A DNA stretch of 64,000 nt, from NCBI GenBank assembly GCA_034408725.1, contig JAWXCN010000200.1:2871-66870 (forward strand). The letters are read 5' to 3'. A program made the position numbers and the translations under genes. Positions 1 through 64,000 of the stretch are shown here, piece after piece; positions within the stretch are counted from its first letter, which is position 1; each line of letters begins with the position of its first letter. The DNA comes from Candidatus Hydrogenedentota bacterium. GTDB taxonomy: Bacteria > Hydrogenedentota > Hydrogenedentia > Hydrogenedentales > SLHB01. The notes under the pieces were generated by a model that saw only the letters and a list, made by a program, of their open reading frames with translations, searched no databases and had not been told where the DNA came from.

Positions 1-47
1 CGGAAGCACCCGCGACGGCGAGCGCGCCGCGCAGCACGGCCCGCTCG

Positions 48-503
48 ATGATTCAGGGAATCGTGGCGACGTGCGCGGTTATCGCGATGATATTGGTCCT
101 GTATTACCTCGTGAACCGGTACGGAAAGAAAACGCCGTTGCTGGCGGGGACGTCGCTTGGCCAGATCATGGGGCGCGTTCATCTCGGCCCACGCGCATCG
201 CTGATGTTTGTGAAGGTGCGGGACCGGGTCCTGGTAGTGGGCGTGACGCCTACGGAAATTTCGCGCGTGGCGGAGTTCGATGCGTCAATGTTTTCGGATG
301 GCGCCGTGAAGGAAATCGTCCGTGAGAGCGCCCCGATTGAGCCGTCGAATCCTTTTTCACGGGAATTGAAGAAGGCGCAAACGCCAACAACTGCAAGCGC
401 CAGTGCCGACTTAGCGGGTGACGAGTGGGTCGCGGCGATGCGGCAAGACCTGGATCGGTTTCAACAAAACCTGGAAGAGTTTTCGCGCGATGTCGAGCGG
501 TAA
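48..503 (+). CDS. fliO: Flagellar biosynthesis protein FliO-like
   Basis: 151-aa ORF with an N-terminal TM helix (IVATCAVIAMILVLYYLV) followed by GRVHLGPRASLMFVKVRDRVLVVGVTPTEIS, a FliO-like core. Its stop overlaps the fliP ATG at 490. The frame stays open to the window edge, so the start may lie upstream. Confidence 0.6.
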   Translation: MIQGIVATCAVIAMILVLYYLVNRYGKKTPLLAGTSLGQIMGRVHLGPRASLMFVKVRDRVLVVGVTPTEISRVAEFDASMFSDGAVKEIVRESAPIEPSNPFSRELKKAQTPTTASASADLAGDEWVAAMRQDLDRFQQNLEEFSRDVER

Positions 504-1260
504 GATTGCCGCAATCATCGCAATGGGCCTATTGGCCGCGCCGTTTGCGTTCGCGCAGGCGCCCCCCCCGGACAACTCGCTCGGTCTGAATATTTTTCAG
601 ACTGCGCGCGATGCCGTGGAACCCCAACAACTTTCCACTACGTTATCCGTCTTTTTGTTACTCACGGTATTGACGTTGGCCCCGGCCATTGTTGTCATGA
701 CAACGTCGTTCACACGGATCATTGTCGTGCTGGGCTTCCTGCGGCAGGCAATGGCGACGCAGCAGACGCCTCCGAACCAGGTGCTCATCGGTCTCGCGTT
801 GTTCCTGACATTCTTCATCATGGCGCCAACCTATCAGCGGGTCTACAGCGATTCATTGCGTCCATACATCGACAATCAGATCGGACCGGAAGAAGCGTTG
901 ACACTTGGCATGGAGCCGGTGCGCGAGTTCATGTTTCGCCAAGTGTTGCAGCATCCGAAAGACCTCGCGCTGTTCATCAACATCGCGAAACTGCCGCGGC
1001 CAAACACGCCGGATGATGTGCCTACGCACGTCCTGATCTGCGCGTTTATTCTGAACGAAATGCGCGTCGCGTTCATGATCGGGTTCATCATCTATATTCC
1101 GTTTTTGATCATCGACATGGTCGTCGCGAGCACGCTGATGGCCATGGGCATGATGATGCTGCCGCCGGTTTTCATTTCGTTGCCGTTCAAGATCATCCTG
1201 TTCGTCTTGGCCGACGGTTGGTTCTTAATTGTGCGCGAATTGGTCAATAGCTTCGGCTAA
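490..1260 (+). CDS. fliP: Flagellar type III export apparatus protein FliP
   Basis: Signal peptide MSSGKIAAIIAMGLLAAPFAFAQA, then conserved FliP/SctR blocks (LTVLTLAPAIVVMTTSFTRIIVVLGFLRQA..., PNQVLIGLALFLTFFIMAP, LPFKIILFVLADGW). The ATG at 490 was chosen over the 418 ORF start because it gives a signal peptide and couples to the fliO stop. Confidence 0.9.
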   Translation: MSSGKIAAIIAMGLLAAPFAFAQAPPPDNSLGLNIFQTARDAVEPQQLSTTLSVFLLLTVLTLAPAIVVMTTSFTRIIVVLGFLRQAMATQQTPPNQVLIGLALFLTFFIMAPTYQRVYSDSLRPYIDNQIGPEEALTLGMEPVREFMFRQVLQHPKDLALFINIAKLPRPNTPDDVPTHVLICAFILNEMRVAFMIGFIIYIPFLIIDMVVASTLMAMGMMMLPPVFISLPFKIILFVLADGWFLIVRELVNSFG

Positions 1261-1291
1261 TTGGATCAAAAACGGCCTTTCGCTATACTCT

Positions 1292-1924
1292 TTAATAAAA
1301 AAACAGACGCTTCAACCAAGATACAAGTGAATCAACTTCCGGAACGTCGGGATCAAGATATCTCGCTGTGATAGCAGTTCCTAATGGCTTCCCAGGCTCC
1401 ACTTGCCAAGCCAGCCAGGTATGCACCATAGCCTTGGACTCCATACGTGGGGTAAACCGCTTCTCGTCCTCAGGGATAGATACTACGCTGGATTTAACAT
1501 GCTCGAACAGTGCCGAACCACTTGGAATCAAGAACTGTAAAAAGTCTTCTAAAGCTCCTGGGGTCGTATTGTCGGGCATAATCCAAAAACCTGCACGTGG
1601 CAAAAGTGAATTTGCAGGAGGTAAGATAACTGTACCGATAGAATCTGGGACAGTAGGTGGATTGGGGTAGCCTGCGCGTACTAATCGTGTGCGAAGCGCA
1701 TCCCACCTCGAAGCCACTTTAATGTCGGCATCGATAATGACTCCTAATGCAGCGAGATCGCTTTCCTTCAGCCGCACGGGGAGATTTTCCAGCAGCCGGT
1801 CAACGCCCCCTTGAGGTTTTATCTCGTCTATTTTGGGTAGGCCGCGATTTCCGCAAACGTGCTTTAACACATGTTCATCGTCTGGGCCCTCTACCAAAAG
1901 GACATTCTTAGCCATTGCGCTCAT
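1292..1924 (-). CDS. Small Toprim-like protein (DUF3226-like), partner of the upstream ATPase
   Basis: 210 aa. N-terminal LLVEGPDDEHVL (E12) and GVIIDAD (D65-x-D67) give the E...DxD Toprim pattern. C-terminal HTWLAWQVEPGKPLGTAITARYL matches my recollection of the DUF3226 family. Start overlaps the ATPase stop (ATGA). The gene is AT-richer than its flanks. Confidence 0.6.
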   Translation of the reverse strand: MSAMAKNVLLVEGPDDEHVLKHVCGNRGLPKIDEIKPQGGVDRLLENLPVRLKESDLAALGVIIDADIKVASRWDALRTRLVRAGYPNPPTVPDSIGTVILPPANSLLPRAGFWIMPDNTTPGALEDFLQFLIPSGSALFEHVKSSVVSIPEDEKRFTPRMESKAMVHTWLAWQVEPGKPLGTAITARYLDPDVPEVDSLVSWLKRLFFY

Positions 1925-3045
1925 CGCACCTCAATTCGTTCTCGCGCCGCGACGGCCAGCTCCTTTTCGTCGAATATCGTTGGAATAATTTCGTTTCCCT
2001 TTTTAGTTAATCGAATGAGAACACCTTCATCCGGTACTTCACTCGCAGCTTTTTGAAAGGCATCGATTGCATCCCAACTGTGCGAGGTGGCAACCACTTG
2101 GATATCGAGCCGAGTAGCGAGTTTGAAGACCGCCCGCCATGCATCTAGTTGAACAGTGTGATGCATGCCGTTCTCAAATTCGTCTACCAGAAGAATTCCA
2201 CTTTTCGCATTGACAAGCGACAAAATTATTCCGAACAAACGATTGAGTCCGTCACCAAAGGAACGAAGCGGCACGGGTCTCTGTATTTGCTTCGATCTGA
2301 CAATCGCTGTTCGCGCGTGATGCGCGCCCTCGCCACCTACCATTGATACTCCAATGATACCATCATCAATGATGCGAAGCGCTTCAACAACGTCTTCTTC
2401 GCGATCGGACAGTGCAATTTTGTCCCACAAGTATCCAAGGGTGGCTGTTCCTTCTCCTCCATATGGACTAACAAAAAGACATGTAAAGGCCTGATCTTCA
2501 ACTTCTGTCCTGAGTGCACTTCGATATCCAAAACGACGACGCAACCGGCTTAGAGGCAAGAGACGTTCTATGTTATTTGATTTCACACGCAAGGCGGGAT
2601 AGTCCTCTTCGCCTTCAAACAGTGACTGCTGCCTACTCACAAATCTTCTCGATCCGTCAGGCCCAAGTTCCTCTGAAAGCCAACAGGCTTCCAGTGAAAG
2701 ATCCAGTGAGCGTTGGCGACCATTAGACCGAATAACAATAGGTTTAATGTCCGTGGAAAACTGTGGAAAACCGTTAAAAAGACTTGACCATGGGAACATG
2801 CCTTCCGCATTTGCAGGTTGATTTTGGTCCTCAATTTCTCCTGTGTGCTCTTCTCTGAAACGAAGAATCTTGTTTATTATGCTAGGCGACGCATCCGAGA
2901 CAAGTATTTGAAGAGCTTCTAAAATTGATGATTTCCCGGTATTATTTCGTCCTGTAATGAGGGTGACCCGCCCAAGACCCGATAATTCAATTCGTTCTAG
3001 GGCACGAAACCTTTCTATCGTCAAAGTTTCAATTTTTGGCTTCAT
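1921..3045 (-). CDS. ABC-type AAA_15/AAA_21-like ATPase
   Basis: Walker A GRNNTGKSS, signature-like SFGDGLNRL, Walker B ILLVDEFENGMH, H-loop ATSHS. The ATG at 3045 is preferred (AGGGAG lies 7 nt upstream) because the longest-ORF start at 3078 falls inside the predicted promoter. Confidence 0.8.
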   Translation of the reverse strand: MKPKIETLTIERFRALERIELSGLGRVTLITGRNNTGKSSILEALQILVSDASPSIINKILRFREEHTGEIEDQNQPANAEGMFPWSSLFNGFPQFSTDIKPIVIRSNGRQRSLDLSLEACWLSEELGPDGSRRFVSRQQSLFEGEEDYPALRVKSNNIERLLPLSRLRRRFGYRSALRTEVEDQAFTCLFVSPYGGEGTATLGYLWDKIALSDREEDVVEALRIIDDGIIGVSMVGGEGAHHARTAIVRSKQIQRPVPLRSFGDGLNRLFGIILSLVNAKSGILLVDEFENGMHHTVQLDAWRAVFKLATRLDIQVVATSHSWDAIDAFQKAASEVPDEGVLIRLTKKGNEIIPTIFDEKELAVAARERIEVR

Positions 3046-3064
3046 ATAGGTGCTCCCTAGCTTC

Positions 3065-3093
3065 ATCATAAGCCTCACTACCTATTTTTCCAA
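3065..3093 (-). promoter_or_regulatory. Sigma70-like promoter TTGGAA-N17-TATGAT for the ATPase/Toprim cassette
   Basis: On the minus strand, TTGGAA (3088-3093), a 17-nt spacer, then TATGAT (3065-3070). This is about 20 nt upstream of the ATG at 3045. Confidence 0.45.
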
Positions 3094-3112
3094 ATCGGAG
3101 ACTAAAATACCC

Positions 3113-3961
3113 CTATGGTGATTCCTGCCGGCGAAAGCGTTCCACGAGTCGATTGCCGGACATTGACGCCGTGCGCAAACCTTCGTGCAATTGCTTCAGC
3201 GTTTCTTCGGGCATGTCCGGCGTGTACTTGCTGTTGGACGGTTCGAATTGGCTGACGTGCGCCGCGACGGCTTTTACTTTGGTTTCGTAGAGGCCGGTGA
3301 TGTCTACTTCATAGTTAGGCGCCTGCGAATAGTAGTAATAGACCAGCGGCACGGAGAAAGGCTCCAGCTTCTCATCGAGATAGTGTTGCGGATAGTACAA
3401 GTGCCATTGCGCGGCGATGAACGCATCCTGCGTGATGTTGGCGCCCATTCGGTGATCGGTTTTGTGCCATTGCACCCAGGTAGCGCCGGGATCGGGACTG
3501 AACACGATGTCGGGACGATACTTCTTGATCTGACGCGCGAGCTCGCCGCGCAAGTGCTTCGGATCGGCGTATTCCAGATCGCCGTCTTCGTAGCCAAGCC
3601 AGTGCAGATTTTCGATCGGAATGTCGACGACTTTCGACGCGGCTTCTTCTTCCGCGCGGCGGATTTGCGCGAGGCGTTCGCGGGTCATCTCGAGGTCTTT
3701 CGATCCGCGGTTGTCATTGGTGAAGATGACGACGTGGATCGTGTTCTTGTTTTTCGAGAGTAGCGACAGGGTCGCGGCCATGGCAAAATGTTCGTCATCG
3801 GGGTGCGGCGTGAATACGAGGATCGATTTGCCGGTGACGGTTTCGAGGCGGTCGGCATCGGCGACGGCGGGCGGGTTTTCGATCATCGGCGCAACCATCG
3901 GCTGGGCGGCAGCGAACATACCCAGGCCAACCAGAATTACGGCGGAACATAGAATGCGCAT
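3113..3961 (-). CDS. PIG-L/LmbE family deacetylase, secreted
   Basis: Motifs VFTPHPDDEHFAMAATL and HKTDHRMG. Signal peptide starts at MRILCSAVILVGLGMFAAAQP (internal ATG at 3961). Confidence 0.75.
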   Translation of the reverse strand: MRILCSAVILVGLGMFAAAQPMVAPMIENPPAVADADRLETVTGKSILVFTPHPDDEHFAMAATLSLLSKNKNTIHVVIFTNDNRGSKDLEMTRERLAQIRRAEEEAASKVVDIPIENLHWLGYEDGDLEYADPKHLRGELARQIKKYRPDIVFSPDPGATWVQWHKTDHRMGANITQDAFIAAQWHLYYPQHYLDEKLEPFSVPLVYYYYSQAPNYEVDITGLYETKVKAVAAHVSQFEPSNSKYTPDMPEETLKQLHEGLRTASMSGNRLVERFRRQESP

Positions 3962-4155
3962 GCGTCTCCTCCTTTTGGTGCAGGTGAGCATAAAGGGAGT
4001 TCGGCCCAAAAATCACCTGCGAAGTAGAGATGGCAACGGTGAATCTCGTACTCTTGGGCGTAGTCCCGTCGAAGCCGTGAACGCGGCGCGTATTCGCGGG
4101 ATGAGGCGGAAGACTTTCACGGCGCCAGGTTTTGGCGCATCAGGGAGAAGCGGTG

Positions 4156-5013
4156 ATGAGAAACAGACTGGTTATGCTCTTCGGGATAGCGCTTGCGTTG
4201 GCGGTGGTTTCCAATGCGTCTTCGTGGACGCATAAGCCGAAGATTAAAGAATGGTCGAAGATGGAGAAGAACGACAAAGGCGAGATGGTGGAAGTGTGGT
4301 ACATGACCATTGACGGCGTCATGGTTCACGAGAGCGATCCGTCTATCGTGCCGCCGCCGCCGGTCGTCACTCCGCCGCCCTACGGCGGTCCCGTGCCCGC
4401 GCCATCGGATGCCATTGTGTTGTTTGACGGACAAAGCCTCGACAACTGGACTTCGACGGCGGAAGGCCAGGCGACGAAATGGATCGTGCAGGACGGCGCG
4501 ATGTCGCCAACAGAGGATTCGGGCATGATCCGCACGAAGCAGGAATTTGGTTCGTGCCAGTTGCACGTGGAGTTTGCGACGCCGGCCAACGTCGAGGGTG
4601 ACGGACAGGGCCGTGGTAACAGCGGCGTGTTTTTGCAAGGGCGGTATGAAGTGCAGGTTCTCGACTCATACGAGAACACGACGTACTTCGACGGACAGTG
4701 CGCGGCGCTGTATGGCCGCAAACCTCCGCTGGCGAACGCGTGCCGCAAACCGGGCGAATGGCAGACCTACGACATTGTTTATCACCGGCCCATTTTCAAG
4801 CGGAAAAAGGTGGTGAAACCCGCTACGTTCACCGTGATTCACAACGGGGTGCTGGTGCATGACAACGTTGAGCTGAGCGGCGGCACGTCATGGCGCGGCG
4901 GACACTCGATCAGCCGCTATGTGCCGCATGGCGACACGGGGGCAATAGAATTGCAGGACCATGGAAACCCGGTGCTGTTCAGGAACATCTGGATACGGGA
5001 ATTGAAAGACTGA
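4156..5013 (+). CDS. DUF1080 (3-keto-disaccharide hydrolase-like) domain protein, secreted
   Basis: Signal peptide MRNRLVMLFGIALALAVVSNA. Motifs GNSGVFLQGRYEVQVLDSYEN and IELQDHGNPVLFRNIWIREL are typical of DUF1080. Confidence 0.8.
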   Translation: MRNRLVMLFGIALALAVVSNASSWTHKPKIKEWSKMEKNDKGEMVEVWYMTIDGVMVHESDPSIVPPPPVVTPPPYGGPVPAPSDAIVLFDGQSLDNWTSTAEGQATKWIVQDGAMSPTEDSGMIRTKQEFGSCQLHVEFATPANVEGDGQGRGNSGVFLQGRYEVQVLDSYENTTYFDGQCAALYGRKPPLANACRKPGEWQTYDIVYHRPIFKRKKVVKPATFTVIHNGVLVHDNVELSGGTSWRGGHSISRYVPHGDTGAIELQDHGNPVLFRNIWIRELKD

Positions 5014-5045
5014 CGTTGCGGTGTATTTTCGTGGTGAATGACAAT

Positions 5046-5072
5046 GCCCGGCGCTGGGCCGGGCGTTTTTTT
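5046..5072 (+). terminator. Rho-independent terminator
   Basis: Stem GCCCGGC, loop GCTGG, stem GCCGGGC, then G plus seven T. Lies 33 nt after the DUF1080 stop. Confidence 0.6.
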
Positions 5073-5085
5073 CACAAAGTCAGCC

Positions 5086-6585
5086 TCACAGTATTTCTCC
5101 CTGTAAATACCAGCGCCGCCGTTTTTGATCGTGGTATATCCAGAGCCATCGGCCGCTACGCGTGCGCACATAGAAATACGTTCGCGCGATTTCGCGCATC
5201 CACCATCCGCCGGATACAATCTGGGGTCCGATGACTTCTTCGACCGGCCCTTCTGAAATCCCGGCTATCAGCCAACCGTCGGGTTCGTGCCGATCGCGGG
5301 GGGGCAGCGCAATTGGGGGCGCAAAAATCCGCCGAACCATTGGCCGCACCGCCACGCGCCTCGGATGCGGCAAGGCCAGCCGTTGAAGCGGTTCCCAGCC
5401 ATAGCGGGCTTCGGGCAAATGTCCTTCATGAAGATGCGCGCACACCACTGTGCCGTTTCCCAGTTCCGCGCGGATGCGCGCAAATGCGCGCAGCGCAGCC
5501 TCCGCATTCCGCAGCGCGGCATCGGGAAACAATCCAAGCTGTTGTTCATTTGCCGTGATGCCCGTCGCGCACATCCGAAACTCGATCACCGGCGCGGACA
5601 ACGACAATGCGCCCACGCGCAACCGCAGCAACTGGAGGAGCTGGTTTGCGTCCAGCGTCGGTGTTGCGGGAGTTATTTCCTCGCACAGTTCGCTGCCATC
5701 GCCCAGCCGCAACGTGATCCGCAGCGACGCGAGCGTTTCGTGGCGCGCAGCCAGTTCCATGAACAGTCCTTGCAAGCGTTCGGCAAACAGCGCCAGTAAT
5801 CGATCCAGATTGTCTTCCGGATAGTCCAGTTGCTCGCGCCGTTCGAGGGGTTCAAACAGCCGCTCGGCGTTCAAGGCGTCCCAGCCCTCGCCCCGCGCGA
5901 GTTCATGCAGGGCCGCCGCGCCGGCGCCAAACCTCGCGCGAATGCCTTCGGCGGGAAGGGCGATAAACGCGCCCAGTGTTTTCACGCCAAGTTTGAGCAA
6001 GGTATCGCGCAGGCGCGGATCGATCAGAACCCGCTCGATGGGAACTTGCCGCAGATGCGCGCGTTCCTGTTCGGACGATTGAAATACAAAGCCGTGCATG
6101 CTCGAATGCGCCGCCGCATAACTTCCGAACCGCGAAAACCCGACCGCGACCACCGCGCGGAAACCGGCATCGCGCAAATCATCGCGTATGAGCGCTGCCC
6201 ATGCTTCGAGCGAGGGATAGACCGCGCGCAACCCTGATGCGTCCAGCCAAAACACCCCGTGTTCGTGTTTGGCAGGTTCGATCCGCGGACTAAAGCACCA
6301 CAGCCGTTGTGTCATCGCGCGCACCGCCTCGGTGATCTCCGTCTCCGCTACTACGCCGCCGCGCAACTCGCGCGACAACGATAACCCCGCCGCGTAGCGC
6401 ATGCCCGGAAAAATACGGCTCGCATAGGCGAGTTCATTCGCCCACTGGATCAGGCCCAGCGGGGTGTCGCGGTCCACCACCACCACGGGCCGCACCGTCC
6501 AATCGGGATGCGCGCGCAACAGCAGTTGCAACGGCAGCCCCTGGATATCAACACAGGCCGTCCGGTCCACGGTACATCTCCCCAT
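5086..6585 (-). CDS. imuB: ImuB, Y-family polymerase-like mutasome subunit
   Basis: 499 aa. N-terminal ACVDIQGLPLQLLLRAHPDW is typical of ImuB. Lies directly downstream of, and overlapping, an ImuA-like gene. Confidence 0.8.
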   Translation of the reverse strand: MGRCTVDRTACVDIQGLPLQLLLRAHPDWTVRPVVVVDRDTPLGLIQWANELAYASRIFPGMRYAAGLSLSRELRGGVVAETEITEAVRAMTQRLWCFSPRIEPAKHEHGVFWLDASGLRAVYPSLEAWAALIRDDLRDAGFRAVVAVGFSRFGSYAAAHSSMHGFVFQSSEQERAHLRQVPIERVLIDPRLRDTLLKLGVKTLGAFIALPAEGIRARFGAGAAALHELARGEGWDALNAERLFEPLERREQLDYPEDNLDRLLALFAERLQGLFMELAARHETLASLRITLRLGDGSELCEEITPATPTLDANQLLQLLRLRVGALSLSAPVIEFRMCATGITANEQQLGLFPDAALRNAEAALRAFARIRAELGNGTVVCAHLHEGHLPEARYGWEPLQRLALPHPRRVAVRPMVRRIFAPPIALPPRDRHEPDGWLIAGISEGPVEEVIGPQIVSGGWWMREIARTYFYVRTRSGRWLWIYHDQKRRRWYLQGEIL

Positions 6586-7174
6586 GGTTCCAACCCGGGG
6601 TGCGGCGCTTGTCCTTTACGATTTGCACCGTACACGTAAAACAGTCGTGTCCCATGCGCCGCCGGTCTGTTTCTCCGCGCAACGACACCAGCGATCCGCC
6701 CGCGGTATCGCGGCGTTCCCGCCGCGTAATCATCACCAGCGCGGTTTGATGTTTTTTTGCAAGCCCCACCAGCCGCGTCTGGATGCCGAGCGGCAGCTTC
6801 ATTCTGTTTCCGACATCCAGCACCACCAGCGCAAAGGCGCCGGAGCGCAGCAGCGTGTCCGCCACGTGCCATCCCTTGCTTTCATCGGTCACACGCACTA
6901 CAGGCAGCGCGGACAGGTCAATGCCCGATGCGTCGAAGTCCGGTGGGAAAAAACCAAACCCCGGTCCACCGATCCATGTCGCCAGCCCGCCACGTTCCTG
7001 CGCCTCCACTACCAGTCCCGCGCACACCGTCACCGCAGACGATTTCGATGCCCCGCCCAGTTCCACAAAGCGGCCCAGAACTGTGTCCAGCCCCCAAGCC
7101 TTAGCGCGCAAAGGTAATTGCGATAATTCGCGCGCGGTTTGCATGGTATTGAATGCCAATGACTTAGTGTCCAT
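6548..7174 (-). CDS. imuA: ImuA, RecA/SulA-like mutasome subunit
   Basis: RecA-fold-like GRFVELGGASKSSAVTVCAGLVVEAQ and ALVVLDV, positioned before imuB. The ATG at 7174 has GGAG 7 nt upstream. The longest ORF starts at a TTG at 7195. Confidence 0.7.
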   Translation of the reverse strand: MDTKSLAFNTMQTARELSQLPLRAKAWGLDTVLGRFVELGGASKSSAVTVCAGLVVEAQERGGLATWIGGPGFGFFPPDFDASGIDLSALPVVRVTDESKGWHVADTLLRSGAFALVVLDVGNRMKLPLGIQTRLVGLAKKHQTALVMITRRERRDTAGGSLVSLRGETDRRRMGHDCFTCTVQIVKDKRRTPGWNHGEMYRGPDGLC

Positions 7175-7241
7175 TTGACTGCTCCATAAGCTCAAAAGAC
7201 GGGGCCGGAAATAGAAAAGCCGGATTTATGCACCACTCAAT

Positions 7242-7270
7242 AAAATACTGAATAAATAATCAGTTGTCAA
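7242..7270 (-). promoter_or_regulatory. Promoter TTGACA-N17-TATTTT with embedded SOS-box-like palindrome CTG-N10-CAG
   Basis: On the minus strand: TTGACA (7265-7270), 17-nt spacer, TATTTT (7242-7247). The spacer carries AACTGATTATTTATTCAGTA (7246-7265), with arms ACTGA/TCAGT. Confidence 0.45.
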
Positions 7271-7510
7271 GATGCGTATGGGGAGTGAGGTAGGCGTGGC
7301 CGGCGGGTTTTACCCATTAAAATCAGGCCAACCGGTATTGCGGTTTGCCGTGAGGCTTAAGGGCGTTAGATTTTTACACCTGCAGACGATGCCGCCTTCG
7401 CCAATGTTTTTTCGTGCTGGAGGGCTTGAAAAAAACAACCGTCCAATTTGGAACTGAATTCCAAAATAGCCGAAAACAGCGCGCTGTCAATCCCCCGAAG
7501 TCGTCGACTA

Positions 7511-7644
7511 TGAGCAGCCAAAGCGGTGTCTGCGCTGCCCGCTTCGCCACCGCAGTCCAAATAGTCCTCTTTCCAAACATCAAGTTTTAGGAAGAAGCCT
7601 ATTTGGACTGCGGCGGTCCCCAAGGCGCCGCTTTGGGCTGCTCA
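7511..7644. repeat. Two REP-like units in inverted orientation (imperfect 46-54 bp arms, 34-nt spacer)
   Basis: Left arm tgagcagccaaagcgg...ccgcagtccaaatag (7511-7564). Right arm ctatttggactgcgg...ccgctttgggctgctca (7599-7644). The inner 15 bp are perfectly complementary. Confidence 0.7.
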
Positions 7645-7656
7645 TCACAGACCCAA

Positions 7657-8979
7657 TTATTTCGCGGGCGTGCTCATCCAGGGCGTCGGAAAATCGACCG
7701 GCAACCGCACCACCTCGAACAATGTGGCGACCAATTCATTATGTTCGCCGGCCCGATGCGGATTCAGATACTCCCATACGATGCCGCCGTCCGGGGCGAC
7801 CTCGATGGCGCGTCCCTCGTCCGATTCGGTAATGAGGGTATTGCCGTTTGCCAGGCGCTGGCTCGAGCCGCAGGTCAGGGTGAAGAATGGGGTCTCTGGC
7901 GTGCCTTCATACTGCCAGACGATTTGTTGCGTCGCCGGTGAAATTTCGAGCACCCTTGATTGGCGCGTGCGCCCCTGATTATCGAAAACCAGCAAGTTGC
8001 CATTCTCGAGCATTGTTGGTTGATGTTGAAAGCGCCACAAATCCGAAAGCGCCCAGACAACGCGCCGCTGCTCAAGGTCGATCACGGCAATTGTATTAAT
8101 GAGGCTGAACGACACCAGGATACGCCCCGCTGAAAACGCCGGCAGCAATCCGGAAAATTTTCCGTCAAGCACTTCGATGGTGTTGGTATGAAAAATATCG
8201 CGCTCCGTAGTATCGATGCGGTCCAACATCGGGGCGAACGGGGAGTTCAGGACGCATTCCAGCAAGGAGATGGAATCGATAACCTCGCCGCCGGGCGTAA
8301 GGCGGGTGACGAAATCTTCCCAAATCAGCGGCAGCGGGCTAACTTCGTTTCGCTCGACCTCCCGCCGTTCCAGGGTATAGATGGTTCCATCCTGTGTCAC
8401 ACATAGATGGTGGTGATACCGCTCGGGGCGGGTCCATAGCACGCGAGAGGCGGCATCAATCTTAAATAGGCCGTAATCTTCAAAGAGGGCAAGCAACGAG
8501 CCGTCGGGATACAAATGCACCCGCCGCCAGAATTGCTGGCCTGGCGAATCCGGCACAAAAGGGCGGTTTGGCCAGACCTCACTGAATGTGAGCGCCCATT
8601 CATGCAGCACGGCGCCTTGCATGTCCATGATTGCCGCGCCTGGCTTATGCCCAGACATGACAAGATTAAGGCCAGCTTCTGCGCGGTCCGTATCGTGAAT
8701 AGTGACGCCGGTTCTAGACGAGGCATTCCGCGATCCCTGCAAATAGCCCATTGCAAGGACCTGGTCCATCATTTCCTTGTCGGCGGAATCCGGGGGCGCA
8801 TCAGCAACGCTGTTGGCGGACACGCGCCAGCGGCCGCTCGGCGTATTCGCTGTATCGCTGGATGCGTTACGCGGATTGCAACCGGTGAAACACATGGCGC
8901 ATCCCAGCATAACGGCAATGGAAAAGCGCTGTCGCCGTCGCCATTGCGGCGGGCATTTCGGTACATGGTGTTGGCTCAT
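7657..8979 (-). CDS. Arylsulfotransferase (ASST)-like beta-propeller lipoprotein
   Basis: Lipobox-like AVMLGCAMCFTGC. Repeated propeller-like strands (LLVFDNQGRTRQSRVLEI, NGNTLITESDEGRAIEVAPDGGIVWEY). Family assignment is from memory only. Confidence 0.5.
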   Translation of the reverse strand: MSQHHVPKCPPQWRRRQRFSIAVMLGCAMCFTGCNPRNASSDTANTPSGRWRVSANSVADAPPDSADKEMMDQVLAMGYLQGSRNASSRTGVTIHDTDRAEAGLNLVMSGHKPGAAIMDMQGAVLHEWALTFSEVWPNRPFVPDSPGQQFWRRVHLYPDGSLLALFEDYGLFKIDAASRVLWTRPERYHHHLCVTQDGTIYTLERREVERNEVSPLPLIWEDFVTRLTPGGEVIDSISLLECVLNSPFAPMLDRIDTTERDIFHTNTIEVLDGKFSGLLPAFSAGRILVSFSLINTIAVIDLEQRRVVWALSDLWRFQHQPTMLENGNLLVFDNQGRTRQSRVLEISPATQQIVWQYEGTPETPFFTLTCGSSQRLANGNTLITESDEGRAIEVAPDGGIVWEYLNPHRAGEHNELVATLFEVVRLPVDFPTPWMSTPAK

Positions 8980-9010
8980 CGGTGAATATTCAACGTCTGG
9001 CAAAACTGAA

Positions 9011-9589
9011 TTAGTCCGCTTTCACGAAGCGCATGTAATCAATATCGCCGACACCCCCCGAATCGCCGTTGGCGTCCATGACAATCCTTAACACGTGCGT
9101 CCCGGCTTTGAGCCGCACATTATGCGCACGAATCATTTCGAGTTTGGTCCACGCGCCGGTATCTGGAATCTGGATCGGACCGGATAGGTCCTTGCCCTCT
9201 ATTTCCAAATGGAAGATACCGCCTTCCTTCTGCGAAGCCACGGGGAACTCGACCGTGTACGTTCCCGATTCCGCGACCTTGACGGTGTACGCGACCCATT
9301 CACCGGCGCGGACCCAGCCGATGCCGTAGCCATTCGACGCATCCGCCCGCTGTTCTATGTCGATCTGGGTAAGACCGCGGTACGCCGCGCCATGATTGAC
9401 CTCGTCGATATCGTTATAGGCCTCGCCGGGCTTGCCCTCGTCGAAGTGTTCCGTTTCGATGAGTCCCGGAATCGTGTGCGGGTTTCCGCCATAGGGTGTG
9501 GTCGAACTATTGGCGCGATTGCCTGTCGCGCAACCCGTGGCCAACAGTAACAACGGCGCGAAACAACAAACGGAGCGGTATGCCAACAT
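9011..9589 (-). CDS. CBM6-like carbohydrate-binding module lipoprotein
   Basis: Start at the internal ATG at 9589 gives the signal MLAYRSVCCFAPLLLLATGC. CBM6-type pattern EHFDEG..GEAY...GYGIGWVRAGEWVAYTV...GTYTV...DTGAWTKLE...L.AGTHVLRI. Confidence 0.6.
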   Translation of the reverse strand: MLAYRSVCCFAPLLLLATGCATGNRANSSTTPYGGNPHTIPGLIETEHFDEGKPGEAYNDIDEVNHGAAYRGLTQIDIEQRADASNGYGIGWVRAGEWVAYTVKVAESGTYTVEFPVASQKEGGIFHLEIEGKDLSGPIQIPDTGAWTKLEMIRAHNVRLKAGTHVLRIVMDANGDSGGVGDIDYMRFVKAD

Positions 9590-9862
9590 GAAAAAATTTC
9601 CTCTTCGATGAATTCGGGCCATGCAATCCCCTGCGCCGGGGATGACATCCCATTGTAACGCGAAAACGGGTGGCGAAAATACCTTCCTCGAAAGATTCGT
9701 GCCTGACATTTCCCGCCGGGATGGTACATGGTTCGCGCGTGTAGAGCACACCCCGGTGAGTATGCGACACTATACCCATCCAATCGCATCTTCCGGCACA
9801 CGTACGCGAGGTGCGCATAATACACGCCGGTATGGGGCACACAAGAGGCAGGAACAGCGAGA

Positions 9863-11176
9863 ATGAGCAGCGTAGTCTATTCACCGGCGCCGATTAGCGG
9901 CTTTCCGGAATGGTTGCCTGAAGTGCGGCTCATCGAGCAACAATGGCTCGACGAAATCCGCCGCACGTTTGAGTCGTATGGTTTTTGTTCCGTCGAGACG
10001 CCGTCGGTTGAAGACCTTCGCGCGCTGCTCGCGAAAGGCGAGACCGACAAGGAAATTTACACGCTCACGCGTCTGCAAGCGGATGAGAACGAGAAGGGCG
10101 ACGCACGGCTTGGTCTGCACTATGACCTTACGGTGCCACTCGCCCGCTATGTTGCGCAGCATTACAACAATCTCGTGTTTCCATTCAAACGCTACCAGAT
10201 TCAGCGTGTATGGCGCGGCGAACGCCCGCAGGAAGGCCGATTCCGCGAGTTCTACCAATGCGACATCGACGTCATCAATAACGACAGCGTGCCGCTGTAC
10301 TTCGATGCAGAGATGCCCGCGATCGTTCATGGCGTGCTCAGCCGGCTTGGTGTTGGGGCGTGCACCATCGGGCTGTCCAACCGGAAAATTCTGCAAGGGT
10401 TCTATAGTGGGCTTGGTATTGACGACATCGCCGGCGCAATCCGCGTCGCGGACAAACTCGACAAGATCGGGCCAGTGGGCGTTTCAAGGCAATTGCAGGA
10501 CATGCAGGGTATTTCCGAATCCACCGCGAAACAGTGTCTTGCGCTTGCGGCGATTCGGACGGCGGATGCGTCCTTCGCAGAGAAGGTCCGGGCGCTGGGA
10601 ATTACGAATTCTACGTTGGAGGAAGGCCTTTCCGAGTTGACGTACGTAATCGACAACCTGCTTGCGAACGGCGTGGACAGACTGGTGGCCGATATGTCGA
10701 TTGCGCGCGGGTTCGATTATTACACTGGGTCGGTTTACGAGGGCCGTCTCGACGAATATCCGAAACTCGGTGCTGTATTTTCCGGCGGAAGATACGATAA
10801 CCTCGCGGGATCGTACATTCGCAAGAACCTGCCCGGTGTCGGCATCTCCATCGGTCTAACCCGGCTTTTCTCGAAACTGGTTGCCGAAGGGCGAATTAGC
10901 TCGACGCGCAAATGCCCGACCGATGTACTTGTGATTGTTCCAAACGATGCGCAACAACCGATAGCCGCGCAAACCGCGCATGAATTGCGCGAGCGCGGGT
11001 ACAAGGTCGAATTGTACCATGCGGCGGAGAAGCTGCAAAAACAATTGCGCTACGCATCGCGGAAGGCGATTCCGTTCGTGTGGTTTCCACCGTTTGAGGA
11101 CGGCTCTCCGCACGAAGTCAAGAACATGGCTAGCGGCGATCAGCAGCAGTGCGATCCGCAGACGTGGAGCGCATGA
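9863..11176 (+). CDS. hisS: Histidyl-tRNA synthetase
   Basis: Class II aaRS motifs (GFCSVETPSVE, RYQIQRVWRGERPQEGRFREFYQCDID, GGRYDNL) and a C-terminal anticodon-binding domain (VLVIVPND...). Confidence 0.9.
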   Translation: MSSVVYSPAPISGFPEWLPEVRLIEQQWLDEIRRTFESYGFCSVETPSVEDLRALLAKGETDKEIYTLTRLQADENEKGDARLGLHYDLTVPLARYVAQHYNNLVFPFKRYQIQRVWRGERPQEGRFREFYQCDIDVINNDSVPLYFDAEMPAIVHGVLSRLGVGACTIGLSNRKILQGFYSGLGIDDIAGAIRVADKLDKIGPVGVSRQLQDMQGISESTAKQCLALAAIRTADASFAEKVRALGITNSTLEEGLSELTYVIDNLLANGVDRLVADMSIARGFDYYTGSVYEGRLDEYPKLGAVFSGGRYDNLAGSYIRKNLPGVGISIGLTRLFSKLVAEGRISSTRKCPTDVLVIVPNDAQQPIAAQTAHELRERGYKVELYHAAEKLQKQLRYASRKAIPFVWFPPFEDGSPHEVKNMASGDQQQCDPQTWSA

Positions 11177-11223
11177 CATTCAGTTTTTTGGTGCTGGTTC
11201 CAGACTACTTGGTCACCGTGCGT

Positions 11224-11253
11224 TTGCGTAAAATACCCTTTTTCTGCTAATCT
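11224..11253 (+). promoter_or_regulatory. Candidate promoter TTGCGT-N18-TAATCT for tRNA-His
   Basis: The -10 hexamer ends 12 nt before the tRNA 5' end. The match to consensus is weak. Confidence 0.3.
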
Positions 11254-11265
11254 CTTGGTCTCTGT

Positions 11266-11343
11266 GGCGGTAGTAGCTCAGCTGGTTAGAGCACCGGATT
11301 GTGGTTCCGGGGGTCGCGGGTTCAAGTCCCGTCTACCGCCCCA
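11266..11343 (+). tRNA. tRNA-His (anticodon GUG) with encoded G-1 and CCA
   Basis: Folded by hand. 8-bp acceptor stem GGCGGTAG/CTACCGCC including G-1:C73. D arm GCTC-AGCTGGTTA-GAGC. Anticodon arm CCGGA-TTGTGGT-TCCGG. T arm GCGGG-TTCAAGT-CCCGT. 3' CCA is encoded. Confidence 0.9.
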
Positions 11344-11448
11344 TTTTCCACTTCGGTCCGCCGGACATTGCAACTTTTCCGGGCCTGACGGCATAATAAA
11401 CTCTTGGCGTGAGCGCGCAACGGTACGCGACAACAGGAGCACTGCTGC

Positions 11449-12360
11449 ATGAAGGTTCGGATAGCCGGTATACGTCTGTCGCACAGGCAGTTGCTGCGCA
11501 TTTACGCAGTGGTCTTGCTTCTGATAGGGGCGTCGGCGGGCCTACAAGCAATCGCCCAGGACCCTCCTCCGGCTACGCCCGCGCCCGAAGTGACAACGCC
11601 GCAACCGGCTCCAGCGGCAACGACCGAACTCGCACCCGCGGCGGCGCCATCACCTTCGCCCGCTCCGAATGTGCAAGCCGATGCGGCGCCTCCGCAAAAT
11701 GACACACTGCCAGGTTCTATTCCCGGCCGATATGAACCGCTTACCTTATGGGACATGTTGTGGTCCGGGGGACCGGTGATGGCCATCATAGTTTTGCTGA
11801 GCGTGATTGCGGTGGTGATGAGTATTTACCTGTTGATCACGGTGACGCCGGGGCGTGAAGTGCCCGCGCAATTTACGAAACGAGCCCAGGCGCAAATTCG
11901 CGCGGGCGATCTGCGGGGCGCGTATCAGATGTGCGAAGACCGCGACGAGTTTATCGCGAACGTGCTGCGCGCGGGCCTTAAACGGCACGGGCATGATCGA
12001 TACGTCATTCAGGAAGCGATGGAAAGCGAGGGCGAGCGGGGCGCAACGGCGCTTTGGCAGCGCATCTCGTATCTCAATAACATCGGCAACATCGCGCCGC
12101 TCCTGGGTCTGCTTGGGACGGTCACCGGTATGATCGGCGCTTTCAGCGCGATTGCATACAATGATTCGCAGTCCAAGAGCATCGTCATGGCATATTACGT
12201 AGCGCAAGCGATGATCACGACGGCTGGCGGGTTGATCGTCGCCATTCCCTGTTATCTTATGTACTACTACCTGCGGGGACGGGTCATAAAAATCATTGCC
12301 GAAGTCGAAGCCCAGGCCGCGGAATTTATCGAGCTGGTGTCCGGGAGGGCGCCGGAATGA
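11449..12360 (+). CDS. exbB: MotA/TolQ/ExbB proton-channel family protein
   Basis: Signal peptide plus a Pro/Ala-rich linker, then three TM helices with NIGNIAPLLGLLGTVTGMI, characteristic of ExbB/TolQ. Confidence 0.8.
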   Translation: MKVRIAGIRLSHRQLLRIYAVVLLLIGASAGLQAIAQDPPPATPAPEVTTPQPAPAATTELAPAAAPSPSPAPNVQADAAPPQNDTLPGSIPGRYEPLTLWDMLWSGGPVMAIIVLLSVIAVVMSIYLLITVTPGREVPAQFTKRAQAQIRAGDLRGAYQMCEDRDEFIANVLRAGLKRHGHDRYVIQEAMESEGERGATALWQRISYLNNIGNIAPLLGLLGTVTGMIGAFSAIAYNDSQSKSIVMAYYVAQAMITTAGGLIVAIPCYLMYYYLRGRVIKIIAEVEAQAAEFIELVSGRAPE

Positions 12361-12788
12361 AGTTTGGCCGGAACCCGTTTCAGGAAGAAGAACACCTCCA
12401 ACTCGCGCCTTTGATAGACATCGTGTTTATCACGCTGGTCTTTTTCGTGACGACCACGGCATACAACACACTTGAGAGCGAGGTGGACATCACCCTTCCC
12501 ACGGCGAGCAGCGCCGCGAGCATGGAACGCACCCGTGGCGAGATTTTCATCAACCTGCGCAAGGACGGCGCGATTGTTCTCAATAACCGCGAAGTAACTT
12601 TGGTTGAATTGCAGGATATTCTGGACCGGGTGGCGGAAAACTTTCCCGGCGGGGCGGTGATTATCCGCGGTGATCGGGATGCACTGTTGGGCAACGCGGT
12701 AGCCGTATTGAATGCATGCCGGAACGCGGACATTCAAAATGTCTCGTTCGCGGCTTATACCGAGGCTCCCGGATCGGCGGTCCCCTGA
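12357..12788 (+). CDS. exbD: ExbD/TolR biopolymer transport protein
   Basis: LAPLIDIVFITLVFFV TM helix and a periplasmic ExbD-like domain. The ATGA overlap with exbB suggests translational coupling. Confidence 0.8.
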   Translation: MKFGRNPFQEEEHLQLAPLIDIVFITLVFFVTTTAYNTLESEVDITLPTASSAASMERTRGEIFINLRKDGAIVLNNREVTLVELQDILDRVAENFPGGAVIIRGDRDALLGNAVAVLNACRNADIQNVSFAAYTEAPGSAVP

Positions 12789-12832
12789 ATATCCGGAGAC
12801 CCACGACGCTTTACGTTCACGAGTACCCTACA

Positions 12833-15163
12833 ATGACAGCTTCAAACATTCGGCGCGTTTTCTGCGCAACCATTCTTTGCCTTGCCGCGAACGCGGCGGA
12901 AGACCCCGATCAAGCCCAAATTGATTTCGCAAATGGTCTGTTTCGCGGCGAATACTATGACCTCGCCGCCGAGGAGTACCGCAAATACATTGAAACTTTT
13001 CCGGAAGGGAAGTTTTTCAATGACGCGCTTTACCGGCTTGGCGAAAGCGAATACAGCGCCGGTAAGTATGAACCGGCCCTCGCCGCGTTCGACCTGCTTC
13101 TCACTTCGCGGCCAGACTCGCCGGACCGTTCGCGCGCATCGCTGCGCAAAGGCGAATTGCTTTACCGGCTAAAACGTCCCGACGAAGCGGCGGCGGTATT
13201 GCAGCCGCTCGCCGCGGCCGATAGCGGGGCCGAAGTGCGGGCGGGCGCGATCTATTATCTCGGCAAGCTCGAGTATGATCGCGAGGGTTTTGACGCCGCC
13301 ATAAAAAACTTCAAGACCCTGTCCGATGAATTGCCCGAGCATCCGCTCACACCTTACGCGCGCTATCAGCTTGCCCTGGCATATATGGCCAAGAAGCAGG
13401 GCGAGGAAGCGGCCATACAGTTTTCGGCCGTAGCGGACGGTCAGGCGGATGATAAGTTGCGCATGGAATGCGGGTTTCGCGCGGCAGAGGCGTACGATTC
13501 CATTGGATGGCACGAAGCCGCGGAAGCGCGGTACAAGCAGGTGCGGGACGTGTTTCCCGATTCGCCGTATGCCGAGCGCGCGTCCTATGGGTACGCTTGG
13601 GCGCAGTACCACGGCGGAAGAATCGCTGACGCCGCCGCGTCCGCCGCGCAGTACCTCGAGACGTATCCTCAAGGCGAAAACACGATCGGCATACGCTACC
13701 TGCAAAGCAATTGCGCACAACAACAAAAGGAATACGATACGGCCGTCGCGATGTACCGGAAACTGCGCGACGACCATCCCGATTCGCCATTTGCCGCGCG
13801 CGCGCAATACAAAATCGCGTGGAGCCTTTTTCTTGCTGGCAAGACGGAAGAAGCAAAACAGGAAGTCACGACGTTTATCGGCAGCTACAAAGACCCCGCT
13901 CTCATAGGCGACGCGGGGTTCCTGCGCGGCACGATCTTGCTCTCGGAACAAAAATACGAAGAGGCGTACCAGGAATTCCGGGTCGTGGCCGAACAATATG
14001 TTCAAAGCGAGTTCGCCGCCGAGGCAATGTACAAAATGGGCGAGTGCCTCGCGCAACTAAACCGGACGGACGAGGCGGCAAACGTATTCGCGACGTTTGC
14101 CACAACGTATCCTTCGCACGCTCTAGTGCAGGAAGCGATACTTCGCGTGGGTGACGCCAAATTTCTTGGCGCAAAGTTCTCGGACGCCGTCGTCGAATAC
14201 AAACGGGTGCTTGAGAATTCTCCCGATCCGGTGAAAGAAGAGGTAACGCTTTACCGGCTTGCTGTTTCCTATCACAACATGCAGGATTTCAAGTCCAGCT
14301 CTGAAACTTTCACGGCGCTGCTCACAAAGTTTCCTCAAACATCGCACGCCGCCGAGGCGCAGGTCCGGATTGGATATTTCTATCTGGGAGACGGAAAGGA
14401 CGCGGTCCGCGCGATAGAAGCATTCAAGAAGTCGCTGGAGCTTGGGGTCAATGGCGAATTCGCGGGTCGCGCCTCGCTCGGACTTGCGCAGGCGCGGCAT
14501 CAGACCAAAGACTTCGATGGCGCCGCGGAGTCGTTCCTCCGTGTCATCACCGGATATCCCGGCATGAAGTTAAACGAACAAACCTATGCGTGGGCGGGTG
14601 AACACTTGTTCGGACAGAAGAAGTGGCAAGAGGCGGCGACGGTCTACGCCGCGCTGCTCACCGCGATTCCCGATTACCCGACGCCCGAGCGCGTGAAGTT
14701 TCGCATTGCGGAATGCAGCGATCAGGCCGGCGAAGGCGACACGGCGGTTTCTTTATATCAGGCGGTTGTCGATGCCGCTCCGCTGAGCAGTTCGGCTGTC
14801 GAAGCGAAGTTCCGCATGGCCAAATTGTTTGAAGGTAAGAAGGAAATCGACAAAGCGCTGGAGTATTATGAACAGGCTGCTACGACGAACACGGGCGAAA
14901 CCGCGGCGGCAGCGCGATTCCGCATCGCGGAGTTGCTCGAAAGCAAAGAGGAATTTGGTGGCGCAGCGAAAAGTTATTTACAGATTCATTTGATGTTTCT
15001 CGATCCCGAACGCGGCCCCGAATCATTGTGGCGCGCGGGCCAGTGCTTCGAAAAGGCGAGTGACGCCATCAACGCTAAACGCGCGTATGAAGACCTCGCG
15101 AAATCGTATCCCGAAACGGAACAGACCGCCAAGGCCAAAACCCGATTGGCCGAGATGGGCTGA
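12833..15163 (+). CDS. Secreted multi-TPR repeat protein (YbgF-like repeats)
   Basis: The internal ATG at 12833 gives a signal peptide (VFCATILCLAANAAE). Many TPR-like repeats of the type A.Y.LG......G....A...F. Confidence 0.7.
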   Translation: MTASNIRRVFCATILCLAANAAEDPDQAQIDFANGLFRGEYYDLAAEEYRKYIETFPEGKFFNDALYRLGESEYSAGKYEPALAAFDLLLTSRPDSPDRSRASLRKGELLYRLKRPDEAAAVLQPLAAADSGAEVRAGAIYYLGKLEYDREGFDAAIKNFKTLSDELPEHPLTPYARYQLALAYMAKKQGEEAAIQFSAVADGQADDKLRMECGFRAAEAYDSIGWHEAAEARYKQVRDVFPDSPYAERASYGYAWAQYHGGRIADAAASAAQYLETYPQGENTIGIRYLQSNCAQQQKEYDTAVAMYRKLRDDHPDSPFAARAQYKIAWSLFLAGKTEEAKQEVTTFIGSYKDPALIGDAGFLRGTILLSEQKYEEAYQEFRVVAEQYVQSEFAAEAMYKMGECLAQLNRTDEAANVFATFATTYPSHALVQEAILRVGDAKFLGAKFSDAVVEYKRVLENSPDPVKEEVTLYRLAVSYHNMQDFKSSSETFTALLTKFPQTSHAAEAQVRIGYFYLGDGKDAVRAIEAFKKSLELGVNGEFAGRASLGLAQARHQTKDFDGAAESFLRVITGYPGMKLNEQTYAWAGEHLFGQKKWQEAATVYAALLTAIPDYPTPERVKFRIAECSDQAGEGDTAVSLYQAVVDAAPLSSSAVEAKFRMAKLFEGKKEIDKALEYYEQAATTNTGETAAAARFRIAELLESKEEFGGAAKSYLQIHLMFLDPERGPESLWRAGQCFEKASDAINAKRAYEDLAKSYPETEQTAKAKTRLAEMG

Positions 15164-15166
15164 GCC

Positions 15167-16954
15167 ATGACCAAACAGACGCGAAAAATTATTCTTGGCG
15201 CCAGCGTCGCGGGGTCGCTCCTGTTCCACGGCGCGCTCATTGCCGCGTCGCCGGGGTTCGTGCTGGTCGGGAACGACCCGCATCCGGAATTTGCGCCGGA
15301 GACCATGCGCATCCGGGTTCTGGATGAAGCTGAACTGCAACGTTTTCAGGAAGCGCCAGGAGAGCCGGGGACCGGTCTTGCCACACGACCGGGTTCCATA
15401 GTGGATTTGATCGAGTCAGAGCTGGCCCCCATTACGTCCCTCGGCAACGCGCTCACCGAGCAGGTCCCCATCTCCGAATTGGAAAAACGCATCGCCGATG
15501 ATGAACTTGCGATGTTGGAACCGGTAACGCCCGAATCGCGCGTTGAAGAACACATCGACGCCAGAATCGTCGAAATTTCCGAGTCGAGCGCCCGGCATGA
15601 CATTCAAATTCAGCGGCGGCTTGTTGCGCCTAGCAGCACGCGAATCCTGCCGGAGGACGTTAATCCGGTCCTGCGCGGCGCCAACGACACCGCGGGCGAC
15701 GAACTGTTGATGATTGACCCGCTCGGCGTTGGCGGTGGCCGCGCCGGTGGTGGAACGCCCGGCGGGAACGAATCAGGCGATTTCCCAGACCCCGATCCTC
15801 TCAGCCCCGGCCGTGAATCACCCATGCCCAATGATGAATCCGACGTGCTGCGCGGGTTGCCTGACCTTCCCATCGAGCGCGCCGTCGCGCGCGCCCCCGT
15901 GGTGAAAGCGATAACGGACAACACACGGTTCGACTTTATCGACGATACGGTTTCGATGCATTTGGCCACGTTCGTTCCGCCAGATGAGCGGGAAGGCTAT
16001 TTTCTTCTGCAGATAGTCCCGAAGGAAGGGGAGGCGTTCGATCCGCTGCCAAAAGACGTAACCTTCGTAATCGACGCGTCGAACAGTATTTTGCAACGAA
16101 AGCTCGATCAGACTGCGCGCGGTGTACAAAAGAGCATTGCCGCGCTGCGGCCAGACGACCGGTTCAACGTGGTTGTGTTTCGGGAATCGCCGACGCTTTT
16201 CCAGCCGGAACTCGCTTTGGCATCGCCGCAGAACAAGGCGGCGGCCCAAGAATTTCTGAAGGATATCGAGTCGCACGGGGAAACAGATGTTTACGAGGGC
16301 GTTCGTCCCGTGATACAACAGGCGGCACGGGAAGGCGTACCCGGCATCATATTCGTCATATCGGACGGAAAACCGACGGCCGGCATTCGTGACGGACGCA
16401 CCCTCATAAACGCGTTGACCGATGAGAACGATTCGCGGCATAGCATCTATGCTTTCGCGGGCGGGCGCACGGTCAATCAGCATCTGCTCGATCTGCTTGC
16501 CTACCGTAACAAAGGCGAATCTTCCGTTACACCCCAAATCGAAGACATGAACCAGGCGCTTCCGGCTTTTTTTTCGCGGTTACACGATCCCATTCTTGTA
16601 AGCTGCGAGGCAGACTTTGGCCGGATTAACGATGAGAACGTCTTTCCGAAGCAGATTCCGGATTTTTATCGCGGGCAGGTTGTAACTGTGTACGGCCGCT
16701 TTGATCCAGAGCGTGACCGGGAGTTCGCGATGCGCCTCACGGGTCTCGCCGAAGACCGGCGCAAGGAAGTGGTATTTCGCGCGGACCTGTCAAAAGCTAC
16801 CAAAGGAGATGAAGAGATCGCGCGCAACTGGGCCTTCCGCAAGGTTTACTATCTTATCGGTGAAGCGACCAGCACGGGAGAGACCCCGGAACTCCTCGCG
16901 CAAATCCGTGCCCTCGCGGGCCAGTACAGCATTCGCACCAGCTACGATCAATAG
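15167..16954 (+). CDS. Membrane-anchored von Willebrand factor A domain protein
   Basis: N-terminal TM helix. VWA MIDAS-like VTFVIDASNS...GETDVYEG...IIFVISDGKPT. Confidence 0.7.
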   Translation: MTKQTRKIILGASVAGSLLFHGALIAASPGFVLVGNDPHPEFAPETMRIRVLDEAELQRFQEAPGEPGTGLATRPGSIVDLIESELAPITSLGNALTEQVPISELEKRIADDELAMLEPVTPESRVEEHIDARIVEISESSARHDIQIQRRLVAPSSTRILPEDVNPVLRGANDTAGDELLMIDPLGVGGGRAGGGTPGGNESGDFPDPDPLSPGRESPMPNDESDVLRGLPDLPIERAVARAPVVKAITDNTRFDFIDDTVSMHLATFVPPDEREGYFLLQIVPKEGEAFDPLPKDVTFVIDASNSILQRKLDQTARGVQKSIAALRPDDRFNVVVFRESPTLFQPELALASPQNKAAAQEFLKDIESHGETDVYEGVRPVIQQAAREGVPGIIFVISDGKPTAGIRDGRTLINALTDENDSRHSIYAFAGGRTVNQHLLDLLAYRNKGESSVTPQIEDMNQALPAFFSRLHDPILVSCEADFGRINDENVFPKQIPDFYRGQVVTVYGRFDPERDREFAMRLTGLAEDRRKEVVFRADLSKATKGDEEIARNWAFRKVYYLIGEATSTGETPELLAQIRALAGQYSIRTSYDQ

Positions 16955-16983
16955 GTTCTGCGCGGTTTCCCATACATCCCGTT

Positions 16984-18669
16984 ATGGGCATTTCCGCTAT
17001 CCTTTTCCTAACCATGAATTCAAAATCCGCCACGCAATGGCTCGCCGCCATCACCACCTGCGATGCTGCATTGCTTCGCGCCCTCGCGCCAATCTATGGC
17101 GCTTCATCGGCCGTCTTGGCGCGACTCCCGTTGCTCCAACGCGTCGTGAGTGCCTTCCTCGATCGGTTCGGTGATCATGATGTGCGTATCATTCGTTGTC
17201 CGGGCCGAATCAACTTGCGCGGCATGCACGTCGATACCCACGGCGGCTATCTCAATTTAATGACGCACCAGCGCGAAACCGTGGTGGTTTTCACGTCCTC
17301 GAAAGACCCAACGAGCACGGTGGTGAACATAGAAACCGGATTCCCCGAGGTTCGTTGCGATCCAGCGCAATGGAATGCCGCGAAGAGAACGGCTTGGGCA
17401 GACTTCATCGCTCAAGCCGAGGTGCGCAACCGTGTGAATGCAAAAAGAGGGGATTGGTCAAACTATGTCGAAGGAGCCATTCTCCGCGCGCGACATCAAT
17501 GGCCAGCTCATCTACTCGGTGGTATACGCGCCGTTGCCGGGAGTGACATCCCGCGCGGGGCGTCGCTGAGTTCGTCCACGGCGCTTTCGCTTGCTGTATT
17601 CATGAGCGTTGCGGCATCGAACGGTCAAGCCGCCACACCCACTGAACTCATCACCATCGCGCAGGACATCGAATGGATCACAGGCGCGCGCGTAGGCGTC
17701 AGTGATCAAGTGGCCATGCTGTTTCCGCGAGCAAACGAGGTTTTTAACTTCGCGCCGCCCTTTGACCTGTCGAAAGCGCGTAAACAACCGTTCCCGGACG
17801 GTCTGCGCTTGCTCGTCATCAATTCACATACCGAACGCAACCTCAGCGGAGCGGATCAATTGCGCTATACCCGCAACCGGTTCGCATACTCGATCGCGCT
17901 TGAACTGCTGCGCAGCGAAATGTTGCGCGGCGGAGTAGCCGAGCCAATCGTGCGATCCATGTTGCGGCTCAGCGATTTCAATGCGGATGCCCTCGAACCT
18001 TTCGGAGGAAACTCCGCGGTGTACCATTGGCTTCAACAGATACCTGAATCGATTTCACTCGACGAACTTCGCGCACGATACAACATCAGAGCACTGGATG
18101 AAACCTACGGAACCTACTTTGGTCCACTTCCCGAATGTGACCGGCCAGACCAGTTTAATTTCCGCGGGCCATTGTTGTACGGGCTCGCCGAATCGGAGCG
18201 CGCCCGCGTGTTTATAGATGCCATTGCCACCGCCAATTTCACGAAAGCCGGACGACTCATGACCATCGGGCACGATGGAGACCGCATCGTTGACGCTTCG
18301 GGCAACCCCTGGTCTTATCCAGTGGACAACAACGCCGTCCAAGAGTTGTCGCGCCGGAACGTGCCAATCCATCAAGTGCCAGGCGCGTACGGAGCAAGCA
18401 GCCGCGCGCTGGATGCGCTCGTTGATTGCTCGATCGGCGCTGGCGCGCTTGGCGCGTCCCTTACCGGCGCGGGCATTGCCGGGGTCGTCCTGGCACTATG
18501 CCGCGCGCCAGACACGGAGCGGATTGTTGACGCGATTCATTCGTATATGGAAACTGTTGGGTCCGGGCGCCTGGCGCGCCGCCCCGCTCCGCTCACGCCA
18601 GACGAATTGAGAAGCAGCGTGGTTGTCAATCAACCGCCAGCAAGCGCATGCGAACTCGATCCGTTGTAG
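16984..18669 (+). CDS. GHMP kinase, galactokinase-like (unusually long)
   Basis: Galactokinase-signature-like RCPGRINLRGMHVDTHGGY and the GHMP ATP motif IPRGASLSSSTALSLAV. Start is uncertain. Confidence 0.6.
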   Translation: MGISAILFLTMNSKSATQWLAAITTCDAALLRALAPIYGASSAVLARLPLLQRVVSAFLDRFGDHDVRIIRCPGRINLRGMHVDTHGGYLNLMTHQRETVVVFTSSKDPTSTVVNIETGFPEVRCDPAQWNAAKRTAWADFIAQAEVRNRVNAKRGDWSNYVEGAILRARHQWPAHLLGGIRAVAGSDIPRGASLSSSTALSLAVFMSVAASNGQAATPTELITIAQDIEWITGARVGVSDQVAMLFPRANEVFNFAPPFDLSKARKQPFPDGLRLLVINSHTERNLSGADQLRYTRNRFAYSIALELLRSEMLRGGVAEPIVRSMLRLSDFNADALEPFGGNSAVYHWLQQIPESISLDELRARYNIRALDETYGTYFGPLPECDRPDQFNFRGPLLYGLAESERARVFIDAIATANFTKAGRLMTIGHDGDRIVDASGNPWSYPVDNNAVQELSRRNVPIHQVPGAYGASSRALDALVDCSIGAGALGASLTGAGIAGVVLALCRAPDTERIVDAIHSYMETVGSGRLARRPAPLTPDELRSSVVVNQPPASACELDPL

Positions 18670-18695
18670 CCAACGAAACTAAGAACCGGGACACA

Positions 18696-21600
18696 ATGAA
18701 CGTCACCATACGGGCCTTGATAGATTTTATCGCGAGCGCGGATACGCGCACGAATAAAAAAGCGGCCTACTACGCCCGGCAGGGGCGCGTAAAATCCATT
18801 GAAATTACCGACGACAGCCAGATTCTCGCTACGGTCCTGGGTTCCGGCAACAGGCTTTATGAAACGCTGTTGACTGTCACGCTTTCGCGATCGAAGAAAG
18901 TACACATCGATTCAGAATGCTCGTGCCCAGTGGGATTTTTCTGCAAGCACGCCGTCGCGGTGGCGATTGAGATTATTGATGGGTCGATGAACGCCGAGTT
19001 GACGGACGAATTCGCCGGCGAGCTGTCCGGCTTGCGGCCGGCGTCTACACGGGCTTCGCGTTACAAGCCCTGGTGGGAGAAATTTCTCGATGCGAAGACG
19101 GAAACCACGCGCCGCGAACAGCTCGTAAGCGGATTGGGGGAATCGTTTCCGCACTACGCGAGCTCGTGGCCCATTTATAGCGCGGCAGACGCATTGATCA
19201 AGAAATACTCGCCGATGGAAGTCCTGGATTTCGTCGAAGACACCGTGCGAAGTCTCTCCATGAGACTTCACGGCGCGCAGCCCATCAATCCAGGCTTTCT
19301 GGAGTATCTAAACGCTCCGGAGCGACGGGAGGCGAGCGAAACCGCGCGCCGCGCGCGTGACGACGCGGCGTTCTATCAGTGGTTGAATGGCGACGGCGCC
19401 AATTCGGTTGCAGGTCTGTCGCAGTTGCACGTCGAATGGCATACGGCGCAAGTGGGCACCGAGTTTTCCGTGTTCGCATGCCGGATATTGTTGAGCGGGA
19501 GTAAACTGGATCGCAGTCCGCGGCATCCGCAGGCGATTGAACAGCTTCAGCGTGAACTTGACTCTGGCGCGAGACGGCTTGCTCCCCTGGAGTCGTCTTT
19601 TTTGAATTGGCTTCTGCGCCAGCGCGATTTCGACGCCGTGCGCCGGAGGTCTCCCTTTGGCGATGAACGATTTGTCATTCCGATCCTCGAACCTATGCTC
19701 TGGCTGACGCGCTGGGCATCGTGCCCGTTTTTCTCCTGGCCCGATGGCTCTCGCGTGATCGTTTCGCCGCACGGCGCGACTATTTCCACCATGGCCACGT
19801 CCGGCGGAAAGCGCGTTTGGAGCATTGCGTTTACGCGGGAAAATGGCGCTCAAGAAGTGAGGCCATTGAAAGACGTCGAATTCATTGCGGATGCGGAGGA
19901 CCAGCATCTCTCGCAACGGGAGAATGCGATGTGTTTCGCGCTCGAAGGAAACGTGATATACCCAATTCGCGATAATGCGATGCCGCTACACATTCTCGCC
20001 GCGCTCCGTACGATGGAGGAAGTGCCGCTCGAACAATTGCGCGAAAAGGGGGTTGGCCCTGCCCTGATCGCCCGGATGCCGGCGCTTGCGGTGGATCCCT
20101 CGACAGTTGCCCAGATACCGGTAGTGCCGCGGGTCGAGCTTCGCCTTGGTCAAGATAATTTTCTCGCGGTCAACGTGAGCGCCGTAGCGGTAGACGGAAC
20201 GGCGTTTGCCTGGTCCCAGGATGGATTGTGGCGTCAGCGCAAAGGCGCCATAAGCGACGCTGGCGAGGCTATGGAAGAAATCGCCGCGACGAGTGAGCAG
20301 GAAAACGCAGAGGAAAAGACCGGACCAGAATTTGACCAACAGGCAATCGAAAACGCGTTATGCATTGTTCCGCGTCCGGAAGACGTAGCCCCAATCGAGA
20401 CATGGGTCCGCGCGCTATTCGCGGGACAATTCGGCGCGCTGAAAATTGCGGGCGCGGGAGAGTTCACGCGCCGCCTTTCCAACGCGGACCTCGCAAGAAT
20501 TAGCGCGCTCTGGCTTCAGCGGCCCAGTGGCGTCACCTATTTAGGGAACGACGTTTTCCGATCCGCGGTGACGCTCCGGCGGCCGCCGCGCATGCAACTC
20601 AAGGTCGAACCGAGTGGCACGGATTGGTTGCAGGTCAGCGTCGATATGGAACGGGATATCGAGCAGTTGTCGTGGAGTGAAGTCGAAGCTGCGCTGGATA
20701 GCCCTCATTCGGAACTGGTCGCACTTCCTGGAGGAAGATTGTATCGCCGATCCGAAATCGAGACGTACCGTAACCAACTGGAAACGCTCGCGAACCTGGG
20801 TATTGGCGCGGGCGATACCCAGCGCATACATGCCATGCAATTCGCGTCGCAGGCGCCTGGCGCCGTTGCGGAATTGACGGCCACCGCGGGCTTTCGCGAG
20901 TTGGGTGAGGCCCTGCGAGGGTTGCTTAAAAAATTCAAGGGCGTGCCGCGCGCCAAAGTCGCGAAAAAAACGTCGGGCCATCTCCGCCCCTACCAACGCA
21001 CCGGCACGGACTTTCTCGTGTGGGCCGCGCAGACTTTTGGCGGGGCGCTTCTGGCCGATGACATGGGCCTTGGCAAGACGCTTCAGGTGCTTGCCGCGTT
21101 GACCGCGTTGCGCGCAACTGCGGCGGAAAAACGTCCCTCGCTCGTGGTTTGCCCCGCGAGCGTGATGAGCAATTGGCAGCGCGAAGCGGAGCGTTTTGCG
21201 CCGTCGCTCCGGACGCTTGTGCTCGAACGGGGCAAAGGACGCCGTGACCAATATGACACGCTTGATGAATACGATTTGGTCATCAAAAATTTTGCATTGA
21301 CGCGCCGGGACGCCGACCTGTTGCGTGCACGCGAATGGTTGATGGTCTGTGTCGATGAGGCGCAGGCGATCAAGAATCCCGGCTCCGAAATTGCCCGCAC
21401 GGTAAAATCGTTGAACGCGGGCCATCGAATCGCGCTTACGGGCACGCCGATTGAAAACCGTCTGACTGACCTATGGTCGATCATCGATTTTGCGGTGCCG
21501 TCCTACCTGTCCGCGCAGCGCGTGTTCGAGGCGCGCGCAAAGTCCGGCAATGCCGCACAGCATGCACAGGCGTTGCGCGCGCGGCTTCGCCCTGTCGTGC

Positions 21601-22355
21601 TGCGGCGTCTCAAATCCGAAGTTGCCCCTGAACTGCCGCCGCGGATCGAAGAACGCCGCGAATGCGTCATGACCTCTGGGCAGCGCACGGCGTATCTCGC
21701 CGAAGTGAAGAAGACGCGCCTGTTGCTCGAAGGGACAAAGACGGACGCCATTAGCGGCAAAGAACGGTTCCAGGTCCTTGCCGCCCTCATGCGGCTGCGA
21801 CAGATTTGCTGCGACCCCGCGCTCATCGGTCTATCCGGGCTTGGTTCGGGCAAGGTCGATGAATTGATGGACTTGTTACCGCCATTGCTGGAAGCAGGAC
21901 AGAAAATACTGCTGTTTTCGCAATTTGTGAAAATGATTGAGCGCCTTGAACCGGAACTGCGCAGGCGCGGTATCAAGACGTTCAAACTGACGGGCGCTAC
22001 CACCAAGCGCCAGGCGCTTGTAGATGCGTTCGAAATGGACGCAGAACCGAGCGTATTTCTTATTTCGCTCAAAGCGGGCGGCACCGGTCTGAATCTCGTG
22101 TCCGCGTCGCATGTCGTATTGTTCGACCCGTGGTGGAACCCCGCGGTCGAGGCGCAGGCGATCGACCGCACGCACCGCATCGGGCAGGACAAGACAGTCG
22201 TGGCAGTGAGGCTCATCACGCAGGACACGATCGAGCAACGGATTGCGGAATTGCAGGAGCGGAAAAGCGCGATTGCGCGAGACGTGTTCAACGAGGATTC
22301 GTTCAACCGTCAATTGACGAGAAGCGATTTGGATTTCCTGCTTCAGTCTGACTAG
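18696..22355 (+). CDS. SNF2-family helicase with N-terminal SWIM zinc finger
   Basis: SWIM CSCPVGFFCKHAVAV. SNF2 motifs LADDMGLGKTLQ, DEAQAIKN, LTGTPIENRL, and a helicase C domain (LISLKAGGTGLNL, DPWWNPAVEAQAIDRTHRIGQ). Confidence 0.85.
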   Translation: MNVTIRALIDFIASADTRTNKKAAYYARQGRVKSIEITDDSQILATVLGSGNRLYETLLTVTLSRSKKVHIDSECSCPVGFFCKHAVAVAIEIIDGSMNAELTDEFAGELSGLRPASTRASRYKPWWEKFLDAKTETTRREQLVSGLGESFPHYASSWPIYSAADALIKKYSPMEVLDFVEDTVRSLSMRLHGAQPINPGFLEYLNAPERREASETARRARDDAAFYQWLNGDGANSVAGLSQLHVEWHTAQVGTEFSVFACRILLSGSKLDRSPRHPQAIEQLQRELDSGARRLAPLESSFLNWLLRQRDFDAVRRRSPFGDERFVIPILEPMLWLTRWASCPFFSWPDGSRVIVSPHGATISTMATSGGKRVWSIAFTRENGAQEVRPLKDVEFIADAEDQHLSQRENAMCFALEGNVIYPIRDNAMPLHILAALRTMEEVPLEQLREKGVGPALIARMPALAVDPSTVAQIPVVPRVELRLGQDNFLAVNVSAVAVDGTAFAWSQDGLWRQRKGAISDAGEAMEEIAATSEQENAEEKTGPEFDQQAIENALCIVPRPEDVAPIETWVRALFAGQFGALKIAGAGEFTRRLSNADLARISALWLQRPSGVTYLGNDVFRSAVTLRRPPRMQLKVEPSGTDWLQVSVDMERDIEQLSWSEVEAALDSPHSELVALPGGRLYRRSEIETYRNQLETLANLGIGAGDTQRIHAMQFASQAPGAVAELTATAGFRELGEALRGLLKKFKGVPRAKVAKKTSGHLRPYQRTGTDFLVWAAQTFGGALLADDMGLGKTLQVLAALTALRATAAEKRPSLVVCPASVMSNWQREAERFAPSLRTLVLERGKGRRDQYDTLDEYDLVIKNFALTRRDADLLRAREWLMVCVDEAQAIKNPGSEIARTVKSLNAGHRIALTGTPIENRLTDLWSIIDFAVPSYLSAQRVFEARAKSGNAAQHAQALRARLRPVVLRRLKSEVAPELPPRIEERRECVMTSGQRTAYLAEVKKTRLLLEGTKTDAISGKERFQVLAALMRLRQICCDPALIGLSGLGSGKVDELMDLLPPLLEAGQKILLFSQFVKMIERLEPELRRRGIKTFKLTGATTKRQALVDAFEMDAEPSVFLISLKAGGTGLNLVSASHVVLFDPWWNPAVEAQAIDRTHRIGQDKTVVAVRLITQDTIEQRIAELQERKSAIARDVFNEDSFNRQLTRSDLDFLLQSD

Positions 22356-22365
22356 CAAGGACGGG

Positions 22366-24147
22366 TTACTTTGCCACCTCGGCGAACTCATTATCATGTA
22401 CGTTACAGGTATCGATCCTGTTCTGATTCCGGTTGTTGAAATTCATCGGCGTTGGCACGTTGTATACGCGGTTATTGCGTACTTCGATGAACCCGCTACC
22501 TTCGTCGAGATAAATCCCGCCGGGCCACCCGGGGTTGTCGTGAATGTGGTTGCCTTCAATGATTGTGCCCGGCATATTACCCAGCGTATACACGCCGCCG
22601 CCATCGAGCCGCTTTTGCATCACGTGATGAATGTGGTTGTTCGCGATACGGTTATTGCGCGCGGGCGTAGGTTTTTCGTAGATAAACGGAATCGGGTACG
22701 TCGATCCGCCCGCATCTTCTTCCCCCCAACCCCAGCCAATGGAAATGCCGCTGTAAGGTAGATCGTAAATCTCGTTGCCCTCGATCACTGTACCTTCGGT
22801 GTATCCCGCGAAAATACCGACGCTGCCCTCGTATTCGACGCCGGCTTGATGAACCTTGCAGTTTTCGACGCGATTGTTTCGCACGATCATGTGATCGACG
22901 TTTGGGTGGTGTGATGACAGGTTCACGTCTCCGATCTGGATCGCACTGCCACTGATGTCCACAAATTCGCAATTTCGAATCACGGTGTTGGACGTACCAA
23001 ATCCGTGCGCCGTGGAGGGACCGCAGATGTCGACACCCGCGCCGCCCATCCGTGTGAACGTGCATCCGTCGAATTCGATATCCTGTGCGTCAACCAATCG
23101 AATCGCGCCGGTACTTTTCCGGTATTCGTTATGGACATTTACGAGAAACCCATCGCGTTCATAGATATTACTCTCTGTGATCGCGAAATTGGCCTGCATG
23201 TCCGCGAGCCCGTTGTTCAGCACTTCATCTGGTCCAGAATCCGCGAACGTAATCCCCTCGAACCGAATATGGTTTGGCCGCAAACGGGGGTCATTGTCCT
23301 CCTTGGTTTCCAGTAATACCGGTATTCGCGGGACAATCGTCTCCACCGTTTCAATGCTTTCGCCAGGCCGTGGAATGTAGTGGAGCGTGTCCCCGGATTC
23401 ATCGAAATACCATTCGCCTGGTTCGTCCAGCAACTCAATGGCGTTTTCGATAGACGCGGGCAATTTGGCCTGGACCCCTTCCTTGCGCGAGATCAACATA
23501 AACGTTGGCTGGTGCATGCGAATTCGTGTCGTACCGTTTTCGCCCGGCGTCATTGATTCCACGCGGCACGTCATGTGGGACCATGAATTGAAAAAGCCGA
23601 TTTCGATATCCGCGGGGTTGCGCCATTGCGCGAGCGCGGAATTCGATACAGCGAATCCGGCATCCGCATCGATAGTTTTCATGTCGCCGTAGTGCTCCGC
23701 ACCCTCGGGGAACGGTCCGCGCGCCCGCTGAGCGCGCACGCCGTTTACGAAGAGTTGGCGAAGCTGGGTTCGCGTATTTTCAACGCCAAGCGGCGATGCA
23801 ACGCTCCAGCGTCCCGCCGCGTCGGCTTTCCAACCGCTAACGCGCCTGCCCCCGCTGATCACCGGTTTTGCGCCTTCTGCCGCGCGAAAAACCACGAAGT
23901 GTCCATTCGCGCCACTGTGGCGCCCGGTCAAGGTAATCGGCGCATCCAGGTGATACGTGCCATCCGCAATTTCAACAATAAAGTCGGACTCCATGTCCAC
24001 AGCGCGCTCCGCGACCGCGTTCAACGCCTTCATCCACACACCGTGACCATCGACGTCTGGTGACACGGTGATCGGTTCCGCGATCCCGAATCGCACAATG
24101 AAAATGAAGCACATTGTGGCAGCGATGCGTCGCGACATTTCCGCCAT
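22366..24147 (-). CDS. Secreted right-handed parallel beta-helix repeat protein
   Basis: Signal-like N-terminus. Repeated beta-helix turns (NCEFVDISGSAIQIGD, NNRVENC, GNEIYDLPYSGISIG, NNHIHHV, GNHIHDN). Start is uncertain (24147 or 24198). Confidence 0.6.
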   Translation of the reverse strand: MAEMSRRIAATMCFIFIVRFGIAEPITVSPDVDGHGVWMKALNAVAERAVDMESDFIVEIADGTYHLDAPITLTGRHSGANGHFVVFRAAEGAKPVISGGRRVSGWKADAAGRWSVASPLGVENTRTQLRQLFVNGVRAQRARGPFPEGAEHYGDMKTIDADAGFAVSNSALAQWRNPADIEIGFFNSWSHMTCRVESMTPGENGTTRIRMHQPTFMLISRKEGVQAKLPASIENAIELLDEPGEWYFDESGDTLHYIPRPGESIETVETIVPRIPVLLETKEDNDPRLRPNHIRFEGITFADSGPDEVLNNGLADMQANFAITESNIYERDGFLVNVHNEYRKSTGAIRLVDAQDIEFDGCTFTRMGGAGVDICGPSTAHGFGTSNTVIRNCEFVDISGSAIQIGDVNLSSHHPNVDHMIVRNNRVENCKVHQAGVEYEGSVGIFAGYTEGTVIEGNEIYDLPYSGISIGWGWGEEDAGGSTYPIPFIYEKPTPARNNRIANNHIHHVMQKRLDGGGVYTLGNMPGTIIEGNHIHDNPGWPGGIYLDEGSGFIEVRNNRVYNVPTPMNFNNRNQNRIDTCNVHDNEFAEVAK

Positions 24148-24240
24148 CACAGAGCTCCACCCGCGATCATCGCCACAAGGCTGTGTTGGATAGTCCATAT
24201 CGTGTCACGATTCGACCGCAAATTCATTTGAAGAGTCTCC

Positions 24241-24265
24241 AAAAAAAGTGCTGTAACCCTTACAG
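24241..24265 (-). terminator. Weak rho-independent terminator candidate
   Basis: On the minus strand: CTGTAA-GGG-TTACAG, then CAC and seven T. The stem is only 6 bp and AT-rich. Confidence 0.3.
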
Positions 24266-24288
24266 GGTACCTTCATGTGACTATTGTA

Positions 24289-24347
24289 CCTGGGGTAGGT
24301 CCGCCGTAGTCACGCGCTTCGCGTGACTACGGCGGACCTACCCCAGG
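24289..24347. repeat. Perfect palindromic hairpin, 28-bp stem and 3-nt centre
   Basis: CCTGGGGTAGGTCCGCCGTAGTCACGCG (24289-24316), ctt, CGCGTGACTACGGCGGACCTACCCCAGG (24320-24347). The arms are exact reverse complements. Confidence 0.85.
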
Positions 24348-24490
24348 CTGCGCGCTGTAATCCCTTCGGGATATAAAGACGCGCACGATTGGTTTTGTTA
24401 GAGTTTTAAATCTAAAGTTTCATCTTTGTTGAAATAACTAAGTCTGCACTGGTCGACATCGAGACAGCGGGAGCGAACGCTATTCACGCA

Positions 24491-25957
24491 TCATCCAGGC
24501 GATTCAAGCCGGTCCTCGTTCAACAGAGCGCCATCCACGCTGTAGTGCCGCGCTACGAGCACCGGCTTTCCGTCCACGTGCTCGACCGTCATTGACATGA
24601 ATCCGCCGACGACGTTCAAATATTGATGCTCGGGGCGCAAGTCGTCCGGTTGCCATCCTCCCGCATGCGCGTCGCTCGCTGGGCCGCATGAGTATTCGCG
24701 AACACCGCGCGAGGGGTCGACTGAAACGTATTGCCAATGGCGGTCACCGCAAACGACCACCATGTTCTTTTGCGCGGCGATAAACGCGCGCAGCTCGTCG
24801 CCCTCGTATTTGAATCCGGCATTAGCGTGGTTGTCATTTTTATTGTCACGGTCCGGCCCAACCATCGGCGTTGGGCTGATCAACACGCGAAACGACGCAT
24901 CGGACTCAGCCACGGTTTTCTTGAACCACGCTTTCTGTTCCGCGCCCTAGATCGTTTTACCCGGGCCATCCGGCATATCATTTGGGCTGCGGAAGTCGCG
25001 TCCTTCGACAAGCCAAATTTGCAGGTCCTTACCCCACCGGAAAGTGCGGTATGTTTTTTCGCCCATTGGAACTTGCTCAAGAAACACCCGTTGACCCTGC
25101 TCAAACGTGAAGTCGCCCATGAACGGTGATTTCATACCCGGCCAGCTATCATCCATCCAGGTGTCGTGATCGTCTTTCATGAAGTAGCCCGGTATTTGAC
25201 GGTGAAACAAAACGTTCGTAGGCAAGCTGTACATGCACTGCCAATGCCACCGCGCCAACGGCAGCGTCTTCGCCAACGAGTCGTAATATAGAATGTCGCC
25301 GGTATGCACAAAAAAATCCGGTTTTAATCGCAGCATGGCCGGATAAATACGAAAACCGGTCAAGGCGTCGCGGTCGTTATATTCCTGGCCTGTGCTCACG
25401 GTGAACATCACACGGGCAGGCTTGTCAGCACTTGGCGCGGTCTTGAAACCGCCTGCGATTTCACTTGTGACGGCATCCCCGACAGCCGCCCGAGACTCGA
25501 CGCGGACGAGATATTGTGTGTTTGGACTGAGCGCGCCGAGTGAAAACTGCCTGGTGAAATCCTTTTCTACTTCGACCAAGCGCCAATCGGTCATCTGCCA
25601 ATCGTTGACGCCTTGAATCCGGTATGAGAGGCGGACATCGCCCGGCGCGCCCGCTGCCGCGCCTTGAATCGTATCGATGCTTGTGCCGTTTGGAAACTCG
25701 ACAATTGGCGAAGAAACCGACCTGGGTTTCGCGTCGAGATCAATTTCGCCGGTGACGGTGTCCCTGTATTTCACAACCGGCATGGGCGCGTCCGAGCCGA
25801 TGCGTTCAGGCAGGCGCGTGAGGCGCGTCCAAACGATCGCCGACGTGTCCGTTACCTCGCCGATCTTTATACCCGTGGCCTGGAACGGTCCGTCCGCGAG
25901 CGCGACGCCTACAAGCGTAACGATTACAAATCCAACGCAAGTGAAATTTCTACGCAT
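24491..25957 (-). pseudogene. PhoD-like alkaline phosphatase/metallophosphatase interrupted by one in-frame TAG
   Basis: ORFs 24947-25957 and 24491-24913 are in the same frame. Translation across the junction reads [33 protein letters not shown]. PhoD-type motifs are present (FVHTGDILYYD, DDHD, GDRHW). Signal peptide at the N-terminus. Confidence 0.7.
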
Positions 25958-25986
25958 TTTATTTTTTGCGCCCTTCTTGGGGCTAT

Positions 25987-27738
25987 CTACATTTCGGAGC
26001 GATGATTTCCCACAACTTCGCTTACGCGCAACGCCCGATCATATACCCTTAGCGCGTTCAGGTTCGCGCCCGGGGCGTCTCCGATGGCCACACTGGGATT
26101 GCCATTGAAATCATTCCACCCTGGTTCGATGCGGTACCATCCCTGCGGCCGCGCGTCGCCACCGTCACACAACACACCGTCGACCACAAACATTACGATC
26201 CGCGGCCCGCCATCGATGATGATGCTTACGTTGTGGTCTTGTCCCGGTCGAAGCACGCCGGCGTCACTCTCGAACAGCGCCTCGTGTTCACCGTTGGACG
26301 CCGACCACTTAATCGCGCCCGCCGGCGTTGCTCTTATTGCCCACCCTTTACCTCCTGCATCGCGCGCGTCCAGCAATGCCACATCCTGAACAAGTGATTC
26401 GATAGCCGCGCGAAACTCCAGCGTAAAACCTGCGCCGGGACCATTCAACGGCAGCGGTGGCATATCTGCGCGGTCCCCAGGCGCACATGCATCGCCTGTG
26501 AGTTCAAGGTTTATTCCAACCCGCGTCAACACTGGCGCATCAAATTGTTTCCAAAGTCCTTCCAGAAGCGAAACTGGAATCTCATGCACCCGCGCCACCG
26601 TTTTCTGTGTTTCGGTGACGAAGTACCGGCCATCGTCTTCAATGAAATCGGGGTAGCTCATCCGCGTCTTCGGCTCTTCGTCAAACAGAAAAATTTCAGG
26701 TTGCGACCAATGAATTGCGCCATCGCGCTCGACCCCGCCGCATAACCACACCGGATTACGTCCGTCGTAAGTTTTACCGCCGTGATTGTGAAACCAATAC
26801 ACGTACTTTCCATTACTGAACCGGCGCACGAAATTCGCAGCGCGCGGATGTTTGATCGCGCGACCGCCCGGCGCATAGGTCATATAGGCGGGCGGTGTCC
26901 AAGTGCGGCCCTGGTCCCGGCTGTACGCGTGACACGGGTGGCCGTCGGTCGTGCGGTAGGTGCAGAACAGCGCGCCATCGGAAAGAAACGTAAAATTCTG
27001 TTCCTCCGCGATAGGGCCGATGGGCGCGCGCAATCCGATGTCGCCTTGGGGTAAAGTCTCCCAAGTTATCCGCTCAGGATCGCGTTCAGTCAGCACATTC
27101 CCGCTCACCAGCACAACACCCTCGGACTTCTCGATAAACCCCTTCCCAAAATTCCCCACCTTGGACAAGCCGACGTATACGCGGCCGTCATGAACAAGCG
27201 GCTTTGCCACGCTCCACATGAACCGCACCGAGCCGCCGTACACGTTCTCGCGATCAATCTGAAATTCCCGCACCGGGATTGGATACCGTTCCGCGCTCCA
27301 GGATTGCCCGCCATCGTCTGTGTACTTGAATACAAACTGCCCCAGCGTATCCACACGCTTCGTCTCGCCGCCGCTAGACAGTTTTACGCTGCGCATGTTG
27401 TCCGCGTTGTAATCGTAGAACGCGTACACGCGCCCGCCCGGCGTGAGCAACGGCGAAACCCACGACGCCTCCGGCGGGCCCACGGGTTCGATGTCCGTCA
27501 ACGGCCCCCAGGTTTTTCCCTGATCCTTGCTGCGCGTGGACACGACATGCTGCGCCGTCGCGCCCTCTTCGCCCTCGCCCGTCGTCATCGTACACAACCA
27601 CGTGCCATCGTCAAGCACTACGACATACGGCTGGTCGCAATACCCCTCATCGGGAATTACCGAAGCCCCGCGCACATCCCGGGTATCCTGGCCAGCCGCG
27701 GCCATGCACAACACCAAAAGTACGAATGCCCGTGCCAT
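25987..27738 (-). CDS. BNR/Asp-box sialidase-like glycoside hydrolase with C-terminal LamG-like lectin domain
   Basis: Asp-boxes SKDQGKTW, TDDGGQSW, SRDQGRTW. C-terminal concanavalin-like tail ending LRVYDRAL. The internal ATG at 27738 gives the signal MARAFVLLVLCMAAAG. Confidence 0.7.
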   Translation of the reverse strand: MARAFVLLVLCMAAAGQDTRDVRGASVIPDEGYCDQPYVVVLDDGTWLCTMTTGEGEEGATAQHVVSTRSKDQGKTWGPLTDIEPVGPPEASWVSPLLTPGGRVYAFYDYNADNMRSVKLSSGGETKRVDTLGQFVFKYTDDGGQSWSAERYPIPVREFQIDRENVYGGSVRFMWSVAKPLVHDGRVYVGLSKVGNFGKGFIEKSEGVVLVSGNVLTERDPERITWETLPQGDIGLRAPIGPIAEEQNFTFLSDGALFCTYRTTDGHPCHAYSRDQGRTWTPPAYMTYAPGGRAIKHPRAANFVRRFSNGKYVYWFHNHGGKTYDGRNPVWLCGGVERDGAIHWSQPEIFLFDEEPKTRMSYPDFIEDDGRYFVTETQKTVARVHEIPVSLLEGLWKQFDAPVLTRVGINLELTGDACAPGDRADMPPLPLNGPGAGFTLEFRAAIESLVQDVALLDARDAGGKGWAIRATPAGAIKWSASNGEHEALFESDAGVLRPGQDHNVSIIIDGGPRIVMFVVDGVLCDGGDARPQGWYRIEPGWNDFNGNPSVAIGDAPGANLNALRVYDRALRVSEVVGNHRSEM

Positions 27739-27925
27739 GTTTCGCCTCCATCCACTTCGGAAAGTTTTCGCCCACGGAAAGTGCTTTAAGCCGGCGAGTT
27801 GTAGTTTTTCTATCATACTTACTTCTGGCACGGAAGCTCCATCCATCTAAGCGTGTTAAAAGCGCCATGGGTTACAATACAGGCAAGCGAAAGTTTATGG
27901 TCGCGCAATTCAACAGGAATTAGAT

Positions 27926-28414
27926 ATGGTCGCGTTGCGAGCTTGCGTCTATGCCTCCACCTTTATTGGTTTTCTGCTAATTTACTTCCCATACGCCATC
28001 GGACAAACCGATCGCGGTTCTCTGGCGCTGGGTCCGCTCCGTTACGTGGCCATTCCACTCTTTGTCATCGGCGCAATTGTAGCGTTGCGATGCGTGTACG
28101 ATTTCATACGCATCGGACGTGGAACGCCGGCGCCCTTTGACCCGCCGCGCGCGTTGGTCGCGCAAGGCTGGTACCGCTGGGTCAGAAACCCGATGTATAT
28201 CGGTGGGCTGATGTTGCTGCTGGGTCACGTGGTCTGGTGGTCGTCGATTGGCACGGCTGTTTACACGGCGTTGTATTGCGTGGCCACGGCGTCGTTTGTG
28301 GTGTTCTATGAAGAACCGACGTTGAAGCGCAAATTCGGCGCTCCATACGAACGTTACATGCGGGAAGTCCCGCGATGGATTCCGCGCAGACCGCGCGACG
28401 GGGCTGTGCAATAG
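27926..28414 (+). CDS. Isoprenylcysteine carboxyl / phospholipid methyltransferase family membrane protein
   Basis: Multi-TM protein with GWYRWVRNPMYIGGLMLLLG, typical of the ICMT/PEMT family. Confidence 0.7.
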   Translation: MVALRACVYASTFIGFLLIYFPYAIGQTDRGSLALGPLRYVAIPLFVIGAIVALRCVYDFIRIGRGTPAPFDPPRALVAQGWYRWVRNPMYIGGLMLLLGHVVWWSSIGTAVYTALYCVATASFVVFYEEPTLKRKFGAPYERYMREVPRWIPRRPRDGAVQ

Positions 28415-28814
28415 AACTAACCATTAACTGCTGATGCAGCGCGTTAGGCTTATCCGGTCGTTTTACAGGGCAGGAGACCAGAATCGTATAGTCGTTATCT
28501 GGTCCACTCAGGGGGACAACAGGCTACGCGCAACCTGTTGCGTGCCGCACTTCGTCGACGCTTAGTGACTTCATGCCATGTACCGCCATGATCCAGCCGT
28601 TGAGTGCGTGTAATGTCTTCGCTGGGATGAGCATTTTGGCCCATCCTTTCCAGCATAGTCATTCATATCTTTTGAAAAAAGTGCCTCGATGCGCCTGGGT
28701 TCTGGTGCCTCATCGAGCGGTGTAAAAGTTACGTTGAAGCCGTGGAGTTTAGGGTTTATGATCGCGGCCACGATGCGAAGGGATCGCCGATGAGCTACAT
28801 CAAAAAGCCTAATT

Positions 28815-29114
28815 GTGAAACGAGACGATTGGAGAGTGACCGTGTATAACCTTCGGTCAATCGTAGGTGGAGTGATGTTGCTCGCTATAGCAGGCTGCGT
28901 AACCAATCAACCGTCCACAACTCTAGACTTGTCAATGTATACCACCGAGCAATTGCTGATTGAACGCGAGAGGTTAGTGGATCCTGGATTGGTGGCCATT
29001 CTCGAAATTGAAATAAGAAAGCGCCCGAATGCAGAGTTGTTTGTTATTGAACCAAAGGATTCGGGCGCAGAAGCGAACCGGCGGCAGGTGACGGCATGGA
29101 GCTTAAAATTATGA
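28815..29114 (+). CDS. Hypothetical small lipoprotein (low-GC islet)
   Basis: Lipobox VMLLAIAGC. No recognisable family. Start uncertain (alternative GTG codons). Confidence 0.4.
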   Translation: MKRDDWRVTVYNLRSIVGGVMLLAIAGCVTNQPSTTLDLSMYTTEQLLIERERLVDPGLVAILEIEIRKRPNAELFVIEPKDSGAEANRRQVTAWSLKL

Positions 29115-29320
29115 TCAAAATGTCGCGTCTGGAAATACTGGATTGTCTTTTTGCGGCATACGCTATGTTTTATTTTATTTTTGAAGTGTCTCGAGTTGTT
29201 CTCGGCTTTGCCATCTCAATGTTGAGTGTACTATTGGTCATGCCGCTGGTGCTATACATTGTCATTCGCTATCAAGGATTAATAATTGCCTCTATCCATG
29301 CTTCTAAGTGGTTTCGTTAA
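29096..29320 (+). CDS. Hypothetical 2-TM small membrane protein (low-GC islet)
   Basis: 74 aa with two hydrophobic helices. Overlaps the previous ORF by 19 nt. Confidence 0.35.
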   Translation: MELKIMIKMSRLEILDCLFAAYAMFYFIFEVSRVVLGFAISMLSVLLVMPLVLYIVIRYQGLIIASIHASKWFR

Positions 29321-29517
29321 ATGCCTTTGCCGATTCGATTATGGTGAACGTGCGCCGTGCCTGGTCCCATACTTAACCAGCACGACGTAACGATGCTGGC
29401 GCACCCGAACCCCGACATTGTGCGACTTTGGGTTTATTGAACGGGTCAGCGAGGCCGCGCCAGTGGCCGGCAATGACGTTTTTTGGGTGTTTGACCAGAA
29501 CGAAACGCTTGTCATGC

Positions 29518-29838
29518 ATGGAGCACTATGATCACGGAGCGTGCAGATTGAGTACGTTCGCCGAACATTTAAGAATGTTCATAATCTTTGGATGCGGCGG
29601 CTTGACCGCATTGGCTTTCGCACATTTTCACTGGCGAGCGCTCAACCAATCCACACCGCGAGAACCAAGGTATTTTGGAATTCCAATGTTCGTGGACGAG
29701 ATTGCGATTAAACCGGGCTGGCGCTGGTTGGCTATTTTTAGTTGTGTAGTTGGATATGCTCTAGCCGCTCTTTTTCTCGGATGCTTGGTATTGTATACAT
29801 TGGGGCTGATATTGTTGGCTGTGTTGCCGGAGGGATAG
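29518..29838 (+). CDS. Hypothetical membrane protein (low-GC islet)
   Basis: The internal ATG (MEHYDHG...) gives about 106 aa with three predicted TM helices. No family recognised. Confidence 0.4.
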   Translation: MEHYDHGACRLSTFAEHLRMFIIFGCGGLTALAFAHFHWRALNQSTPREPRYFGIPMFVDEIAIKPGWRWLAIFSCVVGYALAALFLGCLVLYTLGLILLAVLPEG

Positions 29839-30047
29839 TCGCTTGCGATTTCCGCAGCGCCCCACACCCCCAGCCTTTCAAGCCAAAGGAAGTGCGCGAT
29901 CTCTAAGAATAAGCTACGGGGCGCAACGCTGACACGGCGTGGTATGCATCGAGATTGCCAATGCTTTACCAAGGGCCATCACGTCCTCGCTTAGCTCACG
30001 ACAACCGGCGCGATGGTATATGCTGCCGGTTGTGGTAAAAGTTTTGT

Positions 30048-30212
30048 ATGAATAAGATTAAACTATCAGGCTTTGTGCTCGCCCTATTATTTGGCGCGTT
30101 TATGGTTGTATACGGCGGAATTGACGATAGCCCCGGCGGACAGTTGTTGGGACTACTGGCAGTCATTGCCGGAATTGTAGGGGTAATAAGGGGGATGAAG
30201 AAGAGATCGTAG
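30048..30212 (+). CDS. Hypothetical 54-aa 2-TM membrane peptide (below the ORF-track length cutoff)
   Basis: Translated by hand: MNKIKLSGFVLALLFGAFMVVYGGIDDSPGGQLLGLLAVIAGIVGVIRGMKKRS. Two hydrophobic helices and a basic tail. Confidence 0.3.
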   Translation: MNKIKLSGFVLALLFGAFMVVYGGIDDSPGGQLLGLLAVIAGIVGVIRGMKKRS

Positions 30213-30227
30213 TTGAGAGGCTCTATA

Positions 30228-31073
30228 TCATCCATCCTTGCCCGCATTTTCTTGCGAAGGCATAGAATCAAGTAGCATTTCCACGTCGGCCGGCGCGTAG
30301 CCGGAGTAGTGGCTATTGACGAATCCAAACACTGGTACGTGGACTTTTGATATTTCAGTAATAACCCGTGCCCATTCCTCGATATCGCTGCGTCGATCAA
30401 CAACGGTCTCGCCCCATGATTTCGTGATGCGTTCTATCGCGTAGCGGTCACCCAAAAGCCGAATATATGCAAACGGGCCAGTAAGTATGTCCGCGAACCG
30501 CATCAGTTCCTTGGGCCGGTACATGTACGGGTGGTCAATCAGCGCAAGCGTGACATTACTTTCCTTCAAGAGCCGGAAAAGGGGAGGCCCCAGCCACGTT
30601 TTGTTGCGCACTTCCACCGCGAATTGAAAACCAGATGCCGGAAGGCAGGCGAGAAACGGACCAAGCCTGTCCATGAACATTTGCGCGGAAACGTTTTTGG
30701 CCTTGGCAAAATAGGGGAACTGAAAGAGGATGGGTCCGAGGTGGTCGCCCAGATGCTGCATCGCCGCGAGAAACTCGTTGATGTCCTTTTCGCAGTCAAT
30801 AAGAAACTTCGCATGGGTAATAGTTTGCGGGGCCTTGGCGGCAAACAGGAAACCTTCCGATGCGCGATCGCGCCAGCCCTGTATCGTTTCGATCCGGGGG
30901 ATGCCGTAGAAGGTCGAGTCGATCTCGACGGCGTTAAACCGTTTGGCGTATTCGCGTATGAATTCAGTGGGTTCTTTCGTGGTGTAGACCTTGCCGATCC
31001 ACTCGCGATAGCTCCAACTGCATGTGCCCAGGCGAATCGGGGCCACCACCTTAGAATCCATCATAAACATCAC
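30228..31073 (-). CDS. DUF72 (YecE-like) family protein
   Basis: GTCSWSYREW, FNAVEIDSTFYGIP and FAVEVRNKTW are typical DUF72 blocks. Confidence 0.8.
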   Translation of the reverse strand: MMFMMDSKVVAPIRLGTCSWSYREWIGKVYTTKEPTEFIREYAKRFNAVEIDSTFYGIPRIETIQGWRDRASEGFLFAAKAPQTITHAKFLIDCEKDINEFLAAMQHLGDHLGPILFQFPYFAKAKNVSAQMFMDRLGPFLACLPASGFQFAVEVRNKTWLGPPLFRLLKESNVTLALIDHPYMYRPKELMRFADILTGPFAYIRLLGDRYAIERITKSWGETVVDRRSDIEEWARVITEISKVHVPVFGFVNSHYSGYAPADVEMLLDSMPSQENAGKDG

Positions 31074-31267
31074 CTAATTACGCAATTAAGATCCGGCTGT
31101 TCCACGCGCTGCATTGTTCGATACAATCGCGTTTGCCTTCAACGAGTCACTTAATTCGTCACCAACCACAACGGTTTCTATCGGGTTACAGCGGAGAAAA
31201 ACCCTCAATCCTTCCAATCCCGCCAACCAACGATCTGCACAAAACCGCTGATATTATTGGCTAAAAG

Positions 31268-31339
31268 TGCCCCGAGCCAGAATCGAACTGGCGTCTAATC
31301 CTTAGGAGGGACTTGTTCTATCCACTGAACTATCGGGGC
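31268..31339 (-). tRNA. tRNA-Arg (anticodon CCU)
   Basis: Folded by hand from the reverse complement. Acceptor stem GCCCCGA/TCGGGGC. D arm GTTC-AGTGGATA-GAAC. Anticodon arm AGTCC-CTCCTAA-GGATT. T arm GCCAG-TTCGATT-CTGGC. Discriminator A. CCA is not encoded. Confidence 0.85.
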
Positions 31340-31508
31340 AAGGAAATACGATGAGGACTTTGTGCCCATGCCATTGGCGCGGATAGAAAGATTATGTGAA
31401 TTCGTTGATTTGTTCAACCTGGCTGGCGCGTGGCGATATTGGCGGTTCTCGCGCGCGACGCGTTACACTGTTTCTTCTCCAAGCGTAAATGAATTGCGAG
31501 GGTAGACC

Positions 31509-32825
31509 ATGCTTAACAAATCAACCAGCCGCCGCCAATTTTTGAAGCGGACGGCGGTCACCGCGCCGCTGATCCTGTCTGCAAAAACATGGGCTTCGCC
31601 TCCGAGCGAGCGCCTCACAATTGGAGTCGTCGGCATTGGCAAGATGGGCGGCAACCACTGCGACTACCTTCAGGGGCGGGATGATGTGCAGATTGTGGCG
31701 TTGTGCGATGTCGAATCGAGGCGATTCGAGGTTGGCCGATATCTCATCGACGAGGCTTATGCATCACGTATCGGCAAAGGCAAATATGCATCGGTCGAGA
31801 AATACGGAGATTTCCGCGCAATTGCCGAGCGCAATGACATCGATGCAGTGCTCATCGCCGTGCCTGACCATTGGCACTTGCTTGTCTCTCTCGCGATGGT
31901 GCGCTCGGGCAAGGATGTTTACTGCGAGAAGCCCCTCACGCTTACGATTGGAGAAGGCCGGATTCTGGTGAATGAAGTCCGTAAGCGGGCGCGCGTGTTT
32001 CAAACGGGTAGCCAACAGCGATCCGAGGGTGGATTCCGGATCGCGTGCGAGTTGGTGCGCAATGGAAAGATCGGAGAAGTAAAAGAGATACACGTCAGCG
32101 TGGGTGGTCCGTCGGAGGAATGTTATCTTCCGCCCATGCCTGCGCCGGAAGGGTTGGATTGGGATTTCTGGCTTGGTCCCGCGCCCTATCGTCCGTATAA
32201 CAGCGAGTTCGCACCTTCGTTACAGCCGGGGCCAATTGGATCTTGGGAGGATTTTAACCGGCTGATCGGTGGCTATCCCAATTTTCGTGGCTACAAGGAT
32301 TACTCCGGCGGCGGCATGACGGACTGGGGCGCGCACCATTTTGATATCGCGCAATGGGGCCTGGGAATGGACGAATCGGGCCCGGTCGAAATTGCGCCGC
32401 CCAACGGCAGCGACGTGCCGCATCTGACGTACCGGTACGCCAATGGTGTCATCATGCAACGCCGCGACGCGGGTAAAGCAGGGGTACTGTTCATCGGGAC
32501 CGAGGGCAAGATCATGGTCAATCGCGGGTATCTCGACGCGGAACCCGCCGGCCTTCTCCGCGAACAACTTCGCCCGGGCGATATTCGCCTTCATAATAGC
32601 CGCGGCCATCACGAAGACTGGTTTGACGCCATACGCACGCGCAGCAAACCGATCTGCGACGTCGAAATCGGACATCGATCCTGCACCGTATGCCACGTAG
32701 GCAATATCGCCTCCTGGCTCAACCGGCCCGTGAAATGGGACCCGCAAAGCGAATGTTTCATCAATGACGACGAAGCCAACCGGTTGATCAACCGTCCCAT
32801 GCGCGCGCCGTGGACGCTGGCGTAG
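31509..32825 (+). CDS. Gfo/Idh/MocA family oxidoreductase with TAT signal
   Basis: Twin-arginine signal SRRQFLKRTAV. Rossmann GVVGIGKMGGNH. Motif EKPLTLTIGEG. Confidence 0.85.
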   Translation: MLNKSTSRRQFLKRTAVTAPLILSAKTWASPPSERLTIGVVGIGKMGGNHCDYLQGRDDVQIVALCDVESRRFEVGRYLIDEAYASRIGKGKYASVEKYGDFRAIAERNDIDAVLIAVPDHWHLLVSLAMVRSGKDVYCEKPLTLTIGEGRILVNEVRKRARVFQTGSQQRSEGGFRIACELVRNGKIGEVKEIHVSVGGPSEECYLPPMPAPEGLDWDFWLGPAPYRPYNSEFAPSLQPGPIGSWEDFNRLIGGYPNFRGYKDYSGGGMTDWGAHHFDIAQWGLGMDESGPVEIAPPNGSDVPHLTYRYANGVIMQRRDAGKAGVLFIGTEGKIMVNRGYLDAEPAGLLREQLRPGDIRLHNSRGHHEDWFDAIRTRSKPICDVEIGHRSCTVCHVGNIASWLNRPVKWDPQSECFINDDEANRLINRPMRAPWTLA

Positions 32826-32854
32826 AGACACAATTCCCAGCCCTGCCCCTCGCG

Positions 32855-33036
32855 CTAGTGTCCTGAGTTTGAGATTCGTTCGATATGAAGTTTGGAAATC
32901 AGACCGTACATCCCCCTAAATCCCTCTTCAAAGGGGGACTTTGAAGATCAGATTATGAAATGCGCTTCAAAGGGGGACTTTGAAGATCCGATTATGCGTG
33001 TGGCTTTTGCCAAGGAATTGCGATTCATTACACTAG
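32855..33036. mobile_element. MITE-like repeat, copy 1 (182 bp, carries a 39-bp internal tandem duplication)
   Basis: The first ~100 bp are near-identical (1 mismatch) to 37216-37315. Termini CTAGTGT...ACACTAG are inverted. Duplication units lie at 32926-32964 and 32965-33003. Confidence 0.6.
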
Positions 33037-33061
33037 TTGCGCGCTGTGCATTGCGCCTTGG

Positions 33062-36000
33062 ATGTTAGACATGAAATCGACTTACATACCGCTTTGGTGC
33101 AAGAGCGCGTATTCGTTCCTGGAAGGTGCGAGTCATCCCGATGAGTTGATCGAGGAGGCGCACCGATTCGGGATTCGCTCGATTGCGTTGACGGATCGGG
33201 ACGGCGTGTACGGCCTTGTGCGGGCGCACAAGCGCGCGCTTGAGCTTGGGGTGCATCTGATTGCGGGATCGGAGATCACGCTCTTCGACGATTCTTCGCT
33301 GGTGTTGCTTGCGGCGGACCGGGGGGGGTACGCGAACCTTTGCCGGCTGATCTCTAAGGGGCGATTGCGTTCACCGAAGGGGATGAGCCAGGTCAGTGTT
33401 GAAGAAGTCTGCGAACATGCGCAGGGGCTGGTCGCGGTGTGGGGCGGGGAACGCTGCGCGTTGGCCCGCGAAGCGGATCCTGCGTTCATGGCGGGGGCGT
33501 TACGCGATGCGTTTGGCGAACGAATGTATGCGCTGCTTACGCGGCACCGTCAGACCGGCGACGCGCGGATGGAACAGCGCGTGCGCGAGCGCGCGCAACG
33601 TCACGGGATCGATCTCGTGGCGGGAATGGAAGTGCTGTACCACACGCCGGCGCGGCGATCGTTGCAGGACGTACTGACGTGCATTCGCCATGGTGTAACG
33701 CTTTCCACCGCCGGTCGGATGATCCGGCCGAATGCGGAACATGCGCTGCGTCCTCCCCACGGTTTTGGAATGCTGTACGAAGATGATCCAGGTGCGGTAA
33801 TGCGCACGGAGGAAGTGGCGGAGCGCTGCACGTTTTCGCTCGCGGAAATCCGGTATCGGTATCCGATGGAACGGTTGCCGGACGGGAGGACCTGCGGGGA
33901 ATGGTTTCGCACGCTGACGATGGACGGCGCGCGCGAACGGTATGCGGGTGATATCCCGGAGGACGTGCGAAGACAGATCGACAAAGAACTCGCGCTGATT
34001 CACGACCTCGAGTACGAGGGCTATTTTCTGACGATGCACGAGATCGTACGGTATTGCCGGCATCACGATATTTTGTGTCAGGGACGGGGATCGGCGGCGA
34101 ATTCGGTGGTGTGCTATTGCCTTGGGATCACCGCGGTGGATCCAGTGCGAATGGGGTTGTTGTTCGAGCGGTTTTTGTCGCGCGAGCGCGCGGAACCGCC
34201 GGACATTGATCTTGATATTGAACACGACCGGCGCGAAGAGGTCATCCAACATGTTTATACAAAATATGGGCGCACGCACGCGGCAATGGTCGCGAATTTT
34301 ATCCGGTATCGCGCGCGGTCGGCGGTGCGCGACGTTGCGAAGGTGTTGGGCATTCCTGAGACCGCCATTGAACGGATTGCGCGGGTGCTGTCGCACCACG
34401 AATTTCCTTCGGCGGACATGCTTGCGGATTCCGGTGTTCCCGCTGACAGCCCTGCATTGCAGAACCTGCTTCGGTTGATGCGGGAGATAGAAGACATTCC
34501 GCGGCATTTATCCATCCATCCGGGAGGATTTTTGCTCGGACATGAACCGGTTCACGATCTCGTGCCGATTGAGAATGCGACGATGCCGGACCGCACGGTG
34601 ATTCAGTGGGACAAGGAAGACGTGGAAGAGCTGGGATTGTTCAAGGTGGACCTTCTCGGGCTCGGCGCGTTGAACGTGGTTCATCGTTCGTTTGATTTGA
34701 TTGAGAAGCATTGCGAGAAGCCGTTCACGCTTGCGACGGTGCCCGCGGAAGATCCCGCGACATACGAAATGATTCGGGAAGGCGATACGGTCGGTGTGTT
34801 TCAAATTGAGAGCCGGGCGCAGATGGCGATGCTGCCGCGATTGAGACCGGCGAATTATTATGATCTCGTGATCGAGGTCAGCATCGTGCGGCCTGGGCCG
34901 ATCACCGGCGGGATGGTTCATCCGTATCTGCGACGGCGAAATGGTGAAGAGGAGGTTACGTATCCGCATCCCTGCCTCGAACCCATCCTGAAAAAAACGC
35001 TGGGGATTCCGTTGTTTCAGGAGCAGGTGATGCAGCTTGCGATTGTCGCGGCGGATTACACACCAGGCGAGGCAGATCAGCTTCGGCGGGACATGGCGGC
35101 GTGGCGCAAATCGGGGCGGATCGAGCGGCATCGCGAACGGCTGATTGCGCGCATGGCGAAGAAAGGCATTCAAAAAGAATTCGCTGAACGCGTGTTCGAA
35201 CAGATTCGCGGGTTTGGCGAATATGGATTTCCGGAGAGTCATGCGGCGAGTTTTGCGTTGATCGCGTACGCGACGGCTTGGTTGAAGCGGCATTATCCCG
35301 CGGCGTTTTTATGCGGCCTTCTGAACGCGCAACCGATGGGGTTCTATAGCGCGGCCACGCTGGTGGAAGACAGCAAACGCCACGGCGTCGGTATTCGCGC
35401 GGTGGACATGCAGCGTAGCGCGTGGGATTGCACGCTAGAAGCGGATGCGGGCAGCGGCGAAGGTTTCGCCGTTCGGATGGGATTGCGGTATGTGAAAGGC
35501 TTGCACGAGGCCTGCGCGCAACGCATCGCCGCCGCGCGGGAGGCGGGGGCGTTTCAGTCGTTGGACGATCTTGCGGCGCGGGCACGGATCGAAACGGCCG
35601 TGATGGTGCGGTTGGCGGAGAGTGGCGCGCTGGAATCGTTTCAAGAGGAACGGCGCGGCGCGTTGTGGGAAGCCTTGGGTATTGCGCATGGTCCGCGCGG
35701 CGGTTTGAGCCTCGATCGCCCCGAGGCCGCGGCGGAATTTTCCGCGCTGCCCGCGCTGGACACCATCGAATGGGATTACGCGTTCACGTCGCATAGCCCG
35801 CGTGGTCATCCACTCGCGCCATTGCGCGAAGAACTATCGAGGCGCAAGTTGCCGGATGCGGCGGCGGTGCGGGGCATGCCCAACGGCTCGCGTGTGCGGT
35901 ACGCGGGTTTGGTGACCTGCCGGCAACGGCCGGGGACCGCGAAAGGCGTCGTGTTCATGACACTCGAGGACGAGACCGGGTTTGTAAATATCGTCGTTTG

Positions 36001-36169
36001 GGAGAAGGTGTACCGGCAGTTCGAGTTAATTGCGAAGACCGCGTCATTCCTCGGTGTTACGGGCAAACTGCAGGCACAATCCGGCGTGACGCACCTTGTC
36101 GCGGAGAAACTGTGGAAGCCCGAACTGGACAATGCGCCGTGCGAAACCCGGAGCCGGGATTTTCACTGA
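33062..36169 (+). CDS. dnaE2: Error-prone DNA polymerase III alpha-like DnaE2
   Basis: 1035 aa. N-terminal PHP domain (YIPLWCKSAYSFLEGASHPDELI), pol III alpha core (GRGSAANSVVCYCLGIT, IDLDIEHDRREEV, FKVDLLGLGAL) and an OB fold. The size and absence of a tau-binding tail fit DnaE2. Confidence 0.9.
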   Translation: MLDMKSTYIPLWCKSAYSFLEGASHPDELIEEAHRFGIRSIALTDRDGVYGLVRAHKRALELGVHLIAGSEITLFDDSSLVLLAADRGGYANLCRLISKGRLRSPKGMSQVSVEEVCEHAQGLVAVWGGERCALAREADPAFMAGALRDAFGERMYALLTRHRQTGDARMEQRVRERAQRHGIDLVAGMEVLYHTPARRSLQDVLTCIRHGVTLSTAGRMIRPNAEHALRPPHGFGMLYEDDPGAVMRTEEVAERCTFSLAEIRYRYPMERLPDGRTCGEWFRTLTMDGARERYAGDIPEDVRRQIDKELALIHDLEYEGYFLTMHEIVRYCRHHDILCQGRGSAANSVVCYCLGITAVDPVRMGLLFERFLSRERAEPPDIDLDIEHDRREEVIQHVYTKYGRTHAAMVANFIRYRARSAVRDVAKVLGIPETAIERIARVLSHHEFPSADMLADSGVPADSPALQNLLRLMREIEDIPRHLSIHPGGFLLGHEPVHDLVPIENATMPDRTVIQWDKEDVEELGLFKVDLLGLGALNVVHRSFDLIEKHCEKPFTLATVPAEDPATYEMIREGDTVGVFQIESRAQMAMLPRLRPANYYDLVIEVSIVRPGPITGGMVHPYLRRRNGEEEVTYPHPCLEPILKKTLGIPLFQEQVMQLAIVAADYTPGEADQLRRDMAAWRKSGRIERHRERLIARMAKKGIQKEFAERVFEQIRGFGEYGFPESHAASFALIAYATAWLKRHYPAAFLCGLLNAQPMGFYSAATLVEDSKRHGVGIRAVDMQRSAWDCTLEADAGSGEGFAVRMGLRYVKGLHEACAQRIAAAREAGAFQSLDDLAARARIETAVMVRLAESGALESFQEERRGALWEALGIAHGPRGGLSLDRPEAAAEFSALPALDTIEWDYAFTSHSPRGHPLAPLREELSRRKLPDAAAVRGMPNGSRVRYAGLVTCRQRPGTAKGVVFMTLEDETGFVNIVVWEKVYRQFELIAKTASFLGVTGKLQAQSGVTHLVAEKLWKPELDNAPCETRSRDFH

Positions 36170-36879
36170 GCGTTCGGGGTCTCGAGCCGGACCGGATCGC
36201 TTTTCCACACCACATACGAGTATACGATGGTGATGAGCGTTGCCGCGAGCAGGGACACGAGCATCGCGCCGATTGCAAGGGGTCCATTCGCAATCAAGGC
36301 GAGCAGAATAGTTAGCAGGCCTACGGCGAAAAACAGTTTGCCCGCAAGCCGGTGGGTCTTGTTCCAGGACAATTCGCTGGACAAGGTCCAGGGCGTGCGC
36401 ACGCCCATGAAAAAGTTGCTGCGGACCTTGCCCAGAAAATTTCCCAGCAGCAGAAACAAGAGGCCCACGCTCGTTGCTACGATCCGGTCCATCGGCAGCG
36501 GATACCCAAGGCTTACCAACACCGCCGAAGTATGGATGACTGCCATGACGAACAGAATACTCGCCGACACGGCCACCAAAAACTTTTGGGATTGTTCGAC
36601 GTGATGTCGCCGTGGGTCGATGCGGACGAGTAGCGCGATACCTGGGACAATCGCGGCGAGCAGGAGCGGCAAGAAGAAAAGGCCGAATGACTTCGAGCTG
36701 TAGTCATCGACTTCACCCCGTGCGTTCCAATGTGTTGGAATTTGGGCGTCAACCGGCAGTACCGACCATGCATACACCGAAATGAGCAACATCGGGACCA
36801 AAAAAACAGCCGTCATCAAGAGTATGGGCCTCAGACTAAGTCTGGGTGGTGCTGTCATTGCCGTTCTCCTTCGCATCAA
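36163..36879 (-). CDS. SdpI/YhfL-family (DUF1648 + SdpI) membrane protein
   Basis: IPTHWNARGEVDDYSSK (DUF1648-type) followed by multiple TM helices. Lies downstream of an SdpR-like ArsR regulator. Start uncertain (36879, 36858 or 36816). Confidence 0.7.
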   Translation of the reverse strand: MMRRRTAMTAPPRLSLRPILLMTAVFLVPMLLISVYAWSVLPVDAQIPTHWNARGEVDDYSSKSFGLFFLPLLLAAIVPGIALLVRIDPRRHHVEQSQKFLVAVSASILFVMAVIHTSAVLVSLGYPLPMDRIVATSVGLLFLLLGNFLGKVRSNFFMGVRTPWTLSSELSWNKTHRLAGKLFFAVGLLTILLALIANGPLAIGAMLVSLLAATLITIVYSYVVWKSDPVRLETPNAQ

Positions 36880-37132
36880 ACCCCATTGCGTTCATTAAGC
36901 CCAGAAGCGCCTCTTCCAGGACAGACACATTTAAACTGTAGGTTATCGACGTGCCGTTTTTATCGCCGTGAATCAGGTCTGCCTCGCGCAACACCGCGAA
37001 ATGTCGCGACAGGGTTGGCTTTGCCAGTTGGAAATGCTCGGCGATTTCGCCTGCGGTCATGTTGCGGGCGCGGAGCAGGTGCAGAATTTTTCTGCGACCC
37101 GGGTCTGCGAGGGCTTTGAAAACGAGATTCAT
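36836..37132 (-). CDS. ArsR/SdpR-family transcriptional regulator
   Basis: FKALADPGRRKILHLLRARNMTAGEIAEHFQLAKPTLSRHFAVLREADLI is a winged-HTH ArsR signature. Confidence 0.8.
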   Translation of the reverse strand: MNLVFKALADPGRRKILHLLRARNMTAGEIAEHFQLAKPTLSRHFAVLREADLIHGDKNGTSITYSLNVSVLEEALLGLMNAMGFDAKENGNDSTTQT

Positions 37133-37215
37133 GGCATTGCTTTGTTTCTTTATTTAGCTAACAAACTAATTATAATTGAAAAATTGCGGCGTGTCAAGAC
37201 GTTTATGGACGATGG

Positions 37216-37358
37216 CTAGTGTCCTGAGTTTGAGATTCGTTCGATATGAAGTTTGGAAATCAGACCGTACATCCCCCTAAATCCCCCTTCAAAGGGGGAC
37301 TTTGAAGATCCGATTATGTGGGTGATTTTTGCCGGGGAATTGCAATTCATGACATTAG
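37216..37358. mobile_element. MITE-like repeat, copy 2 (143 bp, no internal duplication)
   Basis: Direct-orientation copy of 32855-33036. Termini are CTAGTGT...ACATTAG. Confidence 0.6.
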
Positions 37359-37442
37359 TACGTCACGGGAAATGACTATGGACGGTGGCCCCGGCGAGAC
37401 GCCAAGAGAAGCGCCGCCAGCGAGGAGTGCTCCGGGCGTTGT

Positions 37443-37516
37443 CCAAAATCCGCGCGGAGCGCCCTGGAGTGCGGCAGCGGGTAGCTGCCGCTTTCCATTT
37501 CCTGGGCAAAGTCGCT
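37443..37516. repeat. REP-like element, 74-bp form (inverted partner at 38840-38913)
   Basis: ccaaaatccgcgcggagcgccctggagtgcggcagcgggtagctgccgctttccatttcctgggcaaagtcgct. Internal hairpin GCGGCAGC-GGGTA-GCTGCCGC. Two mismatches to the reverse complement of 38840-38913. Confidence 0.8.
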
Positions 37517-37595
37517 TCGCAATTAAAAGCGATCACCCCGGCTTCGATTCAAGTGAGCCTGAAGCCTACGAATTTATTTGGGCATTCGGCTATCC

Positions 37596-37633
37596 GAAGT
37601 GAAAGCGGCGATGACACGCCGCAGTCCAAGGCG
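37596..37633. repeat. REP-like element, 38-bp form
   Basis: gaagtgaaagcggcgatgacacgccgcagtccaaggcg. 34/38 identical to 45368-45405. Hairpin GCGGCG-N6-CGCCGC. Confidence 0.75.
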
Positions 37634-37660
37634 CTGTGCGCGAGTTAGGGCAGTTTGGGA

Positions 37661-38761
37661 TTATGCCCGGCGGCGGCGGATAACGGTGATGGCGATAGCC
37701 GCGACGGCGCCAGCGGCGGCGGCTACACCTGCGAGGGCGAATCCTCTGCTTCCGGGGATGCTGGTGGCAGCGGAACCGGACGCCACTGCACTGGATGGTT
37801 TCTGGCCGTGTGTACCGGCAGGTAACGAACCAACCAACATTGCATCTGCGCGGGCGAGTTCGGCCTGGCGTTCGGCGGTGTCGCGCGCGCGCAGCTCGCG
37901 GACACGGCTGCGGCTTTTGCGATCCGGATCGGCCTGCCGGTTTTTCTTCAGGGACGAAAGCGAAAAGTCTGTGGGGATGGCGGTGTCGGCAAGTTCAGAA
38001 TCAAAGCCACCGGTTTTCTCGATGGAACGCGCGAAACGCTGCACCAGATCGCCGTGCAATAGCATCAGTTCCTGGTGTTTCTCCATGTATTTTTTTAAGG
38101 CTTTCATGCGCGCCTGGGGCGTGTCATGTCCTTCGAGTACATTGGCGAGTGTGCTGGCGACCGCATTGGCCTCGTAGGCCGCGATACTTGCCTGCTGTGA
38201 CTCGGACAGGGGCGCGCCGGAGGGTACGTAGTTCAGGACTTGATCAAAGTGCTGCTGCGCCGCAATCGGGTCGCCTTGTTGTTCCGCAAGTTTTCCGAGC
38301 GCGTAGCGGCTTTGCACTACCATGGCGTCTTCGCCCGGGTAGTCGACGATGATGCTCTCATACATTCCGCGCGCGGCGCCGGGATCGAGTTCCGATGCGC
38401 GGTCGGCGGCATGATGCCGCACGGTCATCATATACGGATGTTCCGGGTCATAGGTTTCGATAATGCGCTGATACGTTTCGTACGCGGCCTGAAGATTGGG
38501 GGGTTCGCCCCGGTCGACAAAATCCGACTCGTAGAGCATCGCGATCTGTGTGTCCAACTGAATATTGTTTGGAAAACCGGGATGCGCATCGATCAGCGCG
38601 CGGTACCGGTCGATCAATACATCGCGTCCATACTCGCGAGCGAGGTCAGCGCCGTCGCGCTGCAACGCCTCGATTTGCGCGGCATACGCCTCATAGGGAG
38701 TTTCCTGCGCGGACACGCAGGCGCACGCAAAGACTGCGGCAATGATGATCGATGGTTTCAT
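37661..38761 (-). CDS. Secreted helical-repeat (TPR-like) protein with C-terminal hydrophobic anchor and basic tail
   Basis: The internal ATG at 38761 gives the signal MKPSIIIAAVFACACVSAQE. The upstream part of the longest ORF is REP DNA. The C-terminus is PGSRGFALAGVAAAAGAVAAIAITVIRRRRA. Confidence 0.5.
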   Translation of the reverse strand: MKPSIIIAAVFACACVSAQETPYEAYAAQIEALQRDGADLAREYGRDVLIDRYRALIDAHPGFPNNIQLDTQIAMLYESDFVDRGEPPNLQAAYETYQRIIETYDPEHPYMMTVRHHAADRASELDPGAARGMYESIIVDYPGEDAMVVQSRYALGKLAEQQGDPIAAQQHFDQVLNYVPSGAPLSESQQASIAAYEANAVASTLANVLEGHDTPQARMKALKKYMEKHQELMLLHGDLVQRFARSIEKTGGFDSELADTAIPTDFSLSSLKKNRQADPDRKSRSRVRELRARDTAERQAELARADAMLVGSLPAGTHGQKPSSAVASGSAATSIPGSRGFALAGVAAAAGAVAAIAITVIRRRRA

Positions 38762-38839
38762 AGTCCCTATTCTACCATTGACCGCCCCCGGCATTTCGCG
38801 GCGACCGTGACACGCCAGGCTCAACGTGCTCAATTGCCA

Positions 38840-38913
38840 AGCGACTTTACCCAGGAAATGGAAAGCGGCAGCTACCCGCTGCCGCACTCCAAGGCGCTCC
38901 GCGCGGATTTTGG
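38840..38913. repeat. REP-like element, 74-bp form (inverted partner of 37443-37516)
   Basis: agcgactttacccaggaaatggaaagcggcagctacccgctgccgcactccaaggcgctccgcgcggattttgg. Confidence 0.8.
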
Positions 38914-39003
38914 GCGCCACCTGGGATTTAGGCGCGTTGCCCTGGATGACACGCCGTGTCCATCTGCTCTAAAATTACGTGGATGCAAAGGGAGACAGCA
39001 CTT

Positions 39004-39636
39004 ATGAATGAAGAGATCGAGAACGCTGTCCGGAAACTGGGCGACACCAAGGCGGGATGGGTGACACGCCGGGACTCGGCGGAATACCTGGGGAAACTGG
39101 CGACCAAGGCCCTGGGCGCGCTGCACAGTTTTGGCGAGGAGATGGACGTCGACGTGCGCCGGGCGGTGGATGAATGGTTGGGGCGGTCGGCGGCGATAGT
39201 GAAAGACGTGAAGCCCGTCGCCGGAGCGCAGAAATACACGCTGGAAGAGCTTGTGAAGTCCGTTGCGAAAGACGGCTCGCGGGACGTTGAACGCGAAGGC
39301 GAAGATTTTATTGTGCAAGTTACATTGAAGGATGGGCGAACCCAATCGGTACACGTGCGCGAGTTCAAGCGGGAAGACGGGATGAAACTGGTCCAGGTCT
39401 ATTGTGTGTGCGGCAAGGCGGATGAAAGCGCGTATGCCTGGGCGTTGCGCGCGAACATGAAATTAATTCAGGGGGCCGTCGCGTTATCAAAACAGGGCGA
39501 CGATGAACGTTTTGTGTTGTCCACGTGTTTCCTGGCAACTGAAATTACGAAGATGGAGATCAAGGCCGCGATCAAGGAAACGGCATATTACGGGGATTGG
39601 ATTGAGCAGAAACTGTCGAAACACGACGAGTTCTGA
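39004..39636 (+). CDS. Hypothetical protein (HEAT-like N-terminus, YbjN/chaperone-like C-terminus?)
   Basis: Coding-looking 210-aa ORF from the ATG at 39004. Domain guesses are from weak resemblance only. Confidence 0.45.
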   Translation: MNEEIENAVRKLGDTKAGWVTRRDSAEYLGKLATKALGALHSFGEEMDVDVRRAVDEWLGRSAAIVKDVKPVAGAQKYTLEELVKSVAKDGSRDVEREGEDFIVQVTLKDGRTQSVHVREFKREDGMKLVQVYCVCGKADESAYAWALRANMKLIQGAVALSKQGDDERFVLSTCFLATEITKMEIKAAIKETAYYGDWIEQKLSKHDEF

Positions 39637-39644
39637 GGGTGAAT

Positions 39645-40154
39645 ATGACACGCGACGAAGCCCTGCATATCATTCAATCCGGGAAAGCGCCGGGCGTGGA
39701 CCTGCGCGGCCTGGACCTTTCCGGTTGCGATCTCGCCGGCGCGGACCTGCATGAAGCGAGGCTGTCGCAGGCGAACCTATCGGGAACGGATTTAAGCGGC
39801 GCAGACTTGCGCAACACGCTGCTGGACGAGACAAACCTTCAACGCGCGAATTTGACGAACAGCAACTGCGAGTTCGCGGTGTTTGGCGGGGCGGACGTAT
39901 CGGGCGCGAATTTTACGGGTGCGAATCTTCAGCGCGCGAATCTTGTTGGAACGAAAGGTCACGGCGCCCGATTCGACAACGCGAAGATGTTTCTTGCCCG
40001 CCCGGGGAATGCAGACCTGCGCGACGCGTCGTTTCGCGATGCGGACATCACACGGGCGATATTCCGTCGCGCGAATCTTGCCGGCGCGGATTTGCGCGGC
40101 GCGACGGGGCAGGCGAATTTTGAGAACGCGAACCTCGACGGAGCGCGGCAATGA
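39645..40154 (+). CDS. Pentapeptide repeat protein
   Basis: Continuous A(D/N)LXX repeats (ANLSGTDLSGADLRNTLLDETNLQRANLTNSNC...). GAGGG lies 5 nt upstream of the ATG at 39645. Confidence 0.85.
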   Translation: MTRDEALHIIQSGKAPGVDLRGLDLSGCDLAGADLHEARLSQANLSGTDLSGADLRNTLLDETNLQRANLTNSNCEFAVFGGADVSGANFTGANLQRANLVGTKGHGARFDNAKMFLARPGNADLRDASFRDADITRAIFRRANLAGADLRGATGQANFENANLDGARQ

Positions 40155-40711
40155 TCGTGAAACATTTCCTTCTGGACCTTATCGAGGTAAATGCGCACGT
40201 CGCCGCGTGCATGGAAACGCGGGAAGCGATGCTGATCGATGCAGGTACGTTCGATGACAGAATCGCCGCGTACCTGAGCGAGCACGGCTTGACGTTGAAG
40301 ACGGTGTTCATCACCCACGACCACTACGACCACGTGGACGGGCTTGCGGAATATGTGCGCCGTTACAAGCCTGAAGTCCTCGCGGGAACCGCGAAGATCG
40401 GCGGATGCGCCTCGCGCGTGGTAAAGGAAGGTGATACCGTGCGGGTCGGGAAGCACATTGGGCGCGTGCTCTCGACGCCGGGGCATACTCCCGTGGCCCT
40501 TTGTCTTGCGTTTCCCGGCCACGTGTTTACCGGCGACGCCTTGTTTGCGGGGTCGGTGGGCGGTACATCGACGCAGGAAAACTATGACCGCCAGATCGCG
40601 GAAGTGCGGACCCATATCCTCTCACTGCCACCGGAAACGGTAGTCCACTGCGGACACGGCCCGGCATCCACTATCGCGGTCGAAAGCCGGTATAACCCGT
40701 TTTTTGTGTAA
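40151..40711 (+). CDS. MBL-fold metallo-hydrolase (glyoxalase II-like)
   Basis: ITHDHYDHVDG metal-binding motif and TPGHTP. Start overlaps the pentapeptide-gene stop (ATGA). Confidence 0.8.
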   Translation: MIVKHFLLDLIEVNAHVAACMETREAMLIDAGTFDDRIAAYLSEHGLTLKTVFITHDHYDHVDGLAEYVRRYKPEVLAGTAKIGGCASRVVKEGDTVRVGKHIGRVLSTPGHTPVALCLAFPGHVFTGDALFAGSVGGTSTQENYDRQIAEVRTHILSLPPETVVHCGHGPASTIAVESRYNPFFV

Positions 40712-40849
40712 AGGTCGTCTCCCCCGCTTCAACCCCTCTGTTCAGGTTGCGCGTTGTTGTATCTGTATGCTAGACTTCCGGTTCTGTCTACGGGCGTGAT
40801 CTGCCCATTTTTGGGAGAAATGCGCCAGTGACAGTCACCGGATTGAGGA

Positions 40850-42193
40850 ATGTTTGACTCATTAAACAAAAAGTTGGAACGCGTCTTCAAGAACATTCGC
40901 GGTCAGGGAAAACTGACCGAGAAGAACATGCAGGACAGCCTCCAGGAAATCCGGGTGGCGCTGCTCGAAGCCGATGTTAACTATAAGGTAGTCAAGCAGT
41001 TCATAGCGGACGTGCAGGAGCGCGCGCTCGGTCTGGAAGTACTCGAAAGCATCCAGCCGGGGCAGTTAATCGTCAAGATTGTCCACGATGAGCTGGTGAA
41101 GATTATGGGCGGGGCGAATGCTCCGCTGAAGCTGGCGCAGACGCCGCCAACCGTGATTATGATGGTGGGGTTGCAGGGTCAGGGTAAAACGACCTCGTCC
41201 GGCAAGCTGGCGTTACATTTGAAGAAACAGGGGCGGCACCCGCTAATCGTTGGCGCGGACGTATACCGTCCCGCTGCCATCAAGCAGGCCGAAGTGGTGG
41301 CGCAACAGGCGGGCGCCGAGTTTTTCAGCCTTGGCGCGAATGCGGACCCCGTCGATATCTGCGTGATGGCGAAGGGCGAAGCGCAGATGCGCGGCTGCGA
41401 CATCATCATTCTGGACACGGCGGGCCGATTGCACGTGGACGGTGAGATGATGGCGGAAGTCCGGCGGATTCAGTCGCAAGTGCAGCCGCACGAGATTCTG
41501 TTTGTGGCCAATGCCATGACGGGTCAGGACGCGGTGAATTCCGCGAAACAGTTTAATGATAATTTGCCGCTGACGGGCGTGATATTGACGCAGCTTGATG
41601 GCGACGCGCGCGGCGGCGCGGCAATCAGTTTGATCAGCGTTACGGGTTGCCCAATCAAGTTTGTGGGCACCGGCGAAAGGCTCGATGCGCTTGAGCCGTT
41701 CCATCCGCAGCGGATGGCGGACCAGATTCTCGGCATGGGCGACATCGTTTCGCTGGTCGAGAAGGCGCAGCAGGTTGTCGATCAGGAACAGGCGATCAAG
41801 TTTCAGCAGAAGGCCAAGAAGGGCGAGCTGGACCTTGAGATGTTTTTGGAGCAGATGCAGCAGGTGAAGAAGATGGGCAGCATCGGCGATTTGGTGAAGA
41901 AGATTCCGGGCATGTCGAAGTTGTTGCCTGAGGGCGCGGAACTGCCTGAGGATGAATTGAGATATACGGAAGCGATCATCCGCTCGATGACGCGCAAAGA
42001 GCGGAAGAACCCGAAGATTATCAACGGCAGCCGGCGATTGCGGATCGCGGATGGCAGCGGCACTTCGGTCCAGGATATTAATCGTCTTCTCAAGGATTTC
42101 GAGAAGATGAAGAAGATGATGCAGCAGATGCTGAAGGGCGGAAAGCGCGGCGCGTTCGCGCGCGGTATGCGACCGCCTTCGATGTTTGGGTGA
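40850..42193 (+). CDS. ffh: Signal recognition particle protein Ffh
   Basis: N/G domain GLQGQGKTTSSGKLA, DTAGRL, LTQLDGDARGGAA, and a Met-rich M domain. Confidence 0.95.
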   Translation: MFDSLNKKLERVFKNIRGQGKLTEKNMQDSLQEIRVALLEADVNYKVVKQFIADVQERALGLEVLESIQPGQLIVKIVHDELVKIMGGANAPLKLAQTPPTVIMMVGLQGQGKTTSSGKLALHLKKQGRHPLIVGADVYRPAAIKQAEVVAQQAGAEFFSLGANADPVDICVMAKGEAQMRGCDIIILDTAGRLHVDGEMMAEVRRIQSQVQPHEILFVANAMTGQDAVNSAKQFNDNLPLTGVILTQLDGDARGGAAISLISVTGCPIKFVGTGERLDALEPFHPQRMADQILGMGDIVSLVEKAQQVVDQEQAIKFQQKAKKGELDLEMFLEQMQQVKKMGSIGDLVKKIPGMSKLLPEGAELPEDELRYTEAIIRSMTRKERKNPKIINGSRRLRIADGSGTSVQDINRLLKDFEKMKKMMQQMLKGGKRGAFARGMRPPSMFG

Positions 42194-42198
42194 AAAGA

Positions 42199-42287
42199 GG
42201 GTTTAGGGTTTAGGGTTTAGGGTCTAGCGAAAAGACGATTACGTGTTGTGATCGAACGAGACCCTAAACCCCAGACCCTAGACCCTA
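42199..42287. repeat. Inverted arrays of four GGGT(T/C)T(A/G/C) heptamers (G-quadruplex motif and long hairpin)
   Basis: Plus strand GGGTTTAGGGTTTAGGGTTTAGGGTCTA (42199-42226). Complementary C-rich array agaccctaaaccccagaccctagaccctat (42259-42287). GGGTTTAGGGTCT (42213-42225) is exactly complementary to 42259-42271. Confidence 0.85.
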
Positions 42288-42326
42288 TCGTGGAACCGAA
42301 AAACACAGAAACGATAGGAGATAGTA

Positions 42327-42590
42327 GTGGCAACAGTAATTCGATTGCAGCGCGGCGGGCGCACGCACGCGCCGTACTACCGGGTGGTGGTGATGGATTC
42401 GCGCAACCGCACGCGCGGAACGATTGTCGAGCAGATCGGCACGTATCACCCGTGCGCGCGCCCCGAGCCGACCACGGACATTGATGCCGAGAAGGCCATC
42501 GCGTGGTTGAAGAAAGGCGCTCAGCCGTCGGAGACAGTGCGTTCGGTGCTCACGAAAAAGGGCATCATCGCGCAGTCCAAGCAGGGCTAG
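42327..42590 (+). CDS. rpsP: 30S ribosomal protein S16
   Basis: VIRLQRGGRTHAPYYRVVVMDSRNRTRG. GTG start with AGGAG 6 nt upstream. Confidence 0.9.
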   Translation: MATVIRLQRGGRTHAPYYRVVVMDSRNRTRGTIVEQIGTYHPCARPEPTTDIDAEKAIAWLKKGAQPSETVRSVLTKKGIIAQSKQG

Positions 42591-42598
42591 GTTTCAGC

Positions 42599-42841
42599 AT
42601 GCAGCCGCAAATGAAAGAGTTGGTTGAGTTCGTCGCGAAGAAGCTCGTGGAGCATCCCGAGGATGTGAACGTCCGCGTGATAGAGAACGATGAAGGCCAG
42701 TTGATCGAGCTGCGCGTACACCCCGAGGACATGGGGAAGGTGATCGGCAAGAGCGGCAAGACGGCGCGGGCGATTCGCTCGCTGCTGATGTCCGCGTCCA
42801 CGAAGTCGACCACGCGCGCGGTACTGCAAATCGTCGAGTAA
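42599..42841 (+). CDS. KH-domain RNA-binding protein (YlqC/UPF0109)
   Basis: LVEHPEDVNVRVIE...VHPEDMGKVIGKSGKTARAIRSL. Conserved position between rpsP and rimM. Confidence 0.8.
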   Translation: MQPQMKELVEFVAKKLVEHPEDVNVRVIENDEGQLIELRVHPEDMGKVIGKSGKTARAIRSLLMSASTKSTTRAVLQIVE

Positions 42842-42847
42842 CGGCGC

Positions 42848-43378
42848 GTGAGCGGCACCTGGGTCCGCATGGGGACAGTGAAGTCGGTGAATCCGGCGAA
42901 GCGGGAACTGCGGATTACGCCAACTCGGATGTTCGAGAACGGCGCGCAGGGAATTGGCGCCGTGCGGGTGACTGGCCGAGGCGGCGATGCGCTGCTCTGC
43001 GTGATAGATCGCATGAGCGCGAACCCGTCGGGTCTGATTGTTACCCTTGGTCCGGGGGTATCGAAAGACACCGTGGCGCGGATGAAGAACGCGACGGTCG
43101 AAGTCCTGCAGCCCAAACAGGCGCGGACAGCGACAACGGACACGATGGCCGCTTCGGAATGGATTGGACTTGAGATTTTCGGCGCGGATAACGAACGCAT
43201 CGGCAAGATTGCCGGGTGCATCGAAAGTCCCGCGCACGATATTCTGGAAATTGACACGCCGGACGGGCAGCGTCTGTTGCTACCGGCGATTGAGCAGACA
43301 GTTGAATCAATCGATCTCGAAACTGGCCGCGTCACCGTTGGTGATATTGCCGCGTATGTGATTGCCGATGCGGATTGA
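42848..43378 (+). CDS. rimM: 16S rRNA processing protein RimM
   Basis: PRC-barrel C-terminus ([31 protein letters not shown]...[16 protein letters not shown]) and operon position. GTG start. Confidence 0.8.
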
Positions 43379-44117
43379 CGTCGTCACGTTGTTCCCGGAG
43401 TTGTTTGACGCGCCGTTGCGCGTCAGCCTGCTGGGCAAGGGCATCGAGAACAGCCTGCTGACGGTGGAATGCACGAATCCGCGCGATTTCACGACGGACA
43501 AGCACCGGACCGTGGACGACGCGCCGTTTGGCGGCGGACCGGGCATGGTGATGAAATGCGAACCGTTGTTTGCGACGGTCGAGAGCCTGCGCGGAAAAAA
43601 TTCCTGCGAACGGGTAATCCTGATGTCGCCGCGGGGCCGCCGATTTACGCAGTCGATTGCGCTAGAACTCGCGCAGCAGCCGGATTTCGTATTGGTCTGC
43701 GCGCGGTACGAGGGCGTCGACGAACGGGTCAGCCAGGGACTATGTACGGACGAGATTTCAATCGGCGATTACGTGCTCAGTGGAGGCGAATTGCCGGCGT
43801 TGGTGATCATCGAAGCGGTCAGCCGGATGATTCCGGGCGTGGTCGGTGATTTCGAGTCGGTCGAGACGGATTCTTTTTACGACGGAATCCTTGGCGCGCC
43901 GCAGTACACGCGGCCACAGGAGTTTCGCGGGATGGAAGCGCCGGCGGTGTTGCGCGAGGGAAACCACGCGGCGATACGACGGTGGCGACGGAAAGAGGCG
44001 TTGCGCGCGACATTGGCGCGGAGGCCGGATTTGCTTGATGCGTGTTCCAGCGAGGATCGCGCGTTGTTGGATGAAATTGAACGAGAATTTTTAACTGATA
44101 GGAAGAACGAGCCATGA
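43368..44117 (+). CDS. trmD: tRNA (guanine37-N1)-methyltransferase TrmD
   Basis: [51 protein letters not shown]. Confidence 0.9.
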
Positions 44118-44500
44118 ATGCGCTGGAAGAACTGCAACGAGCACAACTCAAGCCCGCGAACAAGCTGCCGAAGTTTAACATCGGCGATACGGTCCGCGTG
44201 CATTTCCGGATTGTCGAAGGCGAAAAAGAACGCATCCAGGTCTACGAAGGCGTGGTGATTGGGCGCAAGGGCGCCGAAAGCCCCGAGGCAAAGTTCACGG
44301 TGCGCCGCGTGGCGTTTGGCGAAGGCGTCGAGCGCGTGTTTCCGCTGCACTCGCCGCGTATTGAGAAGGTAGAAGTCACGCGCGAAGGCAGCGTGCGCCG
44401 CGCGAAACTTTATTACTTGCGCGAACGGTCGGGTAAGGCCGCGCGCGTCCGCGCGAAGGAGCGTTCCACGAAGGAAACAGCGACTACGCCAAAGGCGTAG
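44114..44500 (+). CDS. rplS: 50S ribosomal protein L19
   Basis: [35 protein letters not shown]...FTVRR...[11 protein letters not shown]. Confidence 0.9.
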
Positions 44501-44635
44501 TTTTTCGGGGGCAACCAGTCCCCAACGTGTTATTATTTGGGCGGATGGATCGAGGAAAATCCTTCCGCCCAATTTCCAGACAGCGCAAATCCCTTATTTT
44601 TGAACTGTCCGCAACTGATTTAATTTCCACCGGCT

Positions 44636-45052
44636 TTACATGGGCGGAGGCAGCATCGTGACCCATAAACTCGCGAAGAACAGAGGAATCTGAAGACAAC
44701 TCCAGACAACATTTGCTAAACAAAACCGCATAAGGATTGTGTTGGACGTTGGTACGCGCAAACCCTTGCCCCAGCCCAGCCTCAGAATCAGAATTGATAT
44801 TATTGAACCCGCCAATGCAATAAACGCCGCAGGCACTACTACAATGATCATCATTATGCCTTGCGCCGCGGCTGCGCCGGTCGCACTCGCATCACTTATT
44901 AGTCCTATAGTCATTACTGCATTAAAAAGCGTCACAAATGCTATCGGGGGCGCGGCGAACAGAGTTCTCCATGGGAAAGGATAGTTTGAACTCAAATTCG
45001 TAGTGGCAGATTCGGACGCACTTAGTTGATTTGTTCCCGGTCCGGTCATCAA
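44636..45052 (-). CDS. Hypothetical membrane protein (AT-richer gene between rplS and rnhB)
   Basis: 138 aa with 3-4 hydrophobic helices. No family recognised. Confidence 0.4.
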   Translation of the reverse strand: MMTGPGTNQLSASESATTNLSSNYPFPWRTLFAAPPIAFVTLFNAVMTIGLISDASATGAAAAQGIMMIIVVVPAAFIALAGSIISILILRLGWGKGLRVPTSNTILMRFCLANVVWSCLQIPLFFASLWVTMLPPPM

Positions 45053-45287
45053 TTACGCTCCTGCATGTTGCACGAAGTTAGTCATTTTCATTCGGTGCTC
45101 ACAGATACGATGGGGCATTTCCCCACGATGTCGCGAAGTCAATTCTGCGGAGAGCAATCATCTCGGCGCAAAAGTCTATCTGATGGTATCACAATCCACG
45201 TTTATACATTCCTCTAATTTGCCATTTCCGACTGGCCAAAGCGCGCTTTTGCATTGGAGGCGGCGTTTTTCATGTCTGCTTTTAGTC

Positions 45288-45312
45288 AAAAAAGGCGGGT
45301 TGGAAAACCCGC
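45288..45312 (-). terminator. Rho-independent terminator-like hairpin (minus strand) in a divergent intergenic region
   Basis: On the minus strand: GCGGGTT-TTCC-AACCCGC, then C and six T. Confidence 0.35.
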
Positions 45313-45367
45313 GAGATATTTTCAGATGGTTCGTGCCATAATTGGCTAACGGGTGGATTGGCTGGGT

Positions 45368-45405
45368 GAAGTGAAAGCGGCGCTTACACGCCGCACTCCA
45401 AGGCG
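45368..45405. repeat. REP-like element, 38-bp form
   Basis: gaagtgaaagcggcgcttacacgccgcactccaaggcg. 34/38 identical to 37596-37633. Confidence 0.75.
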
Positions 45406-45422
45406 TGGGGGTTTGGGGCGAT

Positions 45423-46079
45423 ATGCCGGGCAAGAGAACCAGGCTTTGGCGGTTTGAGCACGAGGTGGGCGAGCTGGGATTCTCGCGCATCGCGGGGGTA
45501 GACGAGGCGGGGCGCGGGCCGATGGCGGGGCCTATTGTTGCCGGTGCTGTGGTGCTGGCGTACCCGGTGCGTGGGTTGAATGATTCGAAATTGCTTACGC
45601 CGGAAGAGCGGGACAGGCTATATGACAAGTTGATGGGTGGTCCGCATGCAATCGGCTGGTCGGTGATTTCGTCCGATGAGATCGACTCGATTGGGATTCA
45701 GCAGGCGAACTACGGCGCGATGCTGAAAGCGGTGTTGAAGCTGGACCCGGCACCGGATTATTTGCTGGTAGACGGATTTCGTATTCCGGGGTGCCCTCTC
45801 CCCCACCTTCGCATCATCAAAGGTGATCAACGTTCGCAGTCCATAGCGGCCGCGAGTATTATCGCGAAGGTCACGCGGGACCGGATCATGGCTGAATTCG
45901 AGTTGCAGTTTCCGGGATACGGTTTTGGCAAGCACAAGGGCTATTGCACGCCGGAACATTTCATGACCCTGAACGAACTGGGGCCCTGCCCAATCCACCG
46001 GAGGAGCTTCGCCCCGGTTTCGGGTAAACTAGAAACTGCCAGCCTTTTCAGCGAGTATATAGGCGAAGTTCGGCAGTAA
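45423..46079 (+). CDS. rnhB: Ribonuclease HII
   Basis: IAGVDEAGRGPMAGPIVAGAVVL, DSKLLTPEERDRL, VDGF, AASIIAKVTRD. Confidence 0.85.
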   Translation: MPGKRTRLWRFEHEVGELGFSRIAGVDEAGRGPMAGPIVAGAVVLAYPVRGLNDSKLLTPEERDRLYDKLMGGPHAIGWSVISSDEIDSIGIQQANYGAMLKAVLKLDPAPDYLLVDGFRIPGCPLPHLRIIKGDQRSQSIAAASIIAKVTRDRIMAEFELQFPGYGFGKHKGYCTPEHFMTLNELGPCPIHRRSFAPVSGKLETASLFSEYIGEVRQ

Positions 46080-46182
46080 TGGCGCCTGCCGGGGGACACG
46101 GCGGGTCCCCGCGCCCGGTCGCACCAAACAGAATCGGAAACATGCATTGACTTCCCCCAACCTCTTCAAAGGGCCGTTCACT

Positions 46183-47868
46183 ATGGGCATCGCGCTCCTT
46201 GCATCAATTATTATGGTTGCCGGCTGCGCAACCGGTCCGGTTGCCGGCTCCCCTGGGTCGGGAACAACCTCCGAGAGCGAAGCATACTCGCATTTTCTGT
46301 CTGGCGTAGTTTTGGAAAAAGACGGCAAGACGGAAGAAGCGCTGAAGCATTACCAGAAAGCGGCGGACATTCTGCCGGAATCGTATGAATTGAACCGGCG
46401 GCTGCTCGACGTCTACATCGATACCAACGACTTGCCGAATGCGGAGAAGACGTGCCGCCGGTTGCTGAAATCGGAAGATGAGAACGTTCGGTTATGGATA
46501 ATCCTCGGGCTCATCTCGCAGGAACAGGGCAATCATGAAGGGGCATCAGAGGCGTTCGAACAGGCGCTCGCGTTGAACCCGCAACAGATGCGCGATTATG
46601 ACCTGCTCGTTGAGGCCGGCGAAAAGTCCAAGGATTGGGTAACCACGATCCAGGTCTATGAGAAGCTCGTGGAACTCGCCCCGGACAAGGCGGAATGGCA
46701 CGCGGCGCTCGGACTGCACCTCAGCAGAATCAATGACGGAGATGGCGCGCGAAAGGCGTTTGAAAAGGCGCTCGCGCTCGATTCCGGGATGAATGAAGCA
46801 CGCATGCAGTTGGGACTCGTATATCTACAATTGAACGAAGACGCGTTGGCGGTGGAGACACTTCGAGCGGTGCTGGCCGCGGCGCCGGAAAATGCGCGGG
46901 CGCGTGAATTTCTCGCGGGGGCATTGTGCCGCACAGGGCAATATGCCGCGGCCGCCGATGAACTGGCGCAACTCGACGAAGCCCGCGCGGCGGACGCGGC
47001 GTTGCATTTGAGCTATGTGTACACCTTGTTGCGCGCTGATCGGGCTGGCACGGCCGCCGGACTCGATGCTCCGAACGGCACGCCGATACTGAGCACGCTG
47101 TTCAAGGCGCTTGCCCTGAAAACTGCCGGCGAACCGTATCGGCCGCTGCTGGATACGTTGGATGATGTGGAAGGCGACATCGAAATGGAATGCGCGGACG
47201 TCTTTTCGTCAATGTTGTTCTTTTATGGAGAAAAGGATACCGGAGAATATTTTATCACGCGTCTTGAGGACCTTCGCAAAGAAGGGGTACAGTCTACGCG
47301 GGTGGACATTGTGTTGGCGCGCGCGCTTACCGCGCTGAAACGGTTTGCGGAGGCGGAACCGATTCTGGCGGGTGTGGCCGCGAAAACGCCGGATGATCGT
47401 TATGCGCACATCAATCTTTCGATCATCTACGATGAACTGGACCGGTTTCGCGACGCGGAAAAACATCTCCGGCGATGCCTCGAAATAAATCCGGAAGACA
47501 GCGAGTCAATGAACAATCTCGCGTACCTTTACGCGGAACGGGACATGCGCCTTGATGAGGCGGAGCAACTGCTCAAGCGCGCGCTCGAAATCGAACCGAA
47601 TAACGGCTACTACCTCGACAGCCTTGGCTGGGTGTATTTCCGGCGCGGGGATGAAGAAAAAGCGATCGAACATATCCGCCGCGCAATTATCGCCATGGAC
47701 CATGACGACGCCATTTTGCGGGATCACCTCGGCGACGCGTACCTCGAAAAAGGCGATGTGAAACGTGCTGTTTCAGAATGGCGGCGCGCGTTGCGGCTCG
47801 ATCCGAAGATCGAGGGCGTGAAGGAAAAGATCGAGAAGCACGAGAAGAAGGCGCAGAAAGCGGCGTGA
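46183..47868 (+). CDS. TPR-repeat lipoprotein
   Basis: Lipobox IIMVAGC from the internal ATG at 46183. Numerous TPR motifs (e.g. AEKHLRRCLEINPEDSESMNNLAYLY). Confidence 0.7.
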   Translation: MGIALLASIIMVAGCATGPVAGSPGSGTTSESEAYSHFLSGVVLEKDGKTEEALKHYQKAADILPESYELNRRLLDVYIDTNDLPNAEKTCRRLLKSEDENVRLWIILGLISQEQGNHEGASEAFEQALALNPQQMRDYDLLVEAGEKSKDWVTTIQVYEKLVELAPDKAEWHAALGLHLSRINDGDGARKAFEKALALDSGMNEARMQLGLVYLQLNEDALAVETLRAVLAAAPENARAREFLAGALCRTGQYAAAADELAQLDEARAADAALHLSYVYTLLRADRAGTAAGLDAPNGTPILSTLFKALALKTAGEPYRPLLDTLDDVEGDIEMECADVFSSMLFFYGEKDTGEYFITRLEDLRKEGVQSTRVDIVLARALTALKRFAEAEPILAGVAAKTPDDRYAHINLSIIYDELDRFRDAEKHLRRCLEINPEDSESMNNLAYLYAERDMRLDEAEQLLKRALEIEPNNGYYLDSLGWVYFRRGDEEKAIEHIRRAIIAMDHDDAILRDHLGDAYLEKGDVKRAVSEWRRALRLDPKIEGVKEKIEKHEKKAQKAA

Positions 47869-47874
47869 TGGGGA

Positions 47875-47898
47875 ATTTTGGATTTTAGATTTTGGATT
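47875..47898. repeat. Tandem heptamer ATTTT(G/A)G x3 plus partial unit
   Basis: attttgg attttag attttgg att, starting 7 nt after the TPR gene stop. Confidence 0.8.
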
Positions 47899-47965
47899 GA
47901 AGTGCGATACGCTGATTTGAGGGCAAATTCGATTGGATTGCCCTTTTTTTTATGGAGGACCGGCT

Positions 47966-49150
47966 ATGCTTCGCAGACAGTTTTTGCTCCAGCTCGGTGC
48001 AATGGGTGCTGGCGCGGTGCTGGGTAATGTGTTCCAGACGCAACGGGCGCATGCCGCGCAGCATGACATTAAGATTACGGCCCTTGAGCCGTATGTGCTG
48101 AAAGGTGGACGGTGTTGGGTGATCGTGCGGACGTCGGATGGGGTGAGCGGCATCGGTGAAGTGAGCCCGATGAACGCGCAGGCGGCTGCTTTGCTGATAC
48201 GCGATACGTTTGCGAAATTGCTGGTTGGGATGAACCCCCTCGATATCGAGCGCTGTTGGGACAGGGTGTTCTACAGCACGTACAAGCAGGGTGTGATGGG
48301 TTTGCAGCCCGAGGCGCTGTCCGGTGTGGATATCGCGTTGTGGGATATCCTGGGAAAAGTCGCGGGCATGCCGATTCACCGGCTTCTGGGCGGGAAACGG
48401 CGCGATTCGGTGCGCGTGTACGCGAGTATCGGCGGCGCGGGAGAAAGCACGCCGGAGTCCGTCGCGAAACGCGCGGAGGCGGCGGTTAAAGACGGGTTTA
48501 CCGCGGTGAAAATCCGGCAGGATTATGGTCCGGTCGTGCCGGATCGGGATGTGAAGAAAGACCTGGCGGTGCTCGATGCCGTCCGCAAAGCGATTGGAGA
48601 TGATGTCGAGCTAAAGTATGACGTGAACAACGGCTACTCCCTCCCGACGGCGATTCGCGTTGGCCGCGAGATCGAACGGTTCAATGTGATTCACTACGAG
48701 GAACCGCTTGCGCAAACCGACTACGCGGGTTATGCGAAACTGGTGGATGCGATTGACATTCCCGTCGCGGCGGGTGAACACGAGTACACGCGGTGGCAGT
48801 TTCGCGACTTAATTGACCAAGCGAACGTGGATATTGTGCAGCCTGATCTGGTGAAGTGCGCGGGCATTTCCGAGGCCGTCAAGATTGCCGCGCTGGCGAG
48901 CGCGCATCATAAACTGCTTTGTCCGCACCAGACGCAACCGACGATTGGACAGGCGGCTTCAATGCACTATACGAGTGTGTTTGTGGGAAATGACATGGCG
49001 CAGGAACTTACCGAGGGCGGGCACACCAGCCCGCTACGCAATTTTTTCAAGAACCCGCTGGAATTCAAGAACGGACGGATTACCGTGCCGGACGGGCCGG
49101 GGTTGGGCCTGGAGTTGGATGAAGAGAAGCTGAAGGAGGCATTGGCTTGA
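47966..49150 (+). CDS. Enolase-superfamily enzyme (mandelate racemase/muconate lactonizing, dehydratase-like) with TAT-like signal
   Basis: MLRRQFLLQLGAMGAGAVLG...AHA signal. MR/MLE blocks (VDIALWDILGK, KIRQDYG, YEEPL, GEHEYT, DIVQPD). Confidence 0.8.
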   Translation: MLRRQFLLQLGAMGAGAVLGNVFQTQRAHAAQHDIKITALEPYVLKGGRCWVIVRTSDGVSGIGEVSPMNAQAAALLIRDTFAKLLVGMNPLDIERCWDRVFYSTYKQGVMGLQPEALSGVDIALWDILGKVAGMPIHRLLGGKRRDSVRVYASIGGAGESTPESVAKRAEAAVKDGFTAVKIRQDYGPVVPDRDVKKDLAVLDAVRKAIGDDVELKYDVNNGYSLPTAIRVGREIERFNVIHYEEPLAQTDYAGYAKLVDAIDIPVAAGEHEYTRWQFRDLIDQANVDIVQPDLVKCAGISEAVKIAALASAHHKLLCPHQTQPTIGQAASMHYTSVFVGNDMAQELTEGGHTSPLRNFFKNPLEFKNGRITVPDGPGLGLELDEEKLKEALA

Positions 49151-49163
49151 CGGAGGAGGAATA

Positions 49164-49190
49164 GGACCTATGGGACCTATGGGACCTATG
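49164..49190. repeat. Tandem 9-mer GGACCTATG x3
   Basis: ggacctatg ggacctatg ggacctatg, starting 14 nt after the enolase-superfamily stop. Confidence 0.85.
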
Positions 49191-49302
49191 GAACTCAATT
49201 CAATGAAAATCTTGCCGGACTCAACCAGAATTCAAAGCCCCCTGTAACCTTTCGCCCTCTTCCGGGGTAAACAATTCAGAAAAACCGGCGGAGGCCCTTT
49301 CC

Positions 49303-49824
49303 ATGATCATGGCGGATGTGTTCAAGATTCTTTTCATTATCCTCGGCACGCTGATTACGCTGGTGTCGTATTGGCTGCTTTTTGAGGCCCTGTTCAAGAA
49401 AATGGTCAAGCAAGCCAGTATCGAATATGAACAGCATCCCCTGCGGGCGACATTCGTGGGGCTGGTGTCGGGCGCGCCTTTGTTTGGCATTTCGCTTGCC
49501 CTGCTCAACAGCGCGGCGGGCTTAAAATTTGTTGGCGTCGTCTTGTTGTCGGTTGTGCTGCTCGTCGGACTTGTGGGATCGGCGGGGTTGGCGCGGTTGG
49601 TTGGCGCGCGGTTGGCCTCTGCTACCGATGCGTCATTCCCTTGGCGGCGCGTGTTGCGCGGCGGGATCGTTTTGTCGATCACCTTTGTTCTGCCCATCGT
49701 CGGCTGGTTTATTGTGCTGCCGCTGACGCTTGCGAGCGGGTTCGGGGCGGTTGTGGTATCGCGATGGACTCAGCGGCGTTCCATGCAAATGGCGCCGGCG
49801 CCGGTCCAGACCGTAAGCGCGTAG
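49303..49824 (+). CDS. Hypothetical polytopic membrane protein
   Basis: 173 aa with 4-5 TM helices. Ends 2 nt before the DUF1800 start. Confidence 0.5.
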   Translation: MIMADVFKILFIILGTLITLVSYWLLFEALFKKMVKQASIEYEQHPLRATFVGLVSGAPLFGISLALLNSAAGLKFVGVVLLSVVLLVGLVGSAGLARLVGARLASATDASFPWRRVLRGGIVLSITFVLPIVGWFIVLPLTLASGFGAVVVSRWTQRRSMQMAPAPVQTVSA

Positions 49825-49826
49825 CC

Positions 49827-51278
49827 ATGCGCGTTACCCGCCGCACATTTCTACAGGCCGCGGGGGCGTTGTCCGCGGCGACGTTTTCCGGTTGCGACCA
49901 GGCCATCCGGTTTGTTGGTGTTCCACAACGCCCCGCGCTCGAAGCGCCGTTTGCGCCCGGGGCTGGCGCCGCAGTTGATCTCGCGACGCACGTCATTCGA
50001 CGTTTATCGTTTGGGCCACGTCCCGAAGACCATGCGCGCGTTGCGGCGATGGGCGTGGACGCGTACATCGAAGAGCAATTGGCGCCGGACGCGATTGACG
50101 ATGTGGAATGCGAAAGCCTCGTGCGACGCAACGAAACCATTGCCGCGCCGGTGGGCGAGTTGTTCGAATATAAACAGGATTTCCTGTTGCGCGAATTGAC
50201 GCGGGCGACGCTTACCCGCGCGGTGTACAGCAACCGGCAACTGTACGAAGTGATGGTCGAATTCTGGTCCGACCATTTCAACATTGCACAGTCGAAGGGC
50301 GATTGCGCGTGGTTAAAAACGGCAGATGATCGCGATGTGATTCGCAAACACGCCCTCGGCAATTTCGCGGAGATGCTGCGCGCGTCCGCGTTGAGTCCTG
50401 CCATGCTCTGGTACCTCGACGGCCGTGTGAACCGCAAGCGCAGGCCCGATGAAGCGCCGAACGAGAACTACGCTCGCGAATTGTTGGAACTGCACACGCT
50501 TGGCGTACATGGCGGTTACACACAGCAGGACGTCATGGAAACGGCGCGATGCCTGACGGGGTGGACGGTGCGCAGCGATGAGTTGTTCCGTAAGGGGCAG
50601 GTTGTGTTTCGTCCTGACTGGCACGACGATGGCGAAAAAACAGTGCTGGGCAAAACGATACCGGCGGGTCTGGGCGAGAAAGATATTGACCGGGTCATCG
50701 AAATCATCATGGAGCATCCGGCAACAACGCAGTTCATCGCGCGGAAACTGTGCAGACGTTTCATTTCCGATGCGCCGCCGCAATCGGCGGTCGATGCTGT
50801 CGCGGCCAAGTTTTCCGATTCGCAGGGCAATATCAAAATGACATTGCGCGCTTTATTTGGATGTGATGCATTTCGCGCTGCTACCGATCAAAAGTTTAAA
50901 CGTCCGTTGCGGTTCGTGGCTTCCGCGTTGCGCGCAACGGCGGCAGACACCACGCCGAACGATGCGCTTTATCAATATCTGTTGCGCATGGGGCATACAC
51001 CGTTTCAATACCCCACGCCGGATGGCTACCCCGAAGAGGCGGAACATTGGGTGAACACGATGTTATGGCGCTGGCATTTCACGGTCGCGATTGCGGAGAA
51101 CCGGATCGAGGAAACTTCGGTCGATTGGCCGCAGCTTTCCGAATACGCGGGCGGTGAACCCATGCTCGTCGCGCACCTGCTTGGCCGCGAGGCTTCGCCA
51201 CTGGAAACGGAATGTTGTGTGGCGTCAGGCGCGGGGCCGGTTTTCATGATCGCGTCGCCTGCGTTTCAGAGGTTTTGA
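49827..51278 (+). CDS. DUF1800 family protein (TAT signal)
   Basis: MRVTRRTFLQAAGALSAATFSGC signal from the ATG at 49827. Blocks WSDHFN, NENYARELLELHTLGV and FQYPTPDGY are typical of DUF1800. Confidence 0.8.
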   Translation: MRVTRRTFLQAAGALSAATFSGCDQAIRFVGVPQRPALEAPFAPGAGAAVDLATHVIRRLSFGPRPEDHARVAAMGVDAYIEEQLAPDAIDDVECESLVRRNETIAAPVGELFEYKQDFLLRELTRATLTRAVYSNRQLYEVMVEFWSDHFNIAQSKGDCAWLKTADDRDVIRKHALGNFAEMLRASALSPAMLWYLDGRVNRKRRPDEAPNENYARELLELHTLGVHGGYTQQDVMETARCLTGWTVRSDELFRKGQVVFRPDWHDDGEKTVLGKTIPAGLGEKDIDRVIEIIMEHPATTQFIARKLCRRFISDAPPQSAVDAVAAKFSDSQGNIKMTLRALFGCDAFRAATDQKFKRPLRFVASALRATAADTTPNDALYQYLLRMGHTPFQYPTPDGYPEEAEHWVNTMLWRWHFTVAIAENRIEETSVDWPQLSEYAGGEPMLVAHLLGREASPLETECCVASGAGPVFMIASPAFQRF

Positions 51279-51281
51279 ATC

Positions 51282-52403
51282 ATGCCGAATGCGGGATATG
51301 TGAACGGCAACGGCGACTCGGAGCAGGCGCTCGTTGTGATCTTTTTGCGCGGTGGCGCGGACGGCCTGAACATGGTTGCGCCGGTGGAAGACGATCATTA
51401 TTTCAAGGCGCGCCCGCTGGTTGGCCTGTCGAAAAGTTCAACGGTGGCGCTGGACGACACGTTCGCGCTTAACGCGCAGCTTGCGGGATTGGCGGGCCTG
51501 TATCGCTCCGGTGAACTCGCGATTGTGCATGGCGCAGGTTCCGAAGACCTCACGCGCTCGCATTTTGAAGCGCAGGACACGATGGAACACGGCGGGCCCG
51601 GCGGTGGCGGCTGGTTGGGGCGATACATGCGGCATCGTCCGAATGGTCCTGGCGGGCCGCTCGCGTCGATCGCGATTGGGAGCGCGGCGCCGGAGGCACT
51701 GCGGGGCGCGCCGGCGACGGTGGTGATGGAATCGTTTCAAGACTTCGCGCTGGGAGAACGCGCGCCCGCCGCGATGTCCGCGCTGGAACGTCTATATGCG
51801 CCGGAGAACGACGCCATTGGCGGGGCCGCGCGCGCGACGTTGGCGGCGCTGGGCAAGATTACGCAGTTAAGTGATCATGATTATAAGCCGGACAACAATG
51901 CGGTGTACCCCGCGGGCGCGTTTGGCGATGGGCTTCGCCGCATTGCGCAAATGTTGAAGGCGCGGGTCGGCCTTGAAGCAGCATGTCTCGATCTCGGTGG
52001 ATGGGATTCGCATTTCGCGCAGGGGACGCTGATAGACCCGCTGATGAAACAGTTGAGCGAGGGTTTGGCCGCGTTGCACGCCGATCTCGGTGGCGCAATG
52101 GAGCATACGAATATAGTGGTCATGACGGAGTTTGGCCGACGGGTTTACGAGAATGCGTCGCTCGGGACCGATCATGGGCGCGGCAGCGTGATGGTCATTG
52201 CCGGAGGCGGCGTCCGCGGCGGCAAGGTATACTGCGACTGGCAGGGACTTGCCATGGACAAACTCGAGGCGCCCGGCGATGTGCCGGTGCAAAACAACTA
52301 CCGCGACGTGCTTGCGCCGGTTTTGGCGCGGCACAGCGGCATAACGGATTTTACCCGTGTCTTTCCCGAATACAGCCTGGCTCCTCTCGCTCTCTACGCC
52401 TGA
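51282..52403 (+). CDS. DUF1501 family protein (sulfatase-fold)
   Basis: GGWDSH, VVMTEFGRR and GTDHGRGS motifs. Canonical pairing with DUF1800. Confidence 0.85.
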   Translation: MPNAGYVNGNGDSEQALVVIFLRGGADGLNMVAPVEDDHYFKARPLVGLSKSSTVALDDTFALNAQLAGLAGLYRSGELAIVHGAGSEDLTRSHFEAQDTMEHGGPGGGGWLGRYMRHRPNGPGGPLASIAIGSAAPEALRGAPATVVMESFQDFALGERAPAAMSALERLYAPENDAIGGAARATLAALGKITQLSDHDYKPDNNAVYPAGAFGDGLRRIAQMLKARVGLEAACLDLGGWDSHFAQGTLIDPLMKQLSEGLAALHADLGGAMEHTNIVVMTEFGRRVYENASLGTDHGRGSVMVIAGGGVRGGKVYCDWQGLAMDKLEAPGDVPVQNNYRDVLAPVLARHSGITDFTRVFPEYSLAPLALYA

Positions 52404-52497
52404 TGCGGCGTGGTTGACGGCGCGGGATTCGCGGCCTGACAATGGGCTCCGCGGACGCGCGAGGTGGCGCGCGTTGGCGTGTCAGGAGGAGAGCAGA

Positions 52498-53079
52498 TTG
52501 GCTGAGGAATCCCATGGGCAGGCGACAGACGCCGCTTGGGAACCCGACTGCGTTTCGCGGGCCATTTCGGGAGAACCCGCGGCATTTGAACTGCTGGTGG
52601 ACGCTTATACGCCGCGCATTTATTCGCATGCCATTCGCATGCTGCGCAATCGAGAAGAGGCGGAGGACATTGTGCAGGAGACTTTCCTGCGGGTATATCG
52701 AAACCTTTCTGCTTTTGATCAAAAGCGCCCATTTCGGAACTGGGTGTATACGATTGCGACGAATCTTGCTCTGAACGCATTGCGCGCGCGGCAACGGCGC
52801 GGTCAACCGGTGGCACTTGATTTTGGTGACGTTGATGCCAATTGGGTGGCAAACGCTACCGCGCGAGACGTCGTTACGCGCGAGGATTTGGCGGAGCGCA
52901 TCGCAAACGCCGTCTGCAAGTTGCCCGCGCAACCCGCGGCTTTGGTGCATCTGCATTACATAGAGGGCATGACGATTCGAGAGGCCGCGGAGATGTTGAA
53001 CATGCGCGAGGACGCGGCAAAGGTCGCGTTGCACCGCGCGCGAAAGCGCCTGCGCGAACTGTTGCAGAACGAACCATGA
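52498..53079 (+). CDS. ECF (RpoE-like) sigma-70 family factor
   Basis: Region 2 (IVQETFLRVYRNLSAFDQKRPFRNWVYTIATN) and region 4 (HYIEGMTIREAAEMLNMREDAAKVALHRARKRL). A TTG at 52498 with AGGAGGAG upstream is proposed, because the longest ORF overlaps DUF1501. Confidence 0.8.
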   Translation: MAEESHGQATDAAWEPDCVSRAISGEPAAFELLVDAYTPRIYSHAIRMLRNREEAEDIVQETFLRVYRNLSAFDQKRPFRNWVYTIATNLALNALRARQRRGQPVALDFGDVDANWVANATARDVVTREDLAERIANAVCKLPAQPAALVHLHYIEGMTIREAAEMLNMREDAAKVALHRARKRLRELLQNEP

Positions 53080-53642
53080 TGAACTGTGAAACTTATAGAG
53101 CGGAATGCGATCAGCAGTTCGACGCCGGCGAGGTCGTGATTCTCGATGGGGAGCATGCAGCGGCGTGCGCCGATTGCGCGGCCTACGGCGAGCGTCTTGC
53201 CGCCATGCAAGAGGCTTTGTCGCGGGCGCCGCTTGAGACGCCACGCGCGAGCTTTACCGAAGTATTGAAGGCGCGGCTTGCGCAGGAACGGGCGCATGCG
53301 GATGAATCGCAATGGTGGATCGGTGCGTCGGCATTTGCGGCGTGCGCATTGTTTGTGGTTGCTGGGTGGTACGCGGCCGGTCCAATAAATCCATCCGCGT
53401 GGATTAATCGGGATCTCGCCGGCATTTCGGTTTGGCAATATGTGGAGGAAGTCACGCGCGACAGTTCCCTTGCTTGGGCAAAGCACTATTGGTTCATCGC
53501 GACGGAGCCGCTTTCGGGATTGGCATCACCGAGGACGTGGACGCTTGCGGTGCTCGCGTTGATCGCGCTGGTAAGCGTGAACATGGCGGAAGCGTACCGA
53601 TTGCGCGGGGCAAGCCGATTTTCTCCGCATCGGCGGAATTGA
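53076..53642 (+). CDS. Anti-sigma factor (zf-HC2-like N-terminus, TM segments)
   Basis: ATGA overlap with the sigma gene. N-terminal Cys/His pattern (CETYRAECD...HAAACADCAAY), then a TM helix. Confidence 0.6.
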   Translation: MMNCETYRAECDQQFDAGEVVILDGEHAAACADCAAYGERLAAMQEALSRAPLETPRASFTEVLKARLAQERAHADESQWWIGASAFAACALFVVAGWYAAGPINPSAWINRDLAGISVWQYVEEVTRDSSLAWAKHYWFIATEPLSGLASPRTWTLAVLALIALVSVNMAEAYRLRGASRFSPHRRN

Positions 53643-53646
53643 CGCG

Positions 53647-54132
53647 ATGCCTTACCAGAAAGCGATCGTGTTTTTTGTGTTCGCGCTCCTTTACCTGGCC
53701 GCGAAGGCGGGGTGCGTCGCGATGGCGATATGGATGCATGCGGTGGCGCCGGATTTTATTGGGCGCGCGTTGACGGCATACAACACGCGCGCCAAACGTT
53801 GTTTCGCGCTTGGCGTCGTGAATGCGTTGGCGGTTCTGTTCCTCTGCGCAGTGTTGTTTGGAACACAGTTGGAACCGTTGGGCCTGCTCGGGCTTGCGCT
53901 GCTATTGAGCCTTGCGGCATTGGCGATGGTCGGGTATTCGTTGTCGTACCATGATTTGGGGCGTCAACTTCGCGATGAGCGCGCATGGACGCCCGCGCGC
54001 ACGATTCTGCTTGGGGGGATTGCGGCGGAAGCCGCGTTCATGGCGCCGGTGATTGGGCAGGTGTTTTCGATTGGAGTGCTGTTTCGCGGATTGGGGGCGG
54101 TGGTGAGCGCGATGTTGTGGCGGGGCAAATGA
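53647..54132 (+). CDS. Hypothetical membrane protein (possible third gene of the sigma operon)
   Basis: 161 aa, about 5 TM helices. Starts 5 nt after the anti-sigma stop. Confidence 0.45.
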   Translation: MPYQKAIVFFVFALLYLAAKAGCVAMAIWMHAVAPDFIGRALTAYNTRAKRCFALGVVNALAVLFLCAVLFGTQLEPLGLLGLALLLSLAALAMVGYSLSYHDLGRQLRDERAWTPARTILLGGIAAEAAFMAPVIGQVFSIGVLFRGLGAVVSAMLWRGK

Positions 54133-54194
54133 AAAACAAAATTTGAGCTTTGAAATTTTAAAAAAAATATGTCCGTTCGCTGCAACGACCCGGA

Positions 54195-54748
54195 TCAGGT
54201 TTGATTGCCGGTCATAATCCAATAGCGCTTCTTGCCAATCGTGGTTCCCGCGGGAAACACGGTCGATTCATAGACGCCGCCGGACTTGAGAATGGCGCGT
54301 TCGGAGGCGATATTTCCTTCATCGCACGTGAGCAATAGTTTGCCAACCGACACAGCCTCTGGCGTCCGGATTAGAAATTCCATCATCCGTGTCGCGATTC
54401 CCCGCCCCCGGTAGCTTGGCCGGACGATATAGCCGACATGGCCGCCGACGGTTGCGAGAAATTCGTTGAGTTCCAAACGGAGGCCGATGCGTCCAACCAA
54501 GACATCGTCCTGAATGGCCCAATAGGTGTCATACCACGCACGAAATGAGACGGTGGCGTGATTTCCCGCGCGCGCAATTCCGCGACGTATTCTGGAAAAC
54601 GATTATAAATCAGGTCTTCCGAACCGTCGGGGCCCAAATACATCCACGCATCTTTGTCCGCCGCGGAGGTCATTTCTTCGTATGCGGCAATGAAAGACTT
54701 TTGGTAGCTTTCGCATGGCGCTATGAATTGCAATTTAGGCCGAACCAA
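54195..54748 (-). pseudogene. GNAT acetyltransferase (COG3981-like) with a frameshift
   Basis: The N-terminal half (LQFIAPCESYQKSFIAAYEEM...PPSHFVRG) is in one frame. The GNAT core (YWAIQDDVLVGRIGLRLELN...GGHVGYIVRPSYRGRGIAT) is in the -1 frame with no start of its own. The frames switch near 54520-54570. Confidence 0.55.
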
Positions 54749-54764
54749 GGCGGTTAACGATCGA

Positions 54765-55586
54765 TTACGCTTTGTAGTGCTTGAGCGCGGTTGTGAAATC
54801 ATCGACATCGAACACGAAGCCAAAGAGCAGCGCCACCCGCCACAGGGCGAGTTCCTTGGCAAACTGATTGTGCGCGGACTCCTTGCTTTCGATAGCAACA
54901 ACGGCCTGGCGTAGCGCGGAACACATCATGCCACGTTCGTTCATGTCCACCATACCTCCCGGCGAAATGAGCAGGCAGCCGTCAATTGCGAATCCCCCAT
55001 AGATGAGATGGTTTATCTCCAATTTCTTGCAGACAGCGAAAAGTTGATGGCCATCTTCGCAGATGTATTCCGAATCCAGAGGCATCGCGTACGGATCAAA
55101 ATCAAGTCGGCCGAAACCTTTTTGTATGTCCGGGATATTTGCCATGCCTGGAAACACATTAGCCTGCTTGAACCCGGCCAGTTTATCTCGCAAGGGATCG
55201 GGCTTTGCATGCTCCGGTCCCGCCGGTGATGGGCCGGATAGTTCTACCGCGCGTTTGTAACCGGGCCGTTCCTTGTAATACCCGGCGCTGCTGACGACGT
55301 GCATCAGCGGCAATGGCGACGAACGAATGGTCGCCAGCAGGTTCGGATACAATTGGCGGCACACCTCCGCCGCCCTTGGAATGTACGGTACTGCGCAGTG
55401 CCAGCCTGGAAATTCTTCATAGGCGCCGCAATCCCACGCGTGCATCACGACAATGCCGGTATGGTCCGGCGCGAACTCGAGCTCAGTTTTCTTCCATCCG
55501 CCAAACCCCTCCTCCGGCACGGCCCGCGTAAAGTCCGCGCTAAAGTGCTGATAGTAATTCACGGGTATGCGCAATGGGTTAGGCAT
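54765..55586 (-). CDS. Isochorismatase/cysteine-hydrolase-like protein
   Basis: GIVVMHAWDCG and INHLIYGGFAIDGCLLISPG resemble the isochorismatase fold. Assignment is tentative. Confidence 0.4.
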   Translation of the reverse strand: MPNPLRIPVNYYQHFSADFTRAVPEEGFGGWKKTELEFAPDHTGIVVMHAWDCGAYEEFPGWHCAVPYIPRAAEVCRQLYPNLLATIRSSPLPLMHVVSSAGYYKERPGYKRAVELSGPSPAGPEHAKPDPLRDKLAGFKQANVFPGMANIPDIQKGFGRLDFDPYAMPLDSEYICEDGHQLFAVCKKLEINHLIYGGFAIDGCLLISPGGMVDMNERGMMCSALRQAVVAIESKESAHNQFAKELALWRVALLFGFVFDVDDFTTALKHYKA

Positions 55587-55712
55587 GACAACTCCTTCGG
55601 GGGTGTTTGGAAACTATAGCGCGGGGGCAAATTGCGCGCAAACACCGTCCATTGCTATACTCCGCGCCGCAATGAGGGGCAATCGGCGTTGGGCCGTGGA
55701 GAAGCATTATCC

Positions 55713-56462
55713 ATGTCTGGGCATAGCAAATGGAGCACGATCAAGCGCAAAAAAGGCGCGTTGGACGCCAAGCGCGGGAAGATTTTCTCGAAGCTGGCGA
55801 AGGAGATTACCGTCGCGGCGAAGGTAGGCGGGCGCGATCCGAATGCGAACCCGCGATTGCGCACCGTGTTGCTTGCCGCGCGCAGCCAGAACATGCCTAA
55901 GGACAACGTCGAGCGCGCAATCAAAAAAGGCACGGGCGAAATACCCGGCATCAGTTACGAAGAAACCCGCTACGAAGCGTATGGTCCCGCGGGTGTGGCT
56001 GTCCTCGTCGATGTTCTGACCGACAACAAGAACAGAACGGTTTCAGAGGTCCGCCATATTTTTACGAAGAACGGCGGTAGTCTGGCCGAAGCCGGCGCGG
56101 TTGGATGGATTTTTGATCGCAAGGGCATGATCTCGGTCGCGAAAACCGGCTTGACCGATGACGATATTTTTGAGAAGGCCATCGAAGCCGGCGCGGAAGA
56201 CGTCGACACCGAAGGCGACATGTACGAGCTGAAGACGGCAGACATGGACCTTCATACTGTGGTTGGGGCGCTGGAGAAAATCGGCATCAAGGTCGAAGAA
56301 GCCAAGCTGACCATGGAACCAAAGAACACCGTTAAAGTTGACGGGAGCAATGTCGCCGCGGTGCTCCGGCTGATGGAAAGTCTCGAAGATAACGACGACG
56401 TGCAGGAAGTGTACGCGAACTTTGATATATCGGAGCAGGACATGGCCACGGCCATGAACTGA
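55713..56462 (+). CDS. yebC: YebC/PmpR family DNA-binding regulator
   Basis: [32 protein letters not shown]... is the canonical YebC N-terminus. Confidence 0.9.
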
Positions 56463-56492
56463 GGCCATGCCATCCACGCGGGCCATCTTCCC

Positions 56493-56981
56493 ATGATTGT
56501 ACTGGGGTTTGACCCAGGCACGGCCACGACTGGCTACGGGGTAGTCGAAGGAAAAGGGACGCGGCTTGTTCACATCGCGCATGGGATTATTTCCACGCCT
56601 GCCAATACACCTTTCGCGGCGCGGCTGCACGCGATTCACCTTGAAGCCATTCGCCTTATTCGGGAATACGTTCCCGAAGCTGTCGCGATCGAGAAGCTCT
56701 ACTTTGCGAGAAATGTTACGACTGGAATCGCGGTTGCGCAGTCGAGAGGGGTGATCGCTCTTGCGGCGGACATGGCTGGGCTACCTATCGGCGAGTTTAG
56801 CCCACTCGAAGTAAAGAACGCAGTCGTTGGTTACGGCAAAGCAACGAAGCATCAGGTGCAGGACATGGTGAAAATCCTTTTAAACCTTGGTGAGCGCCCG
56901 AAACCGGACGATGCGGCGGACGCCCTCGCGCTAGCCATTTGCCAAGCACAGGCGGGCAAGGTGATGCGGCTGTTGCAGTAG
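56493..56981 (+). CDS. ruvC: Holliday junction resolvase RuvC
   Basis: MIVLGFDPGTATTGYGVVE, AIEKLYF, DAADALALAI. Conserved yebC-ruvC synteny. Confidence 0.9.
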   Translation: MIVLGFDPGTATTGYGVVEGKGTRLVHIAHGIISTPANTPFAARLHAIHLEAIRLIREYVPEAVAIEKLYFARNVTTGIAVAQSRGVIALAADMAGLPIGEFSPLEVKNAVVGYGKATKHQVQDMVKILLNLGERPKPDDAADALALAICQAQAGKVMRLLQ

Positions 56982-56995
56982 CGGCCGGGACGTGC

Positions 56996-58111
56996 CTAAG
57001 TGCCAAGTTTCGCGTGCGCCGATTCAATCGCGGTGATGACGTCGGGTAGGTGTAATACCTGGTTTAGCGTGTATTTTAACGGATTGAGCTTGATGTAGGT
57101 TGTGTCTTGAGGCGGCGCGGCAAGCACGCGCGCGCAGTTGGGTCTCACTCCTTCAGGGCCGAGTTCGATGAACCCAATTCCCGCGAAATACTCGAGCGTC
57201 GCGTCGATTTCCTTCCGCCGCCGGCCAATGGCAGCGGGATCGATGATGCGCTTGTGAAGCGAAGAAAGCGCCGCGCCGACGGCACTATCCATTGCATTGA
57301 TGGAAATCCCTCCGAGTCGCCCGTGCAGGCAGTGCAAATAAAGGATTCCTGCCACGAAATGCGCCACGTTGATTTCAACCATGTCGCCCATCAATTCGAT
57401 CAACCTGAAGTCAAGGGCCCGTTGCGCGGCTCGGTCGGCATCTTGCTCAAGAAATACGGGGTTGCCAAACGCTACGGTGGATTTTTTTGTCACCAGGTTG
57501 AGCGTGCGCGCTACGGGTACCGCGGCGACTTGCAGGTCCGGCTTGTTGCGTTGCGCTTGGGCGATGAGGAACGTCACGCCTCCGGGTTCATCGATGCCAT
57601 CGCGATACTCGATGAACACGCCGGTCCTTGACCGCGAACGGCCGGGGTACATGATGAATGCGGACCGTTCTCGCAGAAGCGAGATAAAAGGTTTGAGCTG
57701 CGCAAGCTGCACCCGATCGCGGCTAATCTGAAGTGTGCCGAAGAGCCGGGCGAGCTCATCAACATCGACGAGCCGCGATTTCAAAATGCCACCGGTGTGC
57801 TTAAAAAAATCGTCGCGCATCATGTATCGAACAGGGTAAGCGCCCTCGCAAACGCGGTGGATTGCGCGGTACATGATGAAGGGGTCATCTTTTGCGAAAT
57901 GGTTCGCGGAGAATACCGCGGGGCCCGCCCTTGGGCAATGGTGCGAGCCTTCGACGCGCAGGCGTCTGGGCCATTTCATGAAGCGGTCGAACACAAAGAT
58001 CATTTCGGGATAGATCGCGAGGAACGACGGGCATTTTCCGAACCCAAGCCGGTACGCGGTATAGCGTATGAGACACCATGCGAAAACGGACCATGCGCGA
58101 ACTTCGCGCAT
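56996..58111 (-). CDS. Lysophospholipid (PlsC-like) acyltransferase family protein
   Basis: HX4D-type motif SANHFAKDDPF and YPGRSRSRTG. Start uncertain. Confidence 0.5.
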   Translation of the reverse strand: MREVRAWSVFAWCLIRYTAYRLGFGKCPSFLAIYPEMIFVFDRFMKWPRRLRVEGSHHCPRAGPAVFSANHFAKDDPFIMYRAIHRVCEGAYPVRYMMRDDFFKHTGGILKSRLVDVDELARLFGTLQISRDRVQLAQLKPFISLLRERSAFIMYPGRSRSRTGVFIEYRDGIDEPGGVTFLIAQAQRNKPDLQVAAVPVARTLNLVTKKSTVAFGNPVFLEQDADRAAQRALDFRLIELMGDMVEINVAHFVAGILYLHCLHGRLGGISINAMDSAVGAALSSLHKRIIDPAAIGRRRKEIDATLEYFAGIGFIELGPEGVRPNCARVLAAPPQDTTYIKLNPLKYTLNQVLHLPDVITAIESAHAKLGT

Positions 58112-58304
58112 CACGGACGCGCATTCGCACGCGCCGGGAGCGCGACGACAAGATCGGTAAATGACGCTTCGTATCGACAACGCGTCACGGCAAGACTCCG
58201 GTCAAGCAACTGGGTTGTCGAGATGGTATCAAAGGCGATTGAAGGGGTAAAGCGTCACTGCATTATGTACAATCCGAACTTGTGCAAAATCAGGGGGCGC
58301 TTGC

Positions 58305-59096
58305 GTGACATTTTCCTTCGTCGTCGAGATGTTGTTGCTTGGTTGTGCCGTGGGCATGACCAGCGCGGCGCTAGGATTGGGCGGCGGCATCTTCATGGTG
58401 CCGGCGTTTCTGTTCTTTGTCGAGGGTATGGACGCGCACACGGCGAAGGGCACCAGCCTGTTCATTATCATTTTCGTATCGGCGGTCAATACGTGGCGCA
58501 TGAACAGAAACCAGCCGCCGCAATACGGTCTCGCCGCGGTGATCGCGTGCGGATCGATTGTGGGCGGATACTTCGGAAGCTGGATTACGACCAAGCTACC
58601 AGAGGCGGGTGTCATCTGGTTATTTATTGCATTGCTTGCGTTTGTGGGTGTCCGCACATTTTTCATCACACCGCGGAAAGTCCATGACGAAGATGTGCGC
58701 ACGCGCAACGCCTTGGCCATAGGCATTGGGACGCTCGCAAGCATCGTGGGCGGCGCAACGGGCACGGGCGGTGGCGCGGTGCTTGTGCCGCTGGCGTTGA
58801 TGGCGGGGTTGGTCACCAATGAGCGGGCGGTCGCGCTGTCGAACACCGTCATGGTGGTGACGAGTATCTCGGGCACTGTTGCGAGTTTCCTGGCGCCTAA
58901 AACCGCCGACCTGCCGTGGACCTTCGGGCACGTCAGCATCGCGTTGGCCCCGCTGGTATTTATCGGCGCGCAACTCATTACGCCCGTTGCCGGACGATTT
59001 GAAAAATGGCTCACGCTTGAGCGGCGCAAGGTCGTGATGGGAATATTGCTGCTCGCTATGACGGCCGGACTGATATGGAAAACCCTGCGAGGCTAA
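58305..59096 (+). CDS. TauE/SafE (TSUP) family anion exporter
   Basis: Two repeats of the GLGGGIFMVP / TGTGGGAVLVP type. Eight TM helices. GTG start. Confidence 0.8.
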   Translation: MTFSFVVEMLLLGCAVGMTSAALGLGGGIFMVPAFLFFVEGMDAHTAKGTSLFIIIFVSAVNTWRMNRNQPPQYGLAAVIACGSIVGGYFGSWITTKLPEAGVIWLFIALLAFVGVRTFFITPRKVHDEDVRTRNALAIGIGTLASIVGGATGTGGGAVLVPLALMAGLVTNERAVALSNTVMVVTSISGTVASFLAPKTADLPWTFGHVSIALAPLVFIGAQLITPVAGRFEKWLTLERRKVVMGILLLAMTAGLIWKTLRG

Positions 59097-59115
59097 ACGT
59101 CCGAATCTGGATGCG

Positions 59116-60429
59116 TTACACGCCGATTCGCATGCCGTCCGGGATGATCGCGCTTTTGAGCACGATCACGATACCGTCGCGGATGGCGTGGCCCAGGCCG
59201 TCTGAATCGGGGAGGTGATCGCCCCCTTCGATCACGACGTTTTTTCCGATTCGCGCGTTCTTATCGACAATGGCCCGGACAATGCGCGAACCCTCGCCGA
59301 TGCCAATGGGCACAGGCGCTTTGACAACGCGGTCCTCCTCGAAATAGTCCGCGCCCATGACAATGCTGTTATCGATTGTCACTTTAGACCGAATGATCGC
59401 GCGCACCCCAATGACTGACCGCGTGATGACTGCGTCGTCGATGCTGCATCCCTCGCAAATTACGGCTTCATTGATCCGGGCGTTGCTAATCTGCGAACCG
59501 GGGAGGTATCGCGCGCGCGAGTAGATCGGTTGCGAATTTTCATGAAACCGAAACGGCGGGTTTGGCCCGACCATCTGCAAACTCGTCTCGTAATAGGAGC
59601 GGACGGTTCCGATGTCTTCCCAAAACCCCGTGAACAAATGCGAAATGACCTTGCGGCCCTCGAGTGATCGGGGAATGACGTCGCGGCCGAAATCAATCCA
59701 CTCCGGCTGGGTGCGAAGGATTGTTTCGAGCACTTCGGGTTTGAATATATAGACGCCCATCGACGCGAGGTACTCACGGCCTTCGGCATGAATTCCGCGA
59801 TCGTTGAAAACCTGGTGCGGAGTGATCAGGTGGTCAAGTTGATCTTCGGTTTGCGGCTTTTCGACAAATTCGACGATACGGCCATCCGTTTCCACCTTGA
59901 GCACGCCAAAGCCTTTGGCGGCTTCGCGCATGACTGGCAACACACCGACGGTAATGCACGCATCCTGGTTTAGATGCGTCTCGAGCATCTGGCGATAATC
60001 CATGCGATAGAGCTGGTCTCCGGACAGAATCAGGTAATGGCTTGCCTGAAGGTGATCGATCTCGCGCAAATGCTTGCGGACGGCGTCCGCCGTGCCCTGA
60101 AACCAGTCGCCGCTTTCGGCGCGCTGTTCTGCCGCGAGAATTTCGACAAACCCTCCGGAAAAATTATCGAACTTGTAGGTGTTGTTGATGTGGCGGTGCA
60201 AGGAGGCGCTGTTGAATTGGGTCAATACGAATATGCGGTTGATGCCGGAATGAATGCAATTGCTGAGCGGAATGTCCACCAACCGATACCGTCCACCAAG
60301 CGGCACGGCTGGTTTCGCACGTTCGGCGGTCAGAGGATACAAACGGGACCCGCGGCCACCACCCAGGATGAGGGCAATGACTTTGTCGCAAACCTCGGCA
60401 ATGGTCGGTTTCTTTCGTTTCGACTTCAT
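59116..60429 (-). CDS. glgC: Glucose-1-phosphate adenylyltransferase
   Basis: LILGGGRGSRLYPLTAERAKPAVPLGGRYRLVDIPLSNC, FVEKP, and a C-terminal left-handed beta-helix. Confidence 0.9.
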   Translation of the reverse strand: MKSKRKKPTIAEVCDKVIALILGGGRGSRLYPLTAERAKPAVPLGGRYRLVDIPLSNCIHSGINRIFVLTQFNSASLHRHINNTYKFDNFSGGFVEILAAEQRAESGDWFQGTADAVRKHLREIDHLQASHYLILSGDQLYRMDYRQMLETHLNQDACITVGVLPVMREAAKGFGVLKVETDGRIVEFVEKPQTEDQLDHLITPHQVFNDRGIHAEGREYLASMGVYIFKPEVLETILRTQPEWIDFGRDVIPRSLEGRKVISHLFTGFWEDIGTVRSYYETSLQMVGPNPPFRFHENSQPIYSRARYLPGSQISNARINEAVICEGCSIDDAVITRSVIGVRAIIRSKVTIDNSIVMGADYFEEDRVVKAPVPIGIGEGSRIVRAIVDKNARIGKNVVIEGGDHLPDSDGLGHAIRDGIVIVLKSAIIPDGMRIGV

Positions 60430-60463
60430 ACCCCGTCCTGCTTCTGGAGAATTTCGCTAATGG

Positions 60464-61345
60464 CTAAAATGCGCGGGGGCCATAAATAATCGCGACGTTT
60501 GTAATGCCCCAAAGCACGACGGCCGCGAGCAGCGGCGCGTCTCTCACCAGGGTCCGGCTTGGGTCACCTCCACCACTCTTATGATGAACTAAATAGAGGT
60601 ACCGGAACAACCCGTAGATTACGCAGGGAAGTGTCAGGTATAGCTTGTCGGTATGAAGTCTTTCGACCACTTCCGAGGAGCAGGTGTAAATGGTATACGT
60701 CAAAAGAGTGGTGCCGGCAAGCACGATCATGAGCGCATCCAGATACGGCACGGTGTAGTGTCCGAGGACTTCGCGATGTTTTATGGCTTCTTCCTCGAGG
60801 AGCCCAATCTCGCGGCGGCGCTTGCCAAGGGCGAGAAATAGCGCCAAAAACAAGGTGCAGACAACGAGCCAATTGGAAAACGCAACGTCGATCACGAGCG
60901 CGCCGGCAATCCCGCGAATGACAAAGCTGACGGCAATCGCGAGCACGTCAACCAGCATAATATTTTTCAGGATAAGCGAATACGCCAGGTTTAAGACGAG
61001 AAATGCAATTGTGGCAAGGCCCAGTTTCCATTCAACGAGAAATGCCACGGTGAGCGCCAGTCCGGCGAGCACCGCAACCATTAACGCCGCGATGGGCACG
61101 GAAAGCGCCCCGCTCGCCACCGGACGATTTTTCTTTTCCGGGTGGCTCCGGTCCTTTTCAATATCGACAATGTCATTGAGCACGTAGACAGCGCTGGAGG
61201 CCGCGCACAGCACGGCAAACGCGAAGATGGTCTTGACGACCTTGAGGGGGTCGTCCAGCTCGACGGCAAACACCAATGCTCCGAAAACCACGAGGTTTTT
61301 CGGCCATTGATAGGCGCGCAATGCGGTGATTAAGGTGGCAATCAT
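60464..61345 (-). CDS. UbiA-family prenyltransferase (decaprenyl-phosphate phosphoribosyltransferase-like)
   Basis: NDIVDIEKDRSHPEKKNRPVASG Asp-rich motif. Nine TM helices. Confidence 0.8.
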   Translation of the reverse strand: MIATLITALRAYQWPKNLVVFGALVFAVELDDPLKVVKTIFAFAVLCAASSAVYVLNDIVDIEKDRSHPEKKNRPVASGALSVPIAALMVAVLAGLALTVAFLVEWKLGLATIAFLVLNLAYSLILKNIMLVDVLAIAVSFVIRGIAGALVIDVAFSNWLVVCTLFLALFLALGKRRREIGLLEEEAIKHREVLGHYTVPYLDALMIVLAGTTLLTYTIYTCSSEVVERLHTDKLYLTLPCVIYGLFRYLYLVHHKSGGGDPSRTLVRDAPLLAAVVLWGITNVAIIYGPRAF

Positions 61346-61484
61346 GGCGTGAGGCGCTTATTCTGTTCAAGGCCGCGCGGCAAGTCAAGGAGCGTCATAA
61401 AGGTTGAATCCCTCGCAACGACTGCGCTACGGTCTTGTATCGAGTCAACTCTATGATGCTTGGTGCTGAATCTACGTTTACACT

Positions 61485-64000
61485 ATGACCTCCCGTAGCT
61501 CCTTCCACAACACTTGCCTGCTGCTGTGCGCGCTGACATTGCTGATCATTGCGCCGGGCTGCGGCGGTAGATCGAGTTCCGAAACTCCGGGCGACCGCGT
61601 GCTGACATCGCTGGGTTTGAAGACGGCGGATGGACGCGCAATCGTCCACCGGTTTACGACCGACCACTTTACGGCGCAGCGAAGCGCCAGCCATCCGCCC
61701 TATGTAATTCCCGCGAAGTCCATGGTCATGATGACGAAATCGCGGCCTGATCAGGCAAAAACCCCTCAACGCCCTGGGCGCAAGGAAGGCGGAAAGCTGT
61801 TTCTCGTCGAAGGACCTTCGATGCCAACGGTCACGGCCATGTTGGGATTGGGGATTCGCGCGGAGGACTATAATGAACTGCGCATTCGTATGCGCGTCAG
61901 CCGGGGATCGTACAGCACGCTGTCGTGGACGACGGACGTGGAACCGTCATCAATGCGGGCACAGGGTTTGACGATTCCTATTTTTGCGGACAACGAAATT
62001 CACACTTACCGGGTGCCGCTCGGCGCCCTCGAGACGCAAACCTGGGTCGGCACCGTAAAAAGCATCGTGATGCTCCCAAGCGACTCGCCGGCCAATGTCG
62101 AAATTGAATCCATGGAACTCGGGTTCGTGCCACAGGTGAATCCCGCGCGAATCACCATCGCGGCACAGACCCATGAAGCAGTCTTCGGCACACAAGCGCC
62201 CTGGGAATTTGTTGTGCCGGAGAACGCGGTTTTCACGACGCACATTGGCCTGCCGGAAGAGACTTGGTCCGAGGGACGCAAGGGCAGCGCGCGATTTATC
62301 GCAACGCTCGACACCGATAGTGAAAAAGGAATTCTACTGCTGGATGAGTCTTTGACTCCGGGGGTCAACGAGACGCACCAGGCGTGGCTTCCGTTCAAGG
62401 CTGACCTCTCGAAGTTCGCGGGGCAGACCGTACGCATTGCGTTCAACGTCAGCGGCATCGGCGAAAAATCCGCCAGTCCGGCGTGCTGGGGCGACCCGCT
62501 GGTGCATGGTGGCGGGCCGGATTCGACTTCGACGCCGATCATTCTGATTTCCTGCGATACGCTTCGCGCGGACCATCTGTCCTGCTACGGGTACGAACGG
62601 GAAACCTCGCCGAATCTCGACGCGTTTGCAAAGGACGCTGTCCTGTTCGAGAACGCCATCACGCCGGAAACCTGGACATTGCCGTCGCATGCCACGATGT
62701 TCACCGGACTTTATCCGAAGCACCATGGCGTAACGCCGAACGCTAATCTCGCGGAAGCGACCCTAACTCTTCCCGAAGCTCTGCGGGATGGCGGCTACCT
62801 TTGTGGGGGCTATATCGGATTTACATTCTGGCTGTATCCGTGGCGCGGTTTCTCGCATGGGTTCGACGTGTACAACACGCCGGAGTGGCGGTTTCGCGGC
62901 ATCGAAGACACGCACCGCCTTGCCAAAGGCTGGCTCGGCACGATGAACTCCCCTAACACCTTTCTGTTCCTGCACAACTTCGACGTACATTCAAAACCGG
63001 CAAAACAATACGATGGCCTGCCGTATGGGCCCGATGACGACAAATTCCTGCATTTCGCAAAGGCGTTCACGAATCCGCCGGCGTTTCAACGCCCTGGCCG
63101 CGATATGGTGGATGCGGAAGCCTTTCTTACCGCGGCGAACCATGGGGAGGTAACGCTCACGCAGGAAGAGATTGATTATTGCGTTGCGTTGTACGACGAT
63201 TGCATTCGCATGGTTGACGCCTCACTGAAAGATTTGTTCGACACGCTGAAAGAACGTGGTCTGTATGATCGCGCATTGATCATGATCACCGCGGACCACG
63301 GAGAGGAATTCGGCGAACATGGCACGTTTGGTCATGGCAACGTTTACGAGCCCTCATTGCGGATTCCGATGATTATCAAGTTTCCGAACAACCAATTTGC
63401 AGGCACGCGGTTCGCTCCCGTGGTGGAACTCGTTGATCTGATGCCCACGGCGCTTGACGCCGCCGGACTGCCGATTCCCAAGGAGCTCGACGGCCAGAGC
63501 CTGTTGCGCGTGCTCAACAAGACCGAAGAACACGACGGCATGGGATTCGCGCAACGCTTCACCCAACGCACGGCCCGCGAGATGGAATGGAAACTAATCC
63601 GCAAACAGGCTGATGTGTTTGAACTGTTTAATATTGCATCGGACCCTGGCGAGAAGGTCAACGTGGCCGATGCAAACCCAGAAATCGTCGCGCGAATGCG
63701 TGAACCTCTCGAAAATTTTTTTGCGGTCAACACGCAGGGCTGGCACTTTGCGTTCGATTTGCCGAGCTTGGAATGGAAAGGCGATCTGACCATTTCGGCG
63801 GAGGACGTTGTTGAAAGCGCGGAATTGCTTGGAGGCCAAGATGTGTCCGCGATGACCATCAGCGAGCGCGGTGTTCGACTCAACCTCAATCGAATCAACC
63901 GCACCACCCGCGATGAATTGATCGTGCGCACCGTCGGCACCGCCGGTCGATTGTCGTTGACGCTGAAATCGCAGTCGAACTTTTCCATCGCGCTCGGAGA
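61485..64000 (+). CDS. Lipoprotein with unknown ~345-aa N-terminal domain plus sulfatase-like (alkaline-phosphatase superfamily) domain; 3' partial
   Basis: Absent from the ORF track because it has no stop in the window. Translated by hand from the ATG at 61485 and open to 64000. Lipobox LLIIAPGC. Motifs ILISCDTLRADHLSCYGYERETSPNLD, TWTLPSHATMFTG and ITADHGEEFGEHG. Confidence 0.75.
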   Translation, partial: MTSRSSFHNTCLLLCALTLLIIAPGCGGRSSSETPGDRVLTSLGLKTADGRAIVHRFTTDHFTAQRSASHPPYVIPAKSMVMMTKSRPDQAKTPQRPGRKEGGKLFLVEGPSMPTVTAMLGLGIRAEDYNELRIRMRVSRGSYSTLSWTTDVEPSSMRAQGLTIPIFADNEIHTYRVPLGALETQTWVGTVKSIVMLPSDSPANVEIESMELGFVPQVNPARITIAAQTHEAVFGTQAPWEFVVPENAVFTTHIGLPEETWSEGRKGSARFIATLDTDSEKGILLLDESLTPGVNETHQAWLPFKADLSKFAGQTVRIAFNVSGIGEKSASPACWGDPLVHGGGPDSTSTPIILISCDTLRADHLSCYGYERETSPNLDAFAKDAVLFENAITPETWTLPSHATMFTGLYPKHHGVTPNANLAEATLTLPEALRDGGYLCGGYIGFTFWLYPWRGFSHGFDVYNTPEWRFRGIEDTHRLAKGWLGTMNSPNTFLFLHNFDVHSKPAKQYDGLPYGPDDDKFLHFAKAFTNPPAFQRPGRDMVDAEAFLTAANHGEVTLTQEEIDYCVALYDDCIRMVDASLKDLFDTLKERGLYDRALIMITADHGEEFGEHGTFGHGNVYEPSLRIPMIIKFPNNQFAGTRFAPVVELVDLMPTALDAAGLPIPKELDGQSLLRVLNKTEEHDGMGFAQRFTQRTAREMEWKLIRKQADVFELFNIASDPGEKVNVADANPEIVARMREPLENFFAVNTQGWHFAFDLPSLEWKGDLTISAEDVVESAELLGGQDVSAMTISERGVRLNLNRINRTTRDELIVRTVGTAGRLSLTLKSQSNFSIALG

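Follow-up and report, generated by a model that had tools for sequence, protein, structure and literature searches.

An ATPase-DUF3226 gene pair in a Candidatus Hydrogenedentes chromosome is a member of the predicted PDC-M38 family and a candidate anti-phage module

What is a solitary pair of AT-rich genes, flanked by fliP and a PIG-L gene, doing in the chromosome of a member of the Candidatus Hydrogenedentes? In the 64-kb stretch of DNA analysed here (the window), the identities of the two flanking genes, as given in an earlier note on this DNA, were confirmed (8.7e-78 for FliP and 4.9e-28 for PIG-L). The cassette is alone between them, and past fliP lie fliO, fliN, motB and motA. The earlier note had regarded the cassette as an uncharacterised defence module that combines an ABC-type ATPase with a small Toprim-like partner, in analogy to PARIS and the OLD nucleases. 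Our analysis supports a more specific version of this idea: with a probability of about 0.65, the pair is a horizontally acquired anti-phage module of the PDC-M38 type, abortive-infection or toxin-antitoxin-like in its action, with a sensor ATPase and a nuclease effector as in PARIS and AbiL. All refuting conditions of the earlier note that lend themselves to computation were examined, and none spoke against the idea. The features of the locus are compiled in the table.

Table. Positions and properties of the cassette features in the window
Feature	Position	Strand	Details or basis
Upstream spacer, 67 nt after the PIG-L stop	3046..3112	(-)	RBS-like GGGAG 3052-3056; promoter-like TTGGAA-N17-TATGAT 3065-3093
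ATPase gene, predicted ABC-type (SMC/Rad50-like, AAA_15/AAA_21)	1921..3045	(-)	374 aa; PADLOC PDC-M38A
Walker A / P-loop GRNNTGKS, residues 32-39, K38	2929..2952	(-)	sequence
ABC signature-like motif SFGDGLNRL, residues 262-270	2236..2262	(-)	sequence
Walker B ILLVDEFEN, residues 284-292, D288 and E289	2170..2196	(-)	sequence
H-loop ATSHS, residues 319-323, H322	2077..2091	(-)	sequence
ATGA stop/start overlap of the ATPase and DUF3226 genes	1921..1924	(-)	sequence
DUF3226 gene	1292..1924	(-)	210 aa; PADLOC PDC-M38B; putative Toprim-like metal-dependent nuclease effector
E12-G-P-D15-D16 codons, putative first Toprim acidic motif, C-terminal end of b1	1877..1891	(-)	conservation and AF2 model
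D65-A-D67 codons, putative Toprim DxD motif, end of b3	1724..1732	(-)	conservation and AF2 model

The two minus-strand open reading frames were listed as 1292..1924(-) with 210 aa and 1921..3078(-) with 385 aa. They overlap by four nucleotides, exactly as had been claimed, and this ATGA overlap suggests translational coupling of the ATPase and DUF3226 genes. For the ATPase gene, the longest reading frame reaches a GTG at 3078 and the public gene calls start at an ATG at 3066; the start at 3045 that was favoured earlier agrees both with the N-termini of the homologues and with their lengths of 373-378 aa. An in-frame ATG at 1915 may instead be the start of the DUF3226 gene; the product would then have 207 aa, like that of the NCBI record P0001, and the overlap would disappear. 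The proposal that the cassette has its own promoter was overstated: the motif is present in the upstream spacer, but it matches in nine of 12 positions, and with four such matches in the region as compared to 2.7 +/- 1.8 in shuffles it does not rise above chance. Since matches of this quality are not enriched over shuffled sequence, an own promoter is not demonstrated, and read-through transcription from the PIG-L gene, which lies on the same strand and ends just 67 nt upstream of the ATPase gene, is equally possible. A search for a terminator 3' of the pair found none.

The base composition sets the cassette apart from its surroundings. The GC content is 0.45-0.51 over positions 1200-3200 as compared to 0.58-0.63 in the flanks, so that the cassette is indeed AT-richer than its neighbours. 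Its GC content of 0.476 is the lowest of any stretch of this size within the window (mean 0.571, sd 0.026, z -3.6), and the difference is also sharp in GC3 (0.40-0.46 in the cassette genes and 0.66-0.75 in six neighbouring genes). The nearest relatives share 61-68% identity and are patchily distributed across at least 10 phyla. The contrast in GC and GC3 and the spread of these relatives over the phyla indicate that the cassette was acquired horizontally and that the gene pair moves between phyla, as far as can be judged from sequence. Around the cassette, we found no tRNA gene nearby, no flanking direct repeats and no Rfam element as signatures of integration. No known defence gene is located near the pair in the Hydrogenedentes genome, nor in several others (L006, L007), and neither a helicase gene as in Gabija (GajB) nor an RT gene as in OLD class 3 adjoins it in the window. 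The window thus holds one more apparently intact, horizontally acquired copy, solitary in a Hydrogenedentes chromosome. An ImuA/ImuB-like cassette is present 2 kb from the pair. Both the PIG-L and the ImuA/B genes were rejected as components of the system, since neither recurs beside the pair elsewhere, with the exception of a single, chance Y-family polymerase gene that adjoins the pair in one locus (L003).

The two genes belong together. Among the DUF3226 matches with room upstream (n=77), 74 have the ATPase gene directly upstream on the same strand, and most of these 74 homologous loci have junctions of -4 to +4 nt. The three unlinked cases are an artefact of the ORF start in L025, where the ATPase is visible, and two fragments of one degraded copy (L005). 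Moreover, the ATPase and DUF3226 co-evolve, with a Mantel r of 0.86 over 64 pairs that was reached by none of 2000 permutations. The two genes are therefore almost always co-conserved in a fixed order, as the earlier note had expected of a genuine two-gene system. No fusion of the two proteins was detected among the 150 best representatives of DUF3226 (129-254 aa). A search of the genome contigs with the single protein gave five loci, two of which (L004, L005) are degraded copies. In the phage GenBank collection, we found no DUF3226 homologue; an AriB fragment also matched no phage.

The family to which the pair belongs was revealed by PADLOC. The ATPase matches the PDC-M38A model PDLC04611 with 2.1e-87 over its full length (residues 6-374 on positions 3-383 of the 383-position profile), ahead of AbiLi (1.7e-57) and AriA (3e-22), and the small protein matches two PDC-M38B models, PDLC04624 (5.4e-47) and PDLC04623 (5.2e-37), both at full length. 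The order of PDC-M38, with A followed by B, adjacent and co-oriented, is found in the window as well. Pfam and PADLOC thus agree with the original assignment of the two proteins as an AAA_15/AAA_21 ATPase and a DUF3226 protein, and the pair is almost certainly a functional operon and a member of PDC-M38. PDC-M38 is one of 145 candidate defence systems that are so far predicted only (Payne et al. 2024, bioRxiv 10.1101/2024.01.29.577857; PADLOC-DB v2); it was assigned from the cassettes CAS_00138 and CAS_00155, and the PDC candidates were discovered within Hma, BREX, DISARM and type I RM loci (Payne et al. 2024). In the literature library that was searched, no paper text mentions DUF3226, PF11536, PDC-M38 or the accessions of the plasmid proteins. 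The view of the cassette as an uncharacterised module therefore holds in that we found no published phenotype, mechanism or domain analysis, but the system had already been catalogued as PDC-M38. Since the cassette clearly belongs to this catalogued family, it is a good starting point for further work and not a system of a new kind.

The large protein is a predicted ABC ATPase of the SMC/Rad50 type with a complete set of nucleotide-binding motifs. All the motifs that had been noticed before (GRNNTGKSS, SFGDGLNRL, ILLVDEFENGMH and ATSHS) were found, and their key residues are invariant or at least 90% conserved in 66-87 homologues. Invariant in 87 homologues are G32, N34, N35, G37, K38 and S39 of Walker A, G264, D265, G266, N268 and R269 of the signature-like motif, L285, L286, D288, E289, E291 and N292 of Walker B as well as A319, T320, H322 and S323 of the H-loop. 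In Pfam, both AAA_21 (3e-19, 70.5 bits) and AAA_15 (3e-18, 66.9 bits) exceed their cut-offs. The AF2 model (pLDDT 79) has 381 fold matches in the PDB at E <= 1e-3, and the leading ones, each with a probability of 1.00, are SMC4, Rad50, SMC, the retron-IA ATPase, PtuA and GajA. Residues ~103-164 of the protein form a beta-rich insertion, and two of its loops are disordered. In PHROGs it matches unnamed families only, and NCBIfam gave nothing specific for either protein: the ATPase N-terminus has weak matches to RecF, Rad50 and RecN that are far below the cut-offs and cover the P-loop region only.

The small protein is indeed a DUF3226 protein, as had been proposed from its C-terminal tail. It matches PF11536 with 7e-66 and 222.4 bits, where the cut-off is 27 (residues 6-208 on positions 1-207 of the 208-position profile). 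The family comprises 2,480 clusters at 50% identity in many bacterial phyla and has no solved structure. The two motifs suspected to build a Toprim site, LLVEGPDDEHVL with E12 and GVIIDAD with D65 and D67, are both present and withstood the analysis of conservation: among diverse DUF3226 relatives E12 is kept in 145 of 145 and position 16 is D or E in 144 of 146, and D65 is retained in 149 of 150, with D67 being D in 130 and N in 19 (13%) of the 150. Further invariant acids, D118/N119 and E126, follow D65-x-D67 in the N-terminal alpha/beta core. In the AF2 model (pLDDT 88, pTM 0.85; b1, residues 6-11; b3, residues 57-65), this arrangement of acids at the C-terminal ends of strands resembles that of a two-metal Toprim site as in the OLD nucleases and in PARIS AriB.

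Profile comparisons point in the same direction. The Pfam family OLD-like_TOPRIM is matched by 33 of the 150 DUF3226 relatives (best, 6e-6) and DUF4435 by four, and no other family recurs; the window protein itself scores 15.1 bits on OLD-like_TOPRIM, below the Pfam cut-off of 23.2. In hhalign, DUF3226 aligns with the AriB family with 91% probability (E 1e-6) over the N-terminal 36 columns only, and this places the E12-D16 segment on E26 and D30 of AriB. AriB was also the only natural protein recovered from the PDB with the DUF3226 family profile (E 0.1); designed repeat proteins found in the same search were discarded as spurious matches via their LEDF helix. For the small protein, neither a search of PDB sequences (E <= 10) nor PHROGs yielded a match. 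Thus, the idea of a Toprim-like partner is supported by motif and profile evidence in the N-terminal core, but Foldseek yields no significant match: against the PDB and BFVD, there was nothing at E <= 1e-3, the Toprim domain of BpOLD (6nk8) appeared only at rank 49 (E 0.23, TMq 0.38), and primases and topoisomerases appeared only with weak scores. The top Foldseek matches (succinyl-CoA synthetase, lumazine synthase, LarB and TIR) were set aside as noise of the generic three-layer alpha/beta fold class. We suggest that DUF3226 is probably a metal-dependent nuclease. In addition to the N-terminal acids, the family has an invariant C-terminal module consisting of K164, H168 and W-Q-x-x-P-G-x-P-x-G.

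The genomic contexts of the relatives bear on the function of the pair. Of the 25 non-redundant loci that have long flanks, about one third (a raw count) adjoin or sit inside known defence systems or hotspots of mobile elements, and this agrees with the association with defence islands for which the earlier note had called. In six of the 25 (again a raw count), the pair lies beside Hma, DISARM-like, Septu, PD-T4-6 or PDC-S02 genes. In L025, the order is HmaA-pair-HmaB-HmaC, with E = 0 for every Hma match. In L089, the pair is located between a DrmMI/type IIG methylase and an HKD and SNF2 helicase, and the same helicase is present in L084. PtuB, PDC-S02 and HmaC are near the pair in L058, a PD-T4-6-type kinase and HmaC in L046, and HmaC in L082. 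The other contexts are single loci among the 25: a type V-B CRISPR-Cas system 3 kb from the pair (L009-L012), a fused methylase-BsuBI/PstI restriction enzyme directly upstream of it (L101), and a position at the end of a P2-like prophage tail module (L015). With the exception of these recurrent defence genes, the neighbourhoods around the pair are not conserved. In Klebsiella pneumoniae, Citrobacter and Acinetobacter, the pair also travels on plasmids as near-sole cargo: a 6.4-kb ColE-type Citrobacter plasmid has practically no other cargo, the pair is accompanied only by Rop and an HTH gene on a 4,167-bp ColRNAI Klebsiella plasmid, and a related ATPase matches 127 Klebsiella plasmid records. 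Judged from these contexts, a defence function of the pair is quite likely.

How might such a module work? As we envisage it, the ATPase would dimerise around ATP like ABC heads and serve both as infection sensor and as regulator that keeps the DUF3226 nuclease inactive via its b1-a1 segment. In AriB, the catalytic Glu lies in the b1-a1 segment, which is also the part that docks onto AriA. A trigger derived from the phage would then cause the ATP-dependent release or activation of the DUF3226 nuclease, which would cut nucleic acid, either tRNA as PARIS does or DNA as in OLD and Gabija, and growth of the infected cell would stop. By analogy, sequestration and release in the manner of PARIS can be put forward tentatively, with somewhat less than even prospects. 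Alternatively, the ATPase and DUF3226 might remain associated and, as one complex, recognise invading DNA and cut it themselves as OLD and Gabija do, with neither a released toxin nor self-targeting. OLD enzymes of classes 1 and 2, which cut or nick DNA, have both domains within a single polypeptide, the fold of the ATPase matches GajA and PtuA too, the DUF3226 relatives prefer the OLD-type Toprim model over DUF4435 (33 versus 4 of 150), and the location of pairs within Hma, DISARM-like loci and similar systems that contain methylases would suit DNA targeting. We nevertheless consider this alternative unlikely: the ATPase and DUF3226 are in every case encoded separately, like their counterparts in PARIS and AbiL, the only segment that can be aligned with a solved partner is the piece of AriB that docks on AriA, and near-sole carriage on tiny plasmids fits a toxin-antitoxin-like addictive module better.

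The latter observation leads to the possibility that the pair serves plasmids and other mobile elements mainly as a selfish module for addiction or stabilisation, with an anti-phage effect that is incidental or absent. The Citrobacter and Klebsiella plasmids described above are in good agreement with this idea, as are the many chromosomal copies, including that of the window, that are solo insertions without defence neighbours; moreover, PARIS, too, acts like a toxin-antitoxin pair of type II. The repeated embedding in Hma/DISARM-like operons and the location beside CRISPR-Cas, RM and Septu genes are, however, not expected for pure plasmid maintenance, and such embedding is the signature used for predicting defence systems (Payne et al. 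2024). We therefore regard a role mainly in addiction as rather improbable, although addiction and defence are not mutually exclusive. Finally, a housekeeping, DNA repair or cell-cycle pair (RecF/SbcC/Rad50-like or Cran1-like) unrelated to phage conflict is very improbable: the weak RecF, Rad50 and RecN matches, the SMC and Rad50 heads as best folds of the ATPase, the archaeal cell-cycle role of Cran1, which shows that OLD-family ATPases are not always defensive, the nearby ImuA/ImuB-like cassette and the Y-family polymerase of L003 would be in line with it, but the NCBIfam matches are confined to the P-loop and far below their cut-offs, the composition points to recent horizontal acquisition, copies of 61-68% identity are scattered over the phyla, only defence genes recur around the pair, and carriage on 4-6 kb plasmids is unlike a core repair function.

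Returning to the anti-phage sensor-effector module, one may speculate that the DUF3226 pairs make up a class of their own among the split OLD-like immune systems, a fifth one that differs in mechanism. Such a class would employ a minimal 24-kDa Toprim nuclease directed by its C-terminal module to a substrate other than the tRNA-Lys of AriB, the beta-rich insertion of the ATPase rather than AriA-type pores would sense a different class of triggers, and very small Col-type plasmids would owe their wide distribution in clinical Klebsiella to the same pair, as cargo that acts in addiction as well as in defence. Taken as a whole, this extended scenario is doubtful. If the pair itself is validated, a compact two-gene class of 1.75 kb would join the ABC-ATPase/Toprim immune systems (OLD, Gabija, PARIS and AbiL), and there would be a second split system beside PARIS for infection sensing by an ABC ATPase and the restraint of a nuclease. 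The presence of the pair on small plasmids of Klebsiella pneumoniae, Citrobacter and Acinetobacter offers an easy experimental entry in Enterobacteria and makes the pair relevant for the prediction of host range in phage therapy.

The analogy to PARIS, OLD and AbiL points to the right neighbourhood, as judged from the ATPase profiles and the similarity to OLD-type Toprim domains and AriB, and the details differ from system to system. With OLD class 1 (P2 Old, TsOLD) and class 2 (Gabija GajA), the pair shares the logic of an ABC ATPase and a two-metal Toprim domain: the N-terminus of the window ATPase matches TsOLD (6p74, 7e-5) and the Old and GajA profiles, and OLD-like_TOPRIM is the recurrent secondary match of the DUF3226 relatives. 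However, OLD and GajA carry both modules in one polypeptide of 530-630 aa, whereas the window pair consists of separate genes; in structure, DUF3226 resembles the BpOLD Toprim region only weakly (see above), and a GajB-type helicase partner as in Gabija is missing. HEC-01 is also an Hma-embedded ABC ATPase with a Toprim-like partner, and the window ATPase has weak HEC-01A matches (5e-14), but the HMM families differ. This ATPase and Toprim candidate gave no defence in the assays of its authors (Payne et al. 2024), and the architecture thus does not guarantee a measurable phenotype. AbiL of Lactococcus is likewise a two-gene system of an ABC ATPase and a predicted Toprim/OLD-like partner. The window ATPase matches AbiLi (PDLC02336) end to end (1.7e-57, positions 2-340 of 340), and the small protein has no AbiLii match at E <= 1 in PADLOC, where the presence of an AbiLii model in the library is unconfirmed.

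PARIS consists of the AriA ABC ATPase and the DUF4435 Toprim nuclease AriB and has been placed in OLD class 4. The pair resembles it in that an ABC ATPase and a small effector with acidic motifs are encoded by two split, co-evolving genes that are carried on prophage hotspots and mobile elements. Moreover, DUF3226 and AriB have a homologous N-terminal b1-Glu-a1 segment (hhalign 91%) with LLVEGxxD common to both, and the spacing of E and the D at +4 and the later DxD/E motif correspond to E26, D30, D88 and E90 of AriB. The site of AriB is formed by E26, D30, D88, E90 and E122, and defence is abolished by E26A (Burman et al. 2024). On the other hand, the window ATPase scores 3.4e-22 and 9e-19 on the AriA models, with PDC-M38A (2e-87) and AbiLi far ahead, and the small protein matches neither DUF4435 in Pfam nor AriB in PADLOC (E <= 1). 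The ATPase has 374 aa (~42 kDa, calculated) and a beta-rich insertion, whereas AriA has 55 kDa with coiled-coil and trigger-pore elements; DUF3226 has 210 aa as compared to ~310 aa for AriB and a DxD in place of the D-R-E of AriB, and the W-Q-x-x-P-G-x-P-x-G module is unique to DUF3226. With respect to PDC-M38, finally, we found no difference from the window pair, and the kind of context from which this candidate system was defined, embedding in Hma or DISARM-like loci, is seen again in independent metagenome loci.

The two genes form an intact, translationally coupled and co-evolving operon of an ABC-type ATPase and a DUF3226 protein (PF11536), and this cassette was acquired horizontally. Both proteins match paired PADLOC models over their full length (PDC-M38A for the ATPase, 2e-87; PDC-M38B for the small protein, 5e-47), and the cassette is a clear member of PDC-M38, a known but still candidate kind of system. 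The PDC systems were predicted as defence candidates because of their embedding in loci of Hma, BREX, DISARM or type I RM, and PDC-M38 was assigned from the cassettes CAS_00138 and CAS_00155 (Payne et al. 2024, supplementary file 8). The pair is indeed uncharacterised, as had been claimed from the sequence alone, but it is not unlisted; a cold-seep study assayed eight other candidates, M38 not among them.

Both minus-strand ORFs and the ATGA by which they overlap are present as the earlier note had read them (see table). The note had also placed the start of the ATPase at the ATG at 3045 (374 aa), and this start is supported by the homologues and by the upstream sequence: An aligned Met (M-x-x-x-I-x-x-L) is the exact first residue in most of 66 homologous ATPase ORFs, the homologues in databases are 373-378 aa long, and GGGAG is found 7 nt 5' of this ATG. 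In public gene calls, the ATPase starts at the ATG at 3066 (381 aa), and the small gene starts at 1924 (JGI, 210 aa) or 1915 (NCBI, 207 aa); residue numbers of the DUF3226 protein refer to the 210-aa form throughout. The promoter proposed for the cassette is there as a sequence (TTGGAA-N17-TATGAT at 3065-3093), but it is unproven since it matches at only 9/12 positions and promoter-like matches are no more numerous in the region than in shuffled sequence (4 vs 2.7 +/- 1.8). Transcription by read-through from the PIG-L gene and transcription from an own promoter are equally possible.

Gene models of the ATPase/DUF3226 cassette in the window
Feature	Position	Strand	Source
Small gene, ORF of 210 aa	1292..1924	-	ORF listing
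ATPase gene, longest ORF of 385 aa	1921..3078	-	ORF listing
ATGA overlap of ATPase and small gene	1921-1924	-	sequence

The cassette is compositionally foreign to the window. Nowhere else in the 64 kb does an equally long stretch have a GC content as low as its 0.476 (mean 0.571, sd 0.026 for equal-size stretches; z = -3.6), and GC3 is 0.40-0.46 in its genes vs 0.66-0.75 in six neighbour genes, which bears out the impression that it is AT-richer than its flanks. The neighbours are those named before: fliP (FliP match 8.7e-78) is convergent with the small gene, and the PIG-L deacetylase gene (4.9e-28), on the same strand as the ATPase gene, ends 67 nt upstream of it. Past fliP, the public contig of the same organism continues with fliO, fliN, motB and motA, and past PIG-L there are genes for a 3-keto-disaccharide hydrolase, an ImuB-like Y-family polymerase, a RecA-like ImuA and an arylsulfotransferase. 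Near the cassette, which is a solo insertion in this Candidatus Hydrogenedentes MAG, we found neither defence or mobility genes nor a tRNA, a flanking repeat or an Rfam element. Two other features of the window deserve mention. At 5086-7195 (-), the polymerase gene (IMS, a weak match of 5.8e-5) overlaps the imuA gene (1.3e-5) in an arrangement that resembles a mutagenesis cassette, with no adjacent dnaE2 within the examined part of the window. At 28500-31500, a second low-GC patch (0.47-0.51), poor in ORFs and without a match in an Rfam search, adjoins tRNA-Arg(cct) (31267-31339, -); its only clear genes encode a DUF72 protein (30231-31073, -) and, just before it, a PEMT-like methyltransferase, and it may be the remnant of an integrated element.

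That the two genes belong together is borne out by their co-conservation. We fetched 105 homologous loci, which contain 77 DUF3226 matches with at least 1.2 kb upstream, and in 74 of these an ATPase homologue lies directly upstream on the same strand, with junctions of mostly -4 to +4 nt. One exception is an artefact of the ORF start (locus L025, whose ATPase is visible in the alignment of ATPase homologues), and the other two are fragments of a single decayed copy (L005). Moreover, the pairwise distances of the two proteins are strongly correlated (Mantel r 0.86, a value reached by 0/2000 permutations; 64 non-redundant pairs), and AriA and AriB of PARIS co-evolve likewise. The closest relatives of both window proteins are only 61-68% identical and belong to Planctomycetota, Verrucomicrobiota, Lentisphaerota, Kiritimatiellia, Acidobacteriota, Aminicenantes, Anaerolineae and Syntrophia, among others, a scatter that indicates horizontal spread. 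In L004 (9034-10651), L005 (10013-10364), L075 (2643-3269) and L093 (1245-1811), the small gene is frameshift-split or truncated and the ATPase ORF is kept, which suggests that the putative effector is decaying, as one would expect of a gene that is costly and toxin-like.

The small protein is a full-length DUF3226 protein (7e-66) from a family of 2,480 clusters at 50% identity (E <= 1e-3). The best 150 of the 2,480 representatives are mostly stand-alone proteins with a length of about 200-230 aa, the upper limit being 254 aa. A sequence search of the PDB with the small protein found no solved DUF3226 structure, and we found no mention of the domain in the literature searched. Its acidic site is conserved and has the layout of a Toprim site: Among 150 diverse relatives, E12 is present in 145/145, position 16 is D or E in 144/146, D65 is found in 149/150, and position 67 is D in 130 and N in 19; N119, E126 and K164 each occur in at least 147 of 149 aligned non-gap sequences. 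In the AF2 model (pLDDT 88, pTM 0.85), β1 (6-11) is followed by E12, β3 (57-65) ends with D65-x-D67, and β4 (110-116) precedes M-P-D-N, so that the predicted beta-alpha-beta-alpha-beta-alpha-beta order is that of the Toprim core. The C-terminal half, with the invariant K164, H168 and W-Q-x-x-P-G-x-P-x-G, is without known counterpart.

The claim of a Toprim-like protein is partly supported. On the one hand, 33/150 relatives singly match OLD-like_TOPRIM of Pfam (best 6e-6) and 4/150 match DUF4435, with no other recurrent Pfam family among them, and AriB, the DUF4435 nuclease of PARIS, is the sole natural PDB match of the family profile (E 0.1, aligned on LLVEGxxD). An hhalign comparison with 51 aligned AriB-family sequences reaches 91% probability (E 1e-6). 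AriB and DUF3226 share the spacing of a Glu and an Asp at +4, and DUF3226 also has the later DxD; the two-metal site of AriB consists of E26, D30, D88, E90 and E122, and defence is lost in E26A (Burman et al. 2024). On the other hand, the hhalign match covers 36 columns only (β1, Glu, α1), the window protein scores under the cut-off of OLD-like_TOPRIM, and Foldseek with the model found no significant neighbour in the PDB and BFVD, the Toprim region of BpOLD appearing at rank 49 (E 0.23, TMq 0.38). On balance, we regard a Toprim-type acidic site, carried by a divergent scaffold, as likely though unproven.

The ATPase contains the Pfam domains AAA_21 and AAA_15. Walker A (G32..K38-S39), the signature-like G264-D-G..N268-R269, Walker B (D288-E289) and the H-loop histidine H322 are invariant in its homologues. 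Its AF2 model (pLDDT 79, pTM 0.82) has 381 PDB fold matches, which are led by SMC and Rad50 heads and include the defence proteins retron-IA ATPase, Septu PtuA and Gabija GajA. The segment between the half-sites is predicted not to be a coiled coil; it is modelled as beta-rich at ~103-164, with disordered loops at 66-82 and 171-184. One PDC-M38A model, PDLC04607 (715 positions), is about twice as long as the window-type ATPase, which aligns to positions ~385-715 only; some family members therefore have an N-terminal extension of ~380 aa.

Association of the pair with defence systems and mobile elements is recurrent among 25 non-redundant loci whose flanks are each at least 4 kb long, and the enrichment expected in the earlier note is to be read as qualitative. 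Two loci are textbook cases of embedding: in L025 (2-10470) the order is HmaA-[ATPase+DUF3226]-HmaB-HmaC (all Hma matches E = 0), and in L089 (2512-14609) the pair separates a 1608-aa DrmMI/type IIG methylase from a 1138-aa HKD+SNF2 helicase, a DISARM-like setting. The same helicase occurs in L084. Septu PtuB, PDC-S02 and HmaC surround the pair in L058, a PD-T4-6-type kinase and HmaC in L046, and HmaC is found in L082. In the L082 HmaC homologue (11635-15042), the DUF499 ATPase is preceded by a fused Swt1-like HEPN domain (1.7e-31) at the N-terminus; HmaC of L058 is without this extra putative RNase module. In one lineage (L009-L012), a type V-B CRISPR-Cas locus lies 3 kb from the pair; the ~2.8 kb without called genes between the pair and cas2 in L009 (10980-13805) are presumably the CRISPR array. 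On IMG/VR contigs, the pair adjoins a fused methylase-BsuBI/PstI enzyme (L101) or lies near a tail-fibre gene (L097) or a gene for a DUF6538 protein (L098), a domain which we take to be of the integrase-type N-terminal kind. On a Plesiomonas megaplasmid, the pair sits where a P2-like tail module ends, a position of the kind reported as a hotspot by Rousset et al. 2022. Finally, transposases or plain housekeeping genes surround the pair in L006 and L007/L008, which fits the remark that embedded candidates often occur 'solo' as well (Payne et al. 2024).

Small plasmids carry the pair, too. On a 6.4-kb ColE-type Citrobacter plasmid (NZ_CP055541) with replication and mobilisation genes, it is the only cargo beyond one small gene. 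This gene (L013, 3440-4018; 193 aa) is co-oriented with the pair, lies 75 nt upstream of it and is annotated as 'tRNA modification GTPase'; it had no match in a PADLOC search and may be either an accessory component or no more than a gene of the mobilisation region. The pair is also present on 10-14 kb Acinetobacter plasmids, and a divergent pair (AbiLi 2e-58, PDC-M38A 8e-44, PDC-M38B 4e-11) resides on a 4,167-bp ColRNAI plasmid of Klebsiella pneumoniae (L105; NZ_CP024435.1, 1-4167) with Rop and an HTH gene as the only other cargo. The related ATPase was matched in 127 plasmid records of Klebsiella, most of them about 4.2 kb long, and on 4,693-bp plasmids of E. coli and Klebsiella; we found no mention of the L105 plasmid proteins in the literature searched. 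Plasmid addiction is the main functional rival to a role in defence. A housekeeping role in repair or the cell cycle, as for Cran1, is unlikely because of the composition, distribution and contexts of the pair.

The reading of the cassette as a sensor ATPase with a nuclease effector is supported, with three corrections: the family is already catalogued, the Toprim evidence is partial, and the promoter is unsupported. In PARIS, AriA and AriB form an AriA6:AriB3 complex, Ocr triggers release, and the AriB dimer cleaves tRNA-Lys. By analogy, an ATPase dimer would sense a phage product and control the putative DUF3226 nuclease, probably via the β1-α1 segment, the one piece conserved between DUF3226 and AriB; in AriB, this segment docks onto AriA above the ATP sites. 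The nuclease, freed or activated, might then cut tRNA or DNA, and the infection would be aborted. The main mechanistic rival is a stable complex that cuts invading DNA in the manner of OLD or Gabija; the cassette itself is neither of these enzymes because its genes are split and a helicase partner is absent.

To a specialist the architecture is unsurprising, but DUF3226 pairs are a large, untouched family, for which the enterobacterial plasmids offer an easy experimental handle. DUF3226 is absent from the list of effector domains paired with AAA_15/21 defence ATPases (Burman et al. 2024). As compared to AbiL, the window ATPase is AbiLi-like (1.7e-57), whereas the small protein has no AbiLii match in the PADLOC search. 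Nor is the cassette a member of PARIS, since the small protein matches neither DUF4435 (Pfam) nor AriB (PADLOC) and AriA ranks only third, far behind, among the ATPase matches; yet the mode of working that we propose for it is like that of PARIS and AbiL.

Follow-up and report, generated by a model that had tools for sequence, protein, structure and literature searches.

Two same-orientation copies of an IS630-derived MITE, W1 and W2, bracket the genes dnaE2, sdpI and sdpR in an uncultured Hydrogenedentota-like mat bacterium. Judged by the substitutions that they share, W1 and W2 are closer to each other than to any other copy and are not independent draws from their family. With moderate confidence, we regard the bracket around the three genes as best explained by a short-range hop that produced sister copies, or by gene conversion between neighbours. 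The arrangement had been described in the initial annotation of the 64-kb stretch of DNA analysed here (the window), as direct copies at 32855-33036 and 37216-37358 around the three genes, and both the coordinates and the identities were confirmed.

W1 covers 32856..33035 on the plus strand including both TA duplications (core 32858-33033) and lies between a CTAG at 32855 and a CTAG at 33036. W2, also on the plus strand, covers 37217..37357 with its TA duplications, between a CTAG at 37216 and a TTAG at 37358. Over the first 104 nt the copies are 98% identical, and over the 73-nt tail 88%. W1 is longer than W2 because of an internal tandem duplication of a 39-nt hairpin module (2 x 39 nt; 32926..33003, plus strand, with the units at 32926-32964 and 32965-33003), and the number of these modules differs among family members. 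No third copy or remnant was found in the 64 kb with an nhmmer profile built from nine copies. Shuffles of the window, probed with 36-nt and 23-nt element probes as a chance control, gave zero matches to either probe.

On its ends and target site, the element is a non-autonomous IS630-derived MITE of ~141 bp, which bears out the earlier label "MITE-like" and specifies it as IS630-derived with TA duplication at CTAG. The consensus has a core of ~139 bp with TA on each side; the usual copy measures 141-143 nt, and W1 reaches 180 nt because of its internal duplication. The element is non-coding, with no ORF inside, and matches no Rfam family. Its predicted RNA folding is no better than that of shuffled sequence (z about -1.3), and terminator prediction found none within it. 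The terminal inverted repeats are imperfect, with GTGTCCTGAGTTTGAGATTC at one end and GTGTCATGAATCCCAAATCC (reverse complement) at the other; ~15/23 positions match in a manual alignment, and in the consensus the outermost 7-8 nt match perfectly. An end anatomy of C/TA/GTGTCC...GACAC/TA/G holds across 13 sites. TA is present at both ends in 10/12 copies for which both ends were read, and the flanks are C...G in most; two copies (L092 and L095) carry TG instead of TA at the 3' end. IS630 itself targets CTAG. At one end, the MITE shares 23 identical nt with the terminus of IS630-family insertion sequences: at one locus (L099) this 23-nt end overlaps, at the 3' end, the gene of a 370-aa transposase, which matches NF033545 (IS630 family) at 257 bits as well as Pfam DDE_3, and in an Acidiferrales MAG (L183) it adjoins a truncated relative of this transposase. 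Neither the window nor the 11 other MITE loci yielded a transposase gene.

These 11 further assembled insertion sites, all distinct (13 sites with W1 and W2), were recovered by a metagenome scan with an exact 23-mer, which could miss diverged members of the W1/W2 subfamily. The tetranucleotide r of their flanks to the window is 0.92-0.98, the same as that of the window to itself, and reaches at most 0.90 for other Hydrogenedentota. In four runs, the k-mer depth of the MITE relative to the flanks is ~20-40x at the tail and up to ~180x at the 5' arm. Genome-wide, the element is multicopy by both measures (11 further sites; depth 20-180x that of the flanks), and all copies probably belong to a single genome. 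Exact agreement of two copies (L087 and L088) with the consensus suggests that the family has been active recently. At 6/11 of the other sites, the insertion lies right after the stop codon of a gene. We know of no earlier description of this family.

The family is comparable to RUP, the IS630-Spn1-derived MITE of Streptococcus pneumoniae: both are intergenic, ~100-150 bp long and non-coding, with IS630-matching terminal inverted repeats and insertion at TA, and both are present in tens to ~100 copies, with mobilisation presumed to occur in trans (PMC2229807). In contrast to RUP, to which it has no sequence relationship and which belongs to another phylum, the family targets CTAG, often a TAG stop codon that is regenerated by the insertion. 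It also has an internal G/C hairpin module, variably tandem-duplicated, and its matching autonomous IS was found exclusively outside its own genome, in other metagenomes and phyla.

Within the family, W1 and W2 have four derived substitutions in common, three of which occur in no other copy; with 7 and 11 changes over ~142 sites, ~0.2 shared changes would be expected by chance. The C at 32989 that both carry accounts for ~2-7% of the depth there, or ~1-3 copy-equivalents. If the bracket had arisen by chance, two independent insertions from the genome-wide pool would have landed 4.2 kb apart. The abundance of the family makes such pairs plausible, since 50-150 copies in a genome of 5-6.6 Mb would give 1.6-18 pairs within 4.4 kb, half of them direct, and W1 and W2 occupy ordinary intergenic positions like the 11 other sites. 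We nevertheless consider this origin unlikely: independent draws would have to produce the three substitutions private to W1 and W2 against the chance expectation, from a variant carried by only ~1-3 of ~20-40 copy-equivalents, and the 13 documented sites by themselves would yield only ~0.1 such pairs. The initial annotation had held that bracketing would be no surprise if the element were very abundant and randomly placed, with no structural variants between the copies. The element is indeed abundant, and no variants (deletion, circle, empty site or second context) were seen in Logan unitig data (k = 31), which cannot detect recombinants between W1 and W2 across a shared repeat of 104 nt; its placement, in contrast, is non-random, given the close kinship of the two copies and the rarity of CTAG.

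CTAG is ~3-fold depleted in the window (25 sites versus 69 +/- 8 expected). Between 29765 and 40769 it occurs only at the W1 site, at the W2 site and once inside the dnaE2 coding sequence (35435..35438), and the only two intergenic CTAG sites of this 11-kb stretch are both occupied by the MITE. The scarcity of usable CTAG targets would account for the bracketing of three genes if, as we infer, a short-range hop took place between the W1 and W2 sites. Here, one MITE copy would first have inserted at a CTAG, duplicating TA. Short-range transposition and repair of the donor site would then have carried a daughter copy over 4.2 kb to the next usable CTAG. Gene conversion may instead have homogenised two neighbouring copies at a later time. 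The bracket around exactly three genes would be a by-product of target availability. W1 and W2 diverge very unevenly along their length (1/102 positions versus 9/40; Fisher p = 4e-5), a pattern compatible with conversion or shared descent. Most of the documentation for local hopping comes from eukaryotic Tc1/mariner relatives, which counts against a hop in bacterial IS630 MITEs.

W1 retains an intact 5' end. In W2, the terminal 40 nt at the 3' (outer) end are heavily mutated, with 9/40 positions off consensus, one of them in the terminal pentamer (GACAC to GACAT). This heavy mutation of the W2 tail has no explanation in the short-range-hop model.

The three bracketed genes are those named in the initial annotation, as confirmed by matches to NF004225, Pfam SdpI/DUF1648 and NF033789. 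The error-prone DNA polymerase gene dnaE2 (imuC; 33071..36169, plus strand, 1032 aa) is intact, and its product matches NCBIfam NF004225 at 1354 bits (cut-off 939) and has the full set of domains. The longest ORF opens at 33062; the ATG at 33071 is the likely start because it agrees with the gene call of the metagenome collection and because relatives begin with MKSTY/MESTY. The gene of an sdpI-like membrane protein (DUF1648 and SdpI in Pfam; 36163..36879, minus strand, starting at 36858 in the metagenome gene call) is convergent with dnaE2, and the previously noted 7-nt overlap (36163-36169) is real. It is preceded and overlapped by the gene of an sdpR-family ArsR-type autorepressor (36836..37132, minus strand; NF033789 at 112 bits, cut-off 100). 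A perfect TTGACA-17-TATAAT match, the sdpR promoter (37169..37197, minus strand), lies outside the MITE, and the 5' end of W2 is 19 nt upstream of it. The sdpR-sdpI genes are an autoregulated pair with its own promoter, unrelated to dnaE2, and the cargo is heterogeneous. On the other side, the 3' end of W1 faces dnaE2, 34 nt upstream of its ATG, and a Gfo/Idh/MocA oxidoreductase gene (GFO; 31509..32825, plus strand), codirectional with dnaE2, ends 30 nt before W1. The alternative wording of the initial annotation, that the same element sits in both 5'/intergenic regions in opposite orientation to each promoter, is the better description of the locus.

The partner genes of dnaE2 are present in the window, 26 kb away and on the opposite strand. 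imuB (5086..6585, minus strand) is intact through its conserved C-terminus, and the RecA-like imuA (6548..7195, minus strand) accompanies it, which means that the imuA-imuB-dnaE2 cassette is present but split. This imuB is 58-68% identical to the dnaE2-adjacent imuB of most of the closest relatives, and 48% in L011. Among GTDB-representative genomes, imuB lies directly upstream of dnaE2 in 10/10 of the closest loci, with imuA also present wherever the contig reaches, and none of 80 related loci has sdpI or sdpR at a distance of up to 8 kb from dnaE2. W1 sits exactly at the breakpoint that parts dnaE2 from imuB. If the bracket is a by-product of target availability, this position would be a coincidence, which counts against that model. 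A split cassette is also found in Mycobacterium tuberculosis, where dnaE2 (imuC) lies apart from imuA(')-imuB on the chromosome (PMC3901139).

The breakpoint position poses the question whether the W1...W2 segment was moved as a whole, over ~26 kb, from an original site after imuB by an IS630 transposase acting in trans, once MITE copies had inserted on both sides of dnaE2-sdpI-sdpR there. A single event would then explain both the split and the bracket. The sister copies flank the block in direct orientation, the cassette breaks precisely where W1 lies, 34 nt ahead of the dnaE2 ATG, and the outer flanks read C/TA ... TA/G, as expected for insertion at CTAG; with TA lying within CTAG at the copy ends, the TA duplications cannot tell two single insertions from one composite. 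The habit of the family to insert directly after stop codons (6/11 other sites) would fit this reading, and the imuB-dnaE2 spacer tolerates insertions in two relatives (L003 and L010). MITE-bounded composite units are known: in integron mobilization units and TIME-COMPs, as here, two MITEs of the same family bracket a few kb of cargo (PMC13367494). Those units, however, occur in several contexts with diagnostic duplications, whereas the W1-W2 block has a single context in all collections searched, one degraded outer terminal inverted repeat (that of W2) and uninformative TA. Neither a TA or footprint nor a MITE remnant was found beside imuB, whose 72-nt 3' flank consists solely of the convergent gene's terminator, and the absence of sdpI/sdpR near dnaE2 in all 80 relatives argues further against such a relocation, which we regard as improbable. 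Still more doubtful is the wider claim that W1-dnaE2-sdpI-sdpR-W2 represents, or until recently represented, a composite transposon bounded by MITEs, in which dnaE2 passed from SOS-controlled imuA-imuB to a MITE promoter, forming a mobile, deregulated mutator module that can be deleted via its direct repeats.

The split may instead reflect an inversion or translocation by homologous recombination between two copies of the MITE, which separated imuA-imuB from dnaE2 and left W1 as a scar. Inverting 5086-33037 on paper restores imuA-imuB-dnaE2 with a spacer of ~30 nt, similar to relatives, and MITE-mediated rearrangements are well known (PMC10969869, PMC3184786). An inversion, however, should leave a MITE at both breakpoints, and there is none at 5014-5085; no inverted repeat joins the two breakpoints, and GC skew has no switch at 5.1 kb or 33.0 kb. 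We consider this route very unlikely.

The initial annotation had suggested that the block could be a unit moved or deletable by recombination between the repeats. Direct repeats of 104 nt at 98% identity could in principle allow RecA-dependent deletion of the block. Searches gave this suggestion no direct support: no empty-site joint for W1 or W2 was found in four runs, and exact-protein look-ups and a 23-mer scan returned no second context of W1-dnaE2-sdpI-sdpR-W2 and nothing but the arrangement seen in the window. The same arrangement across W1 and W2 is found in two contigs assembled independently from another sample. Exact look-ups of SdpR, the 231-aa SdpI, GFO and a 210-aa neighbour led only to contigs collinear with the window, and those of DnaE2, the longest-form SdpI, a TPR-like gene, a pentapeptide protein and P0001 had no match. 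The k-mer depth of the block is ~0.73-0.84 of that of its flanks in three runs; a deletion subpopulation was considered and set aside, the difference being treated as noise or an effect of GC or fragmentation. None of the RNA runs searched for the region contains it.

In representative genomes, the element 31-mer has 0 matches and the 23-mer a single one, the IS end in the Acidiferrales MAG. This near-absence indicates that the source lineage has no close genome there. GFO-related loci show no synteny with the window (best match 58% identical, Planctomycetes), so that no empty site could be sought in relatives, and the DnaE2 homologue search gave none between 79% and 100% identity, leaving no sister strains to compare.

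The separation of dnaE2 from its partners also concerns its regulation. In the imuA promoter, the stretch between -35 and -10 contains an SOS-box-like palindrome, CTGA-N8-TCAG (7248..7263), the sole such site in the window. It recurs in the imuA promoter of four relatives and may be a LexA box. A search of the MITE and of the regions upstream of dnaE2 and GFO gave no SOS-box-like site; the best PWM score upstream of these two genes is 4.6, versus 23.4 for the imuA site. Thus, dnaE2 appears to have lost the SOS box that imuA-imuB retain. Evolutionary pressure is reported to hold the imuA-imuB-dnaE2 cassette under LexA control (PMC3901139); here, in contrast, the palindrome is found at imuA-imuB only, and a MITE stands in its place at dnaE2. 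The tail of W1 contains an outward promoter-like site, TTGCCA-16-TACACT (33007..33034, plus strand; 9/12 matches), and a W1-private G>T change makes the T of its -10 hexamer. This site may act as a weak outward promoter. No terminator is predicted between GFO and dnaE2, and dnaE2 may be transcribed by read-through from GFO, from the W1-tail site, or from both. Correia elements (CREE) of Neisseria are likewise TA-flanked MITEs positioned directly in front of genes, sometimes with outward sigma-70-like promoters, and expression of the DNA-repair gene uvrB from a Correia promoter has been shown (PMC10969869). Promoter activity is thus demonstrated for Correia, whereas the W1 site is a consensus match only and has no IHF site.

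Taken together, as the evidence stands, the locus represents ordinary MITE biology with one neat explanatory detail, the idea of the block as a mobile or functional unit has no direct support, and the family is a further instance of the known IS630-derived MITE type. It displays a tidy target logic, in which CTAG is rare, insertions often fall on TAG stops and the insertion rebuilds the stop. It also provides a case of a split mutagenesis cassette whose polymerase gene lies behind a MITE and lacks a recognisable SOS box. If dnaE2 were truly uncoupled from DNA damage, or the block lost or moved via its repeats, the lineage could vary its mutation supply by rearrangement.

Two copies of one repeat, W1 (32855-33036, CTAG to CTAG) and W2 (37216-37358, CTAG to TTAG), lie on the plus strand of the window, and both repeat and probe matches place them where the initial annotation had put them. 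They align over 104 nt at 98% identity and then over 73 nt at 88% in a repeat search, which agrees with the described stretch of about 100 bp followed by a diverged tail. W1 is 39 nt longer because its internal hairpin module is tandemly duplicated. Neither repeat probe matched any of 100 shuffled windows, and a profile HMM of nine family members found neither a further copy nor a remnant elsewhere in the 64 kb. As had been claimed, the pair encloses exactly three genes. The dnaE2 product, for which a start at 33071 is preferred to 33062, matches NF004225 (1354 bits, cut-off 939) and contains PHP, pol III alpha, finger, HhH and OB domains. The others are an SdpI/DUF1648 membrane protein and an SdpR-family ArsR repressor (NF033789, 112 bits, cut-off 100). 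dnaE2 and sdpI are convergent, with the reported 7-nt overlap at 36163-36169.

The element, previously labelled MITE-like, is an IS630-derived MITE, given its anatomy and the occurrence of its 23-nt 5' end at IS630-family transposase genes. Scanning public metagenome contigs with this end returned 17 loci, all with similarity to the window confined to the element, which reduce to 11 additional insertions (L083-L098). Alignment of the copies yields a ~143-nt consensus, C-TA-GTGTCCTGAG...TCATGACAC-TA-G, with a core of ~139 bp and imperfect terminal inverted repeats. A duplicated TA lies on either side, and in most copies CTAG is re-formed at the outer flanks. At a twelfth locus from another metagenome (L099), an identical 23-nt end overlaps the 3' end of a 370-aa ORF encoding an IS630-family transposase (NF033545, 257 bits; Pfam DDE_3 and HTH domains). 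The sole match in representative genomes, in an Acidiferrales MAG (L183), adjoins a truncated relative of this transposase. No Rfam family covers the MITE, and as RNA it folds no better than shuffled sequence. It has every testable property of an IS630-derived MITE except directly demonstrated mobility, and is of the same kind as the pneumococcal RUP, itself an IS630-derived MITE (PMC2229807). Some copies (L094/L097, L095) carry tandem arrays of two to three units of the hairpin module ATCCCCCTAAATCCCCCTTCAAAGGGGGACTTTGAAG (32904-32951 in the window), and its k-mer depth is 2-3 times that of the MITE arms, so the module may be common to other repeat families also.

The 11 additional sites derive from the same series of microbial-mat samples, and their tetranucleotide usage correlates with that of the window at 0.92-0.98, compared with 0.93-0.97 for the window's own 8-kb chunks, 0.86-0.90 for other Hydrogenedentota loci and 0.66-0.78 for other phyla, and they plausibly belong to the same genome. 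In four runs carrying the locus at 4.5-11x, summed k-mer depth is ~20-40 times that of the flanks at the module/tail junction, up to ~180 times over the 5' arm and ~400 times over the hairpin module, which evidently occurs in other repeats as well. If 50-150 copies are spread over 5-6.6 Mb, a range resting on a 78%-identical relative on a 6.6-Mb contig, 1.6-18 pairs at most 4.4 kb apart are expected, and W1 and W2 could have inserted independently. We consider this improbable: the 13 documented sites predict only ~0.1 such pairs, and the substitutions private to the two copies contradict it.

W1 departs from the family consensus by 7 changes and W2 by 11. Four are common to both, where ~0.2 would be expected by chance, and three of these are absent from every other copy. 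At 32989, the C that W1 and W2 share makes up only 2-7% of the local depth, or ~1-3 copy-equivalents, so these two seem to be the only members of their subfamily. The copies differ at 1 of 102 positions in the arm and module but at 9 of 40 in the tail (p = 4e-5). This uneven divergence points to gene conversion of the 5' part, an unexplained acceleration of the W2 tail, or both.

CTAG is depleted roughly threefold, with 25 occurrences in the window, three of them at MITE ends, and 69 +/- 8 in shuffles that preserve dinucleotides. Between 29765 and 40769, CTAG occurs only at the W1 site, at the W2 site and once inside the dnaE2 coding sequence, so that the only other harmless CTAG near either copy is the site of its partner. 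A copy leaving one site for a nearby harmless target would thus have the other as its sole landing option. Six of the 11 other insertions coincide exactly with the TAG stop of an ORF of 100 aa or longer (through the MITE's 5' end in L084, L086, L088, L089 and L092, through its 3' end in L087), which is harmless because TA duplication and the element's terminal G or C rebuild the stop. With targets this scarce, a bracket around three genes does not require the block to be a unit. We therefore lean towards W1 and W2 being sister copies that arose locally, by a hop or conversion, at positions fixed by the scarce CTAG; they would then enclose a dnaE2 that has been displaced and an sdpR-sdpI pair unrelated to it. 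The initial annotation had held that bracketing would be expected by chance if the element were very abundant, randomly placed and free of structural variants between the copies. It is abundant and no variants were seen, but the private changes and the scarcity of CTAG speak against random placement.

The closest DnaE2 proteins (70-79% identity) are mostly from Candidatus Hydrogenedentota MAGs. Relatives had been proposed as a check on the locus; they do carry dnaE2, but directly behind imuB in all ten of the closest loci from representative genomes. imuA is also present wherever the contig reaches, and L007 has lexA upstream. Across 80 dnaE2 loci, neither sdpI nor sdpR occurs within 8 kb of the polymerase gene. 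The window's own imuA (6548-7195) and imuB (5086-6585, conserved C-terminus kept) are intact on the minus strand, 26 kb from dnaE2. Split cassettes are already known, as in M. tuberculosis (PMC3901139). The terminator of a convergent 3-keto-disaccharide hydrolase gene lies 72 nt past imuB, whose 3' side shows no MITE, TA or footprint. A MITE-mediated inversion that split imuA-imuB from dnaE2 would have no partner copy at the imuB breakpoint, and we regard it as very unlikely. The imuB-dnaE2 spacer, normally 3-30 nt, is 515 nt in L003 (7487-8000; tandem repeats of ~21-nt units) and 720 nt in L010 (7280-8000; a small ORF and a long palindrome). As it has grown in these two Hydrogenedentota relatives, the junction evidently tolerates insertions. 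GC skew changes from ~0 or negative at 1-28 kb to +0.08 to +0.14 at 30-56 kb; the shift, at about 28000-30000, coincides with neither MITE nor imuB. A tRNA gene lies at 11267-11340 (plus).

Moving the W1...W2 segment as one unit would also account for W1 at the cassette breakpoint. The bracket suggested such a movable or deletable block and still stands, yet the one discriminating test run, for a second context, found none, and there is no donor-site trace; we think this origin unlikely. Two independently assembled contigs from another sample cross W1 (L101) and W2 (L001, Ga0163152_10019264) in the window's arrangement. L101 is 100% identical across W1, and the sole difference in L001 is a 24-nt in-frame indel elsewhere (38792-38815), at a repeat edge, either before the TPR-like ORF or inside its start. 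The proposed search for deletion or circle junctions gave no empty-site or W1-W2 joint in four runs, in which such products would be invisible because unitigs break at the MITE and cannot link flanks across a 104-nt repeat. The oxidoreductase (GFO) flank was joined to the TPR flank in 0 of 17 scanned contigs. Mean k-mer depth of the block is 0.73-0.84 of that of its flanks (31500-38900; runs X1, X2, X4), a deficit that noise, GC content or a low-frequency deletion allele might produce. The TPR-like gene, a neighbour of W2, is itself flanked by 111-nt inverted repeats (37432-37542 and 38814-38924, 86% complementary), two copies of a very abundant repeat (bins over them at 20-100 times flank depth in mat runs) that contains a GCGGCAGC...GCTGCCGC hairpin followed by TTTCC. 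At 40151-40711, downstream of a pentapeptide-repeat gene, is a Lactamase_B-fold gene with a weak precomputed match to Anti-Pycsar Apyc1.

W1 starts 30 nt past the stop of the GFO gene and ends 34 nt 5' of the dnaE2 ATG. GFO and dnaE2 are co-oriented, with no predicted terminator between them, and a tRNA gene (31268-31339, minus) is found 170 nt upstream of GFO. The W1 tail contains a promoter-like TTGCCA-16-TACACT site, whose first -10 base is a W1-private G>T change. Promoters within MITEs are known from Correia elements, one of them upstream of uvrB (PMC10969869). The predicted sdpR promoter is a perfect TTGACA-17-TATAAT, 19 nt outside W2. At imuA, a CTGA-N8-TCAG palindrome, the only one in the window, lies between the -35 and -10 elements of the predicted promoter, an arrangement repeated in L003, L008, L010 and L082. 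We infer possible regulatory roles for the palindrome, the W1-tail site and the sdpR promoter. A second short-repeat family with CCGCAGTCCAAA (7547-7616, 37596-37633 and 45368-45405; L087 6713-6866) forms an almost perfect palindrome 5' of imuA in one case and has one copy that MITE locus L087 shares (86%). No SOS-box-like site was found 5' of dnaE2 or GFO, where the best score was 4.6 against 23.4 at imuA. Taken together, only two points are mildly unusual: the explanation of the bracket by CTAG scarcity, and a split cassette without an SOS box on dnaE2.

Follow-up and report, generated by a model that had tools for sequence, protein, structure and literature searches.

The nearest printed description of the gene-less form of element analysed here is that of Rehm et al. 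(2015; PMC4692102), who reported G-rich heptamers, GGGNATC and GGGGA(C/T)T, in Xanthomonas and Nostoc. These repeats show a preference for four units and a strong intergenic bias, and form G-quadruplexes (G4) in vitro, with no function found; they lie at most 50 bp after stop codons on the coding strand, and before open reading frames (ORFs) on the non-coding strand (PMC4692102). Inverted copies may form stem-loops that compete with G4, and there is extensive variation of unit and length at the same site among close relatives (PMC4692102). Between ffh and rpsP of a Candidatus Hydrogenedentota bacterium, in a window of 64,000 nucleotides (the whole stretch of DNA analysed), is an element whose 7-nt unit likewise has a G3 tract, with four units in each arm, the G-rich arm just past a stop on the coding strand and the other arm ahead of an ORF. 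Different are the phylum and the unit (GGGTTTA/GGGTCTA), and whereas Rehm et al. took G4 as the defining property and made no link to a four-helix-bundle protein, the common feature here is the inverted architecture.

PF05635 genes, which have a part in what follows, occur in cas loci (PMC3936711) and, as S23p/PF05635 ORFs, in the 23S rRNA intervening sequences (IVSs) of Coxiella burnetii and Leptospira, which are closed by a ~28-bp stem of terminal inverted repeats (Warrier et al. 2016, PMC4990558). The Coxiella stem contains tandem GACAGAT heptamers and is cleaved mid-way by RNase III (PMC4990558). Similar in length is the ~28-bp stem of the window element, full-size relatives of which carry PF05635 in the loop; unlike an IVS, the window copy lies in an mRNA spacer rather than in rRNA, it has no ORF, and its cleavage is proposed here by analogy. 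The 23S gene fragment of this genome (C151) has no large insert.

Tandem 7-bp repeats also occur as hairpins in operon spacers in the STRR sequences of heterocystous cyanobacteria, which have other units (CCCCAGT and others). Vioque is said to have described in 1997 STRR sequences inside the RNase P RNA gene. For the STRR hairpins of operon spacers, for example that of hupS–hupL, roles in transcript stability or translational coupling have been proposed (PMC2670836). In Geobacter metallireducens, runs of four or five heptanucleotides (GGGACCG; MTYCTGA) make up multicopy elements that are intergenic in housekeeping operons (Aklujkar et al. 2009, PMC2700814), some of them drawn as strand-switching hairpin pairs (PMC2700814). 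Unlike the present elements, they are annotated as putative regulatory RNA or global-regulator sites, and some of the copies are intragenic.

With REP/REPIN sequences and MITEs, the element and its relatives share a short, gene-less, palindromic, intergenic and multicopy nature, a frequent position after stop codons and presence/absence differences among relatives. They differ in that the copies have no single arm sequence in common, that their cores are unrelated, that the arms are tandem arrays and not one conserved palindrome, and that no target-site duplication was visible by eye at the copies inspected. The plant-type telomere repeat, to which the array was likened in an earlier, sequence-only reading of this DNA, has a 7-nt unit (TTTAGGG) identical to that of the window, and the head-to-head layout resembles a telomere–telomere fusion. 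This is a resemblance only: the array sits inside a bacterial operon, with no sign of telomerase or of a linear replicon, and its unit is only one of several GGGTNTN types, a series that passes gradually into GGGTATC, GGGTTTC and others.

Architecture of the ffh–rpsP element

Upstream of the element, on the plus strand, is ffh (40850–42193, 447-aa ORF, stop TGA at 42191–42193), which encodes the signal recognition particle protein; the relatives of this Ffh at 70–92% identity are Candidatus Hydrogenedentota, which gives the phylum of the host. Five nucleotides (AAAGA) lie between the stop and the left (5′) arm (42199–42226), so the G-rich arm begins 6 nt past the stop. It consists of three GGGTTTA units followed by one GGGTCTA. 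Next is a core of 32 nt (42227–42258) without an ORF, in which an inner 7-bp hairpin (CGATTAC/GTGATCG) is formed at 42236–42254, and then the right (3′) arm (42259–42287), which reads in the units AGACCC, TAAACCC, CAGACCC, TAGACCC and TA, is complementary to the left arm and G-rich on the non-coding strand, and ends 39 nt ahead of the rpsP start. The 39-nt rpsP leader (42288–42326) contains the Shine–Dalgarno sequence AGGAG (42316–42320), outside the stem. The gene for ribosomal protein S16, rpsP (42327–42590, taken from the ORF list, with 52–90% identity to relatives by tblastn), has a GTG start at 42327 and is followed by a KH-domain gene, rimM, trmD and rplS.

The sequence at 42199–42287 is exactly as the sequence-only reading had given it, with inverted GGGTTTA-type arrays between the two genes, both of which are detected by TRF. 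Sequence and fold also confirm the pairing proposed there: 42213–42225 is the exact reverse complement of 42259–42271, giving 13 perfect base pairs, and the remainder of the ~28-bp stem pairs partly by G–U. When as many as 3 mismatches are allowed, the 17-mer GGGTTTAGGGTTTAGGG has 6 matches in the 64-kb window against 0.01 expected from shuffles. Folding of the plus-strand RNA of 42190–42300 gives −54.9 kcal/mol, where shuffled sequences average −27.4 (z = −7.67, none of 200 shuffles as good), with a predicted outer stem of 14 + 13 pairs, several of them G–U; the minus-strand RNA folds somewhat more weakly (−49.5 kcal/mol). The repeat hairpin between ffh and rpsP is far beyond chance. Real, too, is the formal G4 motif that had been pointed out on the G-rich arm, composed of four G3 tracts with 4-nt loops, which is borderline-positive by G4Hunter (left arm 1.25, right arm −1.38).

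Contigs from four microbial-mat metagenome runs were aligned to the site. The element is identical in three of the runs, whose spanning contigs, which cannot reveal rare variants, hold neither filled/empty nor length variants; the contigs of the fourth run break at the array. The runs identified for the source mat are all DNA metagenomes. Of the sampled words of the RNA runs examined for the organism, only 4–7% matched, which is too little for this organism.

The spacer in relatives and the regulatory readings

Across 55 Hydrogenedentota relatives, the ffh–rpsP spacer is anywhere between 9 and 349 nt long, with unrelated contents that vary even within the genus, so that the conservation upstream of rpsP which the sequence-only reading had suggested looking for is not found. 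Spacers shorter than 30 nt, present in about 15 of the 55, imply that co-transcription is ancestral and could not accommodate a switch. Four genomes of the same genus were compared, and no two agree at the site. An unrelated spacer of 276 nt is present in G046 (= L016, Ffh identity 92%), a long hairpin without repeats (−43.8 kcal/mol) in G085 (92%), and a spacer of 45 nt with no hairpin in G075 (= L017, 87%); neither G046 nor G075 has a heptamer array anywhere in its genome.

In the fourth, G005 (Ffh identity 90%), the same site holds a hairpin of −42.5 kcal/mol, in which the units GGGTATA, GGGCATA, GGGTATA and GGGTATA are separated by 21 nt from GATACCC, CATACCC, AATACCC and CATACCC. One unit position that reads T in the window reads A here, and the partner position differs to match in all four units; the 21-nt core is not alignable with the 32-nt core of the window. 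Either the two arms of an ancestral element have evolved in concert, or colonisation of the site has happened twice; in both cases pairing has been preserved, and sequence not. At other orthologous intergenic positions, an element present in one of G005 and G000 is missing from the other or replaced by different filling, with cases filled in G005 and empty in G000. The comparisons show that the element entered, or was remodelled in, the short ffh–rpsP spacer within the genus. Other repeat-armed hairpins lie directly after the ffh stop in several more distant relatives, with octamers (AATTGAGT)n in L036 and ATCCCCCTTG-type arms in L018–L022.

The terminator or attenuator function suggested in the sequence-only reading finds no support in the surrounding sequence. 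No hairpin-plus-T-run terminator is present in 41700–42700, the sequence after the stem being CGTGGAACCG, and the same interval, including the segment between stem and rpsP, has no sigma-70-like promoter; a search against Rfam gave no relevant match at E ≤ 1. Because there is neither a T-run after the stem nor a promoter-like site before rpsP, the essential downstream genes would have to be transcribed through the element.

These observations bear on the proposal that the element is a switch between hairpin and G4 in the ffh 3′ UTR and rpsP leader, tuning termination or read-through into the ribosomal-protein operon. The long hairpin and the G4 motif on which that proposal was built both exist, and a dedicated read-through switch is not supported. 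Consistent with a switch are the four G3 tracts with short loops, the presence of exactly four units per arm in both the window and G005, and the related GGGNATC heptamers, which form G4 in vitro, favour four units and lie within 50 bp of stops (PMC4692102). Also, the G-rich arm would be transcribed ~60 nt ahead of its complement, so that a transient RNA G4 is kinetically possible. Against it stand the lack of conservation of the element at this site even inside the genus, the missing T-run and promoter-like site, and the spacers of 9–25 nt in relatives, which imply obligatory read-through. At equilibrium, moreover, a hairpin of −54.9 kcal/mol should prevail over a three-tetrad G4, sister elements of the same architecture use units incapable of G4, and Rehm et al. 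found no regulatory role for their heptamers (PMC4692102). We regard such a switch as very unlikely. As units without G-tracts (GGATTTT, TCGTGC, CAGTTGT) give the same architecture, G4 is not the common property of the class; a transient co-transcriptional G4 on the GGGTTTA arm is possible on kinetic grounds, and the G4 potential of this arm is incidental, a by-product of the unit type rather than the basis on which the class works. As a control of rpsP the element lacks conservation, and it should not be annotated as a terminator, a riboswitch or a telomere-like sequence.

Repeat-armed hairpins in the genome and around PF05635 genes

Dozens of period-7 arrays, of 2–17 units each, are dispersed over the genome assembly (5.17 Mb in 280 contigs, 57% GC). 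They fall into two main heptamer families, GGGTATC/GGGTTTC/GGGTTCC/GGGTGTC/GGGTCTA and GGATTTT/AGATTTT, with GGGTCTA units intermixed with GGGTATC units in arrays other than that of the window. Further arrays are octamers, nonamers and hexamers (TCGTGC/TCGTAA), the last often nested inside outer heptamer arrays. The genome-wide search for arrays, as had been recommended for GGGTTTA, places the ffh–rpsP element as one of dozens, in all gene-orientation contexts. About half of the arrays are solitary, one of them being the (ATTTTGG)3 array of the GGATTTT-type family detected by TRF just past a stop codon in the window (47875–47898, plus strand; C200:50750–50768), which has no inverted partner within 700 nt.

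Short tandem arrays with periods of 6–9 form some 41 inverted pairs, nearly all of them intergenic; the cores they enclose are 27–560 nt long and mutually unrelated. The polarity of the pairs, that of the ffh–rpsP element included, is invariant: in 14 of 14 paired GGGT-type and 19 of 19 paired RGATTTT-type arrays it is always the same arm that is 5′, whichever strand is read, with no case of the opposite arrangement. This argues against random inverted duplication of microsatellites, which would yield both arrangements.

A neutral, strain-specific microsatellite had been named in the sequence-only reading as the outcome that would undo it; such a repeat would have arisen by replication slippage, with no structure-related origin. 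Heptamer simple repeats are over-represented in bacteria, with slippage proposed as the cause (PMC4692102), and the wide range of array lengths and the many solitary arrays would suit such an origin. The paired arms speak against it, since complementary arrays 32 nt apart pair unit for unit, as does the fixed polarity over ~18 paired heptamer elements (none in opposite orientation). Equally contrary are the lack of length variation in three metagenome runs, the linkage of the arms to one gene family and the conservation of a mixed-unit 31-mer in three other genomes, both described below. A microsatellite origin is extremely improbable.

Paired elements are found between co-directional, convergent and divergent genes (divergent in 7 of ~38), so that they are not restricted to the 3′ ends of genes, and in co-directional gaps about 15 of 18 are nearer to the upstream stop than to the downstream start. 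In a test of strand asymmetry based on G–U pairs, with crude gene calls, the sense strand folds better in about 12 of 20 paired elements, so that selection acting on the RNA is not generally supported. Only 69 of 3,659 gene ends in this genome have a canonical hairpin-plus-T-run terminator, and an unconventional 3′-end structure accordingly remains a live rival. The hairpin would then be adaptive, as a terminator without a T-run, a pause site or a protective 3′ stem that separates the mRNA levels of ffh and of the much more highly expressed rpsP operon. In keeping with this, strong and unrelated hairpins occupy the spacer in many relatives (L018–L022, L026–L029, L036 with its octamer arrays, L076 and G085), other 3′ structures may serve where canonical terminators are so few, the co-directional elements favour the upstream stop, and a gain in transcript stability has been proposed for the STRR hairpins of the hupS–hupL spacer (PMC2670836). 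In the opposite direction point the roughly 15 of 55 relatives whose spacers have no space for a hairpin and so need none, the absence of the element from the nearest relatives, and the paired elements between divergent genes; a protective 3′ stem would also favour ffh over rpsP, the reverse of the expected expression ratio. Weighing these points, we think an adaptive intercistronic hairpin rather unlikely.

Enclosed by repeat-armed hairpins are five of the seven matches in this genome to PF05635 (bAvd), the four-helix-bundle family that also goes by the name of 23S rRNA intervening-sequence protein; C255 is unarmed, and the remaining match, C118, is at a contig end, where arms cannot be judged. 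The arm units around these genes are GGGTTCC/GGGTATC, GGATTTT, TCGTGC or 9-mers. Among 13 other Hydrogenedentota genomes, significant inverted tandem arms flank 32 of the 40 PF05635 genes sampled (~80%), against 2 of 200 similar-sized control genes that attain the same alignment score. Of the 20 best matches, 19 have arms with a period of 7, and the units are very diverse (GGGTCGA, CAGTTGT, GGGACTA, CAGTGGC, AGCGTCT, CAGGAGT, GAATTAC and others). Among 121 genomes of the phylum, arrays of the (GGGTNTN)n type are distributed patchily and occur in 34.

In Verrucomicrobiia, Acidobacteriota and Planctomycetia, the homologues with ~60% identity are flanked by arms of (GGGTTTC)n, (GGGTTCA)n and (GGGTTTA/GGGTATA)n. 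These cassettes sit between housekeeping genes, one of them between the genes for a MoxR-type AAA ATPase and a DUF58 protein, and the four such loci with called genes are all co-directional with their neighbours; cassette orientations derived from edge ORFs were dropped, as they are unreliable in GC-rich DNA and contradicted the called genes at L155. An HMM made from 120 close homologues was run over the gene-less cores in search of PF05635 remnants, and with this narrow profile only C161 and, weakly, C67 scored, of which C67 carries a truncated remnant. Searches of the literature gave no publication that deals directly with both PF05635/TIGR02436 and repeats.

The repeat unit follows the protein. 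Over 160 pairs, which are not phylogenetically independent, protein identity and unit distance are correlated (Spearman −0.65), the mean unit distance being 1.5 at 60–70% protein identity and 3.15 below 50%. Well-supported small protein clades share a unit type; only these clades were used, because crude ORF extraction makes the unit-labelled protein tree noisy, several of its long branches being wrong ORF picks. That unit similarity tracks protein similarity indicates that gene and arms move and diverge jointly. A different origin, healing of double-strand breaks or telomere-like addition by a host-specific activity that adds repeats to both broken ends, was rejected: the unit follows the gene lineage across phyla, and not the host.

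The association between unit and protein could also mean that the arms, as DNA or RNA, are binding arrays. The heptamers would be putative sites of a PF05635 pentamer made in trans, for example the 128-aa product of C254, a gene flanked by GGGTTCC/GGGTATC arms, and the ffh–rpsP hairpin a non-autonomous site. Unit type does co-vary with protein lineage, units stay within ~1–1.5 mismatches at 60–70% protein identity and across phyla (GGGTTTC is common to L161 and L154), and the period is 7 irrespective of the sequence. In a sample of 24 genomes, array-rich genomes have about 7.8 PF05635 matches and array-free ones about 2.6. The same survey, however, includes an array-rich genome (G117) with no PF05635 match and several array-free genomes that have some, and many arrays are solitary. 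Co-inheritance alone suffices for the correlation, whose pairs are not independent, and the supporting tree suffers from the crude ORF extraction. For the window element itself, the protein-binding array is decidedly unlikely.

Relation to gene-bearing cassettes and putative role

The right arm of the window element, AGACCCTAAACCCCAGACCCTAGACCCT, is identical at 28 of 28 positions to the right arm of G006:C115 and of its orthologue G054:C129, both of which flank a PF05635 gene. G006:C115, which belongs to another family, is a cassette enclosing an intact PF05635 gene, and the mixture of GGGTCTA, GGGTTTA and GGGTCTG units in the window is typical of another family, f3. Extended by its TATC flank, the arm gives a 31-mer present in three other genomes (G006, G054 and G077), representing two further genera; it recurs there at non-orthologous loci, G077:C71 and G006:C54 (and in G054). 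The 28-mer identity between genomes could stem in part from the small alphabet of units.

What marks a cassette, a PF05635/bAvd gene between the arms, is lacking in the window element, and its core has no visible similarity to the core ends of G006:C115. As no PF05635 remnant is present in the 32 nt, descent from a gene-bearing copy by deletion is something that we infer; alternatively, the hairpin may have come first, as the primary unit, with the PF05635 gene as a later passenger. The ffh–rpsP element is filed here as a gene-less miniature relative of the PF05635 cassettes, not as a full cassette.

With confidence a little above even, we read the element as a gene-less, miniature representative of the dispersed 7-nt-array hairpins, the full-size members of which carry the PF05635/bAvd gene, and as a co-transcribed stem that is tolerated and plausibly an RNase III site. 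Spacers as short as 9–25 nt in relatives make co-transcription of ffh and rpsP probable, which would place the element within their mRNA. There, according to the predicted fold, a stem of ~28 bp would close the core, and it may be cut or bound in the manner of the stems of ORF-bearing 23S rRNA IVSs. A gene for RNase III is present in the genome. The resemblance of the stem to the RNase III substrate in those IVSs makes a processing or stability site likely, and one effect of such an intercistronic site would probably be to uncouple the ffh and rpsP parts of the transcript. The host would tolerate the element rather than require it.

More tentatively, each PF05635 pentamer lineage may recognise its own 7-nt unit, with the gene and its inverted arrays colonising rRNA helices and operon spacers, and with gene-less copies as non-autonomous forms acted on in trans, all being parts of one widespread system. 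Possible rather than probable, such a protein–repeat system is still an unproven reading; if true, its interest would be well above that of the locus.

The locus itself is of little importance, being a lineage-specific insertion and not a conserved control of signal recognition particle or ribosomal-protein genes; its value is that of a well-resolved data point for an under-described class. The data join G4-forming heptamer repeats, cyanobacterial STRR hairpins and 23S rRNA IVSs, a joining that we have not found in print, and the link to the arms offers a concrete hypothesis for the function of PF05635, a large family of unknown role.

Eight GGGT-type arrays lie at contig ends in this assembly, oriented as if the partner arm were beyond the break. 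Heptamer arrays break short-read assemblies, a practical point for the quality of metagenome-assembled genomes.

Heptamer arrays and assembly breaks

At the ends of contigs of the genome that contains the window (G000) are tandem heptamer arrays, the longest with 17 units (C47:230, C110:171, C114:124, C127:1, C11:6966, C100:11624 and C189:14868), oriented as if a partner arm lay beyond the break. The short-read assembly of this genome appears to have been fragmented by heptamer-array elements.

The four-helix-bundle genes (PF05635/bAvd family) enclosed by full-size heptamer-armed hairpins have homologues of about 60–70% identity in Hydrogenedentota, Acidobacteriota, Verrucomicrobiota and Planctomycetota, as seen in the homologue match list, and many homologues are located on very short contigs of 0.5–2 kb. 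This distribution over four phyla, together with the short contigs, is consistent with horizontal spread and repeat-induced assembly breaks.

Solitary, layered and mismatched arrays

Within the window, 7 nt downstream of a stop codon, is an (ATTTTGG)3 array (47875–47898). It is a member of the GGATTTT heptamer family, inverted pairs of which form 10 elements elsewhere in the genome; no inverted partner of the window array was found within 700 nt.

Four loci in G000 (C22:28995–29100, C12:10330–10610, C235:20261–20550 and C110:1–700) are built of concentric array layers, with (GGGTATC)n outermost, followed inwards by (TCGTGC)n, (TCGTAA)n and the core, and with the mirror order on the other side. 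Certain layers lack a counterpart on the opposite side, and the order of the layers seems to be constant. In the same-genus genome G005, the left arm of the element at L104 (C2:32400–32700) is a (GGAGACA)n array and its right arm is a differing heptamer array, (GAAACCC)n; these arms are non-complementary, and not all array pairs are hairpins.

The ffh–rpsP spacer and transcription termination

G000 contains, at C165:16580–16615, a dispersed palindromic repeat of a second kind, ATTCCCCCTTTGAAGGGGGAT(C/T)(A/T)AGGGGGATGTT. In five relatives from other genera (L018–L022), a long hairpin in the ffh–rpsP spacer has this repeat as its arms; the repeat is a further hairpin family common to several genera. 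At the site held by the heptamer hairpin in the window, the same-genus genome G085 (L097) has a hairpin containing the motif GTCATTCCGAGCGAAGCGAGGAA(TC), also observed in the core at C121:35176–35447 of G000, and this hairpin looks like another widespread small palindromic repeat. The spacer of the closest full-length relative, G046 (L016), carries an unrelated 276-nt insert, starting ...ATGAAGTGTCATGGC..., inside which there may be a candidate small ORF.

Classical hairpin-plus-T-run terminators are scarce in G000, being detected at 69 of 3659 predicted gene ends versus 26 of 3643 control regions. Transcription termination may depend on signals of another kind in this phylum.
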